From Planctomycetota bacterium (lineage in GTDB: Bacteria; Planctomycetota; Phycisphaerae; Phycisphaerales; Phycisphaeraceae): a stretch of 64,000 bases of DNA. The first letter of the stretch is position 1. The number at the start of each line of letters is the position of its first letter. The translations under genes and the position numbers were made by a program. Below the pieces are notes generated by a model, which was not told where the DNA came from, made no database searches, and saw nothing but the letters and a program-made list of their open reading frames with translations. Shown one piece after another: positions 1 through 64,000 of this stretch. The stretch spans positions 5,797 to 69,796 of the forward strand of contig JBCDHS010000008.1 in NCBI GenBank assembly GCA_038749735.1. Reading direction: 5' to 3'.

Positions 1-303
1 GAAGTTCAGTTGGGAGATGTCTGCAGTACCAATCGAGTAGATGTCCAAGTAAATCGAGGTTGCGGCTGACACGTTAGTGCCTTTGGCAAACTCGATTGAT
101 TCGAGTTCCAGAGGCCCGCTGAAAATAGAAGAATCCAACTCAAAGTATTGGCCAAAGTTAAGGCTGCCAGAATTCCCTTGCTGGAACGTCTGTTCGATAA
201 CTTCCGCTTCCGTGTTGCCCGCCACACAACCCATGGCTGCGGCGACGAGACCCATCGCAACGGACTTGTTCCAGGCCATTGTTTTCTTTACACAACGTTT
301 CAT
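1..303 (-). CDS. Secreted protein (possibly PEP-CTERM-type); C-terminus runs off the window start
   Basis: Missed by the ORF track because no stop lies in the window. Manual translation from ATG at 303: MKRCVKKTMAWNKSVAMGLVAAAMGCVAGNTEA-EVIEQTFQQGNSGSLNFGQYFELDSS..., with a signal-peptide-like N-terminus. GGAG SD lies upstream. Confidence 0.7.
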   Translation of the reverse strand, partial: MKRCVKKTMAWNKSVAMGLVAAAMGCVAGNTEAEVIEQTFQQGNSGSLNFGQYFELDSSIFSGPLELESIEFAKGTNVSAATSIYLDIYSIGTADISQLNF

Positions 304-709
304 AATCTATCTCCAAAAAAGGTTTCAAAAGCTGCGAAATGTTGAGGGGGCACCTCTTCAATTTCCTTAAAAAAATCTTCTTCCTAAGCATTGCCTGCAT
401 GCACAGGCGGTTTGATCATTTTTTAAGTACTCCTGTGTACTTGCCAATCATTCTTTAAACAGGCCGATGTCGCCCGGTGTAGTAAGCAACGATCGGGTGG
501 ATGGGGGCTACCGTTTCAGGGGTGTCGCTTTAGAGCAACTGCGAGCAACTCAAGAGGCTGTAACAAAAGCCTGTCCGGCCCCGACCAGACGATGGTGGAT
601 CGGTTGCCGAAGGCTTGGGCATCGTGTTTCGTTTTCAATTCCATGCTTTAAAATTTCTCCTTCCAAAAGGTCACTGCTGCTTACAGGCCAGAGCAGGCTC
701 CGGGTAAGA

Positions 710-2314
710 CTAGGGTTGGGGTGTGTCCTCCCCGGATTGGATCAGGACACGGAACTGATCGATGCTTTTCGCCGCCAATTCAAACTCGATTGTGAGGCGA
801 TCCTCGCTGAGACGGATGGTGTCTTTGTCATTGAGCTGGTTTGTCTTGTGCTGATCCAGGTAGGGCTCAAGGCCGTCTCCCCGGTGGGTGCCCAGATCCG
901 AATCGGGTAAAGCGAACTGGGGGTCGCTGGCCATCCGATGGTCGGTGCCCACCATGATGCCCACGACCGGGCGGGGAAACGTCACCCGCCCCTTGATGGA
1001 AGTGAGCTCACCACTGGCCGTGTTGAACCGCACCAGGTAGCTGTCGACGGCGGCCTGAAGGTCGATGGATTCTTCCAACGCAATAAAGTCCCGGTAGACC
1101 CCGGGATCGGTGATGGCAACCTCGAGTGGACCCGATGGGCTCACCCCTACCCGCTCAAGCAGCACATGGCATCGCTGATCGCTCGCAAGCGACTCCGAGG
1201 TTTGGTCATTGATGGCAAGTTGGCCGACATACCGGGCCTGCCCCTGCGTCAGCACCGTGTAGCGTGCGTCTTCGGTGTCGGTCACAAAACTGAAACGATC
1301 CAATCCGCCAAGCTGTAGATCCGGCCCACGTTCGATCGAGACGGACTGCTGCTCTCTGAGCATGACCGCCTGGCCGATCGGCATGCCCAATCCGTCCACG
1401 GGCACTGCTTGGACAAGACCCGAGTACACGTAGGATGCGTTTTGCCCGGTTTCCGGGTCAACTAAAACACCAAACGCGGTACCCAAGTCGGTCAAGCGTA
1501 GTTTCGGGGTGTGTACTTCGAAGATGGCATCTGAATGCTCGGTGGTCGCAAAAATACGCCCCTTATGGATGCGGATACTGGTTGAAGAAACCGCTTCGAT
1601 TTGTGCGGGCGCTTGCACCAGGACACGGGCACCCTGGGTAAAGGACAACTCGGCAAAGCCTTTGTTGAGCTGAATCGATTGCCCCGCATATAGCCCTTCA
1701 ACGGGCTGGCGGTCCCATTGGGCCTGGTAGCCGTCCAGTACCGTGGCGATCAAAACCGGCTCTTCTGGGCGTGGCGGCTCGTCCAAGGGCGTTTGGTCAG
1801 CCGAGGGCGGCTCAACAGCCCAGGACGGGACCGATGTTTGGCCCGTTGCTGGCTCGGTTGTCTCGACGAGCTCATTCGGTGCAGGGGCTGTTTCTTTCGA
1901 AGGCATCAACAAGATGAAGGCAACGATGAGGGTTGCCGCGATCGCGGTGACGAGCGTGACCCTGGTGCGCAAACCCCTGCCGAGCAGGTAGCCGACGAGT
2001 GATGACAACTCACCCAGCGAGATCGGCTCATCGTTGGGCTTGCCAACGGGGGGCTCGGGAGAAGGCGGTTGCAGGAGCGAGAAATCCGGTTCGGCGTTTT
2101 CTTCCGCCTCGCGCAGGATCGCGAGGATCGCGGCGGCGTCCTGCTTTTCGTGCTCGCAGAGCATGTGCCATTCGAGCAGGCCATGCTCGGCGAATAGCCT
2201 GATATTCGCCAGGTCTTGGCGGAACCACTGCTCCAGGGCGGCGAGTTGCTCGTCGGTCGCGCGCTCGGCGTAGTAGGCCTGGATGGCTTGCTGGATTGGG
2301 TCGGGGATCGTCAC
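710..2314 (-). CDS. FecR-domain transmembrane anti-sigma/sensor protein
   Basis: N-terminal anti-sigma-like helices, one TM (VTLVTAIAATLIVAFILL), FecR core (GFAELSFTQGARVLVQAPA...DLGTAFGV) and a C-terminal extracytoplasmic domain. Starts 1 nt after the ECF stop. Confidence 0.85.
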   Translation of the reverse strand: MTIPDPIQQAIQAYYAERATDEQLAALEQWFRQDLANIRLFAEHGLLEWHMLCEHEKQDAAAILAILREAEENAEPDFSLLQPPSPEPPVGKPNDEPISLGELSSLVGYLLGRGLRTRVTLVTAIAATLIVAFILLMPSKETAPAPNELVETTEPATGQTSVPSWAVEPPSADQTPLDEPPRPEEPVLIATVLDGYQAQWDRQPVEGLYAGQSIQLNKGFAELSFTQGARVLVQAPAQIEAVSSTSIRIHKGRIFATTEHSDAIFEVHTPKLRLTDLGTAFGVLVDPETGQNASYVYSGLVQAVPVDGLGMPIGQAVMLREQQSVSIERGPDLQLGGLDRFSFVTDTEDARYTVLTQGQARYVGQLAINDQTSESLASDQRCHVLLERVGVSPSGPLEVAITDPGVYRDFIALEESIDLQAAVDSYLVRFNTASGELTSIKGRVTFPRPVVGIMVGTDHRMASDPQFALPDSDLGTHRGDGLEPYLDQHKTNQLNDKDTIRLSEDRLTIEFELAAKSIDQFRVLIQSGEDTPQP

Positions 2315-2315
2315 G

Positions 2316-2840
2316 CTAGTGTGTTTCCAGGTACTGATTAATGCAGAGGCGTAGGGCCTCGCGGACGCGATAAATCATGGTGTCGATCGAGCCGACGCTG
2401 CCTCCGACCTGGTTGGCGATGTCTTGGGAAGACTGCCGCCTGGCGTACTTCAGGTCGAGGACCCTGCGGTGGCGTTCGCTGAGCCTTTTCATGCAGTGGC
2501 GTAGGGCCTCGGCCCGGGCGTCTTCTTCGGTCTCGATTTGTTCGTAGACCTGGGTCATTTGGTCGACGATTTCGCTGGAAAAGACGATGGGCCGGCGGTT
2601 TTTGGCGCGGTAGGCGTCGGCGATGCGTTGGCGGGCGATACCGATGAGCCAGCCGAGGAACGGCCGGGCCTGGTCGTATTGCTCGAAATTCTTGGTGGCC
2701 AGCCGGGCGACTTCCTGCATGATGTCCTCGGCCAAAGCATGGTCGGGGACATGGGCACAGACGTATCCGCCCAGCGTGTTTTGGGACTTAAGCCAGAGTT
2801 CGGCAAAGCTCTTTTCAGTTTTCAAAGCTGGATCGGACAA
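2316..2840 (-). CDS. ECF sigma-70 factor
   Basis: Region 2 (AEDIMQEVA...FLGWLIGIARQRI) and region 4 (LSERHRRVLDLKY...SSQDIANQVG...YRVREALRLC); TTG start. Confidence 0.9.
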   Translation of the reverse strand: MSDPALKTEKSFAELWLKSQNTLGGYVCAHVPDHALAEDIMQEVARLATKNFEQYDQARPFLGWLIGIARQRIADAYRAKNRRPIVFSSEIVDQMTQVYEQIETEEDARAEALRHCMKRLSERHRRVLDLKYARRQSSQDIANQVGGSVGSIDTMIYRVREALRLCINQYLETH

Positions 2841-3042
2841 AATGGTGCTGCAGGCATGGCTTTGGGAGGGCTTTTCAGTGGCATTAGCGCCTCACTCACC
2901 CTAGATAACGCGAGAATGAACGGCATCTCACATGCGATCCAAGAAATCTATGGTTTCGATCTTGATGCGCGTGGAAATACCTGGTGCTTCAGGGTCCGGA
3001 TGTGGGATAGCCATGCTAACCCGCGTCGCTCACTTAAGTTGA

Positions 3043-3048
3043 TAGAAT
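3043..3048 (+). promoter_or_regulatory. -10 box (extended TG-A-TAGAAT), leaderless-type
   Basis: TAGAAT followed by 6 nt, then GTG 3055; no SD. Confidence 0.6.
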
Positions 3049-3054
3049 CCGGCC

Positions 3055-4977
3055 GTGAGCAAGAAGACCCCGACAGCATCCAAGCCTGGCCGCGCGTCCG
3101 ATCGCCCCGAGCGGCGGGTTAAACCCCGGACCAAGGCCCCCGCCCCGTGCTACGACATGGGCATCGTGGGCAACGGTCGGACCGCGGCACTCATCGACAA
3201 GGATGGCTCGGTCGTCTTTATGTGCTTCCCCGACTTCGACTCCGGAGCGGTGTTCTGCGACCTGCTCTCGAAGGATAAGGGGGGTAAGTTCGGCATCGAG
3301 ATCGTCGGTGGTAAAACGGCCTGGCAGCGCTACGAGGACCATACCAATGTGCTGGCGACGCGGTTTGAGTCGAAGGACGGCGGGTTTGACGTGATCGATT
3401 TCATGCCACGCTACCGGTTGGACGGCGCGGAGGAGCCCTGCCACCCGCCTGACCTGGTGCGGGTGGTGCGTCGGGTCTGGGGCAAGCCGAAGCTCCGGGT
3501 GCGTTACAACCCCCAACTCGAGTTCGCCAAGGGCGAGACGGATACTCAGATCATTGGCCCGGGTCGGATCAAGAGTACGGTCGAGCGGCAGGAGAAGGGC
3601 ACGGGCGAGACCTACGAGTCGGTGTACCTGCACACGGACCTGGATGTCGAGAAGGTGCTCAAAGGTCGGCCGATTGAGTTGGCGGGTGAGAAGTTCCTGC
3701 TGCTGAGCTACAACGACAAGCTGCGGGAGCCGACAAACACGCTGATCCGGCTGATGCTGGCCAAGACCCATGCGTACTGGTTCAACTGGGCGTCTCATAC
3801 AACCCACCCGCCGCTGTACCGTGACGCGGTGGTGCGCTCGGCGCTAACACTCAAGCTGCTTCAGTTCGGGCCGAGCGGCGCCCTGCTCGCGGCCGCGACG
3901 ACGTCATTACCCGAGTCGATCGGCGAGGTGCGGAACTGGGACTACCGGTTCTGCTGGATCCGAGACGCCTCGATGACCGTCTCGGTCCTGCGACGCATCG
4001 GCAACACCGGGATGGCCTACCGATTTGTCGACTGGGTGATGGATACCGTCCCGACCAAGGACGACAACCTGCAGATCATGTACGGCATCCGCGGGGAGAA
4101 GAACCTGACCGAGAAGACCCTGGACCACCTCGACGGTTACATGGGTTCTAAGCCCGTGCGGGTTGGCAACGCCGCGTACAAGCAGAAGCAGCACGACATC
4201 TATGGCGCCGTGCTCGATGTGATCTGGCAGACCCTGCCGCACTTCGCCGACCGCTTCGACCGGATCGAGGAGGTCTGGACGCGGGTCCGCTCGGTGGTGC
4301 GGACGGTGGAGCGGCTCTGGCACCTGCCGGACCGAGGCATCTGGGAGATGCGGGGGATCAAGCGGCACTTTGTGTTTTCGAAGGTGCTGTGCTGGGTGGC
4401 GGTAGACCGTGCGGCGAAGATCGGCCGGGCGTTGGGCCGGGCGGAGTGGGCGGCTGAGCATGAAAGGCTCGCCGAGGAAATCCGGGCGGATGTGCAGCGC
4501 AAGGGCTGGAATGAAAAGGTCGGGGCTTACACCCAGTCCTATGGCAGCGAGGAATTGGACGCGTCCAACCTATTGATGCTGGACTACGGCTTCTGTTCAT
4601 CCCACGACCCGCGTTTTATCTCGACCGTCGAGCAGACCCAGAAGCACCTGGGTAGGGACGGGCTTCTCTACCGCTACAAGGGCAAGGACGACTTCGGCGA
4701 GCCGACCAGCGCGTTTACGATCTGCTCGTTCTGGATGGCCAAGGCCTTGGTGCGTATCGGTCGGCTGCAGGAGGGCCGGGACCTGTTTGAAGAGCTACTT
4801 GCCTGTACGAATCACGTCGGGCTGATGGCCGAGGACCTGGAGTTTAAGACCCGCCGGCAGCTGGGCAACTTCCCGCAAGCCTACTCTCACCTCGCGTTGA
4901 TCGACACGGCCCTTGCGATCAACGCCCAGGCGGGATGGACCGAGCCCACGGACCTGTCCGAGCGGGCGCTGTACTGA
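3055..4977 (+). CDS. Glycoside hydrolase family 15 (glucoamylase/trehalase-like)
   Basis: AAATTSLPE...RNWDYRFCWIRD, GIWEMRG and LGNFPQAYSH motifs. Confidence 0.92.
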   Translation: MSKKTPTASKPGRASDRPERRVKPRTKAPAPCYDMGIVGNGRTAALIDKDGSVVFMCFPDFDSGAVFCDLLSKDKGGKFGIEIVGGKTAWQRYEDHTNVLATRFESKDGGFDVIDFMPRYRLDGAEEPCHPPDLVRVVRRVWGKPKLRVRYNPQLEFAKGETDTQIIGPGRIKSTVERQEKGTGETYESVYLHTDLDVEKVLKGRPIELAGEKFLLLSYNDKLREPTNTLIRLMLAKTHAYWFNWASHTTHPPLYRDAVVRSALTLKLLQFGPSGALLAAATTSLPESIGEVRNWDYRFCWIRDASMTVSVLRRIGNTGMAYRFVDWVMDTVPTKDDNLQIMYGIRGEKNLTEKTLDHLDGYMGSKPVRVGNAAYKQKQHDIYGAVLDVIWQTLPHFADRFDRIEEVWTRVRSVVRTVERLWHLPDRGIWEMRGIKRHFVFSKVLCWVAVDRAAKIGRALGRAEWAAEHERLAEEIRADVQRKGWNEKVGAYTQSYGSEELDASNLLMLDYGFCSSHDPRFISTVEQTQKHLGRDGLLYRYKGKDDFGEPTSAFTICSFWMAKALVRIGRLQEGRDLFEELLACTNHVGLMAEDLEFKTRRQLGNFPQAYSHLALIDTALAINAQAGWTEPTDLSERALY

Positions 4978-4983
4978 CCCGCC

Positions 4984-5835
4984 CTACCATCCCCAGACCT
5001 TCCTGATGTCGTCGGTGTATTCGCCGGGCATCGATCCCTGGCGGAGGGTGTAGACCGGGACGTGTGGCGGGCAGAAGATGCGAAACTTGATAGGCGATTG
5101 AGCAAGTGGTGTGCTCCCTACGCCACGCGTGATCAGGCAGAGGGTGTCGCGGTGGCGCAGCAGCCCGGACGACATGGTCAGTGGCAGATCGCTGGAGTTG
5201 TGCAGCGGGGGGCCGAAGGGCAGTCGCACCTGCCCGCCGTGGGTATGGCCTGCCAAGACAAGGTCGGCCCCGAGGTCGCTACAGGCCGTCAGGTGGTCTG
5301 GCTTATGGGTTAGCGCGAGACGGAAGCGTTTGCCCTGATGGGTGTTCAAAATAACCTCACCCGCGTCGGTCCGATCGAGCGCCATGCCAACCGACAGGGC
5401 CGCGGCAACCGGGTCCGGTTTGCCGCCGACCGCGTCCATGTGCAGGCCCAGCAGATCAATCGGCTTGCCCTGGATCGTCACGGCTTCATCTCGCAGCCAA
5501 CGCACCGGCAAGTCGGCCGCCTGATCCGTGAACTCGGCCCAGTCATGGTTGCCGAAGACACCGTACCAGCCCAGCGCGGGGCGGACCTGGGTCACCAACT
5601 CGCGGAGGTACGGCATGGCCCGGCCCAGGCCGCGGTGCTTGATCATGTAGTCGCCGGTGAGCACGCCCAGGTCGAGCTTGATCTTAGCGAGCTGGTAGAT
5701 CATCCGGTCCAGCCGCTTGGTCCGGCGATCGGTGTGCAGGTCCGAGACGTGGGCGATACGAAATCCGTCCAGCGTCTGAGGGAAGCTGGGCAGGGCGACA
5801 TCAACCGACTCAACAATGCCATAGGCAAGCGGCAT
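4984..5835 (-). CDS. Metallophosphoesterase (calcineurin-like, YkuE-type)
   Basis: SDLH, TGD, GNHD, THKPD and GHTHGGQ motifs. Start chosen at ATG 5835; the track start is 5904. Confidence 0.88.
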   Translation of the reverse strand: MPLAYGIVESVDVALPSFPQTLDGFRIAHVSDLHTDRRTKRLDRMIYQLAKIKLDLGVLTGDYMIKHRGLGRAMPYLRELVTQVRPALGWYGVFGNHDWAEFTDQAADLPVRWLRDEAVTIQGKPIDLLGLHMDAVGGKPDPVAAALSVGMALDRTDAGEVILNTHQGKRFRLALTHKPDHLTACSDLGADLVLAGHTHGGQVRLPFGPPLHNSSDLPLTMSSGLLRHRDTLCLITRGVGSTPLAQSPIKFRIFCPPHVPVYTLRQGSMPGEYTDDIRKVWGW

Positions 5836-5934
5836 GCGGACATATTCGCCCCTTGGGGCTGCCCCTGCAAGCAGATGAAGACTGTGGTTAGATTTGTACG
5901 GCAATCGCCGTTCAGCAGCCGATCAATAGGAATT

Positions 5935-6567
5935 GTGACGCATCAAAAATCTCCCCGCAATGCTCGTCGTTTACCGTCCAAGGCCGACTCGGTTGTGGGC
6001 GGTTTGTTGAGTTGGATTTTTGTCGCGGTCGGTATCGCGGCGATCGCGGCGGGCTCGCTGATCCCGGCGTACTTGGACACGCTCGAGACCCGCGAACAGC
6101 GTAAGCTGATCCAGCTCAAGGCTGATCAGTTGCGTGAAGAGCGTGACCGCTACCGCGATTTCTACCTCGCGTTGCAGGCCGACGAGCCGATCCTGCTGGA
6201 GCGACTGGCCTTTACCCAGCTTCGCCTCAAGCCGGTGGGTACGGACACCGCCGACTTCGGCCCGATCGATCCGGCCGCCGTGATCGACAGCCCCGACCCG
6301 GACACGATCCGCCAGGTCGCCATGCAGTGGCGATCCAGCCAGTCGGTCGAGTACTGGCTGAGCCGGCCCGACCTCAAGCAGCAGGCCCGGGTCGCGGTCG
6401 AGTTGGAACGGCCGCGGGATACCCGCCTGATCCGCACCGTCACCGGCGAGTATCGGCCGTTCGTCTCGGGCTTTGGCGCGTTTGTCCTGCTCGTGGGCCT
6501 CTGGCCTCGGCGCGGCCCCGCGACACCTCGGCCTACGCCAGGCCCAGGTCTTCATACAGCGCCGTAA
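5935..6567 (+). CDS. Membrane protein with TM + coiled coil + DivIC/FtsB-like motif and a second C-terminal TM
   Basis: 3' part of the 5338-6567 ORF. TM LLSWIFVAVGIAAIAAGSLIP; coiled coil ETREQRKLIQLKADQLREERDRY; DEPILLERLAFTQLRLKPVG. GTG start with AGGA upstream. Confidence 0.65.
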   Translation: MTHQKSPRNARRLPSKADSVVGGLLSWIFVAVGIAAIAAGSLIPAYLDTLETREQRKLIQLKADQLREERDRYRDFYLALQADEPILLERLAFTQLRLKPVGTDTADFGPIDPAAVIDSPDPDTIRQVAMQWRSSQSVEYWLSRPDLKQQARVAVELERPRDTRLIRTVTGEYRPFVSGFGAFVLLVGLWPRRGPATPRPTPGPGLHTAP

Positions 6568-7636
6568 GCAGCGCGTGCATGCGGCGCTGGTGCCCGATCT
6601 CGCCGGGCATCCCATTGAACACAACCCCCACCGCCAGGCCATGATCCGGATCGGCAAAGCCGACGGATGACTGGGCACCGCCGTGGCCGAAGGTCTCCCG
6701 GCTCGCGTGGTCACCGTAACCGTAGGGCACGAGCCCCGCATCACCGCCCGGGGCATGGTGCGCCGAGTTGATCACAAACCCAAGCCCCCAGTCCACGACC
6801 GACTTGAAAGTCTGGTCCAGCATCTCTGTACGCCTTCGGCCGGTCATCAGCTCGACCGTCTCCGCCTGCAATAAACGCTCACCCTCGCCCGACACGCCAC
6901 CGGCCAGCAGCATCTCGTAGAAGCGCACCAACTCCGAGATCGGGCCCATGCAGTTGCCGCCGGGGCGTGGGCGGGTCGACCAGTCCGGCCCGGTCAGGCC
7001 CGAGGCCCTTATCTCGCTGGTTGCCGTGCTCGGCATGGCGAGCAACCGGCCGGCCGCCTCGTACCGCTCATAGACGTCCGTCGGCATGCCGAGCCACGAA
7101 TCCAGCATGCCCAAAGGGAGAAAAACCTCTTCACGGACATAGGTGTCGATCGTCCGCCCATCGACCAGGCGGACCAGTTCGCCAAGGATGAACCAGCTGG
7201 TCTGCACGTGGTAGCCCGCGCCCTGCCCCGCGGCCCACTCGGGCTGGGTATCACAGATCGCAGCGATGATCGTGTCCCAATCATCACGAGGAAACTTGAA
7301 GCGGGCCGTGCGGATGCCCGCCGTGTGTGTGAGCAGGTGACGGACCGTAATGTCACCCTTGCCGTGCGCCGCGAAGCCCGGCAGGAAGGCGGCCACGGGG
7401 TCGTCCCACTCGATCTCGCCTTGCTCGACAAGCTGGGTGATCGCCACCGCCGTCACCGGCTTGCCGCTGCTCATCCACAGCGCGATCGACTGATCCGTCA
7501 TCGCATGCCCGGGCGACGCCTCACCAACCGCCAGCGCCGCGACCGTTTGCCCCTCCCGCGAAACGCAGAGCTGCGCCCCGGTATGCAGGCCCTGTTCAAT
7601 CCCCTCCCCGATCCATGCCTCAACGCGACTGAGCAT
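6533..7636 (-). CDS. Serine hydrolase, beta-lactamase class C/PBP family
   Basis: SxxK (MSSGK), LLTHTAG, YH and FGHGG motifs. Confidence 0.9.
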   Translation of the reverse strand: MLSRVEAWIGEGIEQGLHTGAQLCVSREGQTVAALAVGEASPGHAMTDQSIALWMSSGKPVTAVAITQLVEQGEIEWDDPVAAFLPGFAAHGKGDITVRHLLTHTAGIRTARFKFPRDDWDTIIAAICDTQPEWAAGQGAGYHVQTSWFILGELVRLVDGRTIDTYVREEVFLPLGMLDSWLGMPTDVYERYEAAGRLLAMPSTATSEIRASGLTGPDWSTRPRPGGNCMGPISELVRFYEMLLAGGVSGEGERLLQAETVELMTGRRRTEMLDQTFKSVVDWGLGFVINSAHHAPGGDAGLVPYGYGDHASRETFGHGGAQSSVGFADPDHGLAVGVVFNGMPGEIGHQRRMHALLTALYEDLGLA

Positions 7637-7642
7637 AAGGCC

Positions 7643-7648
7643 ATGATA
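7643..7648 (-). promoter_or_regulatory. -10 box TATCAT, leaderless-type
   Basis: 6 nt before ATG 7636; no SD. Confidence 0.55.
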
Positions 7649-7682
7649 GAGCTTGCTCGCCCCGGTGCCGCATGGCCCCAGC

Positions 7683-8831
7683 TCAAGTGCCGAAGAGCTC
7701 CATCTGCCCTTTCGTGGATGGGGGCCGGAAGTGCTTACCGCTCAGTGGGGTGATGTGCCGGTTCAGGCCGTACCGCCGCGTGAAGACGTCGAACATCTCG
7801 GCGATCTGGCTGGCGATTACGCCCCTGCCGCGCATGCGCTGGCCTTGCTTGGCGTGGTAGAGCTTGCCGCCGTGGGCCTGGCGGATCAGCGACTCGACGT
7901 GGGCCGAACGCTCCGGCACGTGCCGGTCCAGCCAGTCCAGGAACAACTCCTTGAGCTGGTACGGCAGACGCAGCATCACCCAGGCCACCCGCTTGGCCCC
8001 CGCCGCGGCGACCGCGTCCAGGATCGCCGGCACCTCCTGGTCGGTCAGGCCCGGGATCACCGGCGCGATGTTCACCGAGACCGCCACCCCCGCCTTGCTC
8101 AACTCGCGGATCATGCGCACCCGGCCGACCGGGCTGCTCGCCCTCGGCTCCAGCTTGCTCGCCAGGACATCGTCCAGCGTCACCAGCGTCACCGTCACCC
8201 GCCCGGCGTTACGGCGGGACAGTTCCGCCCACAACTCGGTATCACGCAACGCGAGCGTGTTCTTGGTCATGGTTGCGACCGGCTGGCTGCATGCCGTCAT
8301 GACCTCCAGGCACCGCCGAGCGATCTGGTGCTCCTTCTCCAAGGGCTGATAGATGTCTGTAATCGCCGACATCACGATCGGCTCGGGCTTCCAACGGGGG
8401 CTGGCCAACTCGCGCTCCAGCATCTGCGGCGCATCAAACTTCGCCACCAGCTTCGTCTCAAAGTCCAGCCCCATCGAGAAGCCCAGGTACTCATGGTATG
8501 GCCGAGCAAAGCAGTAGATACACCCGTGCTCGCAGCCACGGTAGGGGTTAACGGTCCAGTCGAACGGGACGTCTGCCGTGGACGCGACGCGGTTGATCAG
8601 TTTGCGTGTCTGGTCCGCGTAGACCCGCAATGGGACGGTCACCGGCCGACCATCCTCGCCCGCCCACTGCCGCTCCAGCCGTTGGTAGTCGATGGCGTCG
8701 CCCAGTACGTGCAGGCGGCTGTCCTCAAAGCGGTTCCCGGGGTTCAGCCCTGCACCACGCCGGTGGACTTGTTGCCCGTCCGGCAAGGCATCGCGATACA
8801 TTGGTTCCGGCGTCTGATCCGATTCTGCCAT
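7683..8831 (-). CDS. Radical SAM protein, PA0069/Rv2578c (SPL-like) family
   Basis: NPYRGCEHGCIYCFAR (CxxxCxxC), TDIYQPLE and KLEPRAS motifs. Confidence 0.9.
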   Translation of the reverse strand: MAESDQTPEPMYRDALPDGQQVHRRGAGLNPGNRFEDSRLHVLGDAIDYQRLERQWAGEDGRPVTVPLRVYADQTRKLINRVASTADVPFDWTVNPYRGCEHGCIYCFARPYHEYLGFSMGLDFETKLVAKFDAPQMLERELASPRWKPEPIVMSAITDIYQPLEKEHQIARRCLEVMTACSQPVATMTKNTLALRDTELWAELSRRNAGRVTVTLVTLDDVLASKLEPRASSPVGRVRMIRELSKAGVAVSVNIAPVIPGLTDQEVPAILDAVAAAGAKRVAWVMLRLPYQLKELFLDWLDRHVPERSAHVESLIRQAHGGKLYHAKQGQRMRGRGVIASQIAEMFDVFTRRYGLNRHITPLSGKHFRPPSTKGQMELFGT

Positions 8832-8837
8832 GCACAA

Positions 8838-8843
8838 ACAATA
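8838..8843 (-). promoter_or_regulatory. -10 box TATTGT, leaderless-type
   Basis: 6 nt before ATG 8831; no SD. Confidence 0.5.
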
Positions 8844-9058
8844 ACCGTACATGCGAGGCGGTCAACGGATAAAGATATTTGAACCCCGCCCACGACGTGC
8901 GTGACCCACCCAACCCACTTGAAGGCACGTCCATGCCAGAGCCGTGTCATCGGAATAGGGCCAGGCTTACCGCAATGAGGCCGAGATGCTTTGTGTCAAT
9001 CGCATGAAGGGACACGCGCAACCAAACCCTCACCGCTTTTGGCTCGACATCGATCTGA

Positions 9059-10057
9059 TCAGCCGCGCTCTTGCACCAAAGCCACAATCGCCTGGCCCAT
9101 GCCCGTGCCGATCAGGTAGTAGGTCTCCCAGTTGTGCCTCCAGTGGTAGTTCTGCCCGGAGGGTGACTCTTCGCGTGATCGCTGGAAACCGCGGGTCTCG
9201 ACCCCCGCGACACTGCCGGCAAACTCCGGGTGCCGCTCCGCGTCGGCCAGGGCGAGTTGGGCCTCCATCAGCTTCTCGACCCGCGTCTTATGACTCGCGG
9301 TGTCCGGGATGTCCCAGCCCCCCATGCCGGTGTTGGCGATCACAAACAGCAGGTCCTCGACGCCCAGGTCCCGCCTCATGTCGCGGATGAAGTGGGCCAT
9401 GTTCTGCTCGTAGACGTTGACGGCGGCCATGTTGATCCGGTCGTTCCAACCCTGGTGCCACCCAAAACCAACGAGTTCATAGCCCTCGCCGTCGTAGTCG
9501 GGGTAGTAGCGTTTGAGGTTGCCCGTGATCTCTTTGACGTGCCGCACGACCTCGGCGTAGTGGAAGCCGGCGTCGCCGTCTTTCTGCGGCTCGGCGTAGT
9601 CGCCCGCGCTGGGGGGCAGGAAGTTATGCACCAGGGATCGGCCTCCCCAAGCCGACTTGATGATCAGCACCGGGTCCTCGTAGTAATCGCCGACGGCAAA
9701 GCCGAACCCGTACTCCGGGCCGATGCTGTTCGCGTTGACGCCGTAGCCCGTGGTCAGCCAGCCCCGCCGCTCCTTGCCGGCCTGGGACAGGTCCACGATC
9801 CACACATCATCGCGCACCACCGGATCGCCACGGCGGACGAGGTGGCCGTAGGCGTCGGGGTTGTCCTTGACGTATGTCTGCATCGTGCCCGGCCCGTCGC
9901 CGACGACCCGCCCAAAGCCCTGCATATTCGACTGGCCGGCGAGCACAAAGACCTTCAGCTTCCCGTTGGCCGGCTGTCGCTCAGCCTGAGCCAAGGCCGT
10001 TGTCGGCAACAATACGGCAATCAACCATGCGATCAACAAGCATATCAATTTAGTCAT
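9059..10057 (-). CDS. Sialate O-acetylesterase/SASA (SGNH-type) carbohydrate esterase, secreted
   Basis: Signal peptide; VFVLAGQSNMQG, GPEYGFG, AWGGRSL and WHQGWND motifs. Confidence 0.85.
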   Translation of the reverse strand: MTKLICLLIAWLIAVLLPTTALAQAERQPANGKLKVFVLAGQSNMQGFGRVVGDGPGTMQTYVKDNPDAYGHLVRRGDPVVRDDVWIVDLSQAGKERRGWLTTGYGVNANSIGPEYGFGFAVGDYYEDPVLIIKSAWGGRSLVHNFLPPSAGDYAEPQKDGDAGFHYAEVVRHVKEITGNLKRYYPDYDGEGYELVGFGWHQGWNDRINMAAVNVYEQNMAHFIRDMRRDLGVEDLLFVIANTGMGGWDIPDTASHKTRVEKLMEAQLALADAERHPEFAGSVAGVETRGFQRSREESPSGQNYHWRHNWETYYLIGTGMGQAIVALVQERG

Positions 10058-11021
10058 GACGGACCCTTGTTCTCGATTCAAATAGGAAATTCAGCAACAC
10101 ATCAGAATAACACTCCAGCAAAGTCCTGTCAGACGCGTATGGTGTTGATGGTGCCGCTAAGGCATGCGCACCGACCTGGCGGATCAACTGACCCGAGCGC
10201 CACCGCATGATCTGCTTCGCGTTCGAGTGATTCACGGCATTGCTCCCCCGGTGGGTTGTCGGCAAACAGGTTGTCTGGCAGAATATTTTGATCTCGCCGT
10301 AGGCGGTATCGGGCACTTCGGGCGTAGTAAAAAACTCGCAGTGGTTGTCGTTAAACGCGATCGCCCCCTCCCAGCCGCCGGGCGTGGCATTCCAGATGCT
10401 CGAGTGTGTCGCCAGGTCGTGGTTATCCCCCGAGTGCATCCGGTCGCTGACCGTCACCGCGCGCGAGCCCGCCGAATCCGACCACTCCCGCAGTCGGCCC
10501 TCGGCGGTCAGCGTACCGGGCAGGTCCACGATGAGTTGGGGCAGCGCAAAGGAGGTGAGGTAGTTGTCGCGCGTGTAGGTTCCCGGGGCGGCGTTAGGGT
10601 CGAAGCGGGTGAGGCGCTCCGGCTCTATCTCACCGGGGCTGAACCCGTAGTCGGGCGTAAAGTACTCGCCTTCATACCGCAGGCACCATCGGGCCGAGAC
10701 ATGAGAGCCGGCCAGGGCCCCGCCGCCGGAGTACTTCTCGATCTGCGATTCATCGACAAAAGACTCACTGCTCAAGGTCGCAACCGCGTACGCGCCGGGG
10801 TAGAAGCCCTTGTTGTCCTGCGACGCGATGAGGAGCCCCTGCTGGATGCCGCGCATCTGGGTCGTCCCCTGCTGCTTTTGCGCAGAGACTCGTGCCGAGG
10901 CCGGCGCGGGCAACAGGATCGCGATCAGCAGCGCGATGATCGAGATCACCACCAGCAATTCGATCAGGGTGAAAGCCCCTGCTTTGCGGACGCGACAGAT
11001 TGGCTCGTAAAGAGGCATCAT
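10050..11021 (-). CDS. Prepilin-type N-terminal cleavage/methylation protein (planctomycete type); C-terminus probably frameshifted
   Basis: AFTLIELLVVISIIALLIAILLP and AIAFNDNH. A family-like DNLF ending appears in another frame near 10250-10290. Confidence 0.8.
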   Translation of the reverse strand: MMPLYEPICRVRKAGAFTLIELLVVISIIALLIAILLPAPASARVSAQKQQGTTQMRGIQQGLLIASQDNKGFYPGAYAVATLSSESFVDESQIEKYSGGGALAGSHVSARWCLRYEGEYFTPDYGFSPGEIEPERLTRFDPNAAPGTYTRDNYLTSFALPQLIVDLPGTLTAEGRLREWSDSAGSRAVTVSDRMHSGDNHDLATHSSIWNATPGGWEGAIAFNDNHCEFFTTPEVPDTAYGEIKIFCQTTCLPTTHRGSNAVNHSNAKQIMRWRSGQLIRQVGAHALAAPSTPYASDRTLLECYSDVLLNFLFESRTRVRHD

Positions 11022-11123
11022 GGGTACCCGACGTGAGAGGACTTACCATTAAGACATGCCATGTATAAAGTACACGAACCGATCGGCCGCGAATAGTCCG
11101 AATCAGCAAAGATTCAAACCGAT

Positions 11124-12602
11124 CTACTCCCCTAACACGTCCAGGGCCGCCGCGAAGAACGCCGGCGGCTGAGCGGGCAGACGGTTGTTCTCGTGGCGTT
11201 GGACCCCGTTCTCATCAAATAAACCTCCCCTGCCGTTGCCATCGCCGGGCACGACGTGCTGGCCGCTGATGACGATGCCTCCGGCCGGGCCGAAGCCGAT
11301 AGCGTCCAGCTCATCGTAGTGGCGTTGCTTGGACAACACCTGAAGGCCAAGCACCTGACCCGCCGGGTCGAGCCGGATGATGCCTGGGTAGCCGATATTG
11401 CTGTCGATGATGCATGGGATATGCACGTGGCCGTCCGGGCCGACACGGTGCCGGCCCTGCCGGATGCCGCTGCCAAACGGCTCGAATTGCCGGGGGATCA
11501 GCGTCGTCCACTCGACCCGGCCGCGGCTGGAAACCCGCGCGATGAACCGGCCCGTCTGCTCAACATCGGGCCGACGCACCCCGCGTCGGGGCGTGTCGGC
11601 CTCGTTCTGGCCAAAGACGTACACTTCATCGCTTCGGCCGGCGGCCAGGTAGAAAGCCAAACTGGTTATTTGCCCCGCCGCGACGCCGGCCGGGGGGTTG
11701 CCCTTGCCGACCTGGATCGACCAGTCCGCTTCGCCGTTGGCCTTCAGCCCCATCACAAAGCCCGCCCGGTCCTTGGGGAAGTTATCCGAGGGCAGCGGGT
11801 CGGCGTCGTACAGCCCGCTGATGCAGACCCGGCCACGCGAAGTCACCGCCACCCCGATCCCATTGGTCGATTCACGGCTCTGGCCCTGATACTGCTGCGA
11901 CCAGACCTCTCGGCCGTTGCGCGCGTTGACACAGACCGCCAGGGCCGAGCGGCTCGAAACCTCGGGCCGGGATCGACGCGTCACCTGACCGTAGGCCGAG
12001 CCGACCGCGTACACCCGATCCCCGCGGACATCGATCCCGATCAGCCGCGAACCAGCCCGGAGATCCAGGTGCTCGACCTCATACGACCACCGGCTCTCGC
12101 CGTCGGCCGCGTACGAAGCGATGTAGCCGTACTGCCTCACCTGCCCGCCCTCGTCACGCTGGTACCAGCCAGCGAGGTAGGCGTTGCCCGCCCGATCGGC
12201 CGCGATGCCAAAGGCGATAATCATCCCACCCTCCGGCGGTGGAACCTGACGAGACCACTCCCGCTCGCCGCCGGCGCTGTACTTGACCAGCACCACGTGG
12301 TTCTTCAACTGGCCGTCCCGCATCGGCATCACGTTGCACAACAGGTACACCGAACCGTCCGGCCCGACCGCCAAGTCCGTCATCGGGATCTCAAAGCCCC
12401 CCAACGTCGGCAGCACCGTCTGCTCCAGCGTCGCCCGATCCCGCGGGATCCCGTCCGGGAAAGAAGACACCGTCTGTACCCACGCCGCCGGCAGGTCCAT
12501 ACCCGCCGCCCCGCCTTCGCCGTCGGCCAACACGATGCGCGAAGGCAGAGCCATCAAGAGCATCATCATCATTAGGTTCAAAATGTGAAATCCCGATCTC
12601 AT
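11124..12602 (-). CDS. Secreted beta-propeller protein (SBBP-like repeats)
   Basis: Signal peptide; repeats GIAADRAGNAYLAG, GIDVRGDRVYAVG and GVAVTSRGRVCISG; GGAG SD. Confidence 0.7.
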   Translation of the reverse strand: MRSGFHILNLMMMMLLMALPSRIVLADGEGGAAGMDLPAAWVQTVSSFPDGIPRDRATLEQTVLPTLGGFEIPMTDLAVGPDGSVYLLCNVMPMRDGQLKNHVVLVKYSAGGEREWSRQVPPPEGGMIIAFGIAADRAGNAYLAGWYQRDEGGQVRQYGYIASYAADGESRWSYEVEHLDLRAGSRLIGIDVRGDRVYAVGSAYGQVTRRSRPEVSSRSALAVCVNARNGREVWSQQYQGQSRESTNGIGVAVTSRGRVCISGLYDADPLPSDNFPKDRAGFVMGLKANGEADWSIQVGKGNPPAGVAAGQITSLAFYLAAGRSDEVYVFGQNEADTPRRGVRRPDVEQTGRFIARVSSRGRVEWTTLIPRQFEPFGSGIRQGRHRVGPDGHVHIPCIIDSNIGYPGIIRLDPAGQVLGLQVLSKQRHYDELDAIGFGPAGGIVISGQHVVPGDGNGRGGLFDENGVQRHENNRLPAQPPAFFAAALDVLGE

Positions 12603-12670
12603 ATAAGCATGCTCCCGTCAGTTGATGATCGGCCCTAGAATACCAAGCCCGATGATTGATTAGATTGCAA

Positions 12671-14401
12671 TTACTTCTTGGCCTGCTTCGCCCAGGAATC
12701 ACGAAGCGTTGACGTCCGGTTGAAGATGAATTGATCATCCGCCGAATCGGCATCCTTGACGAAATACCCAACACGCTCAAACTGGATCGGCTGGCCGACC
12801 TCGGCGTCCGCCAGGGCCGGCTCGATCTTGGCCGTGGCAACCCGAAGTGATTGGGGATTGAGGTTCTCGCGCCAGTCCCGGCCGTCGTCCTTGCCGTCGT
12901 TCGGGTCGTCGGTTGCGAACAACCGGTCGTACAGGCGGACCTCGGCGTCGATGGCATGCCGGGCGCTGACCCAGTGGATCGTGCCCTTGACCTTGCGGAC
13001 CTTGCCCTCGGCGTCGGGGGGCGGGTTCTCGCCGCCGCGCGTCTGGGGGTCGTAGGTACAGCGAAGCTCGACCACCTCGCCCGCCTCGTCCTTGATCACG
13101 TACGTGCAGGTGATCCAGTAGCCGTAGCGCAGCCGGACCTCTCGGCCGACCGACAGGCGGAAAAACTTGCGGGGGGCGTCTTCCATGAAGTCTTCACGCT
13201 GGATGTAGAGCTCTTTGCAGAACGGCACCTGCCGCGTGCCCGCCGACTCGTCCTCGGGGTTGTTCACCGCTTCCATCATCTCGACCCGGTCGTCGGGGTA
13301 GTTGGTAATGACCACCTTGATCGGGTCGAGCACCGCGCTGCGCCGCAGTGCGGCCTTGTTCAGATCTTCGCGGACACAGTTCTCCAGCAGCGCGATCTCG
13401 ATCATCTTGTGCCGCCGGGACATCCCGACCGTGTCGACCAGGCTGCGCAGCGCGGCGGCGGTATACCCCCGGCGTCGCATCCCCGAGATCGTCGGCATGC
13501 GCGGGTCGTCCCACCCGTTGACTTTGCCTTCCTCGACCAGCGCCAGCAGGTTGCGCTTGGACATCATCGTGCCCGAGAGATTGAATCGGCCGAACTCGAT
13601 CTGCCGGGGGTGGTGGCCGACGCCCGCCGGGGCCGCGCCCAGTTCGTCGATCTTCTCGATGAACCAGTTGTAGAGCGGGCGGTGGGCTTCAAACTCCAGC
13701 GAGCAGAGCGAGTGGGTCACACCCTCGATCCAGTCCGACTGGCCGTGGGCAAAGTCGTACATCGGGTAGATGCACCAGTCCCGGCCCGTGCGCGGGTGCT
13801 CGGCGTGGAGGATCCGGTACATCACCGGGTCACGCAGCAGCATGTTCGGGCTGGCCATATCGATCTTCGCCCGCAGGACCTTCGCCCCGTCGGGAAACTC
13901 GCCGGCCTTCATCCGCGCGAACAGATCCAGGCTCTCTTGAGCGGTCCGGTCACGATAAGGCGAGGCCGAGCCAGGGGAGGTCACCGTGCCCCGGGTGGCG
14001 CGCATCTCTTCGAGGGTCTGGTCATCGACGTAGGCATAGCCGTGCTCGATCAGCAACTGGGCCCAGGCGTAGAGCCGATCGAAGTAGTCCGAGGCATGGT
14101 ATTCGTGCTCACCCCAGTCAAAGCCCAGCCAGCGGATGTCCGCCTTGATCGCGTCGATGTACCGCTGTTCTTCCTTGGCCGGGTTCGTGTCATCGAAGCG
14201 CAGGTGGCACCGTCCGCCGAAGTCTCGGGCGATGCCGAAGTTCAGCAGGATCGTCGTCGCGTGGCCGATGTGCAGAAAGCCGTTGGGCTCGGGCGGGAAG
14301 CGCGTGACCGGGGCCGGGTGCTTGCCGGCCTGCTGGTCCTCGGCCACGATCTGGCGGAGGAAGTTTTCGGGCGCAGTGGTCTGTTCGTCGGCTTTGCTCA
14401 T
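12671..14401 (-). CDS. glnS: Glutaminyl-tRNA synthetase
   Basis: [43 protein letters not shown] and QFERVGYF motifs. Confidence 0.97.
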
Positions 14402-14410
14402 AACAATGGC

Positions 14411-14447
14411 ATTCTACTGAAATCGAGTTGGACTGAGCCGCTACAAT
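14411..14447. promoter_or_regulatory. Back-to-back -10 boxes: TAGAAT (minus, glnS) and TACAAT (plus, gltX)
   Basis: TAGAAT at 14416-14411 is 9 nt before the glnS ATG; TACAAT at 14442-14447 is 7 nt before the gltX ATG. No SD on either side. Confidence 0.6.
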
Positions 14448-14454
14448 CCCGGCC

Positions 14455-16134
14455 ATGTCCGCTGTCACCGACCCACAACCCGTCGTCACCCGCTTTGCCC
14501 CCAGCCCGACCGGGGCGCTGCACATCGGCGGCGCGCGGACGGCCCTCTTCGCCTGGGCCTACGCCCGCAAGCACCGCGACATCCCCGGCAGCAAGTTCAT
14601 CCTCCGCTTCGAAGACACCGACCAGAAGCGGTCTAGCAAAGCGTCGGCCCGGGGCATTGTCCGCGACATGAAGTGGCTGGGCCTGGACTGGGACGAGGGC
14701 CCGAGCTTGGATGAAGACGCCGACCCCTACACGGACCAGATCGGCGACGCCGGGCCATACACCCAGAGTCAGCGGGCCGAGCAGGGTATCTACGACCAAT
14801 ACATCGATCTGCTGCTCGAGGCAGGCGAGGCCTACGAAGACGCCGGCGCAGTCCGGCTGAAGATGGGCGAACACCGCGGCGATATCGCTTTCGATGATGC
14901 CGTATTCGGCCACATCGAAGTCAAAGCCGCAGACCTGGAAGACTTCGTCATCCGCAAGAGCGAAGACGGGGGCAGGCTGCCAACCTTTCACTTCGCCGTG
15001 GTGATCGACGACGCCCTGATGGGCGTGACCCACGTGATCCGAGGCCAGGAGCACCTAAGCAACACGACCAAGCACGCAGCGCTCTACGATGCCCTGGCGA
15101 AGCTGACGGATGACCCCATGGCCTGGGCCAGGCCGGTGTGGGTCCACACGCCGAGCATCATGAACCCCGGCGGGTCGAAGATGAGTAAGCGGGATAAGGC
15201 GAAGGCTGCGAGATCGGCAATGAAGAACAGCCTCAATGAAGCGAGCGATTGGGTTAGTGCCGCAGTCGATCAGATCAGCGAATCCTTCTCAACTCGCGGA
15301 GATGGAATAGATAGCTTTGAACTTGGAAGTTTTCTCGAAGCCAAGCAAGACACCGCTTGGATAGCTCAAGTGATCGCCGACCATTTAGGCCTACGACTCC
15401 CCGAGATAGATGTTGACGACTTCAAAAATTCCGGCTATCTCCCCGAGGTCTGCCTGAACTACATCGCCCTGCTCGGCTGGAACCCCGGCGACGACATCGA
15501 ACGCTTTGACCTCGCCTTCCTGACCGAGAAATTTTTGCTGGACCGCATCGGCAAGGCCAACTCGACGTTTGACCGCGACAAGCTGCGCTCGTTCAACGGC
15601 GACACCATCCGCGCGATGCCCGCAGACGACTTCACCTGCCTGCTGGCTGACTACGTCAAGGCCTACCGCCCCGACTGGCATAACGCTGGCATCTTCAACG
15701 GCGGTGACTGGGGCGCGTTCTGCTCGGCCGTGCAGGAGCGAACCGAGACGCTGCCGATGCCGCTGGACGCGAACGCGTACCTGATCGCCGAGGACGACGC
15801 GATCGACTACGACTTTTCGCCCAAGCCGATCCGCAAGGCGATGACCAACAGCAACGGCGCGGGGGTCAAACTGCTCGAAGAGCTACGGGCGGCGTTTGAC
15901 GGCCTGCCTGAAGCGAACTTCGGCCACGCGGCACACGAGAAGATAAACGAACTGGCCGAGACCTCCGGTACCAACATGGGCAAGTACGCCCAGCCCGTGC
16001 GCATTGCGGTGTCCGGATCGACGGTGACCCCGCCGCTGGACGTGACGCTGGACCTGCTGGGCAAGTTGGCGGTGCTCAAGCGCATCGGCCGATGCCTGGC
16101 TGCGGCGAATAAACACATGGAAGCAAACGCATGA
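14455..16134 (+). CDS. gltX: Glutamyl-tRNA synthetase
   Basis: TRFAPSPTGALHIGGARTAL, RFEDTD, THVIRGQEHLSNT, KMSKR, and a C-terminal P-R-A-SG...TPPL anticodon-binding domain. Confidence 0.95.
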   Translation: MSAVTDPQPVVTRFAPSPTGALHIGGARTALFAWAYARKHRDIPGSKFILRFEDTDQKRSSKASARGIVRDMKWLGLDWDEGPSLDEDADPYTDQIGDAGPYTQSQRAEQGIYDQYIDLLLEAGEAYEDAGAVRLKMGEHRGDIAFDDAVFGHIEVKAADLEDFVIRKSEDGGRLPTFHFAVVIDDALMGVTHVIRGQEHLSNTTKHAALYDALAKLTDDPMAWARPVWVHTPSIMNPGGSKMSKRDKAKAARSAMKNSLNEASDWVSAAVDQISESFSTRGDGIDSFELGSFLEAKQDTAWIAQVIADHLGLRLPEIDVDDFKNSGYLPEVCLNYIALLGWNPGDDIERFDLAFLTEKFLLDRIGKANSTFDRDKLRSFNGDTIRAMPADDFTCLLADYVKAYRPDWHNAGIFNGGDWGAFCSAVQERTETLPMPLDANAYLIAEDDAIDYDFSPKPIRKAMTNSNGAGVKLLEELRAAFDGLPEANFGHAAHEKINELAETSGTNMGKYAQPVRIAVSGSTVTPPLDVTLDLLGKLAVLKRIGRCLAAANKHMEANA

Positions 16135-16544
16135 AGTATTGGCTGATCAAAACCGAGCCCGGCACTTGGTCGTGGGACGACCAGATGCAGTCACCGCGCA
16201 AGACAACAGAGTGGGACGGCGTCAAAAACCACCAGGCAAACAATAATCTCAAAGCGATGAAGAAAGGCGACCGCTGCTTCTTCTACCACTCGGTTAAAGA
16301 AAAAACGATCGTCGGCGTCGTCGAAGTGGCCAAAGAATGGAAGCCCGATCCGAACCAACCCGACGAGCCCTGGGGATACCCGACCGTCAAGGCAGTGGCC
16401 GCGGTAAAAAAAACGGTCACCCTCACGGACATCAAAGCCAAGGCCTCGCTTAAAGACATGGTGCTGGTCAACAACTCGCGTCTGAGCGTGCAGCCGGTCA
16501 AAGCAAGCGAATGGAAGACCATCTGCAAGATGGCGGGACTTTAA
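16131..16544 (+). CDS. EVE-domain protein
   Basis: YWLIKTEP, WDGVKNHQANNNLKAMKKGD.CFFYHS and SRLSVQPV motifs; ATGA overlap with gltX. Confidence 0.92.
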   Translation: MKYWLIKTEPGTWSWDDQMQSPRKTTEWDGVKNHQANNNLKAMKKGDRCFFYHSVKEKTIVGVVEVAKEWKPDPNQPDEPWGYPTVKAVAAVKKTVTLTDIKAKASLKDMVLVNNSRLSVQPVKASEWKTICKMAGL

Positions 16545-16577
16545 CTCAACACACCACCCAATGGACTGGAACCCAAT

Positions 16578-17483
16578 ATGTCACTAATTGTCACCGGCAG
16601 CGTCGGCATCGACACAATCGAAACCCCCGACGGGAAGAGGGCCAGCGAAGTGCTGGGCGGGTCGTCGATCTATTTTGCAGCCGGCGCTTCTTTCTTTACG
16701 CCCGTCCGCCTGGTCGCCGCGGTCGGCGAGGACTTCCCCGATTCTTTTACCCAGACATTCCAGCAGTTCGATGTCTGTACCGAGGGCCTGGAAAAGCGGG
16801 TGGGGAGCAAGACGTTCCGCTGGCACGGGCGGTACCACGAGAACATGAACGACCGCGACACGCTGGAGGTCCACCTCAACGTGCTGGGCGAGGCCCTGCC
16901 GCCGGTGCCCGAGGCGTACCGCGACTCGAAGTACATCTTCCTGGCCAACACGCACCCGGCCGGACAGCTCGCTCTGCTCGAACAGTTCCCCGACCGCCGG
17001 CTGGTCGTCGCGGACACGATGGACCTGTGGATCGAGACCGAGCGTGACCTGCTCAAGCGGCTGCTGACAAAGGTTGACGGTTTTGTGCTCAACGACTCGG
17101 AAGCAAAGATGCTGACCGAGGAGAGCAACGTGATCCGCGCAGCGGACAAGGTGTTGGCGATGGGGCCGAGCTTTGTCGTCGTCAAGAAGGGCGAGCACGG
17201 CGCGATCCTGCGGCACAAGGACGGTACTGGAGCACTGCCCGCTTTCCCGGCACGTGACGTGATCGATCCGACCGGCGCGGGCGACTCGTTTGCCAGCGGG
17301 ATGATGGGCTACCTCGCGGCACAGGACGACACCTCATTGAGCGCGATCAAGCGGGCGATGGCCTACGGCACCATCGTCGCGAGCTTTACGATCGAGACGT
17401 TCTCCGTTGGCCGGCTCTCGGAGATCCGCCGTGATGAGATCGATGCCCGTCTGGCACAGTTCACCGAGCACTTGACAATCTAA
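16578..17483 (+). CDS. PfkB/ribokinase-family carbohydrate or nucleoside kinase
   Basis: GSVGID, VVKKGEHGA and DPTGAGDSFASG motifs. Confidence 0.9.
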   Translation: MSLIVTGSVGIDTIETPDGKRASEVLGGSSIYFAAGASFFTPVRLVAAVGEDFPDSFTQTFQQFDVCTEGLEKRVGSKTFRWHGRYHENMNDRDTLEVHLNVLGEALPPVPEAYRDSKYIFLANTHPAGQLALLEQFPDRRLVVADTMDLWIETERDLLKRLLTKVDGFVLNDSEAKMLTEESNVIRAADKVLAMGPSFVVVKKGEHGAILRHKDGTGALPAFPARDVIDPTGAGDSFASGMMGYLAAQDDTSLSAIKRAMAYGTIVASFTIETFSVGRLSEIRRDEIDARLAQFTEHLTI

Positions 17484-17766
17484 CCTGTCATCTCAAAGGG
17501 TCCGATTGTTGGATGGCCCGTATCCCTGGATTTGTTTCGAAGCTGTCGTATCGTCAAACTATTTCAGTCTGGCTCGATGTGCCTGCGGAAAGATTATCTC
17601 AAAATTTCCTTGCAGAGCAGGCAAAAAGCGCTTGGTTTTGCAACCGCGATGCGTAAGATGAAGTAATACAACCTGAAGACGGGTCGATGCGGAGTACGAT
17701 CATCAACCGTCATTTTCTTTTCGCTTCCATTCCCTCCTCCGCTTCCGCCCCCTGACAACCTGAAAC

Positions 17767-17965
17767 GCCCTGGCGGTCGTGACCGGCAGGACCTCGCCGA
17801 CGATGGCGTCGCGCGGCGGCTGTGCCGATGAGTTGTAGAGGCAGCGCCGGGTGACCGCCCCACGGGGCGTGACGCACACCAGGCCAGGCGGTGCGTACGC
17901 CAGGAACGTCGTCGGAGAGGAACCGTGTGTGCGTGGCTGCCGGCACCCGCCAGGGCTTTCTCTTT
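17767..17965 (+). ncRNA. Putative structured ncRNA (~190 nt; 6S-like or unknown class)
   Basis: The 5' and 3' ends are complementary (GCCCTGGCGG 17767-76 / CCGCCAGGGC 17947-56). Further nested stems: CCGGCAG/CTGCCGG, CCTC/GAGG, CCGACGAT/GTCGTCGG and GGCGT/ACGCC, plus two inner hairpins. TTTCTCTTT follows. No credible CDS here. Confidence 0.6.
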
Positions 17966-18040
17966 GCGATCCCCCCACCGGGTCGTTCTGCACGGCAGGT
18001 CTGCTCGTGCCGGGCGATCCCTGCGGAAAGGAAGGCTGGT

Positions 18041-19333
18041 ATGTCGGACTCGCCCGCATCACACTTGTCACTGCCCATGTCCGAGCGTCCCACGGTCGAT
18101 ATCTCCGTGGAGACCAGGCCCTCTTGGCGGCAATGGCTGATCGATCGCAACCCATGCTTTCTGTTGAGCGGGGTCTGCATGCTGCTGGGCTGCTTCCTGA
18201 TCAGCCGTGAGATCCATCAGGCCGACCCAGGCAGCGCCGGGTTTGTCTTGATGCTCGTGGGCCTGATCGTCGTGATGAACATCTACGAGGCCGCGGTGAT
18301 CGGGATGGGCCTTTGGCTTTCACGGAGCCAGGCACTCGTGCGTGACAGCCGGCACCTGTTGGGGCTGGCGCTGCTGCTCTTGATTGACGCGGCGTTTGTC
18401 TACCAGGAGACCGCGACGGCCGACCCCTGGCTCGGCGGCACGATCGCGGGGCTCGCCGGTGTTCTCGGGATCATCAAACTCCTGATCATCATGCGCGGCG
18501 TCGGTGTGAGTCTACCACTCACATCGTGCGTTGCGGTATCGCTGGCTTTGATTGGGCTATACGCCTTGCCGGTCCTTATGCGTTTGTTGGCTGGCGATGG
18601 TTTTGTTTCAATGCCGGCGATGATGGGGGTATGGGCCGCAGTCGGCCTGGTCATAGCGGGTTATGCGTTGCCGATCTCATGGGCGACACGGCAGCCGGCG
18701 AGAGACCGGGACCACCAGCAACTCCAATGTTTGATCATGACGGGAGGCATGACCCTCCCGCTGTTGGCGTTGTGCGCCCACGGCTGGGTGGGGATGTGGG
18801 TCTATGGCAACGGCTTCACCCCGGCTTTCCTGTCGCCGATCATCCTTGGCGTGGCGGCGATCATGCTCCGTCAACATGCAAGGCTGGGGGGCACTCGGCC
18901 CACGGCGAGGGCGGTTGCGGTGATGGTTGGTTTGGCGCTGGGCACCGCGATGTCAGCGCCCGCAGAATTGGTTCTTGTGTTTGATGGGCCGTGGCCGAGT
19001 ATCTCGCCGCTGCGTGGATCGCTGCTGGTCTCGGCGGTCTTGCTGGCCTGGGCCTGGGCATTAACCGGCGGCATACTGACGGCGTTCTCCGCGGCGAGTT
19101 TATTGTTCGCCGCGCTGCTCGGGCACACCCACTCGGCCATTTGGCACAACGCCGGGCGTCTGGTGGACTGGCTGGCCGGGCTGCTGCCTGACGATCGGTT
19201 GGGTTGGGGGGTGCTCGCCGTGGCGGTGGCGTTTGTGCTGCTGGCACTGGGGGGCGGGCTGGGTTGGAAGCGTGAGCGGGCCACGCGTGAGCGGGCCGGC
19301 GCGTCGGATCAGCTCATCACCGCCGAAGAATAG
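18041..19333 (+). CDS. Multi-pass membrane protein of unknown function
   Basis: More than ten hydrophobic segments; RNPCFLLSGVCML N-terminal motif; AAGGAAGG SD before ATG 18041. Confidence 0.75.
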   Translation: MSDSPASHLSLPMSERPTVDISVETRPSWRQWLIDRNPCFLLSGVCMLLGCFLISREIHQADPGSAGFVLMLVGLIVVMNIYEAAVIGMGLWLSRSQALVRDSRHLLGLALLLLIDAAFVYQETATADPWLGGTIAGLAGVLGIIKLLIIMRGVGVSLPLTSCVAVSLALIGLYALPVLMRLLAGDGFVSMPAMMGVWAAVGLVIAGYALPISWATRQPARDRDHQQLQCLIMTGGMTLPLLALCAHGWVGMWVYGNGFTPAFLSPIILGVAAIMLRQHARLGGTRPTARAVAVMVGLALGTAMSAPAELVLVFDGPWPSISPLRGSLLVSAVLLAWAWALTGGILTAFSAASLLFAALLGHTHSAIWHNAGRLVDWLAGLLPDDRLGWGVLAVAVAFVLLALGGGLGWKRERATRERAGASDQLITAEE

Positions 19334-19348
19334 CCTCCTGCCGTGACA

Positions 19349-19415
19349 CGGGCGGGTTTTCAACGGCCCCGCCCGAAGAAAACGGGGTCCGGTCTTGTGC
19401 GTGGCCGGGCCCCGT
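19349..19415. terminator. Twin GC-rich hairpins between convergent genes
   Basis: CGGGCGGG/CCCGCCCG (19349-19375) and ACGGGGTCCGGTC/GGCCGGGCCCCGT (19382-19415). Confidence 0.5.
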
Positions 19416-19510
19416 AATTGATTCGTCAAGGTGTGAGTTGGGGCACGCTCATCGGAAAAACCATGAACCGCCGGATCGTGGGAATACCCAGGCCCGGTCT
19501 GCACGGTAAG

Positions 19511-20887
19511 TCAGGAAACCGTGGCCTGTTCGGGCATGACGATCTCACGGCCAACCGAGTAATAGACAAAACCTTCGTCCCGCATCTCGGCCGGCTGGTA
19601 AAGGTTGCGGCCATCAAAGATCACCGGCGAGGCCATTCGGCTCTTGATCTGCGCGAAGTCGGGCTGCTTAAACTCGGGCCAGTCGGTACAGATGATCAAC
19701 GCATCGACGCCATCCAACATGGTGTAGACGTCGTTGCTGTAGTCGATGCGGTCCTTCATGCCGTGGTCCTGGCAGGTCTCATGGGCGACCGGGTCGTGCG
19801 CGATCACGCTGGCGCCGCGGTCGATCAGTGCGTTCATCACGGTGATGGATGGGGCCTCGCGGATATCGTCCGTGCCGGGCTTGAAGGCGATCCCCCAGAC
19901 CGCGACCTTCTTTCCGGACAAGCCGCCCTCCCCAAAGTGCTTGTCGATCTTGGTGATGAAGTGGCCTCGTTGTCTTTGGTTGACCTCATGAACCGAGTCG
20001 AGCAGCTTGGTGGGTAGGCCGACTTCTTCACCCATGGACATGCAGGCGAGCACGTCCTTGGGGAAGCACGAGCCGCCGTAGCCCAGACCGGGGTACAGGA
20101 ACTTGTTGCCGATCCGGCTGTCGCTGGTCATGCCGCGCCAGACCTCGTCGACGTTGGAGCCGTAGGCTTCGCAGAGCGTCGCGATCTCGTTGATGAAAGA
20201 GATCTTGGTGGCGAGCATTGCGTTGGCGGCATACTTCACCATCTCCGCGGAGGGGATATCCATGACGAAGATGGGGTTGCCGTTGCGGGTAAACGGGTCG
20301 TAGAGCTTGCGGAGCCGGTCGCCGGTGCCCTCGTCCTGGGCGCCGATGACGACGCGGTCGGGCTTGTTAAAGTCGTTGATCGCGGCGCCTTCTTTGAGGA
20401 ACTCGGGGTTCGAGCCCATCTTGAAGGGTTTGTTGGTGTGCTTGGCGATCTCGGCCTGGACCTTGGCGTTGGTACCGACGGGCACGGTCGACTTGACGAT
20501 GATGATCTTGGCCCGGCGTTCCTCGGGGCCACCGCCGGTTGCGCCGGGGGCCGCCTCGATGGCTTTACCGATATCGGCGGCGGCGGCGAGAACATACTTC
20601 AGGTCGGCCCGGCCCTTCTCATCGCTGGGTGTGCCTACACAGATAAAGACGACCTCGGCGGACTGGTAGGCCGAGGCGGCCTCGGTGGTGAATGCCAAGC
20701 GTCCCGCCTTGTGGTTCCGCTGGATCATCTCGTCCAGGCCGGGCTCGTAGATCGGCGAGATGCCGTTGTTGAGCTTGTCGATCTTGCGTTGATCGATGTC
20801 CAGGCAGGTGACGTCGTTGCCGACATTGGCAAAGCATGTGCCGGTCACCAGGCCGACGTAACCGGTACCAACCATTGTTAAACGCAT
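19511..20887 (-). CDS. ugd: UDP-glucose 6-dehydrogenase
   Basis: GTGYVGL, KSTVPVGT, SNPEFLKEG, GYGGSCFPKD and AFKPGTDDIRE motifs; GGGAGA SD before ATG 20887. Confidence 0.95.
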   Translation of the reverse strand: MRLTMVGTGYVGLVTGTCFANVGNDVTCLDIDQRKIDKLNNGISPIYEPGLDEMIQRNHKAGRLAFTTEAASAYQSAEVVFICVGTPSDEKGRADLKYVLAAAADIGKAIEAAPGATGGGPEERRAKIIIVKSTVPVGTNAKVQAEIAKHTNKPFKMGSNPEFLKEGAAINDFNKPDRVVIGAQDEGTGDRLRKLYDPFTRNGNPIFVMDIPSAEMVKYAANAMLATKISFINEIATLCEAYGSNVDEVWRGMTSDSRIGNKFLYPGLGYGGSCFPKDVLACMSMGEEVGLPTKLLDSVHEVNQRQRGHFITKIDKHFGEGGLSGKKVAVWGIAFKPGTDDIREAPSITVMNALIDRGASVIAHDPVAHETCQDHGMKDRIDYSNDVYTMLDGVDALIICTDWPEFKQPDFAQIKSRMASPVIFDGRNLYQPAEMRDEGFVYYSVGREIVMPEQATVS

Positions 20888-21108
20888 GACTTGCAGTCTC
20901 CCTGATCGTTCTGCAGGTGTGGCGGACGTGCCGCGCGCCCCAGGTTCCGGGCAGTCTACGCTAAATTCGGCAATCTGCGCAGCCCGCTGCAGTACTGAAG
21001 CGGTGGTTTTTGTTCGACTTCGACCCATAAGCCGCCTTGCCGACCATCCGCCGCGGCCTACAATAATAGGTTTGCCCTGACCAAGACTTCGACAGCGAGA
21101 CCGGTCCC

Positions 21109-22989
21109 ATGGCCCGAACCAAGGCCCCCGAACCCATTTTTCAGACCCCCGAGGCCGATCTCAACAAGGTCGAGGTCTTCAAACGTGACTCGCAGGGCGT
21201 CGTCGGCCCACTGCCCGAGACCGTCCGCGATCTTTCGGACCTATCCATCGGTGAAGAGTCTGAGCAGTTGGCCAAGAGCCACGGCATCTACCTCGAGTAC
21301 AACCGCGCCCAGACCGGTCGGGAAAAAGACTGGCTCTATATGGTCCGTATCACCTGCCCGGGCGGGGGATCGTTCAACGCCGAGCAGTGGCGCACACTCG
21401 ACGAGATCTCGGATAGGTACTGCACGCACGAGCCCAACGGACGGACTTCTATCCGTCTCACGACGCGTCAAAACATCCAGTACCACTGGCTCAAGAAGCC
21501 GGACCTGATCAACCTTGTCCAGGACGTTGCGTCCACCGGGTATTACACGCTCAACGGATGCGGCGACAACGTCCGCAACGTGATGGGCTGCCCGCTGTCC
21601 AAGTTCAGCCCGGTCTGCGATGCGAATAAGCTTGCGCATGAGTACGGGGCGTATTTCCGGCTACCCGCCGCGCCACACATCCAGGTCTTCGCGGTTGACC
21701 CGGCGCATATCGAAGACCCCGAGCAGCAGTACAGCTACGGCAGGCAGCTGCTCAACCGTAAGTTCAAGATCGCATTCGCATCGGTTACGCGTCACGCCGA
21801 CGGGAGGCTTATCGGTGACAACTGTGTCGAGGCACGTTCCTGCGAGATCGGGGTAGCACCCGTCCTTGCCCACGGCATCGAAGAGGTTGAGGCCTACGAG
21901 ATTTTTATCGGTGGCGGCCAGGGCGAGAAGAACGGCAAGCCCACCTTCGCCGGCATCGCCCTGCCGTTTGCCCGTGTCGCCCCCGAGGACCTGTTCCCCG
22001 CGATGAAGGCCATCGTCGACGTGCACAAGCAGTGGGGTGACCGCAAGAACCGGGTCTGGGCCCGCATGAAGTATGTCGTGCAGAAGCAGGGCATCCCGTG
22101 GTTCCAGAACGAGGTCAAGGCGCTGGGTGTCGATTTCGAGCAGCCCGACCCGGACTTCGACATCGGCCCGCGCATGATGCATCACGGCTGGCACCACCTC
22201 GAAACCACCGGCAAGCTCGCCTACGGCGCGTATATCGAGAACGGGCGACTGATCGACACCGACCCCGCGTCGGGCAACGGCCACCAGAAATCGATGGTCT
22301 TGCCGCTGCTAGAGAAGTTCGGTGCCGAAGTCTTGATCACCGCGAATCAGGACCTGCTGTTCACCGGCATCGACCCCGAGGCAAAGCAAGACTTTGAGGC
22401 CACGCTCGCCGAGCACGGCTACGGCAAGCGCAAGGGCAAGGCCTTTAGCCAACTGCGGGTCCTCTCGGGCGCTTGTGTCGGCCTGCCGACCTGCCGGCTG
22501 GCCTATACCGACTCGGAGCAGTGGGAGCCGGAATTGATTGATGCGCTGGATGAGCTTGGCTACGGGGATGTGCATGAATCGATTGGCATCACCGGCTGCG
22601 AAAGGCAGTGCTTCCGCCCGGGCCTAAAGACGATCGGGTGGGTCGGCCAAGGGCCGGACCAGTACGCGCTCAAGCTCGGCGGCAGCGAGGACGGCCGATA
22701 CCAGGGCCAGTGGATCACCGGCATTGACCCGGCCAAGCCCGACAAGGGCGAGCAGTGGCTGCTGCGACGGGTGAGCAAAGCGGACGCCGTCATCGTCACC
22801 GCCGCCTTGTTCGATTACTGCAAAGCGAACCGACAAGACGGCGAGGACATGGGAGCCACGATCCGCCGCCTCGGACAGGCGGTCATCGTTGAGCACTTGC
22901 GCTCCATCGAAGCGATCGCCCCGCTGCTGAAAAAGACCTTCCCCCAGCCCTTCCAACCCTACGACGAGTCCGGCCAGCCAAGAGCGTAG
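21109..22989 (+). CDS. Sulfite/nitrite reductase siroheme-[4Fe-4S] hemoprotein
   Basis: RLTTRQNIQ, GCGDNVRNVMGCP, RKFKIAF; cluster ligands CVGLPTC and TGCERQC. Confidence 0.88.
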   Translation: MARTKAPEPIFQTPEADLNKVEVFKRDSQGVVGPLPETVRDLSDLSIGEESEQLAKSHGIYLEYNRAQTGREKDWLYMVRITCPGGGSFNAEQWRTLDEISDRYCTHEPNGRTSIRLTTRQNIQYHWLKKPDLINLVQDVASTGYYTLNGCGDNVRNVMGCPLSKFSPVCDANKLAHEYGAYFRLPAAPHIQVFAVDPAHIEDPEQQYSYGRQLLNRKFKIAFASVTRHADGRLIGDNCVEARSCEIGVAPVLAHGIEEVEAYEIFIGGGQGEKNGKPTFAGIALPFARVAPEDLFPAMKAIVDVHKQWGDRKNRVWARMKYVVQKQGIPWFQNEVKALGVDFEQPDPDFDIGPRMMHHGWHHLETTGKLAYGAYIENGRLIDTDPASGNGHQKSMVLPLLEKFGAEVLITANQDLLFTGIDPEAKQDFEATLAEHGYGKRKGKAFSQLRVLSGACVGLPTCRLAYTDSEQWEPELIDALDELGYGDVHESIGITGCERQCFRPGLKTIGWVGQGPDQYALKLGGSEDGRYQGQWITGIDPAKPDKGEQWLLRRVSKADAVIVTAALFDYCKANRQDGEDMGATIRRLGQAVIVEHLRSIEAIAPLLKKTFPQPFQPYDESGQPRA

Positions 22990-23010
22990 ACAACCAGGCC
23001 TATTAACGCG

Positions 23011-24453
23011 CTATCGGGGCTTGCGGTCCCAGGCCTGAGCGGGGGTCGGGTCGTATCGCGGTGCGGCGTCCTGGTCGGGGAACGACTCGGCGACCGCGGC
23101 GAGGCGCTGCTTTGCTTCGAGCACCTGCGGATCGGTTGAATCGATCAGGTTGCGGGTCTCTGCCGGGTCTTGCTGCAGGTCGTAGAGCCGGGCCGGCTGG
23201 CGATCCACCACCCAGAGTTTGTAGCGGCGGTCACGGATCACCCGGTCGGCGAAGGGCCTGGCGGGTACGACGCGGTTGTCCTGCGTCAGCCGGGCGACCC
23301 CGCCGCCCATCGCCATGATCCATTGCCTGGGACCGCGTTCGGCCTGGCCCACCAAGACGGGGGCGATGGATCGGCCATCCAGCACCAAGCCGTCGGGCAG
23401 GTCGGCCCCGGCCAACTCCGCGAAGGTCGGCAGCACGTCGGTAAAGTCGGTCAGGGTGTCATTAACCCGGCCGACCGGCACCAGCCCCGGCCCCCAAGCA
23501 ATAAACGGGGCGCGGCAACCGTTCTCGGAGATCTTCCCCTTGCCGCCCGTCACCTGCCGCCCGTGCATACGGTTCATCAAGCCGCCAGTGCTGCCGTTGT
23601 CCGTCGTAAAGATCACCAGCGTCTTGCGCCCGCTCTCAAGCGACGCGACGCTATCCAGCAGCCGGCCGACGAGATGGTCGATGTACCGCGTCATGGCCAT
23701 GTGCTTTGCAAGGCGTCCGGTTGCGCCCTGGTCATGAGGCGTGGTGACAAAAGGTGTGTGGGGCAGCGCCATCGGGAAGTAGAGGCAGGCCGGCCGATCA
23801 TCCTCTCGTTGAAGAAACTCAATCAGGAAGTCGGTGTAGACGTCCGGGCCGAAGCGTCCCGGGTAGGTCTTGCTGCCGTCGCGGGTGTGGATATACGGGT
23901 CCCAGTAGCGTTCGGCGCTGGGCGGGTTGCCGGTTTCGTAGCCGGTCCAGACGCACCAGTCGTCGAAGCCGTGCTTATCCAGGACGTTTGGCTGGACACG
24001 GAAATCATTGATCTGCCACTTGCCCGCGATCGCGGTCCGGTACCCCGCTGCGCGGAGCAGTTCGGCGAACGTGGTGTAGTGCCCCGGGTCGAAGTGGCAA
24101 CGCGCCCCCCAGCGCGGGACATCCCAGTGGTTGACCCAGCCGTTGCGGTACGGGTACGTCCCGGTCAGCAGCGCGACCCTTGTCGGCGTGCACTTGGGCA
24201 TCGAGTAGGCATGAGTAAAGCGCATGCCCTCCGCCGCCATGCGGTCAAGGTTGGGCGTCTGGATCCCCTCCGCGCCGTAGCAGCCGATCCACTCCGGGCC
24301 GAGGTCGTCGGCCATGATGAAGATGATGTTGGGTCGGCTCGGTTGACCGGTCGCCACCGAGCAGAAGGCCATCACAATCAGCAAGCTACAGATCGGCCTG
24401 AACAAGTACGCGACGTTCCTGAAATTACCAGACATATCGGATCGACTCAGCAT
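23011..24453 (-). CDS. Sulfatase (formylglycine-dependent, S1)
   Basis: PNIIFIMADDLG, CTPTRVALLTG, GKWQ, FTTDNG and YDLQQDPAE motifs. Confidence 0.92.
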   Translation of the reverse strand: MLSRSDMSGNFRNVAYLFRPICSLLIVMAFCSVATGQPSRPNIIFIMADDLGPEWIGCYGAEGIQTPNLDRMAAEGMRFTHAYSMPKCTPTRVALLTGTYPYRNGWVNHWDVPRWGARCHFDPGHYTTFAELLRAAGYRTAIAGKWQINDFRVQPNVLDKHGFDDWCVWTGYETGNPPSAERYWDPYIHTRDGSKTYPGRFGPDVYTDFLIEFLQREDDRPACLYFPMALPHTPFVTTPHDQGATGRLAKHMAMTRYIDHLVGRLLDSVASLESGRKTLVIFTTDNGSTGGLMNRMHGRQVTGGKGKISENGCRAPFIAWGPGLVPVGRVNDTLTDFTDVLPTFAELAGADLPDGLVLDGRSIAPVLVGQAERGPRQWIMAMGGGVARLTQDNRVVPARPFADRVIRDRRYKLWVVDRQPARLYDLQQDPAETRNLIDSTDPQVLEAKQRLAAVAESFPDQDAAPRYDPTPAQAWDRKPR

Positions 24454-24504
24454 CTATATCAACCTTGGCTGATCCGCATCAGAGACGTGGGTGCCCGGGC
24501 ACCA

Positions 24505-24909
24505 TTAAACACCATGAACCAAAAGCAGGGTCAATGACCAGCAGACCGGGAACGCCGCGATCAACACGCCGAGCTGCGATAGCCTCTGCCCGGTCCGGTC
24601 ACGCTGCTTACCGATGAACTCGCACATGAGGATGAAGAACAGCACCAGGATAAATTTATAGAGGATCATCCCGTCCAGCCCCCAGCGGAAAATGACCTGC
24701 TCGGCGATCGGGTTCACCTCCCTGCCGCCGTTGGTGAAGATGACCCAGGTGAGCATGATATCCATGGCCGAAAAGAACAAAAGCCAGACGTAGGCGTTGG
24801 GGTAGCGCATCGGCGTGGAGCCAAGCCGTCTTGCCTCGGGCGGTTGACCCGCGGGCTGCTCCGCCTGCGTGGCGGTCGGGTTTTCGGTCTGGTCGGAGTC
24901 GCCGGGCAT
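24505..24909 (-). CDS. Small membrane protein, DUF5658-like
   Basis: MDIMLTWVIF..GGREVNPIA motif followed by TM helices; start chosen at ATG 24909. Confidence 0.65.
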   Translation of the reverse strand: MPGDSDQTENPTATQAEQPAGQPPEARRLGSTPMRYPNAYVWLLFFSAMDIMLTWVIFTNGGREVNPIAEQVIFRWGLDGMILYKFILVLFFILMCEFIGKQRDRTGQRLSQLGVLIAAFPVCWSLTLLLVHGV

Positions 24910-24955
24910 GGGTTTACCTGATGAAGTGTAGAACGCTGGGTTGCGGGCATCCGCT

Positions 24956-25855
24956 TCAACCGGTGTAGCTGAATCGGCCCAGCGATTCGAGCACCTTACA
25001 GATCGCTTGGGTGCCCAGCCGGCCGCCGCCGTTGTCCGCAACGATCTTGAAGTAGTCCGCGGCAAGGGCGGTCGTCGTGAGCGGCAGTTCGGCTCGCTCG
25101 GCGGTGTCCAGCACGATCGCGAGGTCCTTGAGTACCAGGTCGATCATGAACCCGGGGTCCAGGTCGCCTTCGCTGATCTTCGGGCCCAGGTTGGACAGCT
25201 GCCACGAGCCGCCCGCCCCGCCGCCGACAACCTCGACCATCTTCCGTGGGTCCAGCCCGGTCTTGTTGGCCAACGCCAACGACTCGCACACCCCGAGCAG
25301 GGCGCAGACCACCGCGACCTGGTTGCAGGCCTTGCACGCCTGGCCCAGCCCCGGTCCGCCGAGGTGGACGATACGCTTACCCACGGCCTTCAGCATCGGC
25401 ATCACCTTCGCAACGGCTTCGTCAGCGCCGCCCACCATGATGCTTAGGCTGCCGTTCTGGGCCCCGATGTCACCGCCGGAGACCGGGGCGTCCACGAGGG
25501 AGATATCCTGTCCGGCTAGCCGGGCGGCAAACGCGCGGGTGGCATCGGGAGAGATCGTCGAATGGTCCACGACGAGGGTGCCCGGCCTGGCCCGCGAGGC
25601 AACGCCGAGATCGCCGAAGAGCACGGCCTCAACATCCGGCGTATCGGTCACGTTGAGAAAAATAACCTCTGCCCCGCTGGCCGCGACATCCGCCGGACTA
25701 TCCACGACCGCGGCCCCCGCCTCCCGCAAAGAGTCCGCCTTGCTTGCGGTGCGGTTCCAGACCGTCATCGCGTAGCCGGCCTTGATCAGGTTCATCGCCA
25801 TCGGCCGGCCCATGATGCCCAGGCCGATGTAGCCGATTTTAGATTTTTGATTCAT
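24956..25855 (-). CDS. NAD(P)-dependent beta-hydroxyacid dehydrogenase (3-hydroxyisobutyrate/tartronate-semialdehyde reductase family)
   Basis: IGYIGLGIMGRPMA, DAPVSGG, GSLSIMVGG and GQACKACNQ motifs. Confidence 0.92.
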   Translation of the reverse strand: MNQKSKIGYIGLGIMGRPMAMNLIKAGYAMTVWNRTASKADSLREAGAAVVDSPADVAASGAEVIFLNVTDTPDVEAVLFGDLGVASRARPGTLVVDHSTISPDATRAFAARLAGQDISLVDAPVSGGDIGAQNGSLSIMVGGADEAVAKVMPMLKAVGKRIVHLGGPGLGQACKACNQVAVVCALLGVCESLALANKTGLDPRKMVEVVGGGAGGSWQLSNLGPKISEGDLDPGFMIDLVLKDLAIVLDTAERAELPLTTTALAADYFKIVADNGGGRLGTQAICKVLESLGRFSYTG

Positions 25856-27132
25856 GATCTATTTCCCCAAACAACGCGGTTATTGGAACGCGACAACCAT
25901 AGCGGCTCGGCCGGGCTGGTGCCGCCCATCGCCTGGGCCAAAGGGTCGATCAGGCTTGACGGGTCAATGCGGATGCAAACAAAACGCGCATCGGCCCCCG
26001 GCTGCAGCGTTGCACTTTCAGGCTCCAGACGCAGCGCCTTCGCACCATTGATTGTGGCCAAGGCCAATAGCTTGGCAGCATCGACATGATCGCGCTGAAA
26101 GAGGCGGCGGATCGGAGCAAGCAGGCCAAGCGGCTGGGGCTCATCAGGCGGCTGACAAAGAATCGAGTCTGTACCAAGGCATACATTGACCCCTGCCGCA
26201 ATCATGTCGCGGTAGCGGTGATTCTCGTGGCCGAAGTACTCGCTGGCGATTGGGCAATATGCGACCGAGGTATTTGTGTCCGCAAGGATCGAGATGTCTG
26301 GATCGCTGACGTAGTTGCAGTGAGCAACCAGCCAGCCGCCTGCTTCGGCGGCAGATTCGAGGTGGGGCTTCATCCACTCGACCGGCGATAAGCCAGCGCT
26401 GTAGTTCGCCTCGAAGGATGGGTCCCACCTGCCGATCCCCTCGAGGTAGTCTCGCATCGGCCCGCTTGCCCCTTTGACGAACTGCGTTTCCTCCTGCGTC
26501 TCCGCCAGGTGCGTTGAGACCGGCCGACTCGACCGTGCCGCGGCGTCATAGATACGGCGGCCGGCCGAATAGGGGGCATGGGGTTGGAGCCCCATCCGAG
26601 CGGTCTCGACCTTTTTCATCGCGGCTTCGTCAAAAGGTGGGCCTAGACCAAACAACTCGATATAGGACTGGCCTCCAAACCGTTCACCTTCAGGTAACAG
26701 CGGCCGTTGATGCGACTGGCAGATATCACCCGCGGCAACGACACCGGCATCGAGAAAACCCCAGATGCAACTCCCCTGTATCCCCGAGGCATACCAGTCC
26801 GGGGCCGTCTTACCACTTTTGTAGATCGCGTCTGCGATCAGCCCACGCAGCCCCGAGACCCACCCCATAAAGCCGGCCTCGGTGTCGTAGGGTTGTGGCC
26901 CAATCGGAGTCAGTTCGAGATGCGTGTGCGCATTGACGAACCCCGGCAGCAGCAGATGCTCCTTGCGATCCATCCCCTCCGCCCGCTCGACCAGTTCCCG
27001 CGGCAGCGACTCGGGTTCCCCGGCCGCGATCACCTGCCCATCCTCGACCAACACCGCCCCCGGGCGGGCGTTGATCCCGGTGGCGTCGCGGATGGCGGCG
27101 GCGTGGATAACCTTGAGTGGACGTTGTTTCAT
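25852..27132 (-). CDS. Amidohydrolase-family metal-dependent deaminase
   Basis: PGFVNAHTHLE, HAPYS, HLAET, HCNY and GTDS motifs; overlaps the downstream gene by 4 nt. Confidence 0.85.
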   Translation of the reverse strand: MKQRPLKVIHAAAIRDATGINARPGAVLVEDGQVIAAGEPESLPRELVERAEGMDRKEHLLLPGFVNAHTHLELTPIGPQPYDTEAGFMGWVSGLRGLIADAIYKSGKTAPDWYASGIQGSCIWGFLDAGVVAAGDICQSHQRPLLPEGERFGGQSYIELFGLGPPFDEAAMKKVETARMGLQPHAPYSAGRRIYDAAARSSRPVSTHLAETQEETQFVKGASGPMRDYLEGIGRWDPSFEANYSAGLSPVEWMKPHLESAAEAGGWLVAHCNYVSDPDISILADTNTSVAYCPIASEYFGHENHRYRDMIAAGVNVCLGTDSILCQPPDEPQPLGLLAPIRRLFQRDHVDAAKLLALATINGAKALRLEPESATLQPGADARFVCIRIDPSSLIDPLAQAMGGTSPAEPLWLSRSNNRVVWGNRS

Positions 27133-27306
27133 GGCGATCGGGCCGGTCTTCCGATACAGCATAAGCCGGGATTGGGGGTGGGTGCAGCCTTCCCGTGCGG
27201 CGGCCGTTCTTAAGCCAATGCCCGCCAAGGATTTCCACAGCCTACCGCCCAACGCTACACTAATTGGTTACTCGAACAGGGAACCGCATACCAAAGGACT
27301 TGCCCG

Positions 27307-28248
27307 ATGACCCGTACCCGCCTCTGGACCACCGCCCTGCTGCTGACCGCCTCGACCGGCCTGTTCACCGGCTGTGTGTCCCAGGAAAGCCAGGACAACC
27401 TCCGCACGATCAACCGCTCGCTCCAGGAGCAGATCATCGACCTGCAGGACCAGATCGAGGGCCTGAAAGTCGCCCTCGCTCAGCGCGATCGTGACCTCGC
27501 CGCGATGCGGGCACGCGAGGCGGCGGGCGAGGATGTCATGAGCGAAAACTCCCGCCTTCGGACACAGGTCGCGACCCTCCAGACCCAGCTCGCGTCGCTG
27601 GAGCAGCAGCTTGCCGAGGCGATCAGCCAGCAGGGCCAGATCACGATCGTTGATGGGCCGCTGCCGCAGGAGCTGCGCGATGCGTTGGGCGACCTCGCGG
27701 CGGCGAACCCCGACCTGATGGTCTTTGATGAGCAGCGGGGCATGATCCGCCTGCGTAGCGACCTGACCTTCTCGCTGGGCTCGGCAACGGTCAACGACAA
27801 CGCCAAGGCCGCCCTGACCCGGCTGGCCGGCGTGCTCAACAGCGCCGATGCCAAGCCGTTCGACATCATGGTCGTCGGCCACACCGACTCGGTACCCGTG
27901 ACCTCGGCGGCGGGTCGGCAGCAACACATCGACAACCGCGGACTCTCCAGCAACCGTGGCGACGCGGTGGCCCGTGTGCTGACGGGTAGCGGGGTGTCCG
28001 CCTCACGGATCATGTCCGGCGGACGCGGCGCGACCCAGCCGATCGCCCAGAACGATGCCCGCCGAGGCAACCAGGCCAACCGCCGGGTGGAGATCTTCAT
28101 CGTCAAGGCCGCTAACCCCGGCGGGGTTGGTCCCGCACCGGCGCCCGAAGGTGATGGCGACGAGACCACCACCGGACGTACCACCGCGCCCCGGCCCGGC
28201 GTGGTCGAAGATCGCCCGGTCGTTGAAGACCCCGGCGCTTTCAAGTAA
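27307..28248 (+). CDS. OmpA/MotB-domain lipoprotein with coiled coil
   Basis: Lipobox LFTGC; long coiled coil; VGHTDS, LSSNRGDAV and NRRVEI motifs; AAGGA SD. Confidence 0.88.
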   Translation: MTRTRLWTTALLLTASTGLFTGCVSQESQDNLRTINRSLQEQIIDLQDQIEGLKVALAQRDRDLAAMRAREAAGEDVMSENSRLRTQVATLQTQLASLEQQLAEAISQQGQITIVDGPLPQELRDALGDLAAANPDLMVFDEQRGMIRLRSDLTFSLGSATVNDNAKAALTRLAGVLNSADAKPFDIMVVGHTDSVPVTSAAGRQQHIDNRGLSSNRGDAVARVLTGSGVSASRIMSGGRGATQPIAQNDARRGNQANRRVEIFIVKAANPGGVGPAPAPEGDGDETTTGRTTAPRPGVVEDRPVVEDPGAFK

Positions 28249-28280
28249 GCCCTCTCGAACATTCTTAACGTCTATGCAAA

Positions 28281-28315
28281 GCGACCCCGCCACCCTGCGG
28301 GGTCGCTCCTTTCTT
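28281..28315 (+). terminator. Intrinsic terminator
   Basis: GCGACCCCGC-cacct-type loop-GCGGGGTCGC (28281-28306) followed by TCCTTTCTT. Confidence 0.7.
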
Positions 28316-28337
28316 GCTCGTGAGGTTTAGGAATCGG

Positions 28338-29597
28338 CTACCAAGACGCGTTGATCTGTTGCTTCAGCTTCGCGACGATGTCGGGGTGCTCTTGAGCCAG
28401 GTCGTTCTGCTCGGCCGGGTCTTCGAGGATGTTGAAGAGCTGCGGCTGCTCGTCGGGCAGGCGGGCGGCATTCGGCTCGATCAGCTTCCAAGGCCCATCG
28501 AGACGCCAGCGGTAAAGCAGGTTGGCCGCGGGGTCAAGGATATCGACGGCATCGTGTGAGTAGACCCCGCCGGTGAAAGACGAGCGGTCCTGAATCTTCA
28601 GCAGGCTGATGCCATCGATGTTGTCCGGGATGTCGATCCCGCAGGCATCAAGTATCGTGGGAAGCAGGTCGATATTCGCGGCGATACCTTCCGCCTCGCC
28701 CGGCTCGACGTGTCCGGGCCATTTGATCATGATCGGCGTACGCAGCCCGCCGTCGTATGGCGACCGCTTGGACCGCGGGGCGTAGCGTTGGCGGTCGGGC
28801 TGATTGATCCAGCCATTGTCACAGATGTAGAGCACGATCGTGTTGTCGGCGACACCCTTTTGCTCCAGCAGGTCCAGCAGCTCACCGCAGGACTCGTCGA
28901 ACCACTCGCACATCGCCCAGTAGCGGGCGATGTGGGGGGAATCGACCCGGGCCTTGTACTTGTCGAACAGCCGTTGCGGCGGCGTGTGCGGGGTGTGGGG
29001 CAGGAACGGGGCGTACCAGATGAAGAAGGGCTTGTCCTCGGCTTTGGCCTGATCGATAAAGCCGGGGATCGGGTCCATGCCCTCGCGGCCGATGACCAGG
29101 CCCTCATCGCCGTGTCGTCCGCCGCGGGCGACGTCACCATGGCTCATGCCGTGGGTAAACCCGCCGTTGGCCCAGTTCCCGTGCCACCACTTGCCGGTCT
29201 GCAACGACAGGTAGCCGTGCTCGCCGAGGATGCGTGGGATCGTCGGGGCCTTGAGCATGAGATCGACATAGACCGCCTGCTGCTCGCGGAGCGGGTTGAT
29301 GAGGTTGCCGGTGACGCCGTTGGTCCGCGGGTACTGGCCGGTGATCATGCTGGCCAGCGACGGACAGCAGAGGCTGGTCGAGACGTAGCCGCGCCGGAAG
29401 ACCAGAGACTCGGAGGCCAGCCGATCGATGCGCGGCGTATCAATCACGGGGTGGCCCATAAACCCGTAGTCGCCGAAGTGCTGGTCGTCGGAGATGATCA
29501 GCAGGACATTGAGCTTGTCGGTGGGCTGGGCCAGGCTGGGATGGGAAATGCCAAAACACAAAATCGCGCAAAGCAGCAGCGGCAGGATATAGCGCAT
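28338..29597 (-). CDS. Sulfatase with a variant signature (CCPSL)
   Basis: NVLLIISDD, LCCPSLASMITG, GKWW, PHTPH and DNG motifs; AGGAGG SD before ATG 29597. Confidence 0.85.
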   Translation of the reverse strand: MRYILPLLLCAILCFGISHPSLAQPTDKLNVLLIISDDQHFGDYGFMGHPVIDTPRIDRLASESLVFRRGYVSTSLCCPSLASMITGQYPRTNGVTGNLINPLREQQAVYVDLMLKAPTIPRILGEHGYLSLQTGKWWHGNWANGGFTHGMSHGDVARGGRHGDEGLVIGREGMDPIPGFIDQAKAEDKPFFIWYAPFLPHTPHTPPQRLFDKYKARVDSPHIARYWAMCEWFDESCGELLDLLEQKGVADNTIVLYICDNGWINQPDRQRYAPRSKRSPYDGGLRTPIMIKWPGHVEPGEAEGIAANIDLLPTILDACGIDIPDNIDGISLLKIQDRSSFTGGVYSHDAVDILDPAANLLYRWRLDGPWKLIEPNAARLPDEQPQLFNILEDPAEQNDLAQEHPDIVAKLKQQINASW

Positions 29598-29668
29598 CGG
29601 TAAGCCTCCTAGAGAGATACGGTGCATTTAGCCATGTCTTCAGGATAGACGGTGTTGGAGCGGTCGTA

Positions 29669-30487
29669 TTAAAAGTGGCTCGGCAGGTTGGCCGCCGCCT
29701 TACGGATATCGCCGATCCGGTCGTCCCCCGCCTCGCGCTCGATCACCAAGTCGCCCTCGAACCCAGCACCGCTAAGCAGGCCGAAGAACGCGGGCCAGTC
29801 GACCGCCCCCTCGCCGCCGGCCATCTCCGTGCCCCACACGCCGGGCTCGGGCTGGGGCGTCGCGTCCTTGAGGTGGACCTGCCTGACGTGGGGCAGCAGC
29901 TTATCCAGCGATTCGATCGGGTCTCCCATGCCGTAGAGCAGCATGTTGGCCGGGTCGAAATTAACCCCGACGCTTTCACGCTCGACGTGATCTAGGAAGG
30001 CATTGAGCGAGTCGGCGGTCTCCTGGCCGGTCTCCAGCAGCAGATCGGCCCGGGCGGCATCCCAGAGCACGTCGGCAAAGGTGCCCAAACGCTCGACCAT
30101 CTTCCCCTCGGCCTCCGGGTCGATAAAGCCGACGTGGAAGGTGACCTGCTCGAGCTCCATGTCCCCGGCGATCTCGCAGCACTTGCGGAAGTTGGCGAGG
30201 TTGGCCTCCCAGGTCGCGTCGGGCAGCAGCCCGCCGGTCTGCTTGATCGTCTGGGGCGTGGTGTAGTCCTCGCCCAGCGGGGTGAACATACCCGAGACGA
30301 TCTCGATGCCCTCGTCGGCGAGCAACTGCTTCGTGCCGCCCCACCTCTCAGGATCAAGGTGGATCGGGTCTAGGTGAAGCTGCAGGCGCTTGAGCCCGAT
30401 CTCGTGACAAGCATTGATCAGGCACTTGGGGCAGTTGGGCTGCACCGACCAGGAGCAGAAAGCGAGTTGGTCTTTGGACAGGGGCAT
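29669..30487 (-). CDS. Sugar phosphate isomerase/epimerase (xylose-isomerase-like TIM barrel)
   Basis: LLETGQE, NFDPAN, VHLKDA and VIERE metal-binding pattern. Confidence 0.85.
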   Translation of the reverse strand: MPLSKDQLAFCSWSVQPNCPKCLINACHEIGLKRLQLHLDPIHLDPERWGGTKQLLADEGIEIVSGMFTPLGEDYTTPQTIKQTGGLLPDATWEANLANFRKCCEIAGDMELEQVTFHVGFIDPEAEGKMVERLGTFADVLWDAARADLLLETGQETADSLNAFLDHVERESVGVNFDPANMLLYGMGDPIESLDKLLPHVRQVHLKDATPQPEPGVWGTEMAGGEGAVDWPAFFGLLSGAGFEGDLVIEREAGDDRIGDIRKAAANLPSHF

Positions 30488-30526
30488 GGATCTCTTCTTT
30501 GGGTTAAAGAAACAGGACGGCATACA

Positions 30527-31534
30527 TCAGAGCGAGACCGGCCGGCCGGTGTTCACACTTTCGACCTCGGCCTCGACGATACGTACCGCGTTGGCGGCGT
30601 CCAGCATCGTCACCGTTTCCGGCTGGCGCCCGGACTTGACGCACTCAATGAAGTAGCCGATCTCATAGTCGTACCCCATGCCCGGCTCGATCTCAACCGG
30701 CTCGGCTTTGCCGTCGCGATACAGCGTCAAAGGCTTCTCGCCGGCGCCGAACTCAGCGGTCGCGTGCTCGAAATTGACCGTGAACGCCATGCTGAACGAA
30801 AACCCGTCCGCCATGGCCCAGGACCCCTCGGCCACCACCAGGGGGATGTCGTCGTACTCATAGCGCGTCACGATATGGTCCACCGCATCCGTTGGCCGGG
30901 AATACCCGACACTCTGCACACCCTTGGGCTGGCCGAAGAGGAACTGGATGAAGTCGGTGTCGTGGATATGCAGGTCCAACGCCGCCCCGCCGCTGGCTTG
31001 CCCGCTGGCATAAAAAGCAGCTTTGGGGTGCGAGGCGACACGACGGAAGGTGGCTCCGAGCACCTTGCCGTAGGTTTGCTGGTCACAGGCTTTCTTCAGC
31101 CAGGTCCAACCGGGCCAGAACCGCATACACATCGCGGGCATGACGATCTTGCCGCTGGCCGTGGCCGCCTGGACCAGCTTCATCGCGTCGGACGAGGTCC
31201 GGGCGATCGGTTTCTCGAGCAGCAGGTGCTTGCCCGCCTCGAGGGCCATCATCCCAAACGGCAGGTGCGCGGGCGTGGGCAAGCAGATATCGACCGCCTC
31301 CACGTCTGGGTCCTGGATCAACTCCGCCGCGTCGGTGTACCGCTTTGCGGACGGCAGGTCGAGCCCGCCGCGTGCCTGGCCCTCGATATTCCCCTTGGCT
31401 TTTTCCTTGCCGGCCAAACGGCTCGGGTCGCGGTCGGCCAAGGCCACCACCTCGACATCGCCCCGCTGGGCATATGCATCCAGGTGGGTGATCCCCATCA
31501 TCCCCAGGCCCACAACACCAACTTTCACCGCCAT
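30527..31534 (-). CDS. Gfo/Idh/MocA-family oxidoreductase
   Basis: VGVVGLGMMG, LPTPAH, LLEKP, MRFWP and LDLHIHD motifs; GAAAGGA SD. Confidence 0.92.
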   Translation of the reverse strand: MAVKVGVVGLGMMGITHLDAYAQRGDVEVVALADRDPSRLAGKEKAKGNIEGQARGGLDLPSAKRYTDAAELIQDPDVEAVDICLPTPAHLPFGMMALEAGKHLLLEKPIARTSSDAMKLVQAATASGKIVMPAMCMRFWPGWTWLKKACDQQTYGKVLGATFRRVASHPKAAFYASGQASGGAALDLHIHDTDFIQFLFGQPKGVQSVGYSRPTDAVDHIVTRYEYDDIPLVVAEGSWAMADGFSFSMAFTVNFEHATAEFGAGEKPLTLYRDGKAEPVEIEPGMGYDYEIGYFIECVKSGRQPETVTMLDAANAVRIVEAEVESVNTGRPVSL

Positions 31535-31935
31535 GCCGGATCATCCTTTCACGGTCTTTGGTGACGTGACGCGTGCCACGCCCTCTCGGGGTCAAAGAGT
31601 CTAACCCAATGACGGGCGGGGTGATGATGCGGGTTGGTATGGCTCGGCGGATCTCGCCGCCAAGGCTGCCTGTAGCACGGTCTCACAGACTCCCGCCATT
31701 GGTCCAGTAAAATCTCGGCCGCTGGGGCGTCATGCTCTGCAACGAAAAGTCACTGAAAGGATAAGTCGATGCATCTACCCCCGCTTGCCCGCAACACCCC
31801 CCTTCTTTTCTTCGCCACCGCCATGATCCCAGGAGAATACGCCCCGCGACGACGCCCGCTGATCGGCCTCCAGAACCAAAGCGAATCATAAAGATTAGGC
31901 ATCCGAAACACTAACCTCCAGTTTGCGAGCCACGC

Positions 31936-33273
31936 ATGAAACGCTCTTTTCCCCGACCCATCCCCGGCATGGCTGCGCTGTTCGCAGTCGTCTTGATGAC
32001 CACGGCAACTGCCCAGGAAAACAACCAGCCACCCGAGGGGTTTGCCTCACTGTTTAACGGCGAGAACCTCGATGGCTGGACCGGCGGGACCACGCGGGAC
32101 CCCCGGCAGATCGCGGCCATGCCCGCGGATGAGCGTGAGGCCCACGGGGCGAAACTACAGGAAGCCATTGGGGAACACTGGCGTGTGGAGGGCGGCGCAT
32201 TGATCAGCGACGGACAAGGGCCGCACCTGGTGACGACACGCGGCTACGGCAACTTCGAGCTTTGGGTTGATTATATGCTCAAAGCCAATGGCGACAGCGG
32301 GGTCTACCTCCGCGATACGCCTCAGGTTCAGATCTGGGACCCATCCAATGTCCAAGCCCACCGACACGGCTCGGACAAAGGCTCAGGCGGTCTTTGGAAC
32401 AATAAAACCCACGCCCGGTTCCCAACTGAAGTTGCGGACAGACCCATCGGCGAGTGGAACCGGATGTACATCCAAATGGTCGGCCAGTACGTCACGGTCA
32501 AGCTTAACGGCATGACCGTCGTGGAAAACGTCGTTATGGAGAACTTCTTCGAACGCAGCCTACCTGTTTTCAAGGCCGGGACCATCCACCTCCAAACCCA
32601 CGGCAGCGAGACCCGCTTCCGCAACGTGTTTATTCGTGAGATCCCGGACCCAGAGGCGGACCAACTCCTTGCCGATGCCCGCGGCGGCGAGGACGGCTTT
32701 GAATCGCTTTTCAACGGCGAAGACCTGACCGGCTGGATCGGGGCGACCGAGAACTACGAGGTCGTCAACGGAGCCGTTCGCTGCAAGGCCGGCCACGGCG
32801 GGAATCTTCTGACCAAAGACATGTACGGGGATTTCATAGTCCGCCTTGAGTTTAAGCTCCCGCCCGGGGGCAACAACGGGTTAGCCATTCGAACACCAGG
32901 CCCAGATGTTGATGCGGCCTACGCGGGGATCGAATTGCAGGTCCTTGACGATACCGCGGAAAAATTCGCCGAACTTGCCGAGTACCAGTACCACGGCAGC
33001 GCCTACGGCCTTGCCCCCGCCGCGCGCGGCTACCTCCGCCCCGTTGGGCAGTGGAACTTTCAAGAAGTACGCGTGCAGGGCGATCAGGTCCAGGTCGTCC
33101 TCAACGGCTTTACCATCCTCGACACCAACCTGACCGAGGCCTTGAACAAGCGGATTGACGGCAGAGACCACCCCGGCGCCTCGCGCACCGAGGGCCACTT
33201 CGGGTTCTGCGGCCACAACGACCCGGTCGAGTTCCGCACTATCCGGATCAAGTCACTGGGCCCGGGCGAATAA
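31936..33273 (+). CDS. Secreted tandem DUF1080 (3-keto-disaccharide hydrolase) protein
   Basis: Two repeats: LFNGENLDGW...DSGVYLR...GEWNR...QTHGSETRFRN and LFNGEDLTGW...NNGLAIR...GQWN...GHNDPVEFR. Confidence 0.9.
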   Translation: MKRSFPRPIPGMAALFAVVLMTTATAQENNQPPEGFASLFNGENLDGWTGGTTRDPRQIAAMPADEREAHGAKLQEAIGEHWRVEGGALISDGQGPHLVTTRGYGNFELWVDYMLKANGDSGVYLRDTPQVQIWDPSNVQAHRHGSDKGSGGLWNNKTHARFPTEVADRPIGEWNRMYIQMVGQYVTVKLNGMTVVENVVMENFFERSLPVFKAGTIHLQTHGSETRFRNVFIREIPDPEADQLLADARGGEDGFESLFNGEDLTGWIGATENYEVVNGAVRCKAGHGGNLLTKDMYGDFIVRLEFKLPPGGNNGLAIRTPGPDVDAAYAGIELQVLDDTAEKFAELAEYQYHGSAYGLAPAARGYLRPVGQWNFQEVRVQGDQVQVVLNGFTILDTNLTEALNKRIDGRDHPGASRTEGHFGFCGHNDPVEFRTIRIKSLGPGE

Positions 33274-33298
33274 TTTGCATCCCAAGCATAGCGCGGAA

Positions 33299-33563
33299 TC
33301 AATCGACGTGTAGCGGGTAGTAGGCGGTGAGTTTGGCGTAGCCGCTACCCAGCATGGCGAAGTCATTGGCCTGTCCCTGCCTCTGCCGGTTCCGGCCTGC
33401 GTCGGTGATCGAGTCGCCTTGCAGGAGGATGGTCGCGCCCTGATTGAGGGCGATTTGCTTCGACTCATGTCCATTCGCTTGAATCTGATCAGGCGCTGTC
33501 GCAGCGGCAAAGCCGGGTACTCACGACCGAGCCAGCAATGAACTCTCTGCGTGTCGTACCCAT
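33299..33563 (-). pseudogene. Frameshifted, truncated Tat-exported SGNH/GDSL hydrolase remnant
   Basis: MGTTRREFIAGSVVST; after one extra C near 33515 it continues GFAAATAPD...TILLQGDSITDAGRNR...LGSGYAK..., then stops at 33299. Confidence 0.75.
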
Positions 33564-33590
33564 TTCGCGTTCTTTCCAAAGGCGAAGCTT

Positions 33591-34880
33591 TCAGCCGGAT
33601 TGGCGAATCGTCAAGTCCGTCTTACCCGGTATCGCGTTGACCTTTCCGTCTGCGATCTTGTCGAAGCCGCTGCCGAGTTCGCCGATCGGGTCGGGCGGAG
33701 CGATCTCGACGACCTTCTCGCCGAGTTTGGCTTCGCCGGCCATGACCTTTTTCTCGAAGCCCTGGCACTCCTGCATCAGGCGGTCGAGGATCTCGGCCTC
33801 GGGGACGTTGGCGACCTTCTGGCCCTGGACGTAGATGATGCCACGCTGGTTGCCGGCGAAGATCGCGACGTCCGCGCCCTCCGCCTCGCCCGGGCCGTTG
33901 ACGATGCAGCCCATGACCGCGACCTTGATCGGCAGGGTGAGGGTTTTAAGTTTTTCCCGCACCTCCTGGATCAGCGTGAATAAGTCGACCTGGATGCGAC
34001 CACAGGTCGGGCAGCCGATCAGGTCGACGCCGACGCGCTCTCGCAGCCCTAGGCAGTAGAGCAGTTCCAAGCCATCTTCGACTTCATAGACCGGGTCGTT
34101 GGCGTAGCTGATGCGGATCGTGTCGCCGATCCCCGAAGCCAGGAGATGACCCAGCGGCACGGCGCTACGGATGGTACCGGTCTCTTTAGGCCCGGCGTGG
34201 GTCACCCCGAGATGAAGCGGGTGGTCGAAGCGCTTGCTGATCTCGGTGTACGCGTCGATGACCAGCGTCGGGTCCGGTGACTTGGCGCTGATGGTGATGT
34301 CGTAGAAATCGTTGTTGTAGAAGATGTCGAGGTATTCTTCGAGCTTGGTCAGCATGATGGCCAGGAAGTGGCCGTGGCGGTGATCCGAAAAGACCCCGCC
34401 CAGTTCCTTGAGGCGTTTCTGCTTGTCCCGGCGTTCAACGATCGAGCCCTCATTGACGCCGATGCGGATCGGCAGGCCCTTATCTTTGCAGGCCGCGATG
34501 ACCTCTTCGACCTGCTTGCGGTCGCTGATGTTGCCCGGGTTCAGGCGGATCTTGTGGACGCCGGCCTCGACGGCCTCGAGCGCCCGGCCGAAATGGAAAT
34601 GCACGTCCGCGACGATCGGCACGCCGACCTGCGGGAGGATGTCTTTGAGCGCCTCGGTGTCGTTCTTGCCGGGCACAGCCACGCGGACAATGTCGGCCCC
34701 GGCGGCGGCGAGTTTGTTAATGTCCGCGACGCAGGTGCCCACCTCATGGGTATAGCCGGCCGTCATCGTCTGGACCGACACCGGTGCGGGCGAGGTGCCG
34801 TTCTTGCCGCCGCCGACGAGCACGCGGCCAACGCGGTCATCTCCGACGACGACTTGTCGCGTGGGTCTTCGCTGGATCAT
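33591..34880 (-). CDS. ispG: (E)-4-hydroxy-3-methylbut-2-enyl-diphosphate synthase
   Basis: SVQTMT, VADVHF, RLNPGN, HLGVTHAG, CPTCGR and GCIVNGPGE motifs; start revised to 34880. Confidence 0.96.
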   Translation of the reverse strand: MIQRRPTRQVVVGDDRVGRVLVGGGKNGTSPAPVSVQTMTAGYTHEVGTCVADINKLAAAGADIVRVAVPGKNDTEALKDILPQVGVPIVADVHFHFGRALEAVEAGVHKIRLNPGNISDRKQVEEVIAACKDKGLPIRIGVNEGSIVERRDKQKRLKELGGVFSDHRHGHFLAIMLTKLEEYLDIFYNNDFYDITISAKSPDPTLVIDAYTEISKRFDHPLHLGVTHAGPKETGTIRSAVPLGHLLASGIGDTIRISYANDPVYEVEDGLELLYCLGLRERVGVDLIGCPTCGRIQVDLFTLIQEVREKLKTLTLPIKVAVMGCIVNGPGEAEGADVAIFAGNQRGIIYVQGQKVANVPEAEILDRLMQECQGFEKKVMAGEAKLGEKVVEIAPPDPIGELGSGFDKIADGKVNAIPGKTDLTIRQSG

Positions 34881-34886
34881 GAGGGG

Positions 34887-34892
34887 ATTATA
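34887..34892 (-). promoter_or_regulatory. Perfect -10 box TATAAT, leaderless-type
   Basis: 6 nt (CCCCTC) before ATG 34880; no SD. Confidence 0.7.
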
Positions 34893-34945
34893 GGTCAACG
34901 CGGCACCGGTCCACCCTCACGAAACGCTGCGCGTTAAAGCTCGCT

Positions 34946-35554
34946 CTATCGGATCTCGATCACCGTGCCATCCGAACGGGTCAGGACGGCGGTCCCCGGC
35001 TCGGTGACCGGCGACGGCTTGTCGCGGTGTACACGGATCACCGCTTGGGCGGGCGGGTTCTGTTCCAGGTGTTCGGTATCGGCCGCTTCAGCCGCGCCCC
35101 GCCGCTGGTCAATGATGACGACCCGCATCGGCGGATGATAGATCAGTTGTTCAGCCTCTGGTGATTCAGCGGGCTGGGTGAAGGCCCTAGGCCGGGCCGA
35201 AGTGGCATTGGCGGTGGTTGTCACACCGGTCGCGGGCTTGCGGAACAAACGGGTGTAGGGATCGGCCCGGATGATGCCGAACCTGTCCCGATAGGCGGTA
35301 CGGTAGGCCGGGTAGCAGCCAGCGCGATCATACGGCCTCAGCCCCCGCCGAGCGTCGATCAGGCGCGTGCTCGCGGTACTCAGCCGATCCGAAGTCAACG
35401 GCTGGCGACCGTCGGCATCAGGATACAAGACCGTCTGCCGCTCGATCGAGCCTTGGATCAGGGCTCGGGGCCGATAAGTTTCATCAGCCGACTGGGGCAA
35501 GGCAATCAGGGTCATCGACAGCAGCACAAACAAGGCCGGTATCAAGCGGATCAT
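34946..35554 (-). CDS. Hypothetical secreted protein
   Basis: Signal-peptide-like N-terminus and GGAGA SD; no recognisable domain. Confidence 0.6.
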   Translation of the reverse strand: MIRLIPALFVLLSMTLIALPQSADETYRPRALIQGSIERQTVLYPDADGRQPLTSDRLSTASTRLIDARRGLRPYDRAGCYPAYRTAYRDRFGIIRADPYTRLFRKPATGVTTTANATSARPRAFTQPAESPEAEQLIYHPPMRVVIIDQRRGAAEAADTEHLEQNPPAQAVIRVHRDKPSPVTEPGTAVLTRSDGTVIEIR

Positions 35555-35691
35555 GGCGTCTCCATTTCTGCCCCATGGATCAATACTCTTTACTCATTAT
35601 TAGCGGAACGAAATTCAAAAACAAGGGTTTTCCTTAGCTGTTAAGCTGGGCAGTCAGGTGTATCACATGCAATTCGCCATGAGATCAGGCC

Positions 35692-36735
35692 ATGAGACAA
35701 CCACCGCTCTACCCGCTGGCGTTCAACCCGATCTATAAGGACAAGGTATGGGGCGGCCGAAAGCTTGAATCGATCGGCCGCACACTGCCCGGTGATTCCA
35801 ATGTCGGTATCGGTGAGTCGTGGGAATTGGTCGATCTAGCTACGACCAGCGCGTCGGGTGGCGGCGGCAGCGCCGAGCATTCGGTCGTCCGCAATGGGCC
35901 TTTGGCAGGCCGATCCATCAACCAACTGATCACCGACTACGGCAGCGCGTTGATCGGTGACCTTCCGCTCTCACCCGAGGGCGGCTTCCCGCTGCTGCTG
36001 AAGTACCTCGACGCGAGCCAGAACCTGTCCGTGCAGGTCCACCCCTCGCCCGCCTACGCCGCGGCAAACCCAGACGCGTTTCTCAAGAGCGAGGCCTGGT
36101 ACATCGTAGACTGCGAGCCCGGCGCGGTGATCTACAAGGGTGTCCAGCCGGGCGTGACCGCCGAACAGTTCCGCGCCGCGCTCGAGCAGAACACCGACGA
36201 GGCGGTCGTCCCGCTGATGATCAGCGTGCCGGTGCGGCCCGGGGACTGCCACTACCTGCCCAGCGGGACCTGCCACGCGCTGGGCGGTGGGATTCTGGTG
36301 GCGGAGGTGCAGACACCCAGCGACACCACCTTCCGGGTGTACGACTGGGGCCGGACCGGCCGCGAACTACATGTCGAAGCCGCGCTGGCGTGTATCCACT
36401 TCGGCCCGGCGGGGACGGCCGAGTTTGAACACCGCGTCGTGACGCGTCAGGGCGAGACCAAGGTCGAGCAACTGGTCCGGTGCGAGTTCTTCCAGATCGA
36501 GCGTATATGGGCGGACGCTGATTCGACGTTCTGCTACGACATCAGCCAGCCCGAACTGGCCATGGTCCTGGGTGGCTCTTTATCAATCAGCCGGCCGGAT
36601 GAGCCACCTCAGGCTTTTGGCCGGGGCGACACCGTCCTGTTGCCCGCCTCACTGGGACTGACTGAACTGCAGGCCCACGCCCAGGCCCAATGGCTGCGTG
36701 TCCGCTTCCCCCAGGTCGCGGCCGATAACGATTAA
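35692..36735 (+). CDS. manA: Type I phosphomannose isomerase (cupin)
   Basis: VWGG, IGESWE, FPLLLKYLDA..NLSVQVHP, KSEAWY and EVQTPSDTTFRVYDW motifs. Confidence 0.88.
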   Translation: MRQPPLYPLAFNPIYKDKVWGGRKLESIGRTLPGDSNVGIGESWELVDLATTSASGGGGSAEHSVVRNGPLAGRSINQLITDYGSALIGDLPLSPEGGFPLLLKYLDASQNLSVQVHPSPAYAAANPDAFLKSEAWYIVDCEPGAVIYKGVQPGVTAEQFRAALEQNTDEAVVPLMISVPVRPGDCHYLPSGTCHALGGGILVAEVQTPSDTTFRVYDWGRTGRELHVEAALACIHFGPAGTAEFEHRVVTRQGETKVEQLVRCEFFQIERIWADADSTFCYDISQPELAMVLGGSLSISRPDEPPQAFGRGDTVLLPASLGLTELQAHAQAQWLRVRFPQVAADND

Positions 36736-36863
36736 AAGCCCGTCATCACGCCTCGCGTCACGCGCTTCGGGCCCGTCGTGGGCGCGGACCGGTTAAATTG
36801 CGTGGGGCCTGTACCGATAGTAGCGATAGCACGACCTGTCACTGCAATGAAATTTGATCCACT

Positions 36864-38318
36864 ATGAAACACTACGACTGCATCATCATCGGCACCGGGC
36901 CGGCGGGCCAGAAGGCCGCCATCCAAGCGGCCAAGCTCGGTAAATCCGTCGCCATCATCGAGAAGTCCAAGGTCGTTGGCGGCGCGCAGGTCAACACGGG
37001 TACGATCCCGTCCAAGGCCCTGCGCGAAGCGGCGCTGCACCTCACCGGCGCTTCGCGTCGCGGGTGGTACGGGCGCAGCTACCGGGTCAAAAAAGACATC
37101 ACCATCGCCGACCTGGTCTCGGTCTCAGACCGCGTGGTGCGTCACGAGTGGGAGGTCATCCGCGACCAGTTTGACCGCAATAGTGTTGACTTGATCTGGG
37201 GTACGGCGCACTTCGAGGGGCCGAACCTGATCCAGGTGCAGCGTGAAGACGACAACGAGATGCTCACCGCCGACAAGTTCCTCGTCGCGGTGGGCACGCG
37301 TCCGGCACTGCCCGCCCATGTGCCGTTCAATGAGACAGACGTTCTCAGCTCGGACTCTCTGCTGAACCTCAAGAAGCTGCCCAAAACCATGATCGTGGTC
37401 GGCGGCGGGGTCATCGGCGTGGAGTACGCCTGCATCATGGCGACCATCGGTGTGCGTGTCACCCTGATCGAGGGGCGCAGCCAGGTGCTTGGCTTTATCG
37501 ACGATGAGCTCCAGGGCGCCTTCCAGTACCACATGCGCCAGGAGGGGATCACGCTTCGTCTGGGCGAGAAGGTCACCGCGATCCATGCGCCCAAAGCTCA
37601 AGCGGGCGAGCCAGGCCGAACGGTCAACGGCTCGTTGGTCGAGGCGGTCCTTGAGTCGGGCAAACACATCCGAGCCGAGGCGCTGCTCTACGCGGTGGGC
37701 CGACAGGGGGTCTGTGGCAAGCTCGCGCTCGAGAACGTAGGGATCACCTATGACGACCGCGAACGGCTCAAGGTCAACGAGCACTACCAATGCATGAACA
37801 TGGAAGACCCCGAGAACCCGCGTGCGGTTGAGCATGTCTACGCGGCCGGTGATGTCATCGGCTTCCCCGCCTTGGCATCTACCTCGTTCGAGCAGGGCCG
37901 CCGCGCGATCTGCCACGCATTCGGCGTTGAGGTCGAAGGCTGGAACCAGGACCTGTTCCCCTACGGCATCTACGCGGTGCCGGAGATCTCCATGGTCGGC
38001 AAGACCGAGAAGCAGCTCACCGACGAGGGCATCCCCTACGAAGCAGGCATCGCCCACTACCGCGAGATCGCCCGCGGGCAGATCATCGGTGACGACCAGG
38101 GCATGCTCAAGCTGCTCATCCACCAGGAGACCCACGAGATCCTCGGCGTCCACGCGATCGGCACCGGCGCGACCGAGCTGATCCACATCGGGCAGACCTG
38201 CATGGCGATGGGCGGCAAGGCGGAGTTCTTCATCAACAACGTCTTTAACTTCCCGACGCTGGCCGAGGCGTACAAGATCGCCGCGTACAACGGGCTAAAC
38301 AAGCTGGCGCACGTCTAA
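36864..38318 (+). CDS. sthA: Soluble pyridine nucleotide transhydrogenase (flavoprotein)
   Basis: GTGPAGQKAA, NTGTIPSK, GDVIGFPALA and NVFNFPTLAEAYK motifs. Confidence 0.88.
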   Translation: MKHYDCIIIGTGPAGQKAAIQAAKLGKSVAIIEKSKVVGGAQVNTGTIPSKALREAALHLTGASRRGWYGRSYRVKKDITIADLVSVSDRVVRHEWEVIRDQFDRNSVDLIWGTAHFEGPNLIQVQREDDNEMLTADKFLVAVGTRPALPAHVPFNETDVLSSDSLLNLKKLPKTMIVVGGGVIGVEYACIMATIGVRVTLIEGRSQVLGFIDDELQGAFQYHMRQEGITLRLGEKVTAIHAPKAQAGEPGRTVNGSLVEAVLESGKHIRAEALLYAVGRQGVCGKLALENVGITYDDRERLKVNEHYQCMNMEDPENPRAVEHVYAAGDVIGFPALASTSFEQGRRAICHAFGVEVEGWNQDLFPYGIYAVPEISMVGKTEKQLTDEGIPYEAGIAHYREIARGQIIGDDQGMLKLLIHQETHEILGVHAIGTGATELIHIGQTCMAMGGKAEFFINNVFNFPTLAEAYKIAAYNGLNKLAHV

Positions 38319-38367
38319 ACGTTCTCGCGATGATGGCGACATATCACCCGACACCTTGCGCCGCTCG

Positions 38368-39336
38368 CTATAGGCCGTGTAAAGGTTTTTTACGCACCGT
38401 GCCCGGCGGTTCACCAAACTGCCGCTTGTATGCTCGGCAGAACGAGGCCTCGGACTCGTAGCCCACGTCGATCGCGATCTTTCCGACCGGGTCGGGGGTG
38501 TCACGCAGACGATGGCGCGCAACCTGCATGCGCCAACGCGTGACGTAGCGCATCGCTGGCTCTCCGACCAGTTCGGTGAAGCGAGCGGCAAAGCCCGAAC
38601 GCGACATGCACGCCACTTCTGCCATCGATTCGACATTCCATGGGTCCTGCGGCCGGCCGTGCACGGCACTCATCGCCTTGCCGATCAGCGGATCGCGCAG
38701 CGCCACCAGCCAGCCTTGTGATTCGCCCCCGCCCTGCTCGATCCATCGGCGGATCATCTGGATCACCAAGATGTCTGACAACCGGGTCACCACCGCCTCG
38801 CTGCCCGGACGCATCGCCTGAACCTCACGCACCATGAAACGCAACGTGCTGTGTAGCCAACCGTCCGCGTCGTCCGCCCAAGCGTCTAGCGTCATCACCG
38901 GCGGGAGCAGTGGCAGCAAGTGATCGGCCGCGACGTCTTCCAACTGGACCAGCACGCAGAGCATACGCGCCGACTCGCCACCGCCTCCGTGGCGCATCAC
39001 TTCATAGCGCTCGCTGTATCGCTGCACGGGGATATCAAATAGCGGGGTGGCTGGCGACGGCTGGGTTCCCCGGAGGATGTGCCCCTCACCGTGTGGAACC
39101 AGGGCCATCCCGCCCTGGCTAAGTGACACCGGCTCGCCACCCTCCCGCTCGATCACACATGACCCGGCCGTCACGATGTGAAAAATCATCGAACCCGGGA
39201 ACGGGGGGAGATCCACACCCCAGGGGGCCGAATATTCACCCCGGCAGTAGAAGCTGCCGGTCAACCGCAGCAGATGCAGGGTCTGAGCAAGCGGGTCGCC
39301 GGATTCAGCGAAGGGGGAGGGGGTTGGACTATCCAT
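38368..39336 (-). CDS. AraC-family regulator (cupin_6 + HTH)
   Basis: APWG cupin domain; MSRSGFAARF...GYESEASFCRAYKR. Confidence 0.92.
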   Translation of the reverse strand: MDSPTPSPFAESGDPLAQTLHLLRLTGSFYCRGEYSAPWGVDLPPFPGSMIFHIVTAGSCVIEREGGEPVSLSQGGMALVPHGEGHILRGTQPSPATPLFDIPVQRYSERYEVMRHGGGGESARMLCVLVQLEDVAADHLLPLLPPVMTLDAWADDADGWLHSTLRFMVREVQAMRPGSEAVVTRLSDILVIQMIRRWIEQGGGESQGWLVALRDPLIGKAMSAVHGRPQDPWNVESMAEVACMSRSGFAARFTELVGEPAMRYVTRWRMQVARHRLRDTPDPVGKIAIDVGYESEASFCRAYKRQFGEPPGTVRKKPLHGL

Positions 39337-39342
39337 GCAATC

Positions 39343-39370
39343 ATTATGTCAAAAATATTCATTAATGCAA
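39343..39370 (-). promoter_or_regulatory. Sigma70 promoter TTGCAT-16-CATAAT, leaderless-type, in an AT-rich divergent spacer
   Basis: CATAAT (39348-39343) lies 6 nt before the araC ATG; TTGCAT at 39370-39365. Confidence 0.55.
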
Positions 39371-39498
39371 TATGTTATGGACGAACTGCATATTTTTCTA
39401 GACTTTATGCCATAGTTTTTATTCCAAGACTGAGTTTAATGGTCATCGTTGTTTCAACGCGGATCACTAAACGCTCTCGCTTACGAAAGGACAGCTCC

Positions 39499-40341
39499 AT
39501 GCAAAAGACCCTCCCCATCACCCTCGTCATCGGCTCTTCCGGGAAAACCGGCCGACGTGTTACCGAACGCCTCAAAGCCGCGGGGCATCCTGTTCGGCTG
39601 GGTTCCCGCTCGGCTCAACCCCCCTTTGATTGGGGCGACCCTTCGGGCTGGGCCGCCGCGCTGGAAGGCGTACATGCTGTCTATATCGCCTACTACCCAG
39701 ACCTGGCCGTGGCTGAAGCTCCGGGGCAAATCACGCAGTTGATGGAGGCGTGCAGGAGCTCGGGTGTGGAGAAAGTGGTCCTGCTCTCGGGCCGAGGCGA
39801 AGCGAATGCCCAGATCTGCGAACAGATCGTCGCGGACAGTGGCTTTGCCTATACCCTGTTGCGTGCGGGCTGGTTCAACCAGAACTTTGATGAGGGCCAC
39901 TTCCTCAGCAGCGTTCTCGAAGGCGTCGTTGCCCTGCCGATTGGCGATTCAGTCGAGCCTTTCGTTGACTGCGACGATATCGCGGACGTCGCCTTTGCCG
40001 CGCTGACCGACGACCGGCACCATGGCGAGCTGTACGAACTCACCGGTCCGGAACTGTTGAGCATGAACCAGGTCGCCCAGACCCTCTCCGATGCTACGGG
40101 GCACCAAGTCCGCTATCGACCCATCAGTTTTGAGGAGCACCAGGCCGAGCTGACCAAGCACATGGGTCCGGCGTTCGCACAGTTCCTGACGGACCTCATG
40201 CGTGAAGTGATGGACGGCCGCAACGAATGGCTGGGCGACGGTGTAAAGCGTGCATTGGGCCGCGAACCCGCTAGCTTCATCGACTACGCGACCCGGGTTG
40301 CCGCCACTGGGACATGGGAGGTGGTTGATGTACGCGGTTGA
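39499..40341 (+). CDS. NmrA-like NAD(P)H-binding protein
   Basis: VIGSSGKTG and FVDCDDIAD motifs; AAAGGA SD before ATG 39499. Confidence 0.88.
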   Translation: MQKTLPITLVIGSSGKTGRRVTERLKAAGHPVRLGSRSAQPPFDWGDPSGWAAALEGVHAVYIAYYPDLAVAEAPGQITQLMEACRSSGVEKVVLLSGRGEANAQICEQIVADSGFAYTLLRAGWFNQNFDEGHFLSSVLEGVVALPIGDSVEPFVDCDDIADVAFAALTDDRHHGELYELTGPELLSMNQVAQTLSDATGHQVRYRPISFEEHQAELTKHMGPAFAQFLTDLMREVMDGRNEWLGDGVKRALGREPASFIDYATRVAATGTWEVVDVRG

Positions 40342-40807
40342 TGTCGTCACGATTGTGGCGGGTCTGGGCAGCGGCCTGGTCGCAGGGATCTTCTTTACTT
40401 TTTCCAACTTCGTGATGCCCGCGCTCGCCAGGCTGCCAAAGCCTCAAGGCATCCGGGCCATGCAGGCGATCAACCTCACCGTGATCAATCCCGGCGCGAT
40501 GCTCGCGATGTTTGGGACCGGGCTGGTCTGCCTGATCATGGGAGTTCTGGGCCTGGTCCTGACTGACGGGCCGGAGCAGTGGCTATACCTTGCGGGCGCC
40601 TTGCTTTATGTCTTGGGGTGTGTCGGGGTAACCATCGCGGGCAACGTACCGCTCAACGAGAAGCTGGCCCAAGCGGATGCCGCCAGCGAGGAAGCCGCCG
40701 AGCTCTGGGTGCATTACCTGAAGCGGTGGACACACTGGAACACCACCCGGACGATCGCCTCTGCCATGGCCAGCCTCGCCTGCATGGCCGCACTGGTGCT
40801 GTCCTGA
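40328..40807 (+). CDS. DUF1772/anthrone-oxygenase-family membrane protein
   Basis: GLVAGIFFTFS..VMPAL, AMQAIN, NVPLNE and WTHWNTTR motifs. Confidence 0.88.
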   Translation: MYAVDVVTIVAGLGSGLVAGIFFTFSNFVMPALARLPKPQGIRAMQAINLTVINPGAMLAMFGTGLVCLIMGVLGLVLTDGPEQWLYLAGALLYVLGCVGVTIAGNVPLNEKLAQADAASEEAAELWVHYLKRWTHWNTTRTIASAMASLACMAALVLS

Positions 40808-40875
40808 ACAGGTAACCGGCGGCGCTCTCGAAAGGGGACGCGGCCGATTCATGAGACCGCAACAAGAAACAGGTC

Positions 40876-41295
40876 TCAATGGAGGTCTTTGATGAAATAC
40901 AGTTCGTCGTCGGCCTGGGCGAGTCCAAGCCCCAGCCGGCCTGCAGGACGATAGCCATTCGCTTGGTGCCACTTCTGCGCAAGGGCGGCATGTTCCTCGG
41001 CCGAGGTGACCAGTGTCAACGCGCCATCTGCCTTCATCCAATCTTCCCAAAATCCGACCATCGTCCTACCCGCTCCCTCGCCGCGAGAATCAGGCTCCAC
41101 CCAGACCTCTTCCATGAACGGGATGTGACCCCAGAGCAAGCTGAAACGCAGGTACCCGACGGCTTGTCCATCGATTTGTGCGATGACATAACGCTGATGC
41201 GCCACACCCATCGCGACCCAGTTCTGCTTATGTTGCTCGGTGTGATTAAGCAGCCACGCCTCGTCACTGGGTTCACCGATCCGGGCCAACACCAT
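40876..41295 (-). CDS. GNAT-family N-acetyltransferase
   Basis: VWVEPDSRGEGAG acetyl-CoA-binding motif. Confidence 0.8.
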   Translation of the reverse strand: MVLARIGEPSDEAWLLNHTEQHKQNWVAMGVAHQRYVIAQIDGQAVGYLRFSLLWGHIPFMEEVWVEPDSRGEGAGRTMVGFWEDWMKADGALTLVTSAEEHAALAQKWHQANGYRPAGRLGLGLAQADDELYFIKDLH

Positions 41296-41333
41296 CGCAA
41301 GAACCCCCTATCAACAGTTGGCAAACGATACGT

Positions 41334-42401
41334 TCAAACCGGGAGACAGGCGTCCAGCAAGTCCTGAACCCCGAAGCCGCAAACGGCCAGGTTCTCATCG
41401 GCCGCGCCATAGTAGACGAAAAGCATCCCGTCGCGTCGCAGCATGGCGGTTGGGAAGACCACGTTGTCGACGAACCCCTGACGCTCAAACATCTCCTCGG
41501 GCTGCATCACCGGGCCACGGCTTCGCGCCACGATTTTGGCGGGGTGATCCTCATCAAGAATCATGGCGCTAGCGGTATAGACCCCCACGCCCTGTTCGCC
41601 GTGCTTCTTGTCTGAAGCGTGGTACAGCGTGAGCCAACCGCGGTCGGTTCGGATCGGCGGTGTGCCGCCGCCGACGCGGTCGATGGCGTCGGCGGCGCCG
41701 TCTCCGCCCAAGAGCGGCTGGTGGTTACCCCAGTGCAGCAGGTCCGGGCTGCGGGCGAGCCAGACCTGTGGCGGCGAAAACCGCATCGAAGGCATCGGCC
41801 GGTGCAAAGCCACATACTCGCCCAGAACTTTCTCGGGAAACAGCACGACATCTTTGTTGTCGGGACAGAAGATCGTGCCGTGGCGATGGAACTGGACGAA
41901 ATCCGTGGTCGACATCATCCGTGTACAGACACCATGGGGCGAGACGCCGACGTAGGTGATGTAGTAGGTCGCGCCGATCTTCGTGATGCGTGGGTCTTCA
42001 ATGCCGAATGATTCGTAGGGGCCTTGAGGTATCAGCATCGCTGCCGGCGTCGCCTCGTCGATTGCCGTGCCATCTTCGCTGAGAAAAACACGCAGGTGGG
42101 AAACGAAGCGCAAGCGCACGACCCCGCTCCGTCGGCCGACATACAGCCGCGGATCGGAACTATCACAGTCCTCGGCATCGAGCCAATCCGTGACGAGCGA
42201 GCCGTCCGCATACCGCGGCGAAGGGAACTGCCCCGGCCGCTGCTCGACGGGCTGCTCCACCACGCGCGCGACGAGGGCAACGCCGTCGCCGAACGTCTGG
42301 GCCGCGGGGTTACAGACGCCAACGACGCGCATCGCCTGGTCCGAAGGTGGCAGGTCGCCGGGCTTTAGGAGGCGGGTGGTAAACAGTCGCTGGAGCATCA
42401 C
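41334..42401 (-). CDS. Glycoside hydrolase family 130 (beta-mannoside phosphorylase/hydrolase-like)
   Basis: CNPAA, EDPRIT, NKDVVLFPEK, HRP, VVFPT and YYGAAD motifs. Confidence 0.88.
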   Translation of the reverse strand: MMLQRLFTTRLLKPGDLPPSDQAMRVVGVCNPAAQTFGDGVALVARVVEQPVEQRPGQFPSPRYADGSLVTDWLDAEDCDSSDPRLYVGRRSGVVRLRFVSHLRVFLSEDGTAIDEATPAAMLIPQGPYESFGIEDPRITKIGATYYITYVGVSPHGVCTRMMSTTDFVQFHRHGTIFCPDNKDVVLFPEKVLGEYVALHRPMPSMRFSPPQVWLARSPDLLHWGNHQPLLGGDGAADAIDRVGGGTPPIRTDRGWLTLYHASDKKHGEQGVGVYTASAMILDEDHPAKIVARSRGPVMQPEEMFERQGFVDNVVFPTAMLRRDGMLFVYYGAADENLAVCGFGVQDLLDACLPV

Positions 42402-42427
42402 AGTCCTTCGGGAGCGTCGATCAAGAC

Positions 42428-43528
42428 CTACGGGAGCACCTCGGCGAAGAACCGTTCCCAGTTCCCGCCGAGGATCAAGGCGGTATCGTCGGCCGAGTAT
42501 CCACGCCCTGCCAAGGTATCGGCCAGCTTGCTTAGGTCGCGGTGCGAGTCGATCTCGGCCGGCATGTGCTCGCGGCCGAAGCCACCGTCGGCATCACTCC
42601 CGATCGCCACATGCCGGGTGTCCCCGGCGATCTGGCAGATGTGGTCGATATGGTCGGCGACATCTGAGAACCTGACGCTGTCCTTAGGCGAGTCTTCGGC
42701 ATAACCGGACTTCAAGAAGAAATTAAACAGCGGAAGGCCGATCACGCCTCCCCGCTCGATGATCTGCTTCAGCTGTTCGTCGCTGTGGTTACGCGGGATA
42801 TCCCGCAGCGCCCGGCAGGCGGTATGGCTGGAGTAGATCCGGCCCCCGAACAGGTCGGCCGCCTCGGCAAAAGACTGGTCGGACGTATGCGTGAGGTCCA
42901 GGGGCATGCCGAGCTCGTGCATGATGGGTAACAGCTTCTGCCCGTTGACTGAGAGTGGGCCGTCGCCCTCGAGTTGGTTGTGCGGATCGCTGGGGGGGGT
43001 GCCTTGCGCATAGTGCGACTTGCCGAAGTGCGCGAGCATCAGCGTGCGCAGGCCCAGATCATGCCAGTGATGCAGTTGCTCGGGCTCCACAATCGGGTCG
43101 GCACCCTCCATCGTGAGGATCATGCCGATCGGCGTTGTTGTTTCATCCGCGTCCCACTGCGTGACATGTTGCTTGAGCTGTTCTGCCGTGGTCAGGATAC
43201 GTAAGTGTCCCTGTGATTGCAGCAGGCGGTAGTAGGCGAGCTGGCCCATCGCCGAGGCGTAGGCCATGGACGGGTACGGGTAGTCCAGGTCGTGCCGATG
43301 GATCACACGCGCCGCATCAATCCAGGGCTTACTCCTCGCGATCAATGTGCTAAGCACAACGCCGCAGCCTCCCTGCCTCAGCTCGTCAAGGCTGACCGTT
43401 GCCGTGCCCCGGTCGTCGGCGACGCCACCGGCCTCGCGGGTCCGGATCGGCCCGATGGGCCAGGTCTGGTCGCGCTCGTGATCCAGCGCGTTCATCGCCA
43501 AATCCAGATGCCCATCAAATAGAAGCAT
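42428..43528 (-). CDS. Membrane dipeptidase (peptidase M19)
   Basis: DGHLD, LTMEGAD, DLTH, SSH, RNHSDEQ and IGSDADG motifs. Confidence 0.9.
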   Translation of the reverse strand: MLLFDGHLDLAMNALDHERDQTWPIGPIRTREAGGVADDRGTATVSLDELRQGGCGVVLSTLIARSKPWIDAARVIHRHDLDYPYPSMAYASAMGQLAYYRLLQSQGHLRILTTAEQLKQHVTQWDADETTTPIGMILTMEGADPIVEPEQLHHWHDLGLRTLMLAHFGKSHYAQGTPPSDPHNQLEGDGPLSVNGQKLLPIMHELGMPLDLTHTSDQSFAEAADLFGGRIYSSHTACRALRDIPRNHSDEQLKQIIERGGVIGLPLFNFFLKSGYAEDSPKDSVRFSDVADHIDHICQIAGDTRHVAIGSDADGGFGREHMPAEIDSHRDLSKLADTLAGRGYSADDTALILGGNWERFFAEVLP

Positions 43529-43610
43529 ATCCGTTACTCCACGAGGTCATGTCGATTCTACCCGCCATGCCTGTCCCCGCTCGGCTTGAGGCATCTATAC
43601 TGTTGCGTCA

Positions 43611-44120
43611 ATGAGCTCAGCCCCACCGCCCAACACAAATGTCCATCGTGCTAAACGCCCACTCGGCCGGGCCTCGACCGAACCCGCCACCGGCCAGCCC
43701 GAACCGGCCAAGCGAAAGCCACGACGCAGCCGGGTGCGCACCCGCAACTGCTCAAAGTGCTTTACCCCCTGCACCACACTAACACGCTACAAGCTCGGCC
43801 CATCCGGGGCGTCTCAGTACATCTGCGATATCTGCTGGCCGACCTACTGCGCCGACAACAAAGACTACATCTACCTGGGCACCTGGCAGAACGGGCGGAT
43901 CATCGACCGCAAGCGTGTGGACAACGCCAAAACACCCAGGCGTCCCGAAACGTCCGGGGCCGGTCCGGTAGCACCTGAGAAGGCATCCCAACCGCAAGCC
44001 TCCCCCGCACCAAGCCATAGCGCAACACCCGCCAAGCAGACCTTCCGCAAACGCGGCCGGCGTACACTCAGCCGGCTGGTCCGCCGCGAGGGTGGCGCGG
44101 GTTCGCGGCGCCGGGAATAG
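43611..44120 (+). CDS. Small basic protein with a CxxC...CxxC zinc-ribbon-like core
   Basis: CSKC...YICDICWP...YIYLGTW flanked by R/K/P-rich tails; TATACT 9 nt upstream. Confidence 0.6.
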   Translation: MSSAPPPNTNVHRAKRPLGRASTEPATGQPEPAKRKPRRSRVRTRNCSKCFTPCTTLTRYKLGPSGASQYICDICWPTYCADNKDYIYLGTWQNGRIIDRKRVDNAKTPRRPETSGAGPVAPEKASQPQASPAPSHSATPAKQTFRKRGRRTLSRLVRREGGAGSRRRE

Positions 44121-44191
44121 AACGGATGACCTCTTGCGTTAGACCCTTGGTCACTTCGCCTTTGAACACGCCAGACGGTCCCGAGGCCCCC

Positions 44192-45058
44192 ATGTCCGCA
44201 CCCGCCGAACTTGACTCGACCGTCACCATGCAGTGCCTGCAGGTCTGGGGCGGCAACGAGCCGACCGAGAGCACGCTGAAGATGACCGGCCTGGACGGCT
44301 ACCTCTACGCCCAGCCCCAGGCCGGGGCCAAGAGCGGCGGCGACGTGTACTACGCCTCGTCCTGCGCCTCGGGGCGGGTGACGCGCGTCCTGCTCGCCGA
44401 CGTCTCGGGCCACGGCGACGTGGTCAGCAAGATGGCCCAGGGCCTCCGCGACCTGATGCAGCGCTACGTGAACTTCACCAGCCAGAAGCGGTTTATGAAA
44501 GAACTCAACCGCCGCTTCGGCGGGATCAGCGAGGTCGGCCGATTCGCGACAACCCTCGCGCTCTCCTTCTATGCCCCCACGCGCAAACTCTCACTCAGCA
44601 ACGCCGGCCACCCCGCCCCGCTCTGGTACCACCGGCAGACCGGCGAGTGGGAAGTGCTCGGCGTCAACCCCGACGCACCCGGCGAGTACCAAGCCGACCT
44701 GCCCCTGGGCGTCGACGATAGCACCGGGTATCAGCAACACGAGATCGACCTTCTGCCCGGCGATATGCTGCTGCTCTATACCGACGCCTTTATTGAGTCG
44801 GTCAAGCCCGATGGCAAGCAGCTGGGCATCTCGGGCTTCCGTGAGCTGCTCTCAGAGATCGACGTCGCGGACCCGACCCAGATCGTCCCCAAGCTCTCTG
44901 GGATGCTGTCCGTCGGTGACCCGGCCCGCCTGGCCGACGACGACGCGACGATCCTGCTGCTCTACGCAACGGGGCAGAAGGCCGAGGTCAAGAAAATGAT
45001 CATGAGCCCGTTCAACTTTGTCCGCGGCATGGCGAAAGGCAGCCTACCCTCGGTTTGA
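44192..45058 (+). CDS. Stand-alone PP2C/SpoIIE (RsbU-like) Ser/Thr phosphatase
   Basis: GGDVY, ADVSGHG, NAGHP, LYTDA and DDATI motifs. Confidence 0.88.
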   Translation: MSAPAELDSTVTMQCLQVWGGNEPTESTLKMTGLDGYLYAQPQAGAKSGGDVYYASSCASGRVTRVLLADVSGHGDVVSKMAQGLRDLMQRYVNFTSQKRFMKELNRRFGGISEVGRFATTLALSFYAPTRKLSLSNAGHPAPLWYHRQTGEWEVLGVNPDAPGEYQADLPLGVDDSTGYQQHEIDLLPGDMLLLYTDAFIESVKPDGKQLGISGFRELLSEIDVADPTQIVPKLSGMLSVGDPARLADDDATILLLYATGQKAEVKKMIMSPFNFVRGMAKGSLPSV

Positions 45059-45071
45059 ACGGCACCGCGAT

Positions 45072-46058
45072 TCAGGCCTCGGCCTCCAACACCGGGTCCT
45101 GAAACAACTCGGTCGAAAAATAGCGTTCCATGCGGTCGCACAGCACCGTGACCACCGTCGGCTCCTCGATCCCCCGCTCGCGCAGGCGTTGGTAGGCGAC
45201 CACCGCGGCCTCGTAGTTCAACCCCGAGCTGGGCCCACAGGGCAGGCCCAGCCGGATCAGGCGTCGCGTCGTGCGCAGCGCGATCTCATCGCGGATATCG
45301 ATCGTTTCGAGGCCTTCGAGCTCGCCCGGCTGATACAGGCACGACAGGTTGTCGACCACGCCCGGGATGCGGGCCGAGTAGGAACTGCACTCGGCGTGGT
45401 CAAAGCAGCCGGGCGCGACCGGCTCGCCGGGCGCGGAGATCGGCCGGGCATGGAAGGGCCGAGCGTGGCAGCCGTGGTCGCGCATCCCGTGGTACAGCCC
45501 AACGAGCGTGCCGCCCGTGCCAACCCCGGCGACGACCGCATCGACGTGCTGGGTCGGCAGCTGCCTGACAATCTCCCGCGCGGTGCCGAAGCGGTGGGCC
45601 TCGGCGTTGTCGGGGTTCTCGAACTGCCGGGGCAGGAAGGCGCCACGCTCGCGCGCCAGCCGGCGGGCCTCGGTGATGCAGTCCGCCATGGCTGCATCGG
45701 GATCGGTGTGGTGGACCTGCCCGCCGTAGGCCTTGATGATCAGCGACCGCTCGTTCGACACCCCGGCCGGCATCACAGCGATAAATTTTAAGCCGAGCTG
45801 GGCACAGACCATCGCCATCGCGATCGAGGTCGACCCGCTTGACGATTCGACGACGGTCCCGCCGGGCTCGACCGCCCCGCTGCGGTAGGCCTTGGTCAGG
45901 ATGTGGTTGGCGATGCGGTCCTTGGTCGAACCACCAGGATTCATGAACTCAAGCTTCGCCCAGATGCCAGGCGCGCCGGGTTCGAGCGACACGCGTGTCA
46001 ACGGCGTCGGCGGCCAGGTGCCCAGGTGGAGGTTCGTGTCAGGGAGGTGGCAGGCCAT
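45072..46058 (-). CDS. PLP-dependent cysteine synthase-family protein (divergent)
   Basis: KLEFMNPGGSTKDR, ESSSGST, QFENP, GVGTGGT and GPSSG motifs. Confidence 0.85.
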   Translation of the reverse strand: MACHLPDTNLHLGTWPPTPLTRVSLEPGAPGIWAKLEFMNPGGSTKDRIANHILTKAYRSGAVEPGGTVVESSSGSTSIAMAMVCAQLGLKFIAVMPAGVSNERSLIIKAYGGQVHHTDPDAAMADCITEARRLARERGAFLPRQFENPDNAEAHRFGTAREIVRQLPTQHVDAVVAGVGTGGTLVGLYHGMRDHGCHARPFHARPISAPGEPVAPGCFDHAECSSYSARIPGVVDNLSCLYQPGELEGLETIDIRDEIALRTTRRLIRLGLPCGPSSGLNYEAAVVAYQRLRERGIEEPTVVTVLCDRMERYFSTELFQDPVLEAEA

Positions 46059-46060
46059 GG

Positions 46061-47761
46061 CTAGATCAAGGACCCCTTGAGCGCCAAAGGGAGCGCAGAC
46101 TCGACCTGCACCTTCATGATCTGCCCGACCAGCGATGGGTCGCCACCGAAGAAGGTGATGAGGTCACCGTCGGTTCGGCCGGAGAGCTGGGTGGCTGCAT
46201 CATCGGGCTGCCAACCGAGGCTGACGTTGCTGGCCGCGGCGTTCGAGGTCTTGCGGGTTTTCTGGCTGACGCCCTCGACAAAGACCTTGACGGTCTTGCC
46301 GATGTAGCCCGCGTGGATCTCGGCGCTGATCTCGCTTTGCAGCGCGAGCAGGTCGTTGTTGCGTTGGCGTTTGACCACATCGGGGACATCGTCGGGCAGG
46401 CGGTCGTAGGCCGTGGTCCCGGGTCGGGGCGAGTACTTGAAGATGAAGCTGTTCTTGTAGCGGGCGAATTGAAGCAGCTCTCGGGTCCGCTGGTAGTCGG
46501 CGTCTGTCTCGCCGGGGAAGCCGACGATGATATCGGTGGCCAGGGTGACCCCGGGGAGCATCGCCTTGGCCCGGTCGATCAGTTCCATGTACTGCTCGAC
46601 GCGGTAGCCGCGGTTCATTTTGGCCAAGACGCGATTGCTTCCGGACTGAACGGGCAGGTGCAGGTACCGGCAGATGCGCGGGCTGTCGGCGATGACCTGC
46701 AGGATGTCGTCTCCGAAGTCGCGGGGCAGCGAGGTGACGAACCGCAGCCTTTGGATCGCCGGGACTTCTTCGTGGATGCGGAACAAGAGGTCGGCAAAGC
46801 TTGTGGTCGAGTCGTTGAACTCTGGCGAAGGCCCCCCCGTGCCCTTGTTCGGGCTGATGACGGTACCGACCTGTGGCTGCCAGACGCCATCGATCTTTTG
46901 CGCGGCGCTGTGGTCGTAGTGGTAGTGGTTGACGGTCTGGCCCAGCAGCGTGACCTCGATCACGCCGTGGTCGGCCAGCTTCTTGACCTCATCGACGATG
47001 TGGTCGGGGTGGCGGTGGACCTCGGCACCGCGGGTGTTGGGCACGACGCAGTAGGTGCAGAGCTTGTTGCAGCCGCGCGTGATGCGGACGTAGGCGGACC
47101 TGCCCGCACCGGGCGTGTGCTCGCCGGGCAGCTCGGCGTCCACGGGCGAGAAGCTGCGGGACAGGTCGACCAGCTCGAGCTTGTCGCTGGCCGCCGATAG
47201 CGTTGAGCTGCGGCGGTGGGTGTTGCCCTGCAGCGCGATGTTGTCCAAGCCCCTCGCGACCGACTCCTCTGGCTCGAACCTCGTCTTAAACACGTTGTCG
47301 ATGAGCATCGGGACCTTGTCCAACTCACCGGGGCCACAGAGCAGGTCGATCTGCGGGTAGCGATTGATCATGTCCGTGCCGTCGCGCTCGGCCATGCATC
47401 CGATGACCCCGAGCACGGTGCCGGGCTTCTCCACCTTGTGCTTGCCGACCAGCCCGACCCGGGACCAGACCTTGTTCTCCGCCTGTTCACGCACCGAGCA
47501 GGTGTTGTAGAGCACGACGTCGGCCGAACGCCAGTCGTCGGTGAACCGGTAGCCCAAGCCGCGCAGCTGGCTGGTGACGAGTTGGCTGTCCAGGACGTTC
47601 ATCTGGCAGCCGAAGGTCTCGAGGTAGACGCTGGGGCCGACGGACTGCCCCCGGTCCGGCTCATCGGCCGCGTGGACCGCGCTGCCCGCCTGCGAAGAGC
47701 AGGCCGGCGTGCCATCCCCGTGGGATGAGCAGACGAGTTGGGTCAGGGAAAGGTCCGGCAT
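46061..47761 (-). CDS. miaB: tRNA-2-methylthio-N6-dimethylallyladenosine synthase
   Basis: TFGCQMN, GCMAE, CNKLCTYC, HLPVQSGS, IVGFPGET, FKYSPRPGT motifs and a TRAM domain. Confidence 0.95.
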   Translation of the reverse strand: MPDLSLTQLVCSSHGDGTPACSSQAGSAVHAADEPDRGQSVGPSVYLETFGCQMNVLDSQLVTSQLRGLGYRFTDDWRSADVVLYNTCSVREQAENKVWSRVGLVGKHKVEKPGTVLGVIGCMAERDGTDMINRYPQIDLLCGPGELDKVPMLIDNVFKTRFEPEESVARGLDNIALQGNTHRRSSTLSAASDKLELVDLSRSFSPVDAELPGEHTPGAGRSAYVRITRGCNKLCTYCVVPNTRGAEVHRHPDHIVDEVKKLADHGVIEVTLLGQTVNHYHYDHSAAQKIDGVWQPQVGTVISPNKGTGGPSPEFNDSTTSFADLLFRIHEEVPAIQRLRFVTSLPRDFGDDILQVIADSPRICRYLHLPVQSGSNRVLAKMNRGYRVEQYMELIDRAKAMLPGVTLATDIIVGFPGETDADYQRTRELLQFARYKNSFIFKYSPRPGTTAYDRLPDDVPDVVKRQRNNDLLALQSEISAEIHAGYIGKTVKVFVEGVSQKTRKTSNAAASNVSLGWQPDDAATQLSGRTDGDLITFFGGDPSLVGQIMKVQVESALPLALKGSLI

Positions 47762-47971
47762 CGCAAACACGGGATCATAACCCAATCCAGCGCAGACCCC
47801 TACCGTCTTTGCCTAATTCCCCGCCGGGCGTGTTCCAAAGCCTCAAGCCGGAATCACCGTTCAATGACCCTTGTCAGATCGGCCCGTAGGGCTTATCCTA
47901 GAAGGGCTTACAGGTACCTCGCGCGTGCGTGGGCGGGACCTGTCTGGCGATTTCCCCCCTTGGAGCCCGAC

Positions 47972-48886
47972 ATGGCGAAGATGTTTTATACGCTCGACGA
48001 AGCCGCGGAAAAGCTCGGCGTCGATGCCCAGTCCATCAAAGACATGGCCGCCCGCAATGAACTTCAGCAGTTCCGTGACGGCGACAAGCTGATGTTCAAG
48101 CGTGACCAGATCGATGCCAAAGCCAGCAGCGGTATGTCCGACGGCCCGATCCCGCTGGCTGATTCGGGGATCAGCGACGCGATCGACATCAAGGCCGACA
48201 CCGCCATCCCACCCAAGGAAGAAAACCCCAACGAAGCCACCGGCGTGAGCGTGTTCGATGCCGGCGAGGTCGATATGGTCGACCCGATGGCCCAGACCAT
48301 GGTCACCTCCGCGTCCATCGACGACGAGGACCTCGCCTTGGAATCGGTCGGCTCGGGCTCGGGCCTGCTGGACCTGACCCGCGAGTCGGACGATACCTCG
48401 CTCGGTGCCGAACTGCTCGACGAGATCTACCCCGGCTCGGGCGACACCGGCGCGGGCGGGAGCGTGGCGATGGACTCGGCCGTGGGTTCCTCCGGCGTCT
48501 TCGACGGCGCGATCTCGATGGAGACCGGCGTGTCAGGCCCCTCGGGCCTGGAAAACCTCTCCGGCCCGGCCGCGACGACGGGCACCAGCGCTTCGGCACC
48601 GACCAGCACGCCACGGTACGAGTCCGAGGAATTCGACCCGGCCGGCAGCGGATTCGGGGCGGGCATGATGTTTGGCGTGATGGTCGCCATGGTCATCGGC
48701 CTGCTGGTCGTCATCCCCTACCTCGCGGGGGTCGACGGGATCATCGTCGAGAAGTTCCCGCCGCTTGATAAGAACGAGATGCTCCCGCTGAACAACGCGT
48801 ACCTCCTGGCCATCATCCCGCTGGTGATCAGTATCATCTTCGGCGGGATCGGCGCCCTGGTCGGCAAGTCCATGGGCAGCAAGTAA
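47972..48886 (+). CDS. HTH (excisionase/HTH_17-like) + acidic linker + two C-terminal TM helices
   Basis: FYTLDEAAEKLG...FRDGDKLMFKRDQI; D/E/S/G-rich middle; two hydrophobic C-terminal segments; GGAG SD. Confidence 0.78.
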   Translation: MAKMFYTLDEAAEKLGVDAQSIKDMAARNELQQFRDGDKLMFKRDQIDAKASSGMSDGPIPLADSGISDAIDIKADTAIPPKEENPNEATGVSVFDAGEVDMVDPMAQTMVTSASIDDEDLALESVGSGSGLLDLTRESDDTSLGAELLDEIYPGSGDTGAGGSVAMDSAVGSSGVFDGAISMETGVSGPSGLENLSGPAATTGTSASAPTSTPRYESEEFDPAGSGFGAGMMFGVMVAMVIGLLVVIPYLAGVDGIIVEKFPPLDKNEMLPLNNAYLLAIIPLVISIIFGGIGALVGKSMGSK

Positions 48887-48910
48887 CCGACCCAAACTCA
48901 TCCAACTTCA

Positions 48911-48947
48911 AAGCCGCCCCGGTTCAAGACGGGGCGGCTTTTCTTTC
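48911..48947 (+). terminator. Intrinsic terminator
   Basis: AAGCCGCCCCG...CGGGGCGGCTT followed by TTCTTTC. Confidence 0.75.
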
Positions 48948-49010
48948 ACCACGGCAATGCGATTCTTGGGCGCAGCGTCGTGGCCCTGCCGATACCATGC
49001 CGGGACCCGT

Positions 49011-49799
49011 ATGCTCAGCAAGTACGCCAAGCAAGAATGCATCACCATCGCCGCAGTCGGCTTCATGCTGACCCTCGCGGTGATCGTCATCAATCTAGGG
49101 TGGCTGGCGCTCTTGATCGTCCCGCTGACCCTCGCGCTGTTGCTTTTCTTCCGTGACCCCGAACGCCGCACGCCGACCCAGCGCGGGGTCATGGTGGCCC
49201 CGGCCGACGGTCGGGTCAGCTCGATCCACGAGGTCGAACACTTCGAGCCGCTCGGGGGACCGGCCACGTGTGTCCGCATCTTCCTGAGCGTCTTTGACGT
49301 CCACATGAACTACAGCCCGTACCACACGGCGGTGGAGTCGGTGACGCACAAGCCCGGCGAGCACCTCAACGCGCTCAACCCCCAGTCGGCCGAGGACAAC
49401 GAATCCAACCTTCTGGTCCTGGTCCACCCCAACCGCAAGTACAAGATGTGTGCCGTGCGGCAGGTCGCGGGCCTGATCGCCCGCACGATCGTCTGCGTTG
49501 TCCAGTCCGAGCAGGTCCTGCAGCGTGGCCAGCGGATCGGGCTGATCAAGCTCGGCTCCACCACCGAGCTCTACATCGCCGCGGACCTGCAGCCCAAGGT
49601 CCACGTCCGCGAGGGCCAGAAGGTCACCGGCGGCGTGACGGTGCTTGCCGGCATCACCCCGAAGGAGGGCGCCGCGATCATCGCCCGGCCGGAAGACGGT
49701 GAGCCCGTCGAACAGGACACCGAGGACCAAGCCTCATCGGCAGATGAGCAGATATCAGAAACCCCAGATGAGGATGGGGTGGAAACCGGTGTCGCATAG
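49011..49799 (+). CDS. psd: Phosphatidylserine decarboxylase proenzyme (short type)
   Basis: FFRDPER, APADG, IFLSVFDVH, RQVAGLIAR and IKLGS self-cleavage motif. Confidence 0.9.
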   Translation: MLSKYAKQECITIAAVGFMLTLAVIVINLGWLALLIVPLTLALLLFFRDPERRTPTQRGVMVAPADGRVSSIHEVEHFEPLGGPATCVRIFLSVFDVHMNYSPYHTAVESVTHKPGEHLNALNPQSAEDNESNLLVLVHPNRKYKMCAVRQVAGLIARTIVCVVQSEQVLQRGQRIGLIKLGSTTELYIAADLQPKVHVREGQKVTGGVTVLAGITPKEGAAIIARPEDGEPVEQDTEDQASSADEQISETPDEDGVETGVA

Positions 49800-49835
49800 C
49801 AACGCGGTGATAGCTCGTGGCTCATCCCACGGCCC

Positions 49836-51512
49836 TCACTCCTTGCCCAGCCGGACAATCGCTCGGTAGTTGTCTTGGAAGAAGCTCCGCCAGCGGATGC
49901 GGTTGATTTCCATCTGCTCGCTGTCCTTGCTCATCTTGTCGAGCTTATCTCCCCAGGCGTTAAGCGTCTCAACAACTTGAGCATGGTCGGGGTGGCTCGG
50001 GTCGGCCTGGATTGCTTCCCAGTTCTGCGCGATCTCCTGGCTCGGCCAGGTCAGCGTCAGAGGCTCGGGCATCGCGTCAAACAGGTCCAGCATCTTCGAC
50101 AGATTAGGGTGGCCGCTTTTTTTTGCCTCAATGACTGCTTTCCACGCCGCGATCAGGTCGTCGTGGGTGTCGATGGCCATGGCCTGGGTTGTGACCGCGA
50201 TGATGCCATAATAATCGGGCGTGCCGTCGGGGAATGGGAAGGCCGTCGGATACGGATTAATTTCCGGGTCGGTCCATGTCACCCGCTGCTCATCGGTATA
50301 GATGTCCTGCCGGATCGGCTGGCGGCGGAGCTCGTACTTGTCCGGCGGGTCCATGCCGGCCGCGGTCGAGTCGAGTCGACGCTGCCAGACCCCCTGGGCC
50401 TCGATCGACAAGAGCCAGTGGATAAAGTGCTGCGCGAGTTCCTTGTGCGGGGCGCCGCGCAGCAGCGTGACCGGGTCGGCCGTGGTCGCGGTCATGCTCT
50501 TGCCGTCGATGATCGGATCGACGTAGCCGAGGCGGTCGCCGCCGATCATCCCCGACTGGTACCGGCCGTAGAAATCGATGCACATCCCCACTGCCGCGTC
50601 GCCTTTAGAGACATCGACAGGGATCTTGTCCGAGCTGGTCGCGAAGTACCGGGCGTTGGCAAAGACCCGGCGGAGCGTGTGCCACCCTTCGTCCCAGCCC
50701 TCGCGTCGGAGCACGGCGTTGAAAGTCGCGGTGATCGAGCCGGAGTGGCTTGGGTCGGCCAACGCCACCCAGCCGAGATACCTTGCATCCGTAAGATCAG
50801 CCCAGGTCGTGGGAGCCACCACAATGAACTCGGGGAGGGCGCTCTCTTGCTCATCGGCAGGCAAGGTGGGATCAAAACCCCCCACCCAATTACCGATTTT
50901 TAGTAATCGCAAAACATCCCGGTTGTACACGATGCCGAAGCTGGACAGCGTCACGCCGGTCCAGCCGAGGTACGTCTTGTCCTGCCCCTCCTCGACAAAG
51001 GTGTATCGCCGATAGAGGCGTTCGCCACCGATCCGCTCGGCGGGGAAGACGCTGGCCATCAACTCAGCGGGGATCTCCGGGTCATCGACGATCCGGAGGT
51101 CGATCTCTTGACCATCTCGCTCCACCTCAACGCCCGAGGCGACCTTGCCATGGTCATAGTCGCCGCCACCGAAGAACAGGTCGGCCCCGATGCCGTCGTC
51201 AAGGCTGTCGCCGCGGCTGACGATAGCTTCGTACTGGCTGAGGATCGATTTGCGGATGTCGCCGGTGCCGCCGGGGGAGCGCCAATCGAACTGCACCGGT
51301 GCCAGGCCGCTGGAGAGGCGGTGCTTGTTGTAGGCGATGGCGATCTCGTGGCGGATCTGCTCGTTGTGCGGCGTGAAGACGACCAGGCGGTGCTGCTCGT
51401 CGGCCTCGACGCGGCTGGCATCAGCGCCGCCCGCGGGCTTGAGCACGATCGGCACGCCCACAATCAGGACGAGCAGGCCGACGATGACGATCTTGGGAAG
51501 GGCATCTCGCAT
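49836..51512 (-). CDS. ABC transporter substrate-binding protein (Fe3+/thiamine-like cluster)
   Basis: ADLFFGGG, GIVYN, LADPSHSGS, GWDEGW, GDAAVGMCIDFYG and KELAQHFIHWLLS motifs. Confidence 0.82.
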   Translation of the reverse strand: MRDALPKIVIVGLLVLIVGVPIVLKPAGGADASRVEADEQHRLVVFTPHNEQIRHEIAIAYNKHRLSSGLAPVQFDWRSPGGTGDIRKSILSQYEAIVSRGDSLDDGIGADLFFGGGDYDHGKVASGVEVERDGQEIDLRIVDDPEIPAELMASVFPAERIGGERLYRRYTFVEEGQDKTYLGWTGVTLSSFGIVYNRDVLRLLKIGNWVGGFDPTLPADEQESALPEFIVVAPTTWADLTDARYLGWVALADPSHSGSITATFNAVLRREGWDEGWHTLRRVFANARYFATSSDKIPVDVSKGDAAVGMCIDFYGRYQSGMIGGDRLGYVDPIIDGKSMTATTADPVTLLRGAPHKELAQHFIHWLLSIEAQGVWQRRLDSTAAGMDPPDKYELRRQPIRQDIYTDEQRVTWTDPEINPYPTAFPFPDGTPDYYGIIAVTTQAMAIDTHDDLIAAWKAVIEAKKSGHPNLSKMLDLFDAMPEPLTLTWPSQEIAQNWEAIQADPSHPDHAQVVETLNAWGDKLDKMSKDSEQMEINRIRWRSFFQDNYRAIVRLGKE

Positions 51513-51518
51513 CGCCCA

Positions 51519-51524
51519 AGGATA
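51519..51524 (-). promoter_or_regulatory. -10 box TATCCT, leaderless-type
   Basis: 6 nt before ATG 51512; no SD. Confidence 0.55.
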
Positions 51525-51535
51525 GCGGCCAAGAA

Positions 51536-52693
51536 CTAATTCAGCAGCCTGTCTTGCGCAAGTTTTACGGCGGCCTGTTCAAGCAGCTCGCCCGATCGGC
51601 GGATCGATTCCTCGGCCGGCAAGCCCGCGCCGATGACGTGGTAGGCGGACAGGCCGTGCCTGAGCGCGTGGTCGGCCCCCTCGCCAGCGCTGCCGACGAG
51701 CGCATGGCACGGCACGCCCGCCGCTTGGCAACGCCTCGCGACCGCAATCACCGCCTTGCCGTTCAACGATTGGTGATCGAGTCGGCCCTCCCCGGTGATG
51801 ACCAGGTCCGCGCCGCTGATCCGCTCATCAAAGCCGATCGTTTCCAGGATCAGTTCGGCTCCGGGCACCAGTTCCGCCCCAAGCATTGCCACCAGTCCCC
51901 CGGCCACGCCGCCCGCCGCGCCCGCGCCCGGCAGGTGCTCGACATCAACCCCCAGCTGATCACGCCAGAGACCGGCGATATGCCGCAGGCCCGCGTCAAG
52001 CTGCTCGACCTGCGGCGGGGTCGCGCCCTTCTGCGGGCCGTAGACATGCGCGGCCCCCGCAGCCCCGGTGAGCGGATTATCCACATCACAGGCCAGGACG
52101 AGCCTTGCGCCAACGTCTTCAAAGACGCTGCGCTCGGGCAGCTTGATCCGGCTGATGCGCGTCAGGGCTTGGCCTCCAGCGTATGGCTTGATCGGCTGCC
52201 CATCACGGTCGGTCAGCTTGACGCCCAGATGCATCGCGATCCCGATCCCGGCATCAACCGTCGCGCTGCCCCCCAGCCCCAGGATGTACCGCGTAGCGGC
52301 GCAGCTGGCCACCGCTTTGGACAACAGCATGCCGCTGCCCAGGGTTGAGGTCTTGAAAGGGTCACGTTCATGCGGCTTGAGCCGTTCGATCCCTGACGCA
52401 CCGGCCAGGTCCATGATGACCGCGGTGCTTGGCGCATGGGCGCTATGCCCGATCTCGATCCACTCGGCCAGGGTCGGGCGGCCCAATGCATCAACGGTGG
52501 GCTCGCGGGTCGTCATGGCGTCGGGCTCGTTCTGCGCGTAGGCCCGAGCAAATCCCTCGCCTCCGTCTGACATCACCAAGCGTTGAACGCGAGCCTCGGG
52601 CACGGCCTTGTGCACGCCGGCCATGATGCGCCTGCCGGCTTGCTCTGAGCCCAGAGCGTCTTTGAAGCTGTCCGGGGCGACGACGATCTGCAT
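51536..52693 (-). CDS. glxK: Glycerate kinase
   Basis: IVVAPDSFKDAL, SDGGEG, GLGGSATVDAG, YGPQKGA and TGEGRLDHQS motifs. Confidence 0.93.
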   Translation of the reverse strand: MQIVVAPDSFKDALGSEQAGRRIMAGVHKAVPEARVQRLVMSDGGEGFARAYAQNEPDAMTTREPTVDALGRPTLAEWIEIGHSAHAPSTAVIMDLAGASGIERLKPHERDPFKTSTLGSGMLLSKAVASCAATRYILGLGGSATVDAGIGIAMHLGVKLTDRDGQPIKPYAGGQALTRISRIKLPERSVFEDVGARLVLACDVDNPLTGAAGAAHVYGPQKGATPPQVEQLDAGLRHIAGLWRDQLGVDVEHLPGAGAAGGVAGGLVAMLGAELVPGAELILETIGFDERISGADLVITGEGRLDHQSLNGKAVIAVARRCQAAGVPCHALVGSAGEGADHALRHGLSAYHVIGAGLPAEESIRRSGELLEQAAVKLAQDRLLN

Positions 52694-52699
52694 GCGGGC

Positions 52700-52724
52700 A
52701 TCCTAGCCGGCTCAGGCGTAGACT
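52700..52724. promoter_or_regulatory. Back-to-back -10 boxes TAGGAT (minus) and TAGACT (plus)
   Basis: Each lies exactly 6 nt before its ATG (52693 and 52731); the spacer is 37 bp. Confidence 0.65.
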
Positions 52725-52730
52725 GGGACG

Positions 52731-53240
52731 ATGGATGCGACCGTCACCGAGGTTGATACGGCGATGATGCGGCTTGCCCTCCAACAAGCCGAGCGAGCGG
52801 CCGAGATCGGTGAAGTCCCCGTCGGCGCGGTGGTCTACCGTGACCAGGCGGTGATCGCCAAAGCGCACAACCGGCGAGAGACCTGGGCAGACCCCACCGC
52901 TCATGCCGAGCTGATCGCGATGCGTGAGGCGGCGAAGAAGCTAGGCACCTGGCGGCTCGACGGCTGCCGGGTCGCGGTCACGCTCGAGCCTTGTCCGATG
53001 TGCGCCGGGGCCATGGTCAACGCCCGGGTCCAGGCCGCCGTCTTCGGGATCACCGACCCAAAGATGGGCTGTGTCCAGACCCTTCACCGGTTGCTGGACA
53101 CCCCGGCATTCAACCACCGCGTGCAGTGGGTCGGCGGCGTGCTGGCGGAGGAGAGCCTGAGGCTGCTGCAGGACTTCTTCCGGGCCAGGCGTCGGACCGA
53201 TCGGCCTCCCAAGCCCGGCCCGCCTCAAACAAAACGCTGA
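52731..53240 (+). CDS. tadA: tRNA-specific adenosine deaminase
   Basis: GEVPVGAV, DPTAHAE and TLEPCPMCAGA motifs. Confidence 0.93.
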   Translation: MDATVTEVDTAMMRLALQQAERAAEIGEVPVGAVVYRDQAVIAKAHNRRETWADPTAHAELIAMREAAKKLGTWRLDGCRVAVTLEPCPMCAGAMVNARVQAAVFGITDPKMGCVQTLHRLLDTPAFNHRVQWVGGVLAEESLRLLQDFFRARRRTDRPPKPGPPQTKR

Positions 53241-53878
53241 TGCAACCCAAACCAGACAAGCCGGTAATCCAACCCGTGACCGCGATCCATGCCAGCCAGG
53301 TGCCGCTGGACGGGGCCGACGACGGGATGCTGGCGTCCCTCGTGGCCAACGGGGATCGCTCGGCCGCGGCGGAACTGGTCCGTCGGCACCAGGCCGCGGT
53401 CCGTGGGTTCTTGCGGGTGGTTTGTTACGACCGCTCGGCGACAGATGACCTGGCCCAGGAGACCTTCCTCCGCGCCATCCGATACGCCGAACGGTACGAC
53501 CCGAAGTACCCCATGCGGGGCTGGCTGTTGACGATCGCCCGTCGGTTATCAATCAACCACGGCAACAAGACGCGCCGACGTCGGCCGGCCGCCGGGGTTG
53601 AGTTGGAACGGGTCGTATCGGATACGGCGCAGCCCGATGCGGGCCTGGACGAGGCCGAACAACAAGCCCTGACCAAACGCATGGTCGCAGACGCCATGCA
53701 AAAACTCAGTGAGCCTCAGCGGATAGCCATCGCCCTGCACTACCAACAGGGCCTGCCCCTCGAAGAGATCGCCCATCGATTGGCAATGCCCATAGGCACG
53801 GTCAAGAGCCACCTGCACCGCGGCCGCAAGAGGATGAAACAGCTATTGCAACCGGGGATCGAGGAGGTCTTGTCATGA
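53240..53878 (+). CDS. ECF sigma-70 factor
   Basis: DDLAQETFLRA...GWLLTIARR and LSEPQR...GTVKSHLHRGR motifs; TGATG overlap with tadA. Confidence 0.9.
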   Translation: MQPKPDKPVIQPVTAIHASQVPLDGADDGMLASLVANGDRSAAAELVRRHQAAVRGFLRVVCYDRSATDDLAQETFLRAIRYAERYDPKYPMRGWLLTIARRLSINHGNKTRRRRPAAGVELERVVSDTAQPDAGLDEAEQQALTKRMVADAMQKLSEPQRIAIALHYQQGLPLEEIAHRLAMPIGTVKSHLHRGRKRMKQLLQPGIEEVLS

Positions 53879-54444
53879 ACGACAGCACGAACAATCAAAG
53901 CGACGATGCAACCACCCCGCTCGCCCCGCTCAACGAACACGAGCAGGCATGGGCCGGCTTGTTGAAGCACACTGACGCCGACCTGCTCTCGGATAGCGAC
54001 GCCTTTGTGGACGGTGTCATGGATCGGCTGGAGCGTGAGCGCGGTGTTTTCGTCTTGGCCCGCGTCGGCCGGCGCCTGGGCGATTGGAAGCCTTTGGCGG
54101 CTGCGGCCGCCGTCGCCATGGCCGCGCTGCTGGGCTGGTTTGTCTGGACAGGAGATCCGGATCACACGGGCCCAAACCTTGCCGAGCAAACGCCCCCGAC
54201 GACAACCAAACTGCCCGGCACGCTGAAAGACAACCAGCACGCGGACGCCCGGCCTCGGCCCGAGGATATCAACGTCGGCCAGCTGATCGGCGACTTCTCA
54301 CGCTCGGTCACCCGGCCTCAGGTCACCGTCCTGCCCCCGGAGCAGACGCCTAACCGGCTACAAAAAGTCCTCTCGCTTTTCGAGAACCCGGTCCAAGATG
54401 CCGGCCGCTTTATCCCGCAACGTGCCAACCCAGAGCGCGGCTAA
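53875..54444 (+). CDS. Single-TM protein, putative anti-sigma factor
   Basis: ATGA overlap with the ECF gene; FVDGVMDRL helix and TM LAAAAAVAMAALLGWFVW. Confidence 0.7.
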   Translation: MNDSTNNQSDDATTPLAPLNEHEQAWAGLLKHTDADLLSDSDAFVDGVMDRLERERGVFVLARVGRRLGDWKPLAAAAAVAMAALLGWFVWTGDPDHTGPNLAEQTPPTTTKLPGTLKDNQHADARPRPEDINVGQLIGDFSRSVTRPQVTVLPPEQTPNRLQKVLSLFENPVQDAGRFIPQRANPERG

Positions 54445-54501
54445 GCCAACTGTACACCATCATCCCAACGCCATCCCTCGCTCCTCTTTCGGGAATCGCA
54501 T

Positions 54502-56049
54502 ATGACCCTACACACACCACGCCTGCTGCTGCTCACCCTCGCCCTGACGGTCGGCCTACCCGCCGCGGGACAATCGGCGGCCCGGATGGCCCCGGCCGAC
54601 ACGCAGGTCTTCATCCACATCGAAGAACCCGCCGACTGGTTCGCCGCCCTGGCCGACGGTGCCATCGGTGACGCCGTCCGTCAGCAGATCGAAGAGGAAT
54701 CAGACCTCGGATTCCTCCTGGCCCTGCTGGGCATGGACTTTGACGAGTTCCTCGAGGCCTATTTCGGTGAAGAGGTGGTCGTCCTTGGGGCGTCGGCCGG
54801 CGAAGACGAAGGGCCGGGCATCATCCTGACCAAGGTCAGCCAGGACAACCGCGACCACCTGATCGACTCGTTTGATCTCAAACGGGCCGGGGCAATCGGT
54901 GACGCGCCGATGTGGGCCTCTCAGGACGGCAACGGCTACTTCGTCATGCTGGAGGACTGGGTCGCGTTCTGCGATATGGAATCGCTCGATTACATGCAGA
55001 CGGTGCTGGAGAACAAGCCGGCCGACGGCACCCTGGCCGACACCGACGCCTACGCCTACTGGACGGGCATGCTCGACATCGACCGCAACGCGACCGTGCT
55101 GTTCCTCGACGGCGAAGACAACCGCCACGCGATGAGCATCATCCGCAGCGGCAAGCTGATGGACATGACCTACGCCGGCCGCTCGCCCGACTTCGACGAC
55201 ATGATGCTCATGCTCGGCGACACCGAACTGGCCGACTTCGGCCCCCTGCCGATCCAAACCATCGCGGCGGTGTCGTTCAACCTCAAGGCCGACCCTGATC
55301 AGACAAACCCGTTGTTGGGCGGGCTTGACTTACTCACCTCGCCGACTTCATTCCGCGACGATATCCTGCCCAAGCTCGACACCCCGAGCCTGTTGTTCCT
55401 CGGCTCGGCTGGGGGTGAACAGACCGGGCTGGACGTGGACCTGCCGGTCGCGGGCTTCGCGGTGAAGATGAAGGACAGCTCGGCGGCGGCTGACTTACAG
55501 GCGATGATGGACCGCCTGGTACTGCTGGGCAATATGGCCACCGCAGAGACCGATGCCGGGCCGATCCCATTCAAGACCGTTGAGTACGGCGGTTCGACGC
55601 TTCGGATCGCCGAGGTGGGCAAGGTTATCGCGCCGTTTGCCGAGTGGCCGGAGCTCGAGCCGGTGCAACTGGTCTACGGCCAGGTCGGCGACTACTACGT
55701 GGTCTGCACCCAAGAAGCCTTCTTCAAGCAGGTTGTTGATGCGCACGCCGGTGGCCTTCCCGCCCGGATGCGTCAGGAAGGGGCCGGCCACCCGATGGCG
55801 GTCGCGCCGATCATGGCGATGACCGCTCGCCCCGACAGCCTCGGTCGCCTGCTGCGGACCTGGCTGCCGCTGATCGAGCAGGGCGAACTGCCCGAAGACA
55901 TCCAACTCGGGTTCGAAGCGCCGGGCGCGATGGGGCAGTTTCAGGACTTCATCCAACTGCTCGAACAGTACAGCGAGTTCAAGCTGCAGCTCTGGCGCGG
56001 TAAGGACGGCCTCTTGATCGGTCGGGGCCAGCTGGTTCCCCCGCTGTGA
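54502..56049 (+). CDS. Secreted acidic protein (DUF3352-like)
   Basis: Signal peptide; APADTQVFIHI start; LVYGQVGDYYVVCT; strong codon bias. Confidence 0.6.
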   Translation: MTLHTPRLLLLTLALTVGLPAAGQSAARMAPADTQVFIHIEEPADWFAALADGAIGDAVRQQIEEESDLGFLLALLGMDFDEFLEAYFGEEVVVLGASAGEDEGPGIILTKVSQDNRDHLIDSFDLKRAGAIGDAPMWASQDGNGYFVMLEDWVAFCDMESLDYMQTVLENKPADGTLADTDAYAYWTGMLDIDRNATVLFLDGEDNRHAMSIIRSGKLMDMTYAGRSPDFDDMMLMLGDTELADFGPLPIQTIAAVSFNLKADPDQTNPLLGGLDLLTSPTSFRDDILPKLDTPSLLFLGSAGGEQTGLDVDLPVAGFAVKMKDSSAAADLQAMMDRLVLLGNMATAETDAGPIPFKTVEYGGSTLRIAEVGKVIAPFAEWPELEPVQLVYGQVGDYYVVCTQEAFFKQVVDAHAGGLPARMRQEGAGHPMAVAPIMAMTARPDSLGRLLRTWLPLIEQGELPEDIQLGFEAPGAMGQFQDFIQLLEQYSEFKLQLWRGKDGLLIGRGQLVPPL

Positions 56050-56105
56050 TGCGTCTCATCCGATATGCCAAGCTCGGCAGGACGGCCGCAACCCCGAGGG
56101 ACGCC

Positions 56106-56129
56106 GCTCGTACGGAGCCTCGCCTTCGC
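56106..56129. repeat. Degenerate REP-like unit GCTCGTACGGAGCCTCGCCTTCGC
   Basis: Shares the GCGAGGCTC core with the intergenic element at 60652-60721. Confidence 0.35.
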
Positions 56130-56188
56130 TTTTGAATTGGAACAATTGGCTTCGTTTCTGGCCGTGCCTTGGCTCCCCCTCCCTCTTA

Positions 56189-56320
56189 GAACGTGTACGA
56201 GAAGGTGGGGCGGGCATCTTGCCCGCCGTTTGAGCACCGCTCGAAACAGGCCTTTTCACGACGCCGTCGTGACGGCAGGCTGGAAGCCTACCCCACCTAA
56301 GGCACTTCTCGTACACGTTC
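56189..56320. mobile_element. MITE (132 bp) with 16-bp perfect TIRs and TTA target duplication
   Basis: GAACGTGTACGAGAAG (56189-56204) / CTTCTCGTACACGTTC (56305-56320); TTA at 56186-88 and 56321-23. Confidence 0.75.
56205..56296. repeat. Inverted REP doublet (REPIN-like) inside the MITE
   Basis: GTGGGGCGGGCATCTTGCCCGCC (56205-56227) and GGCAGGCTGGAAGCCTACCCCAC (56274-56296). Each is a GTGG foot plus a short hairpin. Confidence 0.7.
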
Positions 56321-56510
56321 TTAGGGAGGGGGCGAGGGGAGGGGTAAGGCGTGGGATCAACCGCGGTATACGGTTAGCAAATTGGCAAGCAGCGCAAGCA
56401 TTCTGTTCGCAAGCTTCGACTCGATTCCGGACACCCGACCCTCCCCCCGGCCCCCTCCCTAAGGGGGAGGGATAGCAAGGCGGCAACGGCCACTATTGAC
56501 ACATAGCGCG

Positions 56511-58691
56511 CTAGCCGACGTCAATCAGGCCCAGCGACTCGCCATAGCTCTGCAACAGGACCTTGCGGAGCGCGGCGTGTTCGGGGGCGCTTAGCCGCCA
56601 GTCCCGCTCGATCATGGCCTGGGCGTCCTGTCGGGCGAGGGCCAAGAGGTCCATATCGTCGGGGATGACGGCCGTCCGCAGCGGCGGCATCCCCGACTGC
56701 CGGGTGCCGAAGAAGTCGCCCATGCCACGGATAGCCAGGTCCTGCTCGGCGATTTTGAACCCGTCGCTGGTCGCGGCGATCGCCTTCATACGGGCCTCCG
56801 CGTCCTCGGTCGTCGGGTCGGCGATGAACACGCAGAGCGGGCGTCGGGTCGAAGCGCCCCGCCCGATCCGGCCGCGCAGCTGGTGGAGCTGGGACAAGCC
56901 AAAGCGTTCGGCGTGCTCGACAATCATGACGCTGGCGTTGGGCACATCCACGCCGACCTCGATCACCGTCGTTGCCACCAGCAACTGGGCCTGCCCGGTA
57001 CGGAAGCGCTGCATGACCCGTTCCCGCTCCTCACGCGGCAATCGCCCGTGCACCTCGACCACCTCGTAGGGGGGGCCAAGCTTCTGCCTCAGGGTGGTCG
57101 CGGTGTCGGCCACGTTCTTGAGCATCGCGCCCGAGTCCTCGGACTGCCCAGGCCCGTCGATGACCGGGACGACGACGTAGGCCTGCTCCCCACGCGCGAG
57201 ACGGGCCTTGAGGTACGCGTACACCTCGTCAATCTTCTCCGGCCCGACCACGCGGCTCTGGATCGGGACCCGGCCCGGGGGTTTGCCGGTAATCGTCGAG
57301 ATATCCAGGTCGCCAAAGATCGTCAGGGACAGGGTCCGCGGGATCGGTGTTGCGGTCATAACTAACTGGTGGGGCACGCGCAATCTGCCCTGCTCATCGG
57401 TCTCGCCGGCCGAACGCAGCCGGGCCCGCTGCATCACGCCGAACCGGTGCTGTTCGTCGACTACCGCCACCGCCAGCTCTTTGAACCTGACCGCCTGGGT
57501 CACCAGCGCCTGCGTCCCCACCACGATGTCCGCCTCGCCCGAAACGATTTCTTCAAGCAATGCATTGCGTGCCGCACTGCCCGACGCCCCCTGCCCCGCG
57601 GTCAGCAGCCGGACACGGATCGACGAGCCTTTCAACATGCTGGAGATCGAGCGGTGGTGCTGCTCGGCGAGCAACTCGGTCGGCGCCATCATGGCCGCCT
57701 GCTTGCGCTGGGCGACCGCGGCAAGCATGGCATAGAGGGCGACAACCGTCTTGCCCGATCCGACATCGCCCTGGACCAGCCGGTTCATGGGTTGGGACTG
57801 GGACAAGTCGTCACGCAGTGTTTGGATGACCTTGTCCTGGCTGGGCGTCAGGACAAACGCGAAGCGCTCCCGGATGTGTCGATCAACGGCGTCGCTGACC
57901 AGGATTGCCGGGGCGGCCTGCCGCTGATGGACATAGGCCCGCTTCATCGCGATCCCGAGTTGAAGCAGCAGCAATTCGTTGTAAGCCAGCCGCCGCCGGG
58001 CCGCCAGATGATCCTCCGGCTCGGTCGGCCGATGGGCCTGGCGAAAAGCGGTCGCCAGGTCAGGCATGTTGTGCGCCGCCAGCAACTCGGCGGGCAACGG
58101 GTCTTCGAGCTTGGGCGTCACCCGCTCGATCGCGGTTGCGATCAGCTTCTCGATCGCTGATGAAGGCAGGCCCTGGGTCGCGGGGTAGACCGGCCGTAGA
58201 CGGCCGGCCTTGCCCGGCTGCTCCTGGGCCTCGTCTTCGCTCATCAGCTCCCACTTCGGGTTGACCATCTGCGGATAGCCGCTAAAGAGCTTCGCCTTGC
58301 CGTGTACGCGCAGCGGCTGGCCGGGCCTGATCCGATCACGCAGGTAGGCGGCGTTGAACCATGTCAACAACAGCCCGCCCGAGTCGTCCTGGAGCGTGGC
58401 TTCGTAGCGCCCCTTCTTGCCGAACTGCCCGCCGACCCAGCGGGAGGCGGCGATGACGCCACGGGCGGACCCGACGGATTGGCCGTCCGCCGGCAGGTCT
58501 GCGATCAGGCCCTCGGCCGCCTCCGGTTCGTAACGCACCGGCAGGTGGCGTAGGAGATCCGTAACCGTATGGATCTCCAACCGTGCTAATAGCCCGGCCT
58601 TGGCCGGGCCGACGCCCGGCAGCTTCTTGACGCTCGCGCCGGGTCTCAGCGGTTCAGCATTACCTGCAGATGACTCGGTCAACTCAGACAT
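56511..58691 (-). CDS. recG: ATP-dependent DNA helicase RecG
   Basis: Wedge domain, GDVGSGKT, DEQH, MTATPIPR and QLRGRIGRG motifs; start revised to 58691. Confidence 0.96.
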   Translation of the reverse strand: MSELTESSAGNAEPLRPGASVKKLPGVGPAKAGLLARLEIHTVTDLLRHLPVRYEPEAAEGLIADLPADGQSVGSARGVIAASRWVGGQFGKKGRYEATLQDDSGGLLLTWFNAAYLRDRIRPGQPLRVHGKAKLFSGYPQMVNPKWELMSEDEAQEQPGKAGRLRPVYPATQGLPSSAIEKLIATAIERVTPKLEDPLPAELLAAHNMPDLATAFRQAHRPTEPEDHLAARRRLAYNELLLLQLGIAMKRAYVHQRQAAPAILVSDAVDRHIRERFAFVLTPSQDKVIQTLRDDLSQSQPMNRLVQGDVGSGKTVVALYAMLAAVAQRKQAAMMAPTELLAEQHHRSISSMLKGSSIRVRLLTAGQGASGSAARNALLEEIVSGEADIVVGTQALVTQAVRFKELAVAVVDEQHRFGVMQRARLRSAGETDEQGRLRVPHQLVMTATPIPRTLSLTIFGDLDISTITGKPPGRVPIQSRVVGPEKIDEVYAYLKARLARGEQAYVVVPVIDGPGQSEDSGAMLKNVADTATTLRQKLGPPYEVVEVHGRLPREERERVMQRFRTGQAQLLVATTVIEVGVDVPNASVMIVEHAERFGLSQLHQLRGRIGRGASTRRPLCVFIADPTTEDAEARMKAIAATSDGFKIAEQDLAIRGMGDFFGTRQSGMPPLRTAVIPDDMDLLALARQDAQAMIERDWRLSAPEHAALRKVLLQSYGESLGLIDVG

Positions 58692-58697
58692 CAACAG

Positions 58698-58763
58698 ATC
58701 GTAACCGTCCGGCCTGATCCACGCGGGCAGGCTGGGCCCGGACACGCTGCACTAGAATACAAT
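58698..58763. promoter_or_regulatory. Divergent -10 boxes: TACGAT (minus, recG) and TACAAT/TAGAAT (plus, gntR)
   Basis: TACGAT at 58703-58698 is 6 nt before the recG ATG; TACAAT at 58758-63 is 8 nt before ATG 58772. Confidence 0.55.
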
Positions 58764-58771
58764 CGTTAAAA

Positions 58772-59650
58772 ATGACCCTCTCCGACCGAATACAGCACGA
58801 ACTGATCGCTTTCTTCTCTTCACGAGAGCCGCTGCCCTTTCGGTTGACCCTGGCCGGCATCTCCGAGCACTTCACGGTCAGCCCGATGCCGGTGCGGGCC
58901 GCGGTCCAGTCCTTGGTCGATCAGGGGGTGTTGCGGAAGCAGGAGAACGGCCGGTTGGAGATCAATCCCGGCGCCCTGCCCAGCGAAGAGCAGGTTGCCC
59001 GGCGTGCCGAGCAGTTCACCGCCACAAACCTTGACCAGCAGATCACCAGCTACGTGGTGATGCAGGGCCTGACCCGCGACGAACACTACCTGCGTGAGGC
59101 GGCCACGGCCGAGCGTTTCGACGTCGGTCGCACCGTGGTCCGCCGTGTGTTTAGCCGGCTCTCGGGGCAGGGCCTGATCGAGCACGTCCCGCGCTGTGGC
59201 TGGCTGGTTCGGCCCTACCGCGAAGCGGACACGATCGACTACCTCACCGTCCGGGAGACCCTTGAACTTAAGGCGCTGCAGCTTGCACACGGCCGGCTCG
59301 ACCCAAGGACCCTCCAGACCATGCGGGACGCGAATCAGCCCGGCGATTCGACCGACGAGATCAAGCTGGATAATCGGCTGCACGACTACATCATCAATTG
59401 CTCGGGCAGCCGGTATATCCGCCATTTTTTTGATCGCAACGGTGCGTACTATGCGGCGATCTTCGACTACGCCGCACTCGAGCCCGAAGCCCGGCGTGAG
59501 ATGGCGCGCCAGCACCGGGATATCCTCGATGCCCTGATCGCTGAGGACGAACCGCAGGCCCGCCTTGCATTGTCGCAACACATCCTAGGTCAACGGTCTA
59601 ACGTCACGCGATTGATCGCTCACCTGGCCGAGCGAGCCGAGGTGGATTGA
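58772..59650 (+). CDS. GntR-family regulator with two winged-helix domains + FCD
   Basis: HTH1 LAGISEHFTVSPMPVRAAVQSL; HTH2 EAATAERFDVGRTVVRRVFSRL; FCD RETLELKAL...LHDYI...QHRDIL. Confidence 0.85.
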   Translation: MTLSDRIQHELIAFFSSREPLPFRLTLAGISEHFTVSPMPVRAAVQSLVDQGVLRKQENGRLEINPGALPSEEQVARRAEQFTATNLDQQITSYVVMQGLTRDEHYLREAATAERFDVGRTVVRRVFSRLSGQGLIEHVPRCGWLVRPYREADTIDYLTVRETLELKALQLAHGRLDPRTLQTMRDANQPGDSTDEIKLDNRLHDYIINCSGSRYIRHFFDRNGAYYAAIFDYAALEPEARREMARQHRDILDALIAEDEPQARLALSQHILGQRSNVTRLIAHLAERAEVD

Positions 59651-59722
59651 AGGCTACGCTTGAAATAGACATTGGACGCAAAATCAATTACGCTCGATCT
59701 AACCCACAGATGGAGGCCCACG

Positions 59723-60631
59723 ATGAAGGTCCAATGGAAAGGTGTCTTCCCCGCCGCGTGTACCCAGTTCAACGACGACGAATCGCTGCAAATCGAAGAA
59801 ACACTCAAACACCTCGACGCCATGATCGACAGCGGCGTGCACGGGATGGTCATGCTCGGCACCGTCGGCGAGAACTGCTCGTTGCTCTACGACGAGAAGG
59901 TCCAACTTCTCAAGGCAACGGTCGAGCATATCAACGGGCGGGTCCCGGTCTTGACCGGTGTGGCGGAATACTCGACCGCTTTGGCCTGCAAGTTTGCCAA
60001 GGACGCAGAGGCCGCGGGGGTCGATGGGCTCATGGTGCTGCCGGCGATGGTTTACAAGTCCGATCCGCCCGAAACGATCTATCACTTCAAAACGGTCGCG
60101 GCGGCTACCTCGCTGCCCATCATGATCTACAACAACCCGGTTTCGTATGGCATCGACATCAAGCCGGAAACCTTTAAACAACTTGTCGACGTTGACAATA
60201 TCGTCGCGATCAAGGAGTCCAGCGAAGACCCCCGTCGGATCACCGACCTGCGCAACGAGGTCGGCGACCGATTCACGCTTTTCTGTGGCGTGGATGACGT
60301 GTTCCTTGAGTCCTACGTGCTCGGGGCCGAAGGATGGATCAGCGGGCTGGTGAATGCGTTCCCGGCGGAGAACGCCTTGATCTGGGACCTGTGCGAGGCG
60401 GGCCAGTGGGAAGAGGCCCGTAAGGTCTATCAGTGGTACACACCGCTGTTGCATCTGGACACGTTGCCAAAGCTCGTGCAATACATCAAGCTCGCCTCAC
60501 AGGAATGTGGCTACGGCTCCGAGCGCTGCCGGGCCCCGCGGCTCAACGTCGAGGGCGAGGAGCGCGCGTGGGTGCTGGGGATCATCCGCAAGGCGATCGA
60601 GACGCGCCCGGCGATCCCGGCAGAGGCGTAA
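59723..60631 (+). CDS. DHDPS-family protein, probable 1-pyrroline-4-hydroxy-2-carboxylate deaminase
   Basis: LGTVGE, IMIYNNP and AIKESS motifs; lies in a hydroxyproline cluster; GGAGG SD. Confidence 0.85.
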   Translation: MKVQWKGVFPAACTQFNDDESLQIEETLKHLDAMIDSGVHGMVMLGTVGENCSLLYDEKVQLLKATVEHINGRVPVLTGVAEYSTALACKFAKDAEAAGVDGLMVLPAMVYKSDPPETIYHFKTVAAATSLPIMIYNNPVSYGIDIKPETFKQLVDVDNIVAIKESSEDPRRITDLRNEVGDRFTLFCGVDDVFLESYVLGAEGWISGLVNAFPAENALIWDLCEAGQWEEARKVYQWYTPLLHLDTLPKLVQYIKLASQECGYGSERCRAPRLNVEGEERAWVLGIIRKAIETRPAIPAEA

Positions 60632-60651
60632 ACTAAAACGAAGCGTTTTTT

Positions 60652-60721
60652 GGGAGTGCGAGGCTCAGGCCAAAGCGCATTGCCTCTGCGACGCGTGTCT
60701 CGGCGGGTGGCTCACCCCCCC
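60652..60721. repeat. Degenerate REP-like inverted element within the operon
   Basis: GGGAGTGCGAGGCTC ... CTCGGCGGGTGGCTCACCCCCCC form imperfect inverted arms. Confidence 0.35.
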
Positions 60722-60755
60722 GAACCCAATGACCCCACAAGATCAGGATGCCCCT

Positions 60756-62348
60756 ATGGCTGGCCCCGTATTGATTGCAGGCGAATGGCGCGAAGCAGAC
60801 GCTTCGAGCACATTCAAAGCGGTGAACCCTCGCACCACCGAAGCGATCCCCGGCGACTACCCGGTGAGCTCGTGGTCGGACCTGGACGCGATGCTCCAAG
60901 CCGCGGTCGAGTCGTACCGCGTGATGCGTTTGCTCCCGGCCGAGACGCTCGCGGCATACCTCGACCTGTACGCCTCGAAGATCGAGGCCCACATCGAAAA
61001 GCTGGCCGAAGTCGCGGACGAGGAGACGGCGCTGGGCAAGAGCCCGCGTTTTATGAACGGCGAGATCCCGCGCACCATCAATCAGCTCCAGCAGGCCGCC
61101 GCCGCCGCGCGGGACGGCTCGTGGTCCAGCCCAACCATCGACACCGGCACGAACCTGCGAAGCATCATGCGCCCGCTGGGGGTTGTGTGTGTCTTCGGGC
61201 CCAACAACTTCCCGTTCGCCTACAACGGCGTCGCGGGCGGCGACTTTGCCTCCGCCATCGCCGCGGGCAACCCGGTCATCGCCAAAGGCCACCCCAGCCA
61301 CCCCAGGACCTCACAGATGCTGGCCGAGTTGGCCTTTGAAGCGGTGCAGGAAACCGGCGGCATGCCGAGCGCAGCGGTGCAGTTTTTCCAGCACACCAGC
61401 CGGGACGACGGCATCAAGCTGATGGCCGACCCGCGCCATGCAGCGCTGGGTTTTACCGGCTCTCGGCCGGCGGGCATGGCGCTCAAGAAGGCCTGCGAAG
61501 ACCACGGCAAGCTCGCCTACCTCGAAATGTCCTCGATCAACCCGGTCGTGCTGCTGCCCGGTGCCCTGAGCGAAAACCTCGACTCGATCGTCGAGCAGTT
61601 CCTCGGCTCGGTGCTGCTCGGCTGCGGACAGTTCTGCACCAACCCGGGCCTGGTCTTGGGCCTTAAGGGTCAAGGCATCGATGCGTTTATCGCCAAGGTC
61701 ACCGAACAGTTCAACGCCAAGCCCGGCGGCACGCTGCTCAATGAGGCGGGCCAGAAGGGCCTGGCCGGGGGGATCGAGACGATCAAGTCTGCTGGCGCAA
61801 CCTGCGTCACCGAGGGGTCGGCGGGTGATGGGTTTAGCGTGCCCAACACACTACTGACGATCGACGGCGGCTCGTTCCTGGAGAGCCCCAAAGCCCTGCA
61901 GACCGAGGCATTCGGCAACAGTTCACTCGTCGTCATCGCCGACGACATCGACCAACTGCTGGCAATCGTCCGCACGCTCGAGGGCAACCTGACCGGCGGT
62001 GTCTACAGCGCCGAAGATGGCTCTGATGATGAGGCCTACGCCATGATCGAGCCAGACCTCTCCGATCGTGTCGGCCGGCTTCTCAACGACAAGATGCCGA
62101 CCGGCGTCGCGGTGGTCGCCTCGCAGAACCACGGCGGCCCCTACCCGGCGAGCGGGCACCCCGGGTTTACCGCCGTCGGCTTCCCTGCGTCGCTGAGGCG
62201 TTTTGCCAAGCTCACAAGCTACGACAACGTACGCCAGCACCGCCTGCCCGCCCTGCTGCAAGACGAGAACCCCGGCAACGCCTGGCGGCTGATCGACGGG
62301 CAGCCCACCCAACAGGACGTGCCAACCCCGGCAGCGGCCCCGGCCTGA
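60756..62348 (+). CDS. Aldehyde dehydrogenase, alpha-ketoglutaric semialdehyde dehydrogenase type
   Basis: FGPNNFPFAY, KGHPSHP, FTGS, EMSSINP, GQFCTNPG and NHGGPYPA motifs. Confidence 0.9.
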   Translation: MAGPVLIAGEWREADASSTFKAVNPRTTEAIPGDYPVSSWSDLDAMLQAAVESYRVMRLLPAETLAAYLDLYASKIEAHIEKLAEVADEETALGKSPRFMNGEIPRTINQLQQAAAAARDGSWSSPTIDTGTNLRSIMRPLGVVCVFGPNNFPFAYNGVAGGDFASAIAAGNPVIAKGHPSHPRTSQMLAELAFEAVQETGGMPSAAVQFFQHTSRDDGIKLMADPRHAALGFTGSRPAGMALKKACEDHGKLAYLEMSSINPVVLLPGALSENLDSIVEQFLGSVLLGCGQFCTNPGLVLGLKGQGIDAFIAKVTEQFNAKPGGTLLNEAGQKGLAGGIETIKSAGATCVTEGSAGDGFSVPNTLLTIDGGSFLESPKALQTEAFGNSSLVVIADDIDQLLAIVRTLEGNLTGGVYSAEDGSDDEAYAMIEPDLSDRVGRLLNDKMPTGVAVVASQNHGGPYPASGHPGFTAVGFPASLRRFAKLTSYDNVRQHRLPALLQDENPGNAWRLIDGQPTQQDVPTPAAAPA

Positions 62349-62357
62349 GGCGGCGCC

Positions 62358-63311
62358 ATGGGTAAGCAGATCGCGCGACTTGATGTGATTGACTCACACA
62401 CCGGGGGCGAACCGACCCGCCTGGTGATCAATGGCGGACCGGACCTTGGCCAGGGATCAGTTGCTGCGAAGCTGGAGGTGTTACGGCGTCATCACGACGG
62501 GATCCGCCGGGCTTGTGTCAACGAGCCGCGCGGCAGCGAGGCCATCGTCGGGGGGCTTCTCTGCGAGCCGCAAACTCCAGACGCCGCCGCGGGTGTCATC
62601 TACTTCAACAACGTCGGCTACCTGCACATGTGCGGGCACGGCACGATCGGCCTGGCGGTGACGCTCGCGCATCTCGGAAGGATCCAGCCGGGAGATCACA
62701 CGATCGACACTGCGGTCGGCCCAGTCGGGATACGGCTGCATGAAGACGGCCACACCGTCGGCATCCAGAACGTGCCCAGCTACCGGTACCGAAAGCAGGT
62801 CCCCCTCGACGTGCCGGGCCTGGGCACGATCCACGGCGACATTGCCTGGGGCGGCAACTGGTTCTTTCTTGTTTCGGACCATCGCCAATCACTAAGCGCC
62901 GAAAACATCAAACCGTTGACCGATGTCGGTTGGCGCATCCGTCGCGCACTGGAACAAGAGGGCATTACCGGTGAAGACGGCGGCGAGATCGATCATATCG
63001 AGCTCTTTGGCCCGCCAATCGACCCCAACCTCGCCGACGCGCAGAACTTTGTGCTGTGCCCGGGCGGGGCTTACGACCGCTCACCCTGCGGCACCGGCAC
63101 CAGCGCGAAGATCGCCTGCCTCGCCGCCGACGGCCAACTCGCCCCCGGGGAAACCTGGCGGCAGCAGAGCATCATCGGCAGCGTCTTTGAAGCGGCCTAC
63201 AGCCGGCTCGATCACGACCGAATCCAGCCGACCATTACCGGCTCGGCCTACATCAACGCCCAGTCCACCTTCCTGATCGATCCGGACGACCCCTTCGCTT
63301 GGGGTATCTGA
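62358..63311 (+). CDS. Proline racemase family, probable 4-hydroxyproline 2-epimerase
   Basis: [10 protein letters not shown]; both catalytic Cys motifs (MCGH and DRSPCGTG); [10 protein letters not shown] with an aliphatic residue typical of epimerases. Confidence 0.9.
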
Positions 63312-63353
63312 CCGGCCCAAGAGCCATGAGCCGTGCCACGGGCCTGCCTTATC

Positions 63354-63998
63354 TCACCGAGACATCGCACGTATTTCTTTTGCGATCCGTTCGACCGACG
63401 GCAGGTACTGCGCGCCAAACATCCGGCAGTGCTGGAGCATGGTGATCAGCCAATACACTCGGCAGCGCCGCTCGAAGCCCGGGCGGACGCGATGTGTCTT
63501 GCCATAGACGTTGAAGAAAGGGTCACCGGCGGTCTTGAACAGCCGGAGATAGGCCAGCTCGTACTCCGGGTCCGCGAAACTGGCATGGCCATCAATGTAG
63601 GCCTGGATACGCGGCTGATCGGGGTGTGCGTCCGAGATCAGGATGTTGTTGGCCCAGAGATCGCCGTGGATCAGGGTCGGCCTTGCGGGCGAGTCCGATG
63701 AAAGCCAGTAGGCCAGGTGGTCACACACATGGTCCACAACCTCACGCAGAGACGAGGGCAGCATCGAACGGGTCTGCCCGACCTCCCGTTCCACGCTCGG
63801 CCGATAGTAGTCCAGCCAGGTCTCATGTCGGTCTTCATCGTTCACGGCTGACCCAAAGCTCTCGGCGGTGTGGCTGTGCAGCTCGATCAGGTGACTGGCC
63901 AGCTCGGTCTGAAAAAAGGCGTTGCCACGCCGGCTGATATGGGCCGCCTCCAGGGTCGTCCCCGGGATCTTCTGCATGAAGAGGACCGCCCCGTCGAA
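63354..63998 (-). CDS. Fructosamine kinase-family protein (5' end outside the window)
   Basis: LIHGDLWANN and SFADPEYELAYLRLF motifs; the frame stays open to the window edge. Confidence 0.82.
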   Translation of the reverse strand, partial: FDGAVLFMQKIPGTTLEAAHISRRGNAFFQTELASHLIELHSHTAESFGSAVNDEDRHETWLDYYRPSVEREVGQTRSMLPSSLREVVDHVCDHLAYWLSSDSPARPTLIHGDLWANNILISDAHPDQPRIQAYIDGHASFADPEYELAYLRLFKTAGDPFFNVYGKTHRVRPGFERRCRVYWLITMLQHCRMFGAQYLPSVERIAKEIRAMSR

Positions 63999-64000
63999 GG

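Follow-up and report, generated by a model that had tools for sequence, protein, structure and literature searches.

REPIN-RAYT systems (Bertels & Rainey 2011, PMC3116915; Nunvar et al. 2010, PMC2817692) and GTAG-tagged REPs (Di Nocera et al. 2013, PMC3733652) have been described before, and a GTGG variant of the REP foot has already been reported in a PVC bacterium (PMC3733652). REPINs have been described as replicators that spread slowly, are inherited vertically and depend on a domesticated RAYT present in a single copy, whereas MITEs have been described as fast, short-lived parasites of DDE transposases, and the two are regarded as distinct in both dynamics and dependence (bioRxiv 10.1101/2021.07.10.451892). 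The insertion sequences IS1397, ISKpn1 and ISPpu9/10 target REP/BIME sequences (Tobes & Pareja 2006; ISPpu9 in PMC12288879), and the 'bizarre' TIRs of Pseudomonas consist of degenerate GTAG units and unrelated stem-loops (Di Nocera et al. 2013, PMC3733652). REPs, REPINs and RAYTs, including those of PVC bacteria and those with GTGG feet, are known already, as are IS5-family MITEs, nested small repeats and the insertion of ISs into REPs. IS5-family ISs of the IS1031/IS427 type generate T-N-A duplications, and the eukaryotic PIF/Harbinger-Tourist elements generate TWA duplications. In the literature that we searched, we found no account of REPINs that make up the interior of DDE-type MITEs on several occasions and between different transposon ends, nor of such REPINs multiplying in a genome that lacks their RAYT.

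We analyzed a 64,000-nt stretch of DNA (the window; C8:5797-69796) from the Phycisphaeraceae genome G000, a 3.75-Mb draft of 139 contigs with 63.5% GC and 97.5% completeness. We conclude, with a probability of about 0.85, that one intergenic locus of the window records three mobile-DNA events, of which the innermost is the oldest: the capture of a REPIN in an IS5-family MITE, the insertion of a dispersed repeat (the H element) and the insertion of the MITE, with the REPIN being a passenger. Judged by its sequence, the inserted unit is a chimeric REPIN-in-MITE, and the REPIN appears to spread in G000 on the machinery of a different transposon. The first-pass annotation had outlined a nested repeat at 56171-56476, and all of its features are present in the sequence where they had been placed. 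Its central proposal, that a REP doublet hitchhikes on a DDE-mobilized MITE, is upheld by the presence of the same TIR on an IS5-family IS, by T-N-A duplications and by REPs that match the flanks of RAYT genes.

According to the list of open reading frames, the whole nested structure lies between two convergent genes. The upstream gene (54502-56049, forward strand) encodes 515 aa without any family match in a Pfam search, and its orthologues converge on recG in the genomes G001, G002 and G007. The downstream gene is recG itself (56511-58745, reverse strand; 744 aa; Pfam DEAD, Helicase_C, RecG_wedge and RecG_dom3_C), whose stop codon, read as CTA on the forward strand (56511-56513), adjoins the right end of the H element. 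A spacer of about 90 bp (56050-56139), absent from sister species, extends from the upstream stop codon to H. A search with RecG returned distant Phycisphaeraceae MAGs as the nearest homologues (58-69% identity) and no sister strain of G000. Even among the closest relatives, the DNA identity of recG is just 73-76%, and none of these genomes is a near-identical strain.

The 132-bp MITE (type A; 56189-56320, forward strand) was delimited by blastn, nhmmer and alignment as one of about 42 full-length copies in the genome, and it is non-coding. Its left TIR, GAACGTGTACGAGAAG (56189-56204, forward strand), has one mismatch to the left end of an IS5-family IS, and its right TIR (56305-56320, reverse strand) is the exact reverse complement of the left one. 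The sequence and the comparison of copies identify the flanking TTA triplets (56186-56188 and 56321-56323) as the two copies of a target-site duplication. An asymmetric 8-nt linker, CTAAGGCA (56297-56304, forward strand), separates the interior from the right TIR and is kept in every type-A copy. The element, its perfect 16-bp TIRs and its TTA flanks are therefore exactly as first annotated. That annotation would have been undone by a TIR occurring once in the genome, with neither a related IS nor an empty site. The TIR has 2 matches in the window, compared to 0.03 expected by chance, and 55 exact occurrences in G000, and both a related IS and empty sites exist.

The type-A copies comprise 33 with 93-98% identity and about nine that belong to older subfamilies, and a separate count of TIR-core junctions gave 43 in G000, compared to 0-12 in each of 14 congeneric genomes. 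Folded as single-stranded DNA, the 132-bp unit has a free energy of -44 kcal/mol (z = -7.8 versus shuffled sequences), and in the predicted fold the TIR stem closes a junction of four hairpins. Because of this z-score and the recurrence of the unit throughout the genome, the nested repeat is far beyond chance.

Perfect 3-bp T-N-A direct repeats flank 34 of the 42 copies (TAA 17, TTA 12, TGA 4 and TCA 1), which bears out the earlier reading of TWA-type duplications with the pattern broadened to T-W/N-A. The base preceding the duplication is C in 23 of these 34 cases and the base following it is G in 24, yielding a target consensus of C-TNA-G. The element thus combines TIRs, a target-site duplication of fixed length, small size, many copies, an IS with the same ends and empty sites, as a MITE does. 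All 42 copies in G000 contain the REPIN. The suggestion that the MITE carries or collects REP cargo consequently stands for carriage, as the cargo is a fixed part of 42 out of 42 copies, and falls for cargo that is variable or collected.

We found the putative partner of the MITE at three contig ends (C30, C66 and C27), mutually 100% identical over 132-137 bp. Each presents a TTA followed by GAACGTGTACGAAAAG, a hairpin and an ORF that starts MTRTSYPSDLTDEQWPFIE and encodes ...SYPSDLTDEQWPFIE... The terminal sequence GAACGTGTACGAAAAG (in short form, GAACGTGTACGARAAG ends) matches the left TIR of one MITE subfamily exactly and differs from that of the main subfamily at a single base. The 16-bp TIRs are the only sequence that the MITE and the IS have in common. 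Of the exact partner, 26 N-terminal residues are assembled (SYPSDLTDEQW...), forming an IS5-type N-terminus, and the body and right end are missing from the G000 assembly, probably as a collapsed repeat in a dropped contig shorter than 1 kb. The only longer element in G000 with the same TIRs is a degenerate 890-bp relative (C12:77214-78103), in which we identified DUF4096 (E 2e-10), DDE_Tnp_1 (E 2e-11) and also DDE_Tnp_1_2. Since the body of the IS is unassembled, it is the three identical left ends and the degenerate relative that point to an intact, active transposase.

These left ends would be those of the autonomous IS with matching TIRs that the first reading had implied, and the shared TIR identifies an IS5-family IS as the probable partner of the MITE. 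This IS would belong to the IS1031-type subgroup (ISfinder), which has a T-N-A / C-TNA-G target and a 3-bp duplication. The same target and duplication are found here, and TTA adjoins all three IS ends. The IS left end occurs in G000 only, as the 14 sister genomes gave a single weak match.

The outer layer of the locus is the H element (56140-56511), a dispersed, TA-flanked repeat that the MITE splits into a left part (56140-56188) and a right part (56324-56511), as determined by blastn and by alignment with 16 other copies. The arms of its left hairpin, CCCCCTCCC (56175-56183) and GGGAGGGGG (56324-56332), form the inverted repeat I9 with the MITE in the loop. Excising the MITE together with one TTA restores CCCCCTCCC-TCTTA-GGGAGGGGG, so that the hairpin reappears as had been claimed. 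The right hairpin, CCCTCCC-TAAGG-GGGAGGG (56453-56471), holds an unoccupied CTAAG site. Once the MITE is taken out, the joined flanks align over 200-250 bp with at least 25 other loci, and the resulting 242-bp consensus, TA/GAGCAATTGGC...GCCGCTC/TA, contains two G/C-rich hairpins and is represented at 64 loci in G000, 26 of them with at least 180 bp and thus near full length. The host repeat had been introduced as a palindrome with a second, inverted copy of its hairpin; the inverted hairpin pair is real, with its second member at 56453-56471, but the host, 242 bp long and flanked by TA, is a MITE-like element rather than a simple palindrome.

Empty sites were found both at the orthologous position and among paralogous copies. 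In G001, G002 and G007, the same convergent gene pair has only 0-14 bp between its stop codons (...CCGTTCTAGCCGAC...), compared to 461 bp in G000, which indicates that H entered at the TA within the CTAG shared by the convergent stop codons. The last base of H and the duplicated TA still supply the stop codon of recG. In 16 other H copies the left hairpin is uninterrupted. The consensus loop of this hairpin is CCCAG and not TTA, and the TTA in the loop is therefore a peculiarity of the H copy in the window.

It had also been proposed that the MITE targets the loop of the host hairpin. We rejected loop-specific targeting in favor of a preference for C-TNA-G, as only 2 of the 42 MITEs lie inside H hairpin loops, namely the copy in the window and one in a right hairpin (C1:150262). 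Two MITEs abut an H terminus, and for seven the nearest H locus is no more than 40 bp away. There are 1,487 CTWAG sites in G000, of which 23 are in H loci; 2 out of 42 and 23 out of 1,487 are raw counts, uncorrected for the bias that confines surviving insertions to the small intergenic fraction of the genome. The sequence that the MITE prefers is simply present in the loops and at the termini of H.

The interior of the MITE is a REPIN core, GGTGGGG ... CCCCACC (56204-56298, forward strand), defined by the covariance model R1 and by end architecture that is the same in RAYT units. It opens with REP 1 (56205-56227, forward strand), a GTGG foot with the hairpin H1, GGCGGGCA-TCT-TGCCCGCC, and it closes with the inverted REP 2 (56274-56296, reverse strand), in which the hairpin H4, GGCAGGCT-GGA-AGCCTACC, is followed by CCAC. 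The two facing, GTGG-footed REP hairpins of the first-pass annotation are therefore present, and they constitute an inverted doublet (inverted repeat I3) with a GTGG foot and an 8-bp stem at each end of the core, while sister genomes have GTAG variants. Between the REPs are two small hairpins that extend the features first described, H2 (TTTGAGC-ACC-GCTCGAA, 56229-56245) and H3 (TCACGAC-GCC-GTCGTGA, 56256-56272), both on the forward strand and both with compensatory changes across copies.

The comparison of MITE subfamilies and related copies shows compensatory substitutions in all four hairpins. The 30 pairs of the four-hairpin model are 91.5% paired, and in 10 of them both partners change, with 48 double-change cells compared to 18 ± 3 in shuffles (0 of 500 reached this number), and pairing falls to 32-50% in slid controls. 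The long REP:REP hairpin of the classical REPIN fold was rejected, as its covariation is no better than that of shuffles. Compensatory changes between MITE subfamilies show that the hairpins remained under selection after capture, which a pure passenger model does not predict; the RAYTs of sister genomes may have acted on the REPs carried by MITEs.

This core recurs throughout the genus. The covariance model R1 detects the core in 14 of 14 other genomes of the same genus and almost nowhere outside it, and the closed genome G002 contains many TIR-less cores, which carry the sister REP variants GTGGGGCAGACATTCCTGTCTGCC and GTAGGACAGGCATTCCTGCCTGTC. RAYT units have the layout [GT(A/G)G-REP + small hairpin]-rayT-[small hairpin + REP] in six of the eight that were examined. 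In G002, for example, a 152-aa RAYT with HVH and Y motifs (G002:C1:1312938-1313393; 88.6 bits with NCBIfam REP_Tyr_transpos, NF047646, cut-off 80 bits) sits in a unit arranged as [GTGGGG-REP][small hairpin]-rayT-[small hairpin][REP-CCCCAC]. With its gene removed, such a unit equals the four-hairpin core, and by the definition of Bertels and Rainey (PMC3116915) the interior of the MITE is accordingly a REPIN, each end of which has one additional hairpin.

RAYT subgroups pair with particular REP variants. A RAYT in G012 (G012:C49:10104-10535) is flanked by GTGGGGTGGGCATC(C/T)TGCCCGCC, which is the MITE variant but for one base; GTGGGGTGGGCATCYTGCCCGCC, the REP variant of the MITE, lies on both of its sides, and the GTT and CGGC linkers are also common to both. 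The RAYT units of G002, G006, G009, G013 and G014 carry sister REP variants. RAYT genes with flanking REPs score 88.6 and 205.8 bits, above the cut-off, and these same variants confirm that the internal GTGG hairpins are RAYT-type REPs. Genes above the cut-off occur in 13 of the 15 genomes of the genus, the two without being G000 and a 70%-complete MAG.

In the G000 assembly, no RAYT exceeds the NF047646 cut-off (the best match, at C15, reaches 61 of the 80 bits), tblastn finds no close RAYT homologue, and no RAYT has flanking REPs of the GTGGGGCGGGC type carried by the MITE. A RAYT flanked by these REPs had been anticipated; one exists in sister genomes, with the MITE variant at G012:C49, but not in the G000 assembly. 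Two Y1-type genes are present, and neither was retained as the cognate RAYT. The one on C38, the only PF01797 match in G000, is flanked by another REP family, GCGAGCCGGGGCCTGTGGCCCCGG, with at least 94 copies, and the Y1-like gene on C15, at 61 bits, has unrelated upstream hairpins. Outside the MITEs, G000 has hardly any GTGG-type REPs: there are two cores, both decayed and without TIRs, and a few isolated hairpins. In a 139-contig draft that is 97.5% complete, a RAYT could sit in a gap; the gene has more plausibly been lost from G000 than left unassembled. As a side observation, valS hosts the G012:C49-type RAYT subgroup in five sister species and is uninterrupted in G000. Given that G000 has no detectable cognate RAYT, its 42-43 copies would be owed to a DDE transposase and not to HUH-type transposition of single-stranded DNA.

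The same core was found between other types of TIR. Within the genus, it lies between at least three further TIR types with duplications of 2, 8 and about 10 bp. In G000, the cores on C84 and at C4:147056 lie between inverted copies of CAGGGCAATCGCAYCTG, and their direct repeats measure about 10 bp. In G002, type B (cTA/GGGTCTGTCTGA...TCAGACAAACCC/TAg) duplicates TA in a CTAG target and occupies seven loci, and type C, (GGTC)GTGGTTCAC...GTGAACCAC(GAC), has 8-bp duplications in all five copies that are readable on both sides. A fifth TIR type occurs in another genome (L016). Type-A cores cluster across species, with 94% identity between the main subfamily of G000 and G012 and 88% between the second subfamily (sub2) and G010. 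The type-B and type-C cores of G002 are 92% identical to each other and nearest to the naked REPINs of G002, with the type-A cores being less alike. This clustering points to several captures, of which type A is old and shared, and has been recently amplified only where the matching IS is present.

We propose that a REPIN would have been enclosed by the 16-bp TIRs of an IS5-family IS in an ancestor within this Phycisphaeraceae genus, producing the 132-bp chimeric MITE. The captured REPIN would have been a gene-less doublet of RAYT-unit ends, each consisting of a GT(A/G)G-footed REP hairpin and a small inner hairpin. In G000, the H element would have been inserted where the stop codons of the 515-aa ORF and recG abut to form a CTAG, at its TA. 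A type-A MITE would then have followed, landing in a CTTAG that happened to be in the loop of the left hairpin of H and duplicating its TTA. We infer that this last step was carried out in trans by the DDE transposase of the IS5-family partner.

The order of capture could also be the reverse. A TIR palindrome of about 40 bp, GAACGTGTACGAGAAG-CTAAGGCA-CTTCTCGTACACGTTC, would have come first, and a RAYT would have inserted the REPIN into its single-stranded loop, with the other TIR palindromes being invaded likewise. HUH transposases (IS200/IS605) act on single-stranded DNA and hairpin loops are single-stranded, and such an insertion would explain why the REPIN is exactly central between the TIRs and why its borders (GGTGGGG...CCCCAC[C]) are alike in all five TIR types, at most 10 nt from each TIR. 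The resemblance of the type-B and type-C cores in G002 to each other and to the local TIR-less REPINs suggests, in turn, repeated local capture. Yet the empty TIR-loop-TIR palindromes that this order would leave were not found: in G000, each pair of type-A TIRs has a spacing of 116 bp or else is part of an IS end, and all type-B TIR pairs in G002 enclose a core, with two isolated one-mismatch matches besides. We therefore regard the reverse order as unlikely, although it is the strongest of the competing explanations. A far more radical departure from enclosure by IS ends would have a tyrosine (HUH) transposase move the entire 132-bp unit, TIRs included, in the manner of a TIRYT/TIRtron, with the likeness to IS5 being coincidental. 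HUH/IS200-type transposition leaves no target duplication, yet exact 3-bp T-N-A repeats flank 34 of 42 copies, and the 16-nt TIR is found in identical form, with its TTA flank, at three ends of an IS5-family IS. Some RAYT-like genes are indeed flanked by long TIRs instead of REPs (Di Nocera et al. 2013, PMC3733652), and G000 does have two Y1-type genes; unrelated repeats flank both of them, and we consider this mode of transposition extremely improbable.

The remaining alternative is that the host keeps the hairpins as a functional module, for termination, mRNA stabilization or protein binding between convergent genes, to which the MITE and REPIN labels would be secondary. The structure-preserving substitutions in all four hairpins and the placement between convergent genes would fit such a role, and in enterobacteria REP/BIME sequences bind gyrase and IHF and stabilize mRNA (PMC3184786). 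Nevertheless, selection on how the element itself propagates would be just as likely to produce covariation among multicopy sequences, and three sister species have no spacer at this locus. Neither the MITE nor H contains a GC-rich hairpin followed by a T-run; the one weak terminator-like site of the region (56113-56128 plus CTTTTGAATT) is in the spacer, outside both elements, and the terminator role once suggested for the structure was accordingly dropped. An Rfam scan of the region matched no family at the gathering score, with sub-threshold look-alikes of miRNA hairpins over the long inverted repeat of H only. A host function as the main explanation is thus improbable, though less so than transposition by an HUH enzyme, and the capture of a REPIN by an IS5-family MITE is the reading that we retain.

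At the scale of the genus, we tentatively suggest that REPINs are seeds or preferred passengers for MITE formation, enclosed independently by at least four types of DDE transposon (duplications of 3, 2, 8 and about 10 bp), a proposal to which we give somewhat less than even odds. Such enclosure would offer REPINs a fast route of spread that is independent of RAYTs, and in G000 the REPIN would have outlived the loss of its RAYT, with more than 40 copies. If so, the compensatory changes that the hairpins keep accumulating would mean that REPIN structure itself benefits the chimeric MITE or the host. The locus and its relatives in the genus present a REPIN and a MITE, treated as distinct kinds of selfish DNA, in fused form and thereby bridge the two. 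They provide a natural system for studying the fate of a REPIN population after its RAYT disappears, the selection on REP hairpins beyond recognition by RAYTs and the origin of new MITE families. They also call for caution in annotation, as repeat finders will call these elements either REPs or MITEs, yet both names apply.

Compared to described REPIN-RAYT systems, the core studied here has the same GT(A/G)G-footed inverted doublets, the same REPs directly flanking single RAYT genes, the same pairing of REP variants with RAYT subgroups and many gene-less doublets in intergenic DNA. It differs in having a second small conserved hairpin at each end, four hairpins in all, and in that local hairpins covary instead of a long REP:REP pairing. 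Moreover, the doublet in G000 lies between TIRs of the DDE type, accompanied by target duplications, and no cognate RAYT is detectable there. The unit resembles IS5-family MITEs in its short TIRs, 3-bp T-N-A duplication, palindromic C-TNA-G target and absence of coding capacity, and its partner IS, of about 0.9 kb, would have DUF4096 and DDE domains, as read on the degenerate relative. Unlike in those MITEs, the whole interior comes from an element of the HUH/RAYT class, leaving the 16-bp TIRs as all that is common with the IS. As with the ISs that target REPs, a palindromic repeat holds a transposable element in its loop, and mobile elements are physically tied to REP-like DNA; here, however, the REPs are inside the transposon and are not its target, and the insertion into the H loop fits the C-TNA-G preference. 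BIMEs, mosaic repeats and TIRtrons/TIRYT are likewise composites of REPs and unrelated inverted repeats. The TIRs of TIRtrons/TIRYT flank tyrosine-transposase genes and are accompanied by no target duplications, whereas those enclosing the present core are of the DDE-transposon type and are accompanied by duplications that measure 3, 2, 8 or about 10 bp, depending on the TIR type.

The H family, a set of TA-flanked dispersed repeats, has 63 members elsewhere in the same draft genome, G000, besides the copy into which the MITE inserted (window 56140-56511). Its 242-bp consensus contains two poly-G/C hairpins and has the TIR GAGCAATTGGC...; no partner IS was identified for the family. Several MITE copies in G000 lie at or adjoining H termini. 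From the stop codon of the upstream ORF to H runs a spacer of about 90 bp (window 56050-56139), for which neither a counterpart in the sister species nor a repeat match was found. The sole terminator-like hairpin of the region, which is weak, lies within this spacer (56113-56128 plus CTTTTGAATT).

Outside the window, at C84:~3590-3740 and C4:~147030-147185 of G000, we found a second chimeric MITE type with the same REPIN core as the 132-bp type A element. Here the core is enclosed by CAGGGCAATCGCAYCTG inverted repeats, and the direct repeats measure about 10 bp. The left end of one copy of the 132-bp MITE beyond the window (C31:18144-18293) is tandemly duplicated over 19 bp, the TIR plus GGTGGGGC being repeated. 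Several more related IS5-family ISs are present in G000, with diverged TIRs (e.g. GATCATGTACGAGAAG and GAACGTATAAGAGAAG), and the assembly is broken by them at contig ends. They are located at C34:1-259, C36:1-210, C1:1-195, the end of C13, the starts of C60 and C9, and the ends of C4 and C74, as well as at C8:102159-102283. The IS5-family load of this genome is sizeable and unassembled.

G000 also carries, outside the window, a Y1/HUH transposase-like gene of 165 aa (HVH...Y; PF01797 at 22 bits) at C38:20900-23277 (locus L001). All around it lie clustered copies of a REP family other than the MITE's (GCGAGCCGGGGCCTGTGGCCCCGG), which numbers at least 94 copies across the genome. A second Y1-like gene, of about 196 aa (HYH...Y), lies outside the window at C15:18150-18836; its match to the RAYT family NF047646, at 61 bits, falls short of the 80-bit cut-off. 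Upstream the gene has its own hairpin pair, GGCAGTCCCCGCT...AGCGGGGACTGCC.

At least five sister species carry a complete RAYT unit inside valS, in frame and with no stop codon (L101, at G012:C49, locus 1440-1990; also L097, L098, L099 and L100). The unit consists of REP and hairpin, rayT, then hairpin and REP, and spans about 195 codons. It separates the '...WYVKVTDD...' block of valyl-tRNA synthetase from the '...FTPERYAKTF...' block and lies within open frames of 911-1314 aa. The same two ValRS blocks are 12 bp apart in G000 (C4:2376-106, outside the window), and therefore the RAYT site in its valS is empty. An essential aminoacyl-tRNA synthetase gene would appear to tolerate a whole REPtron in frame.
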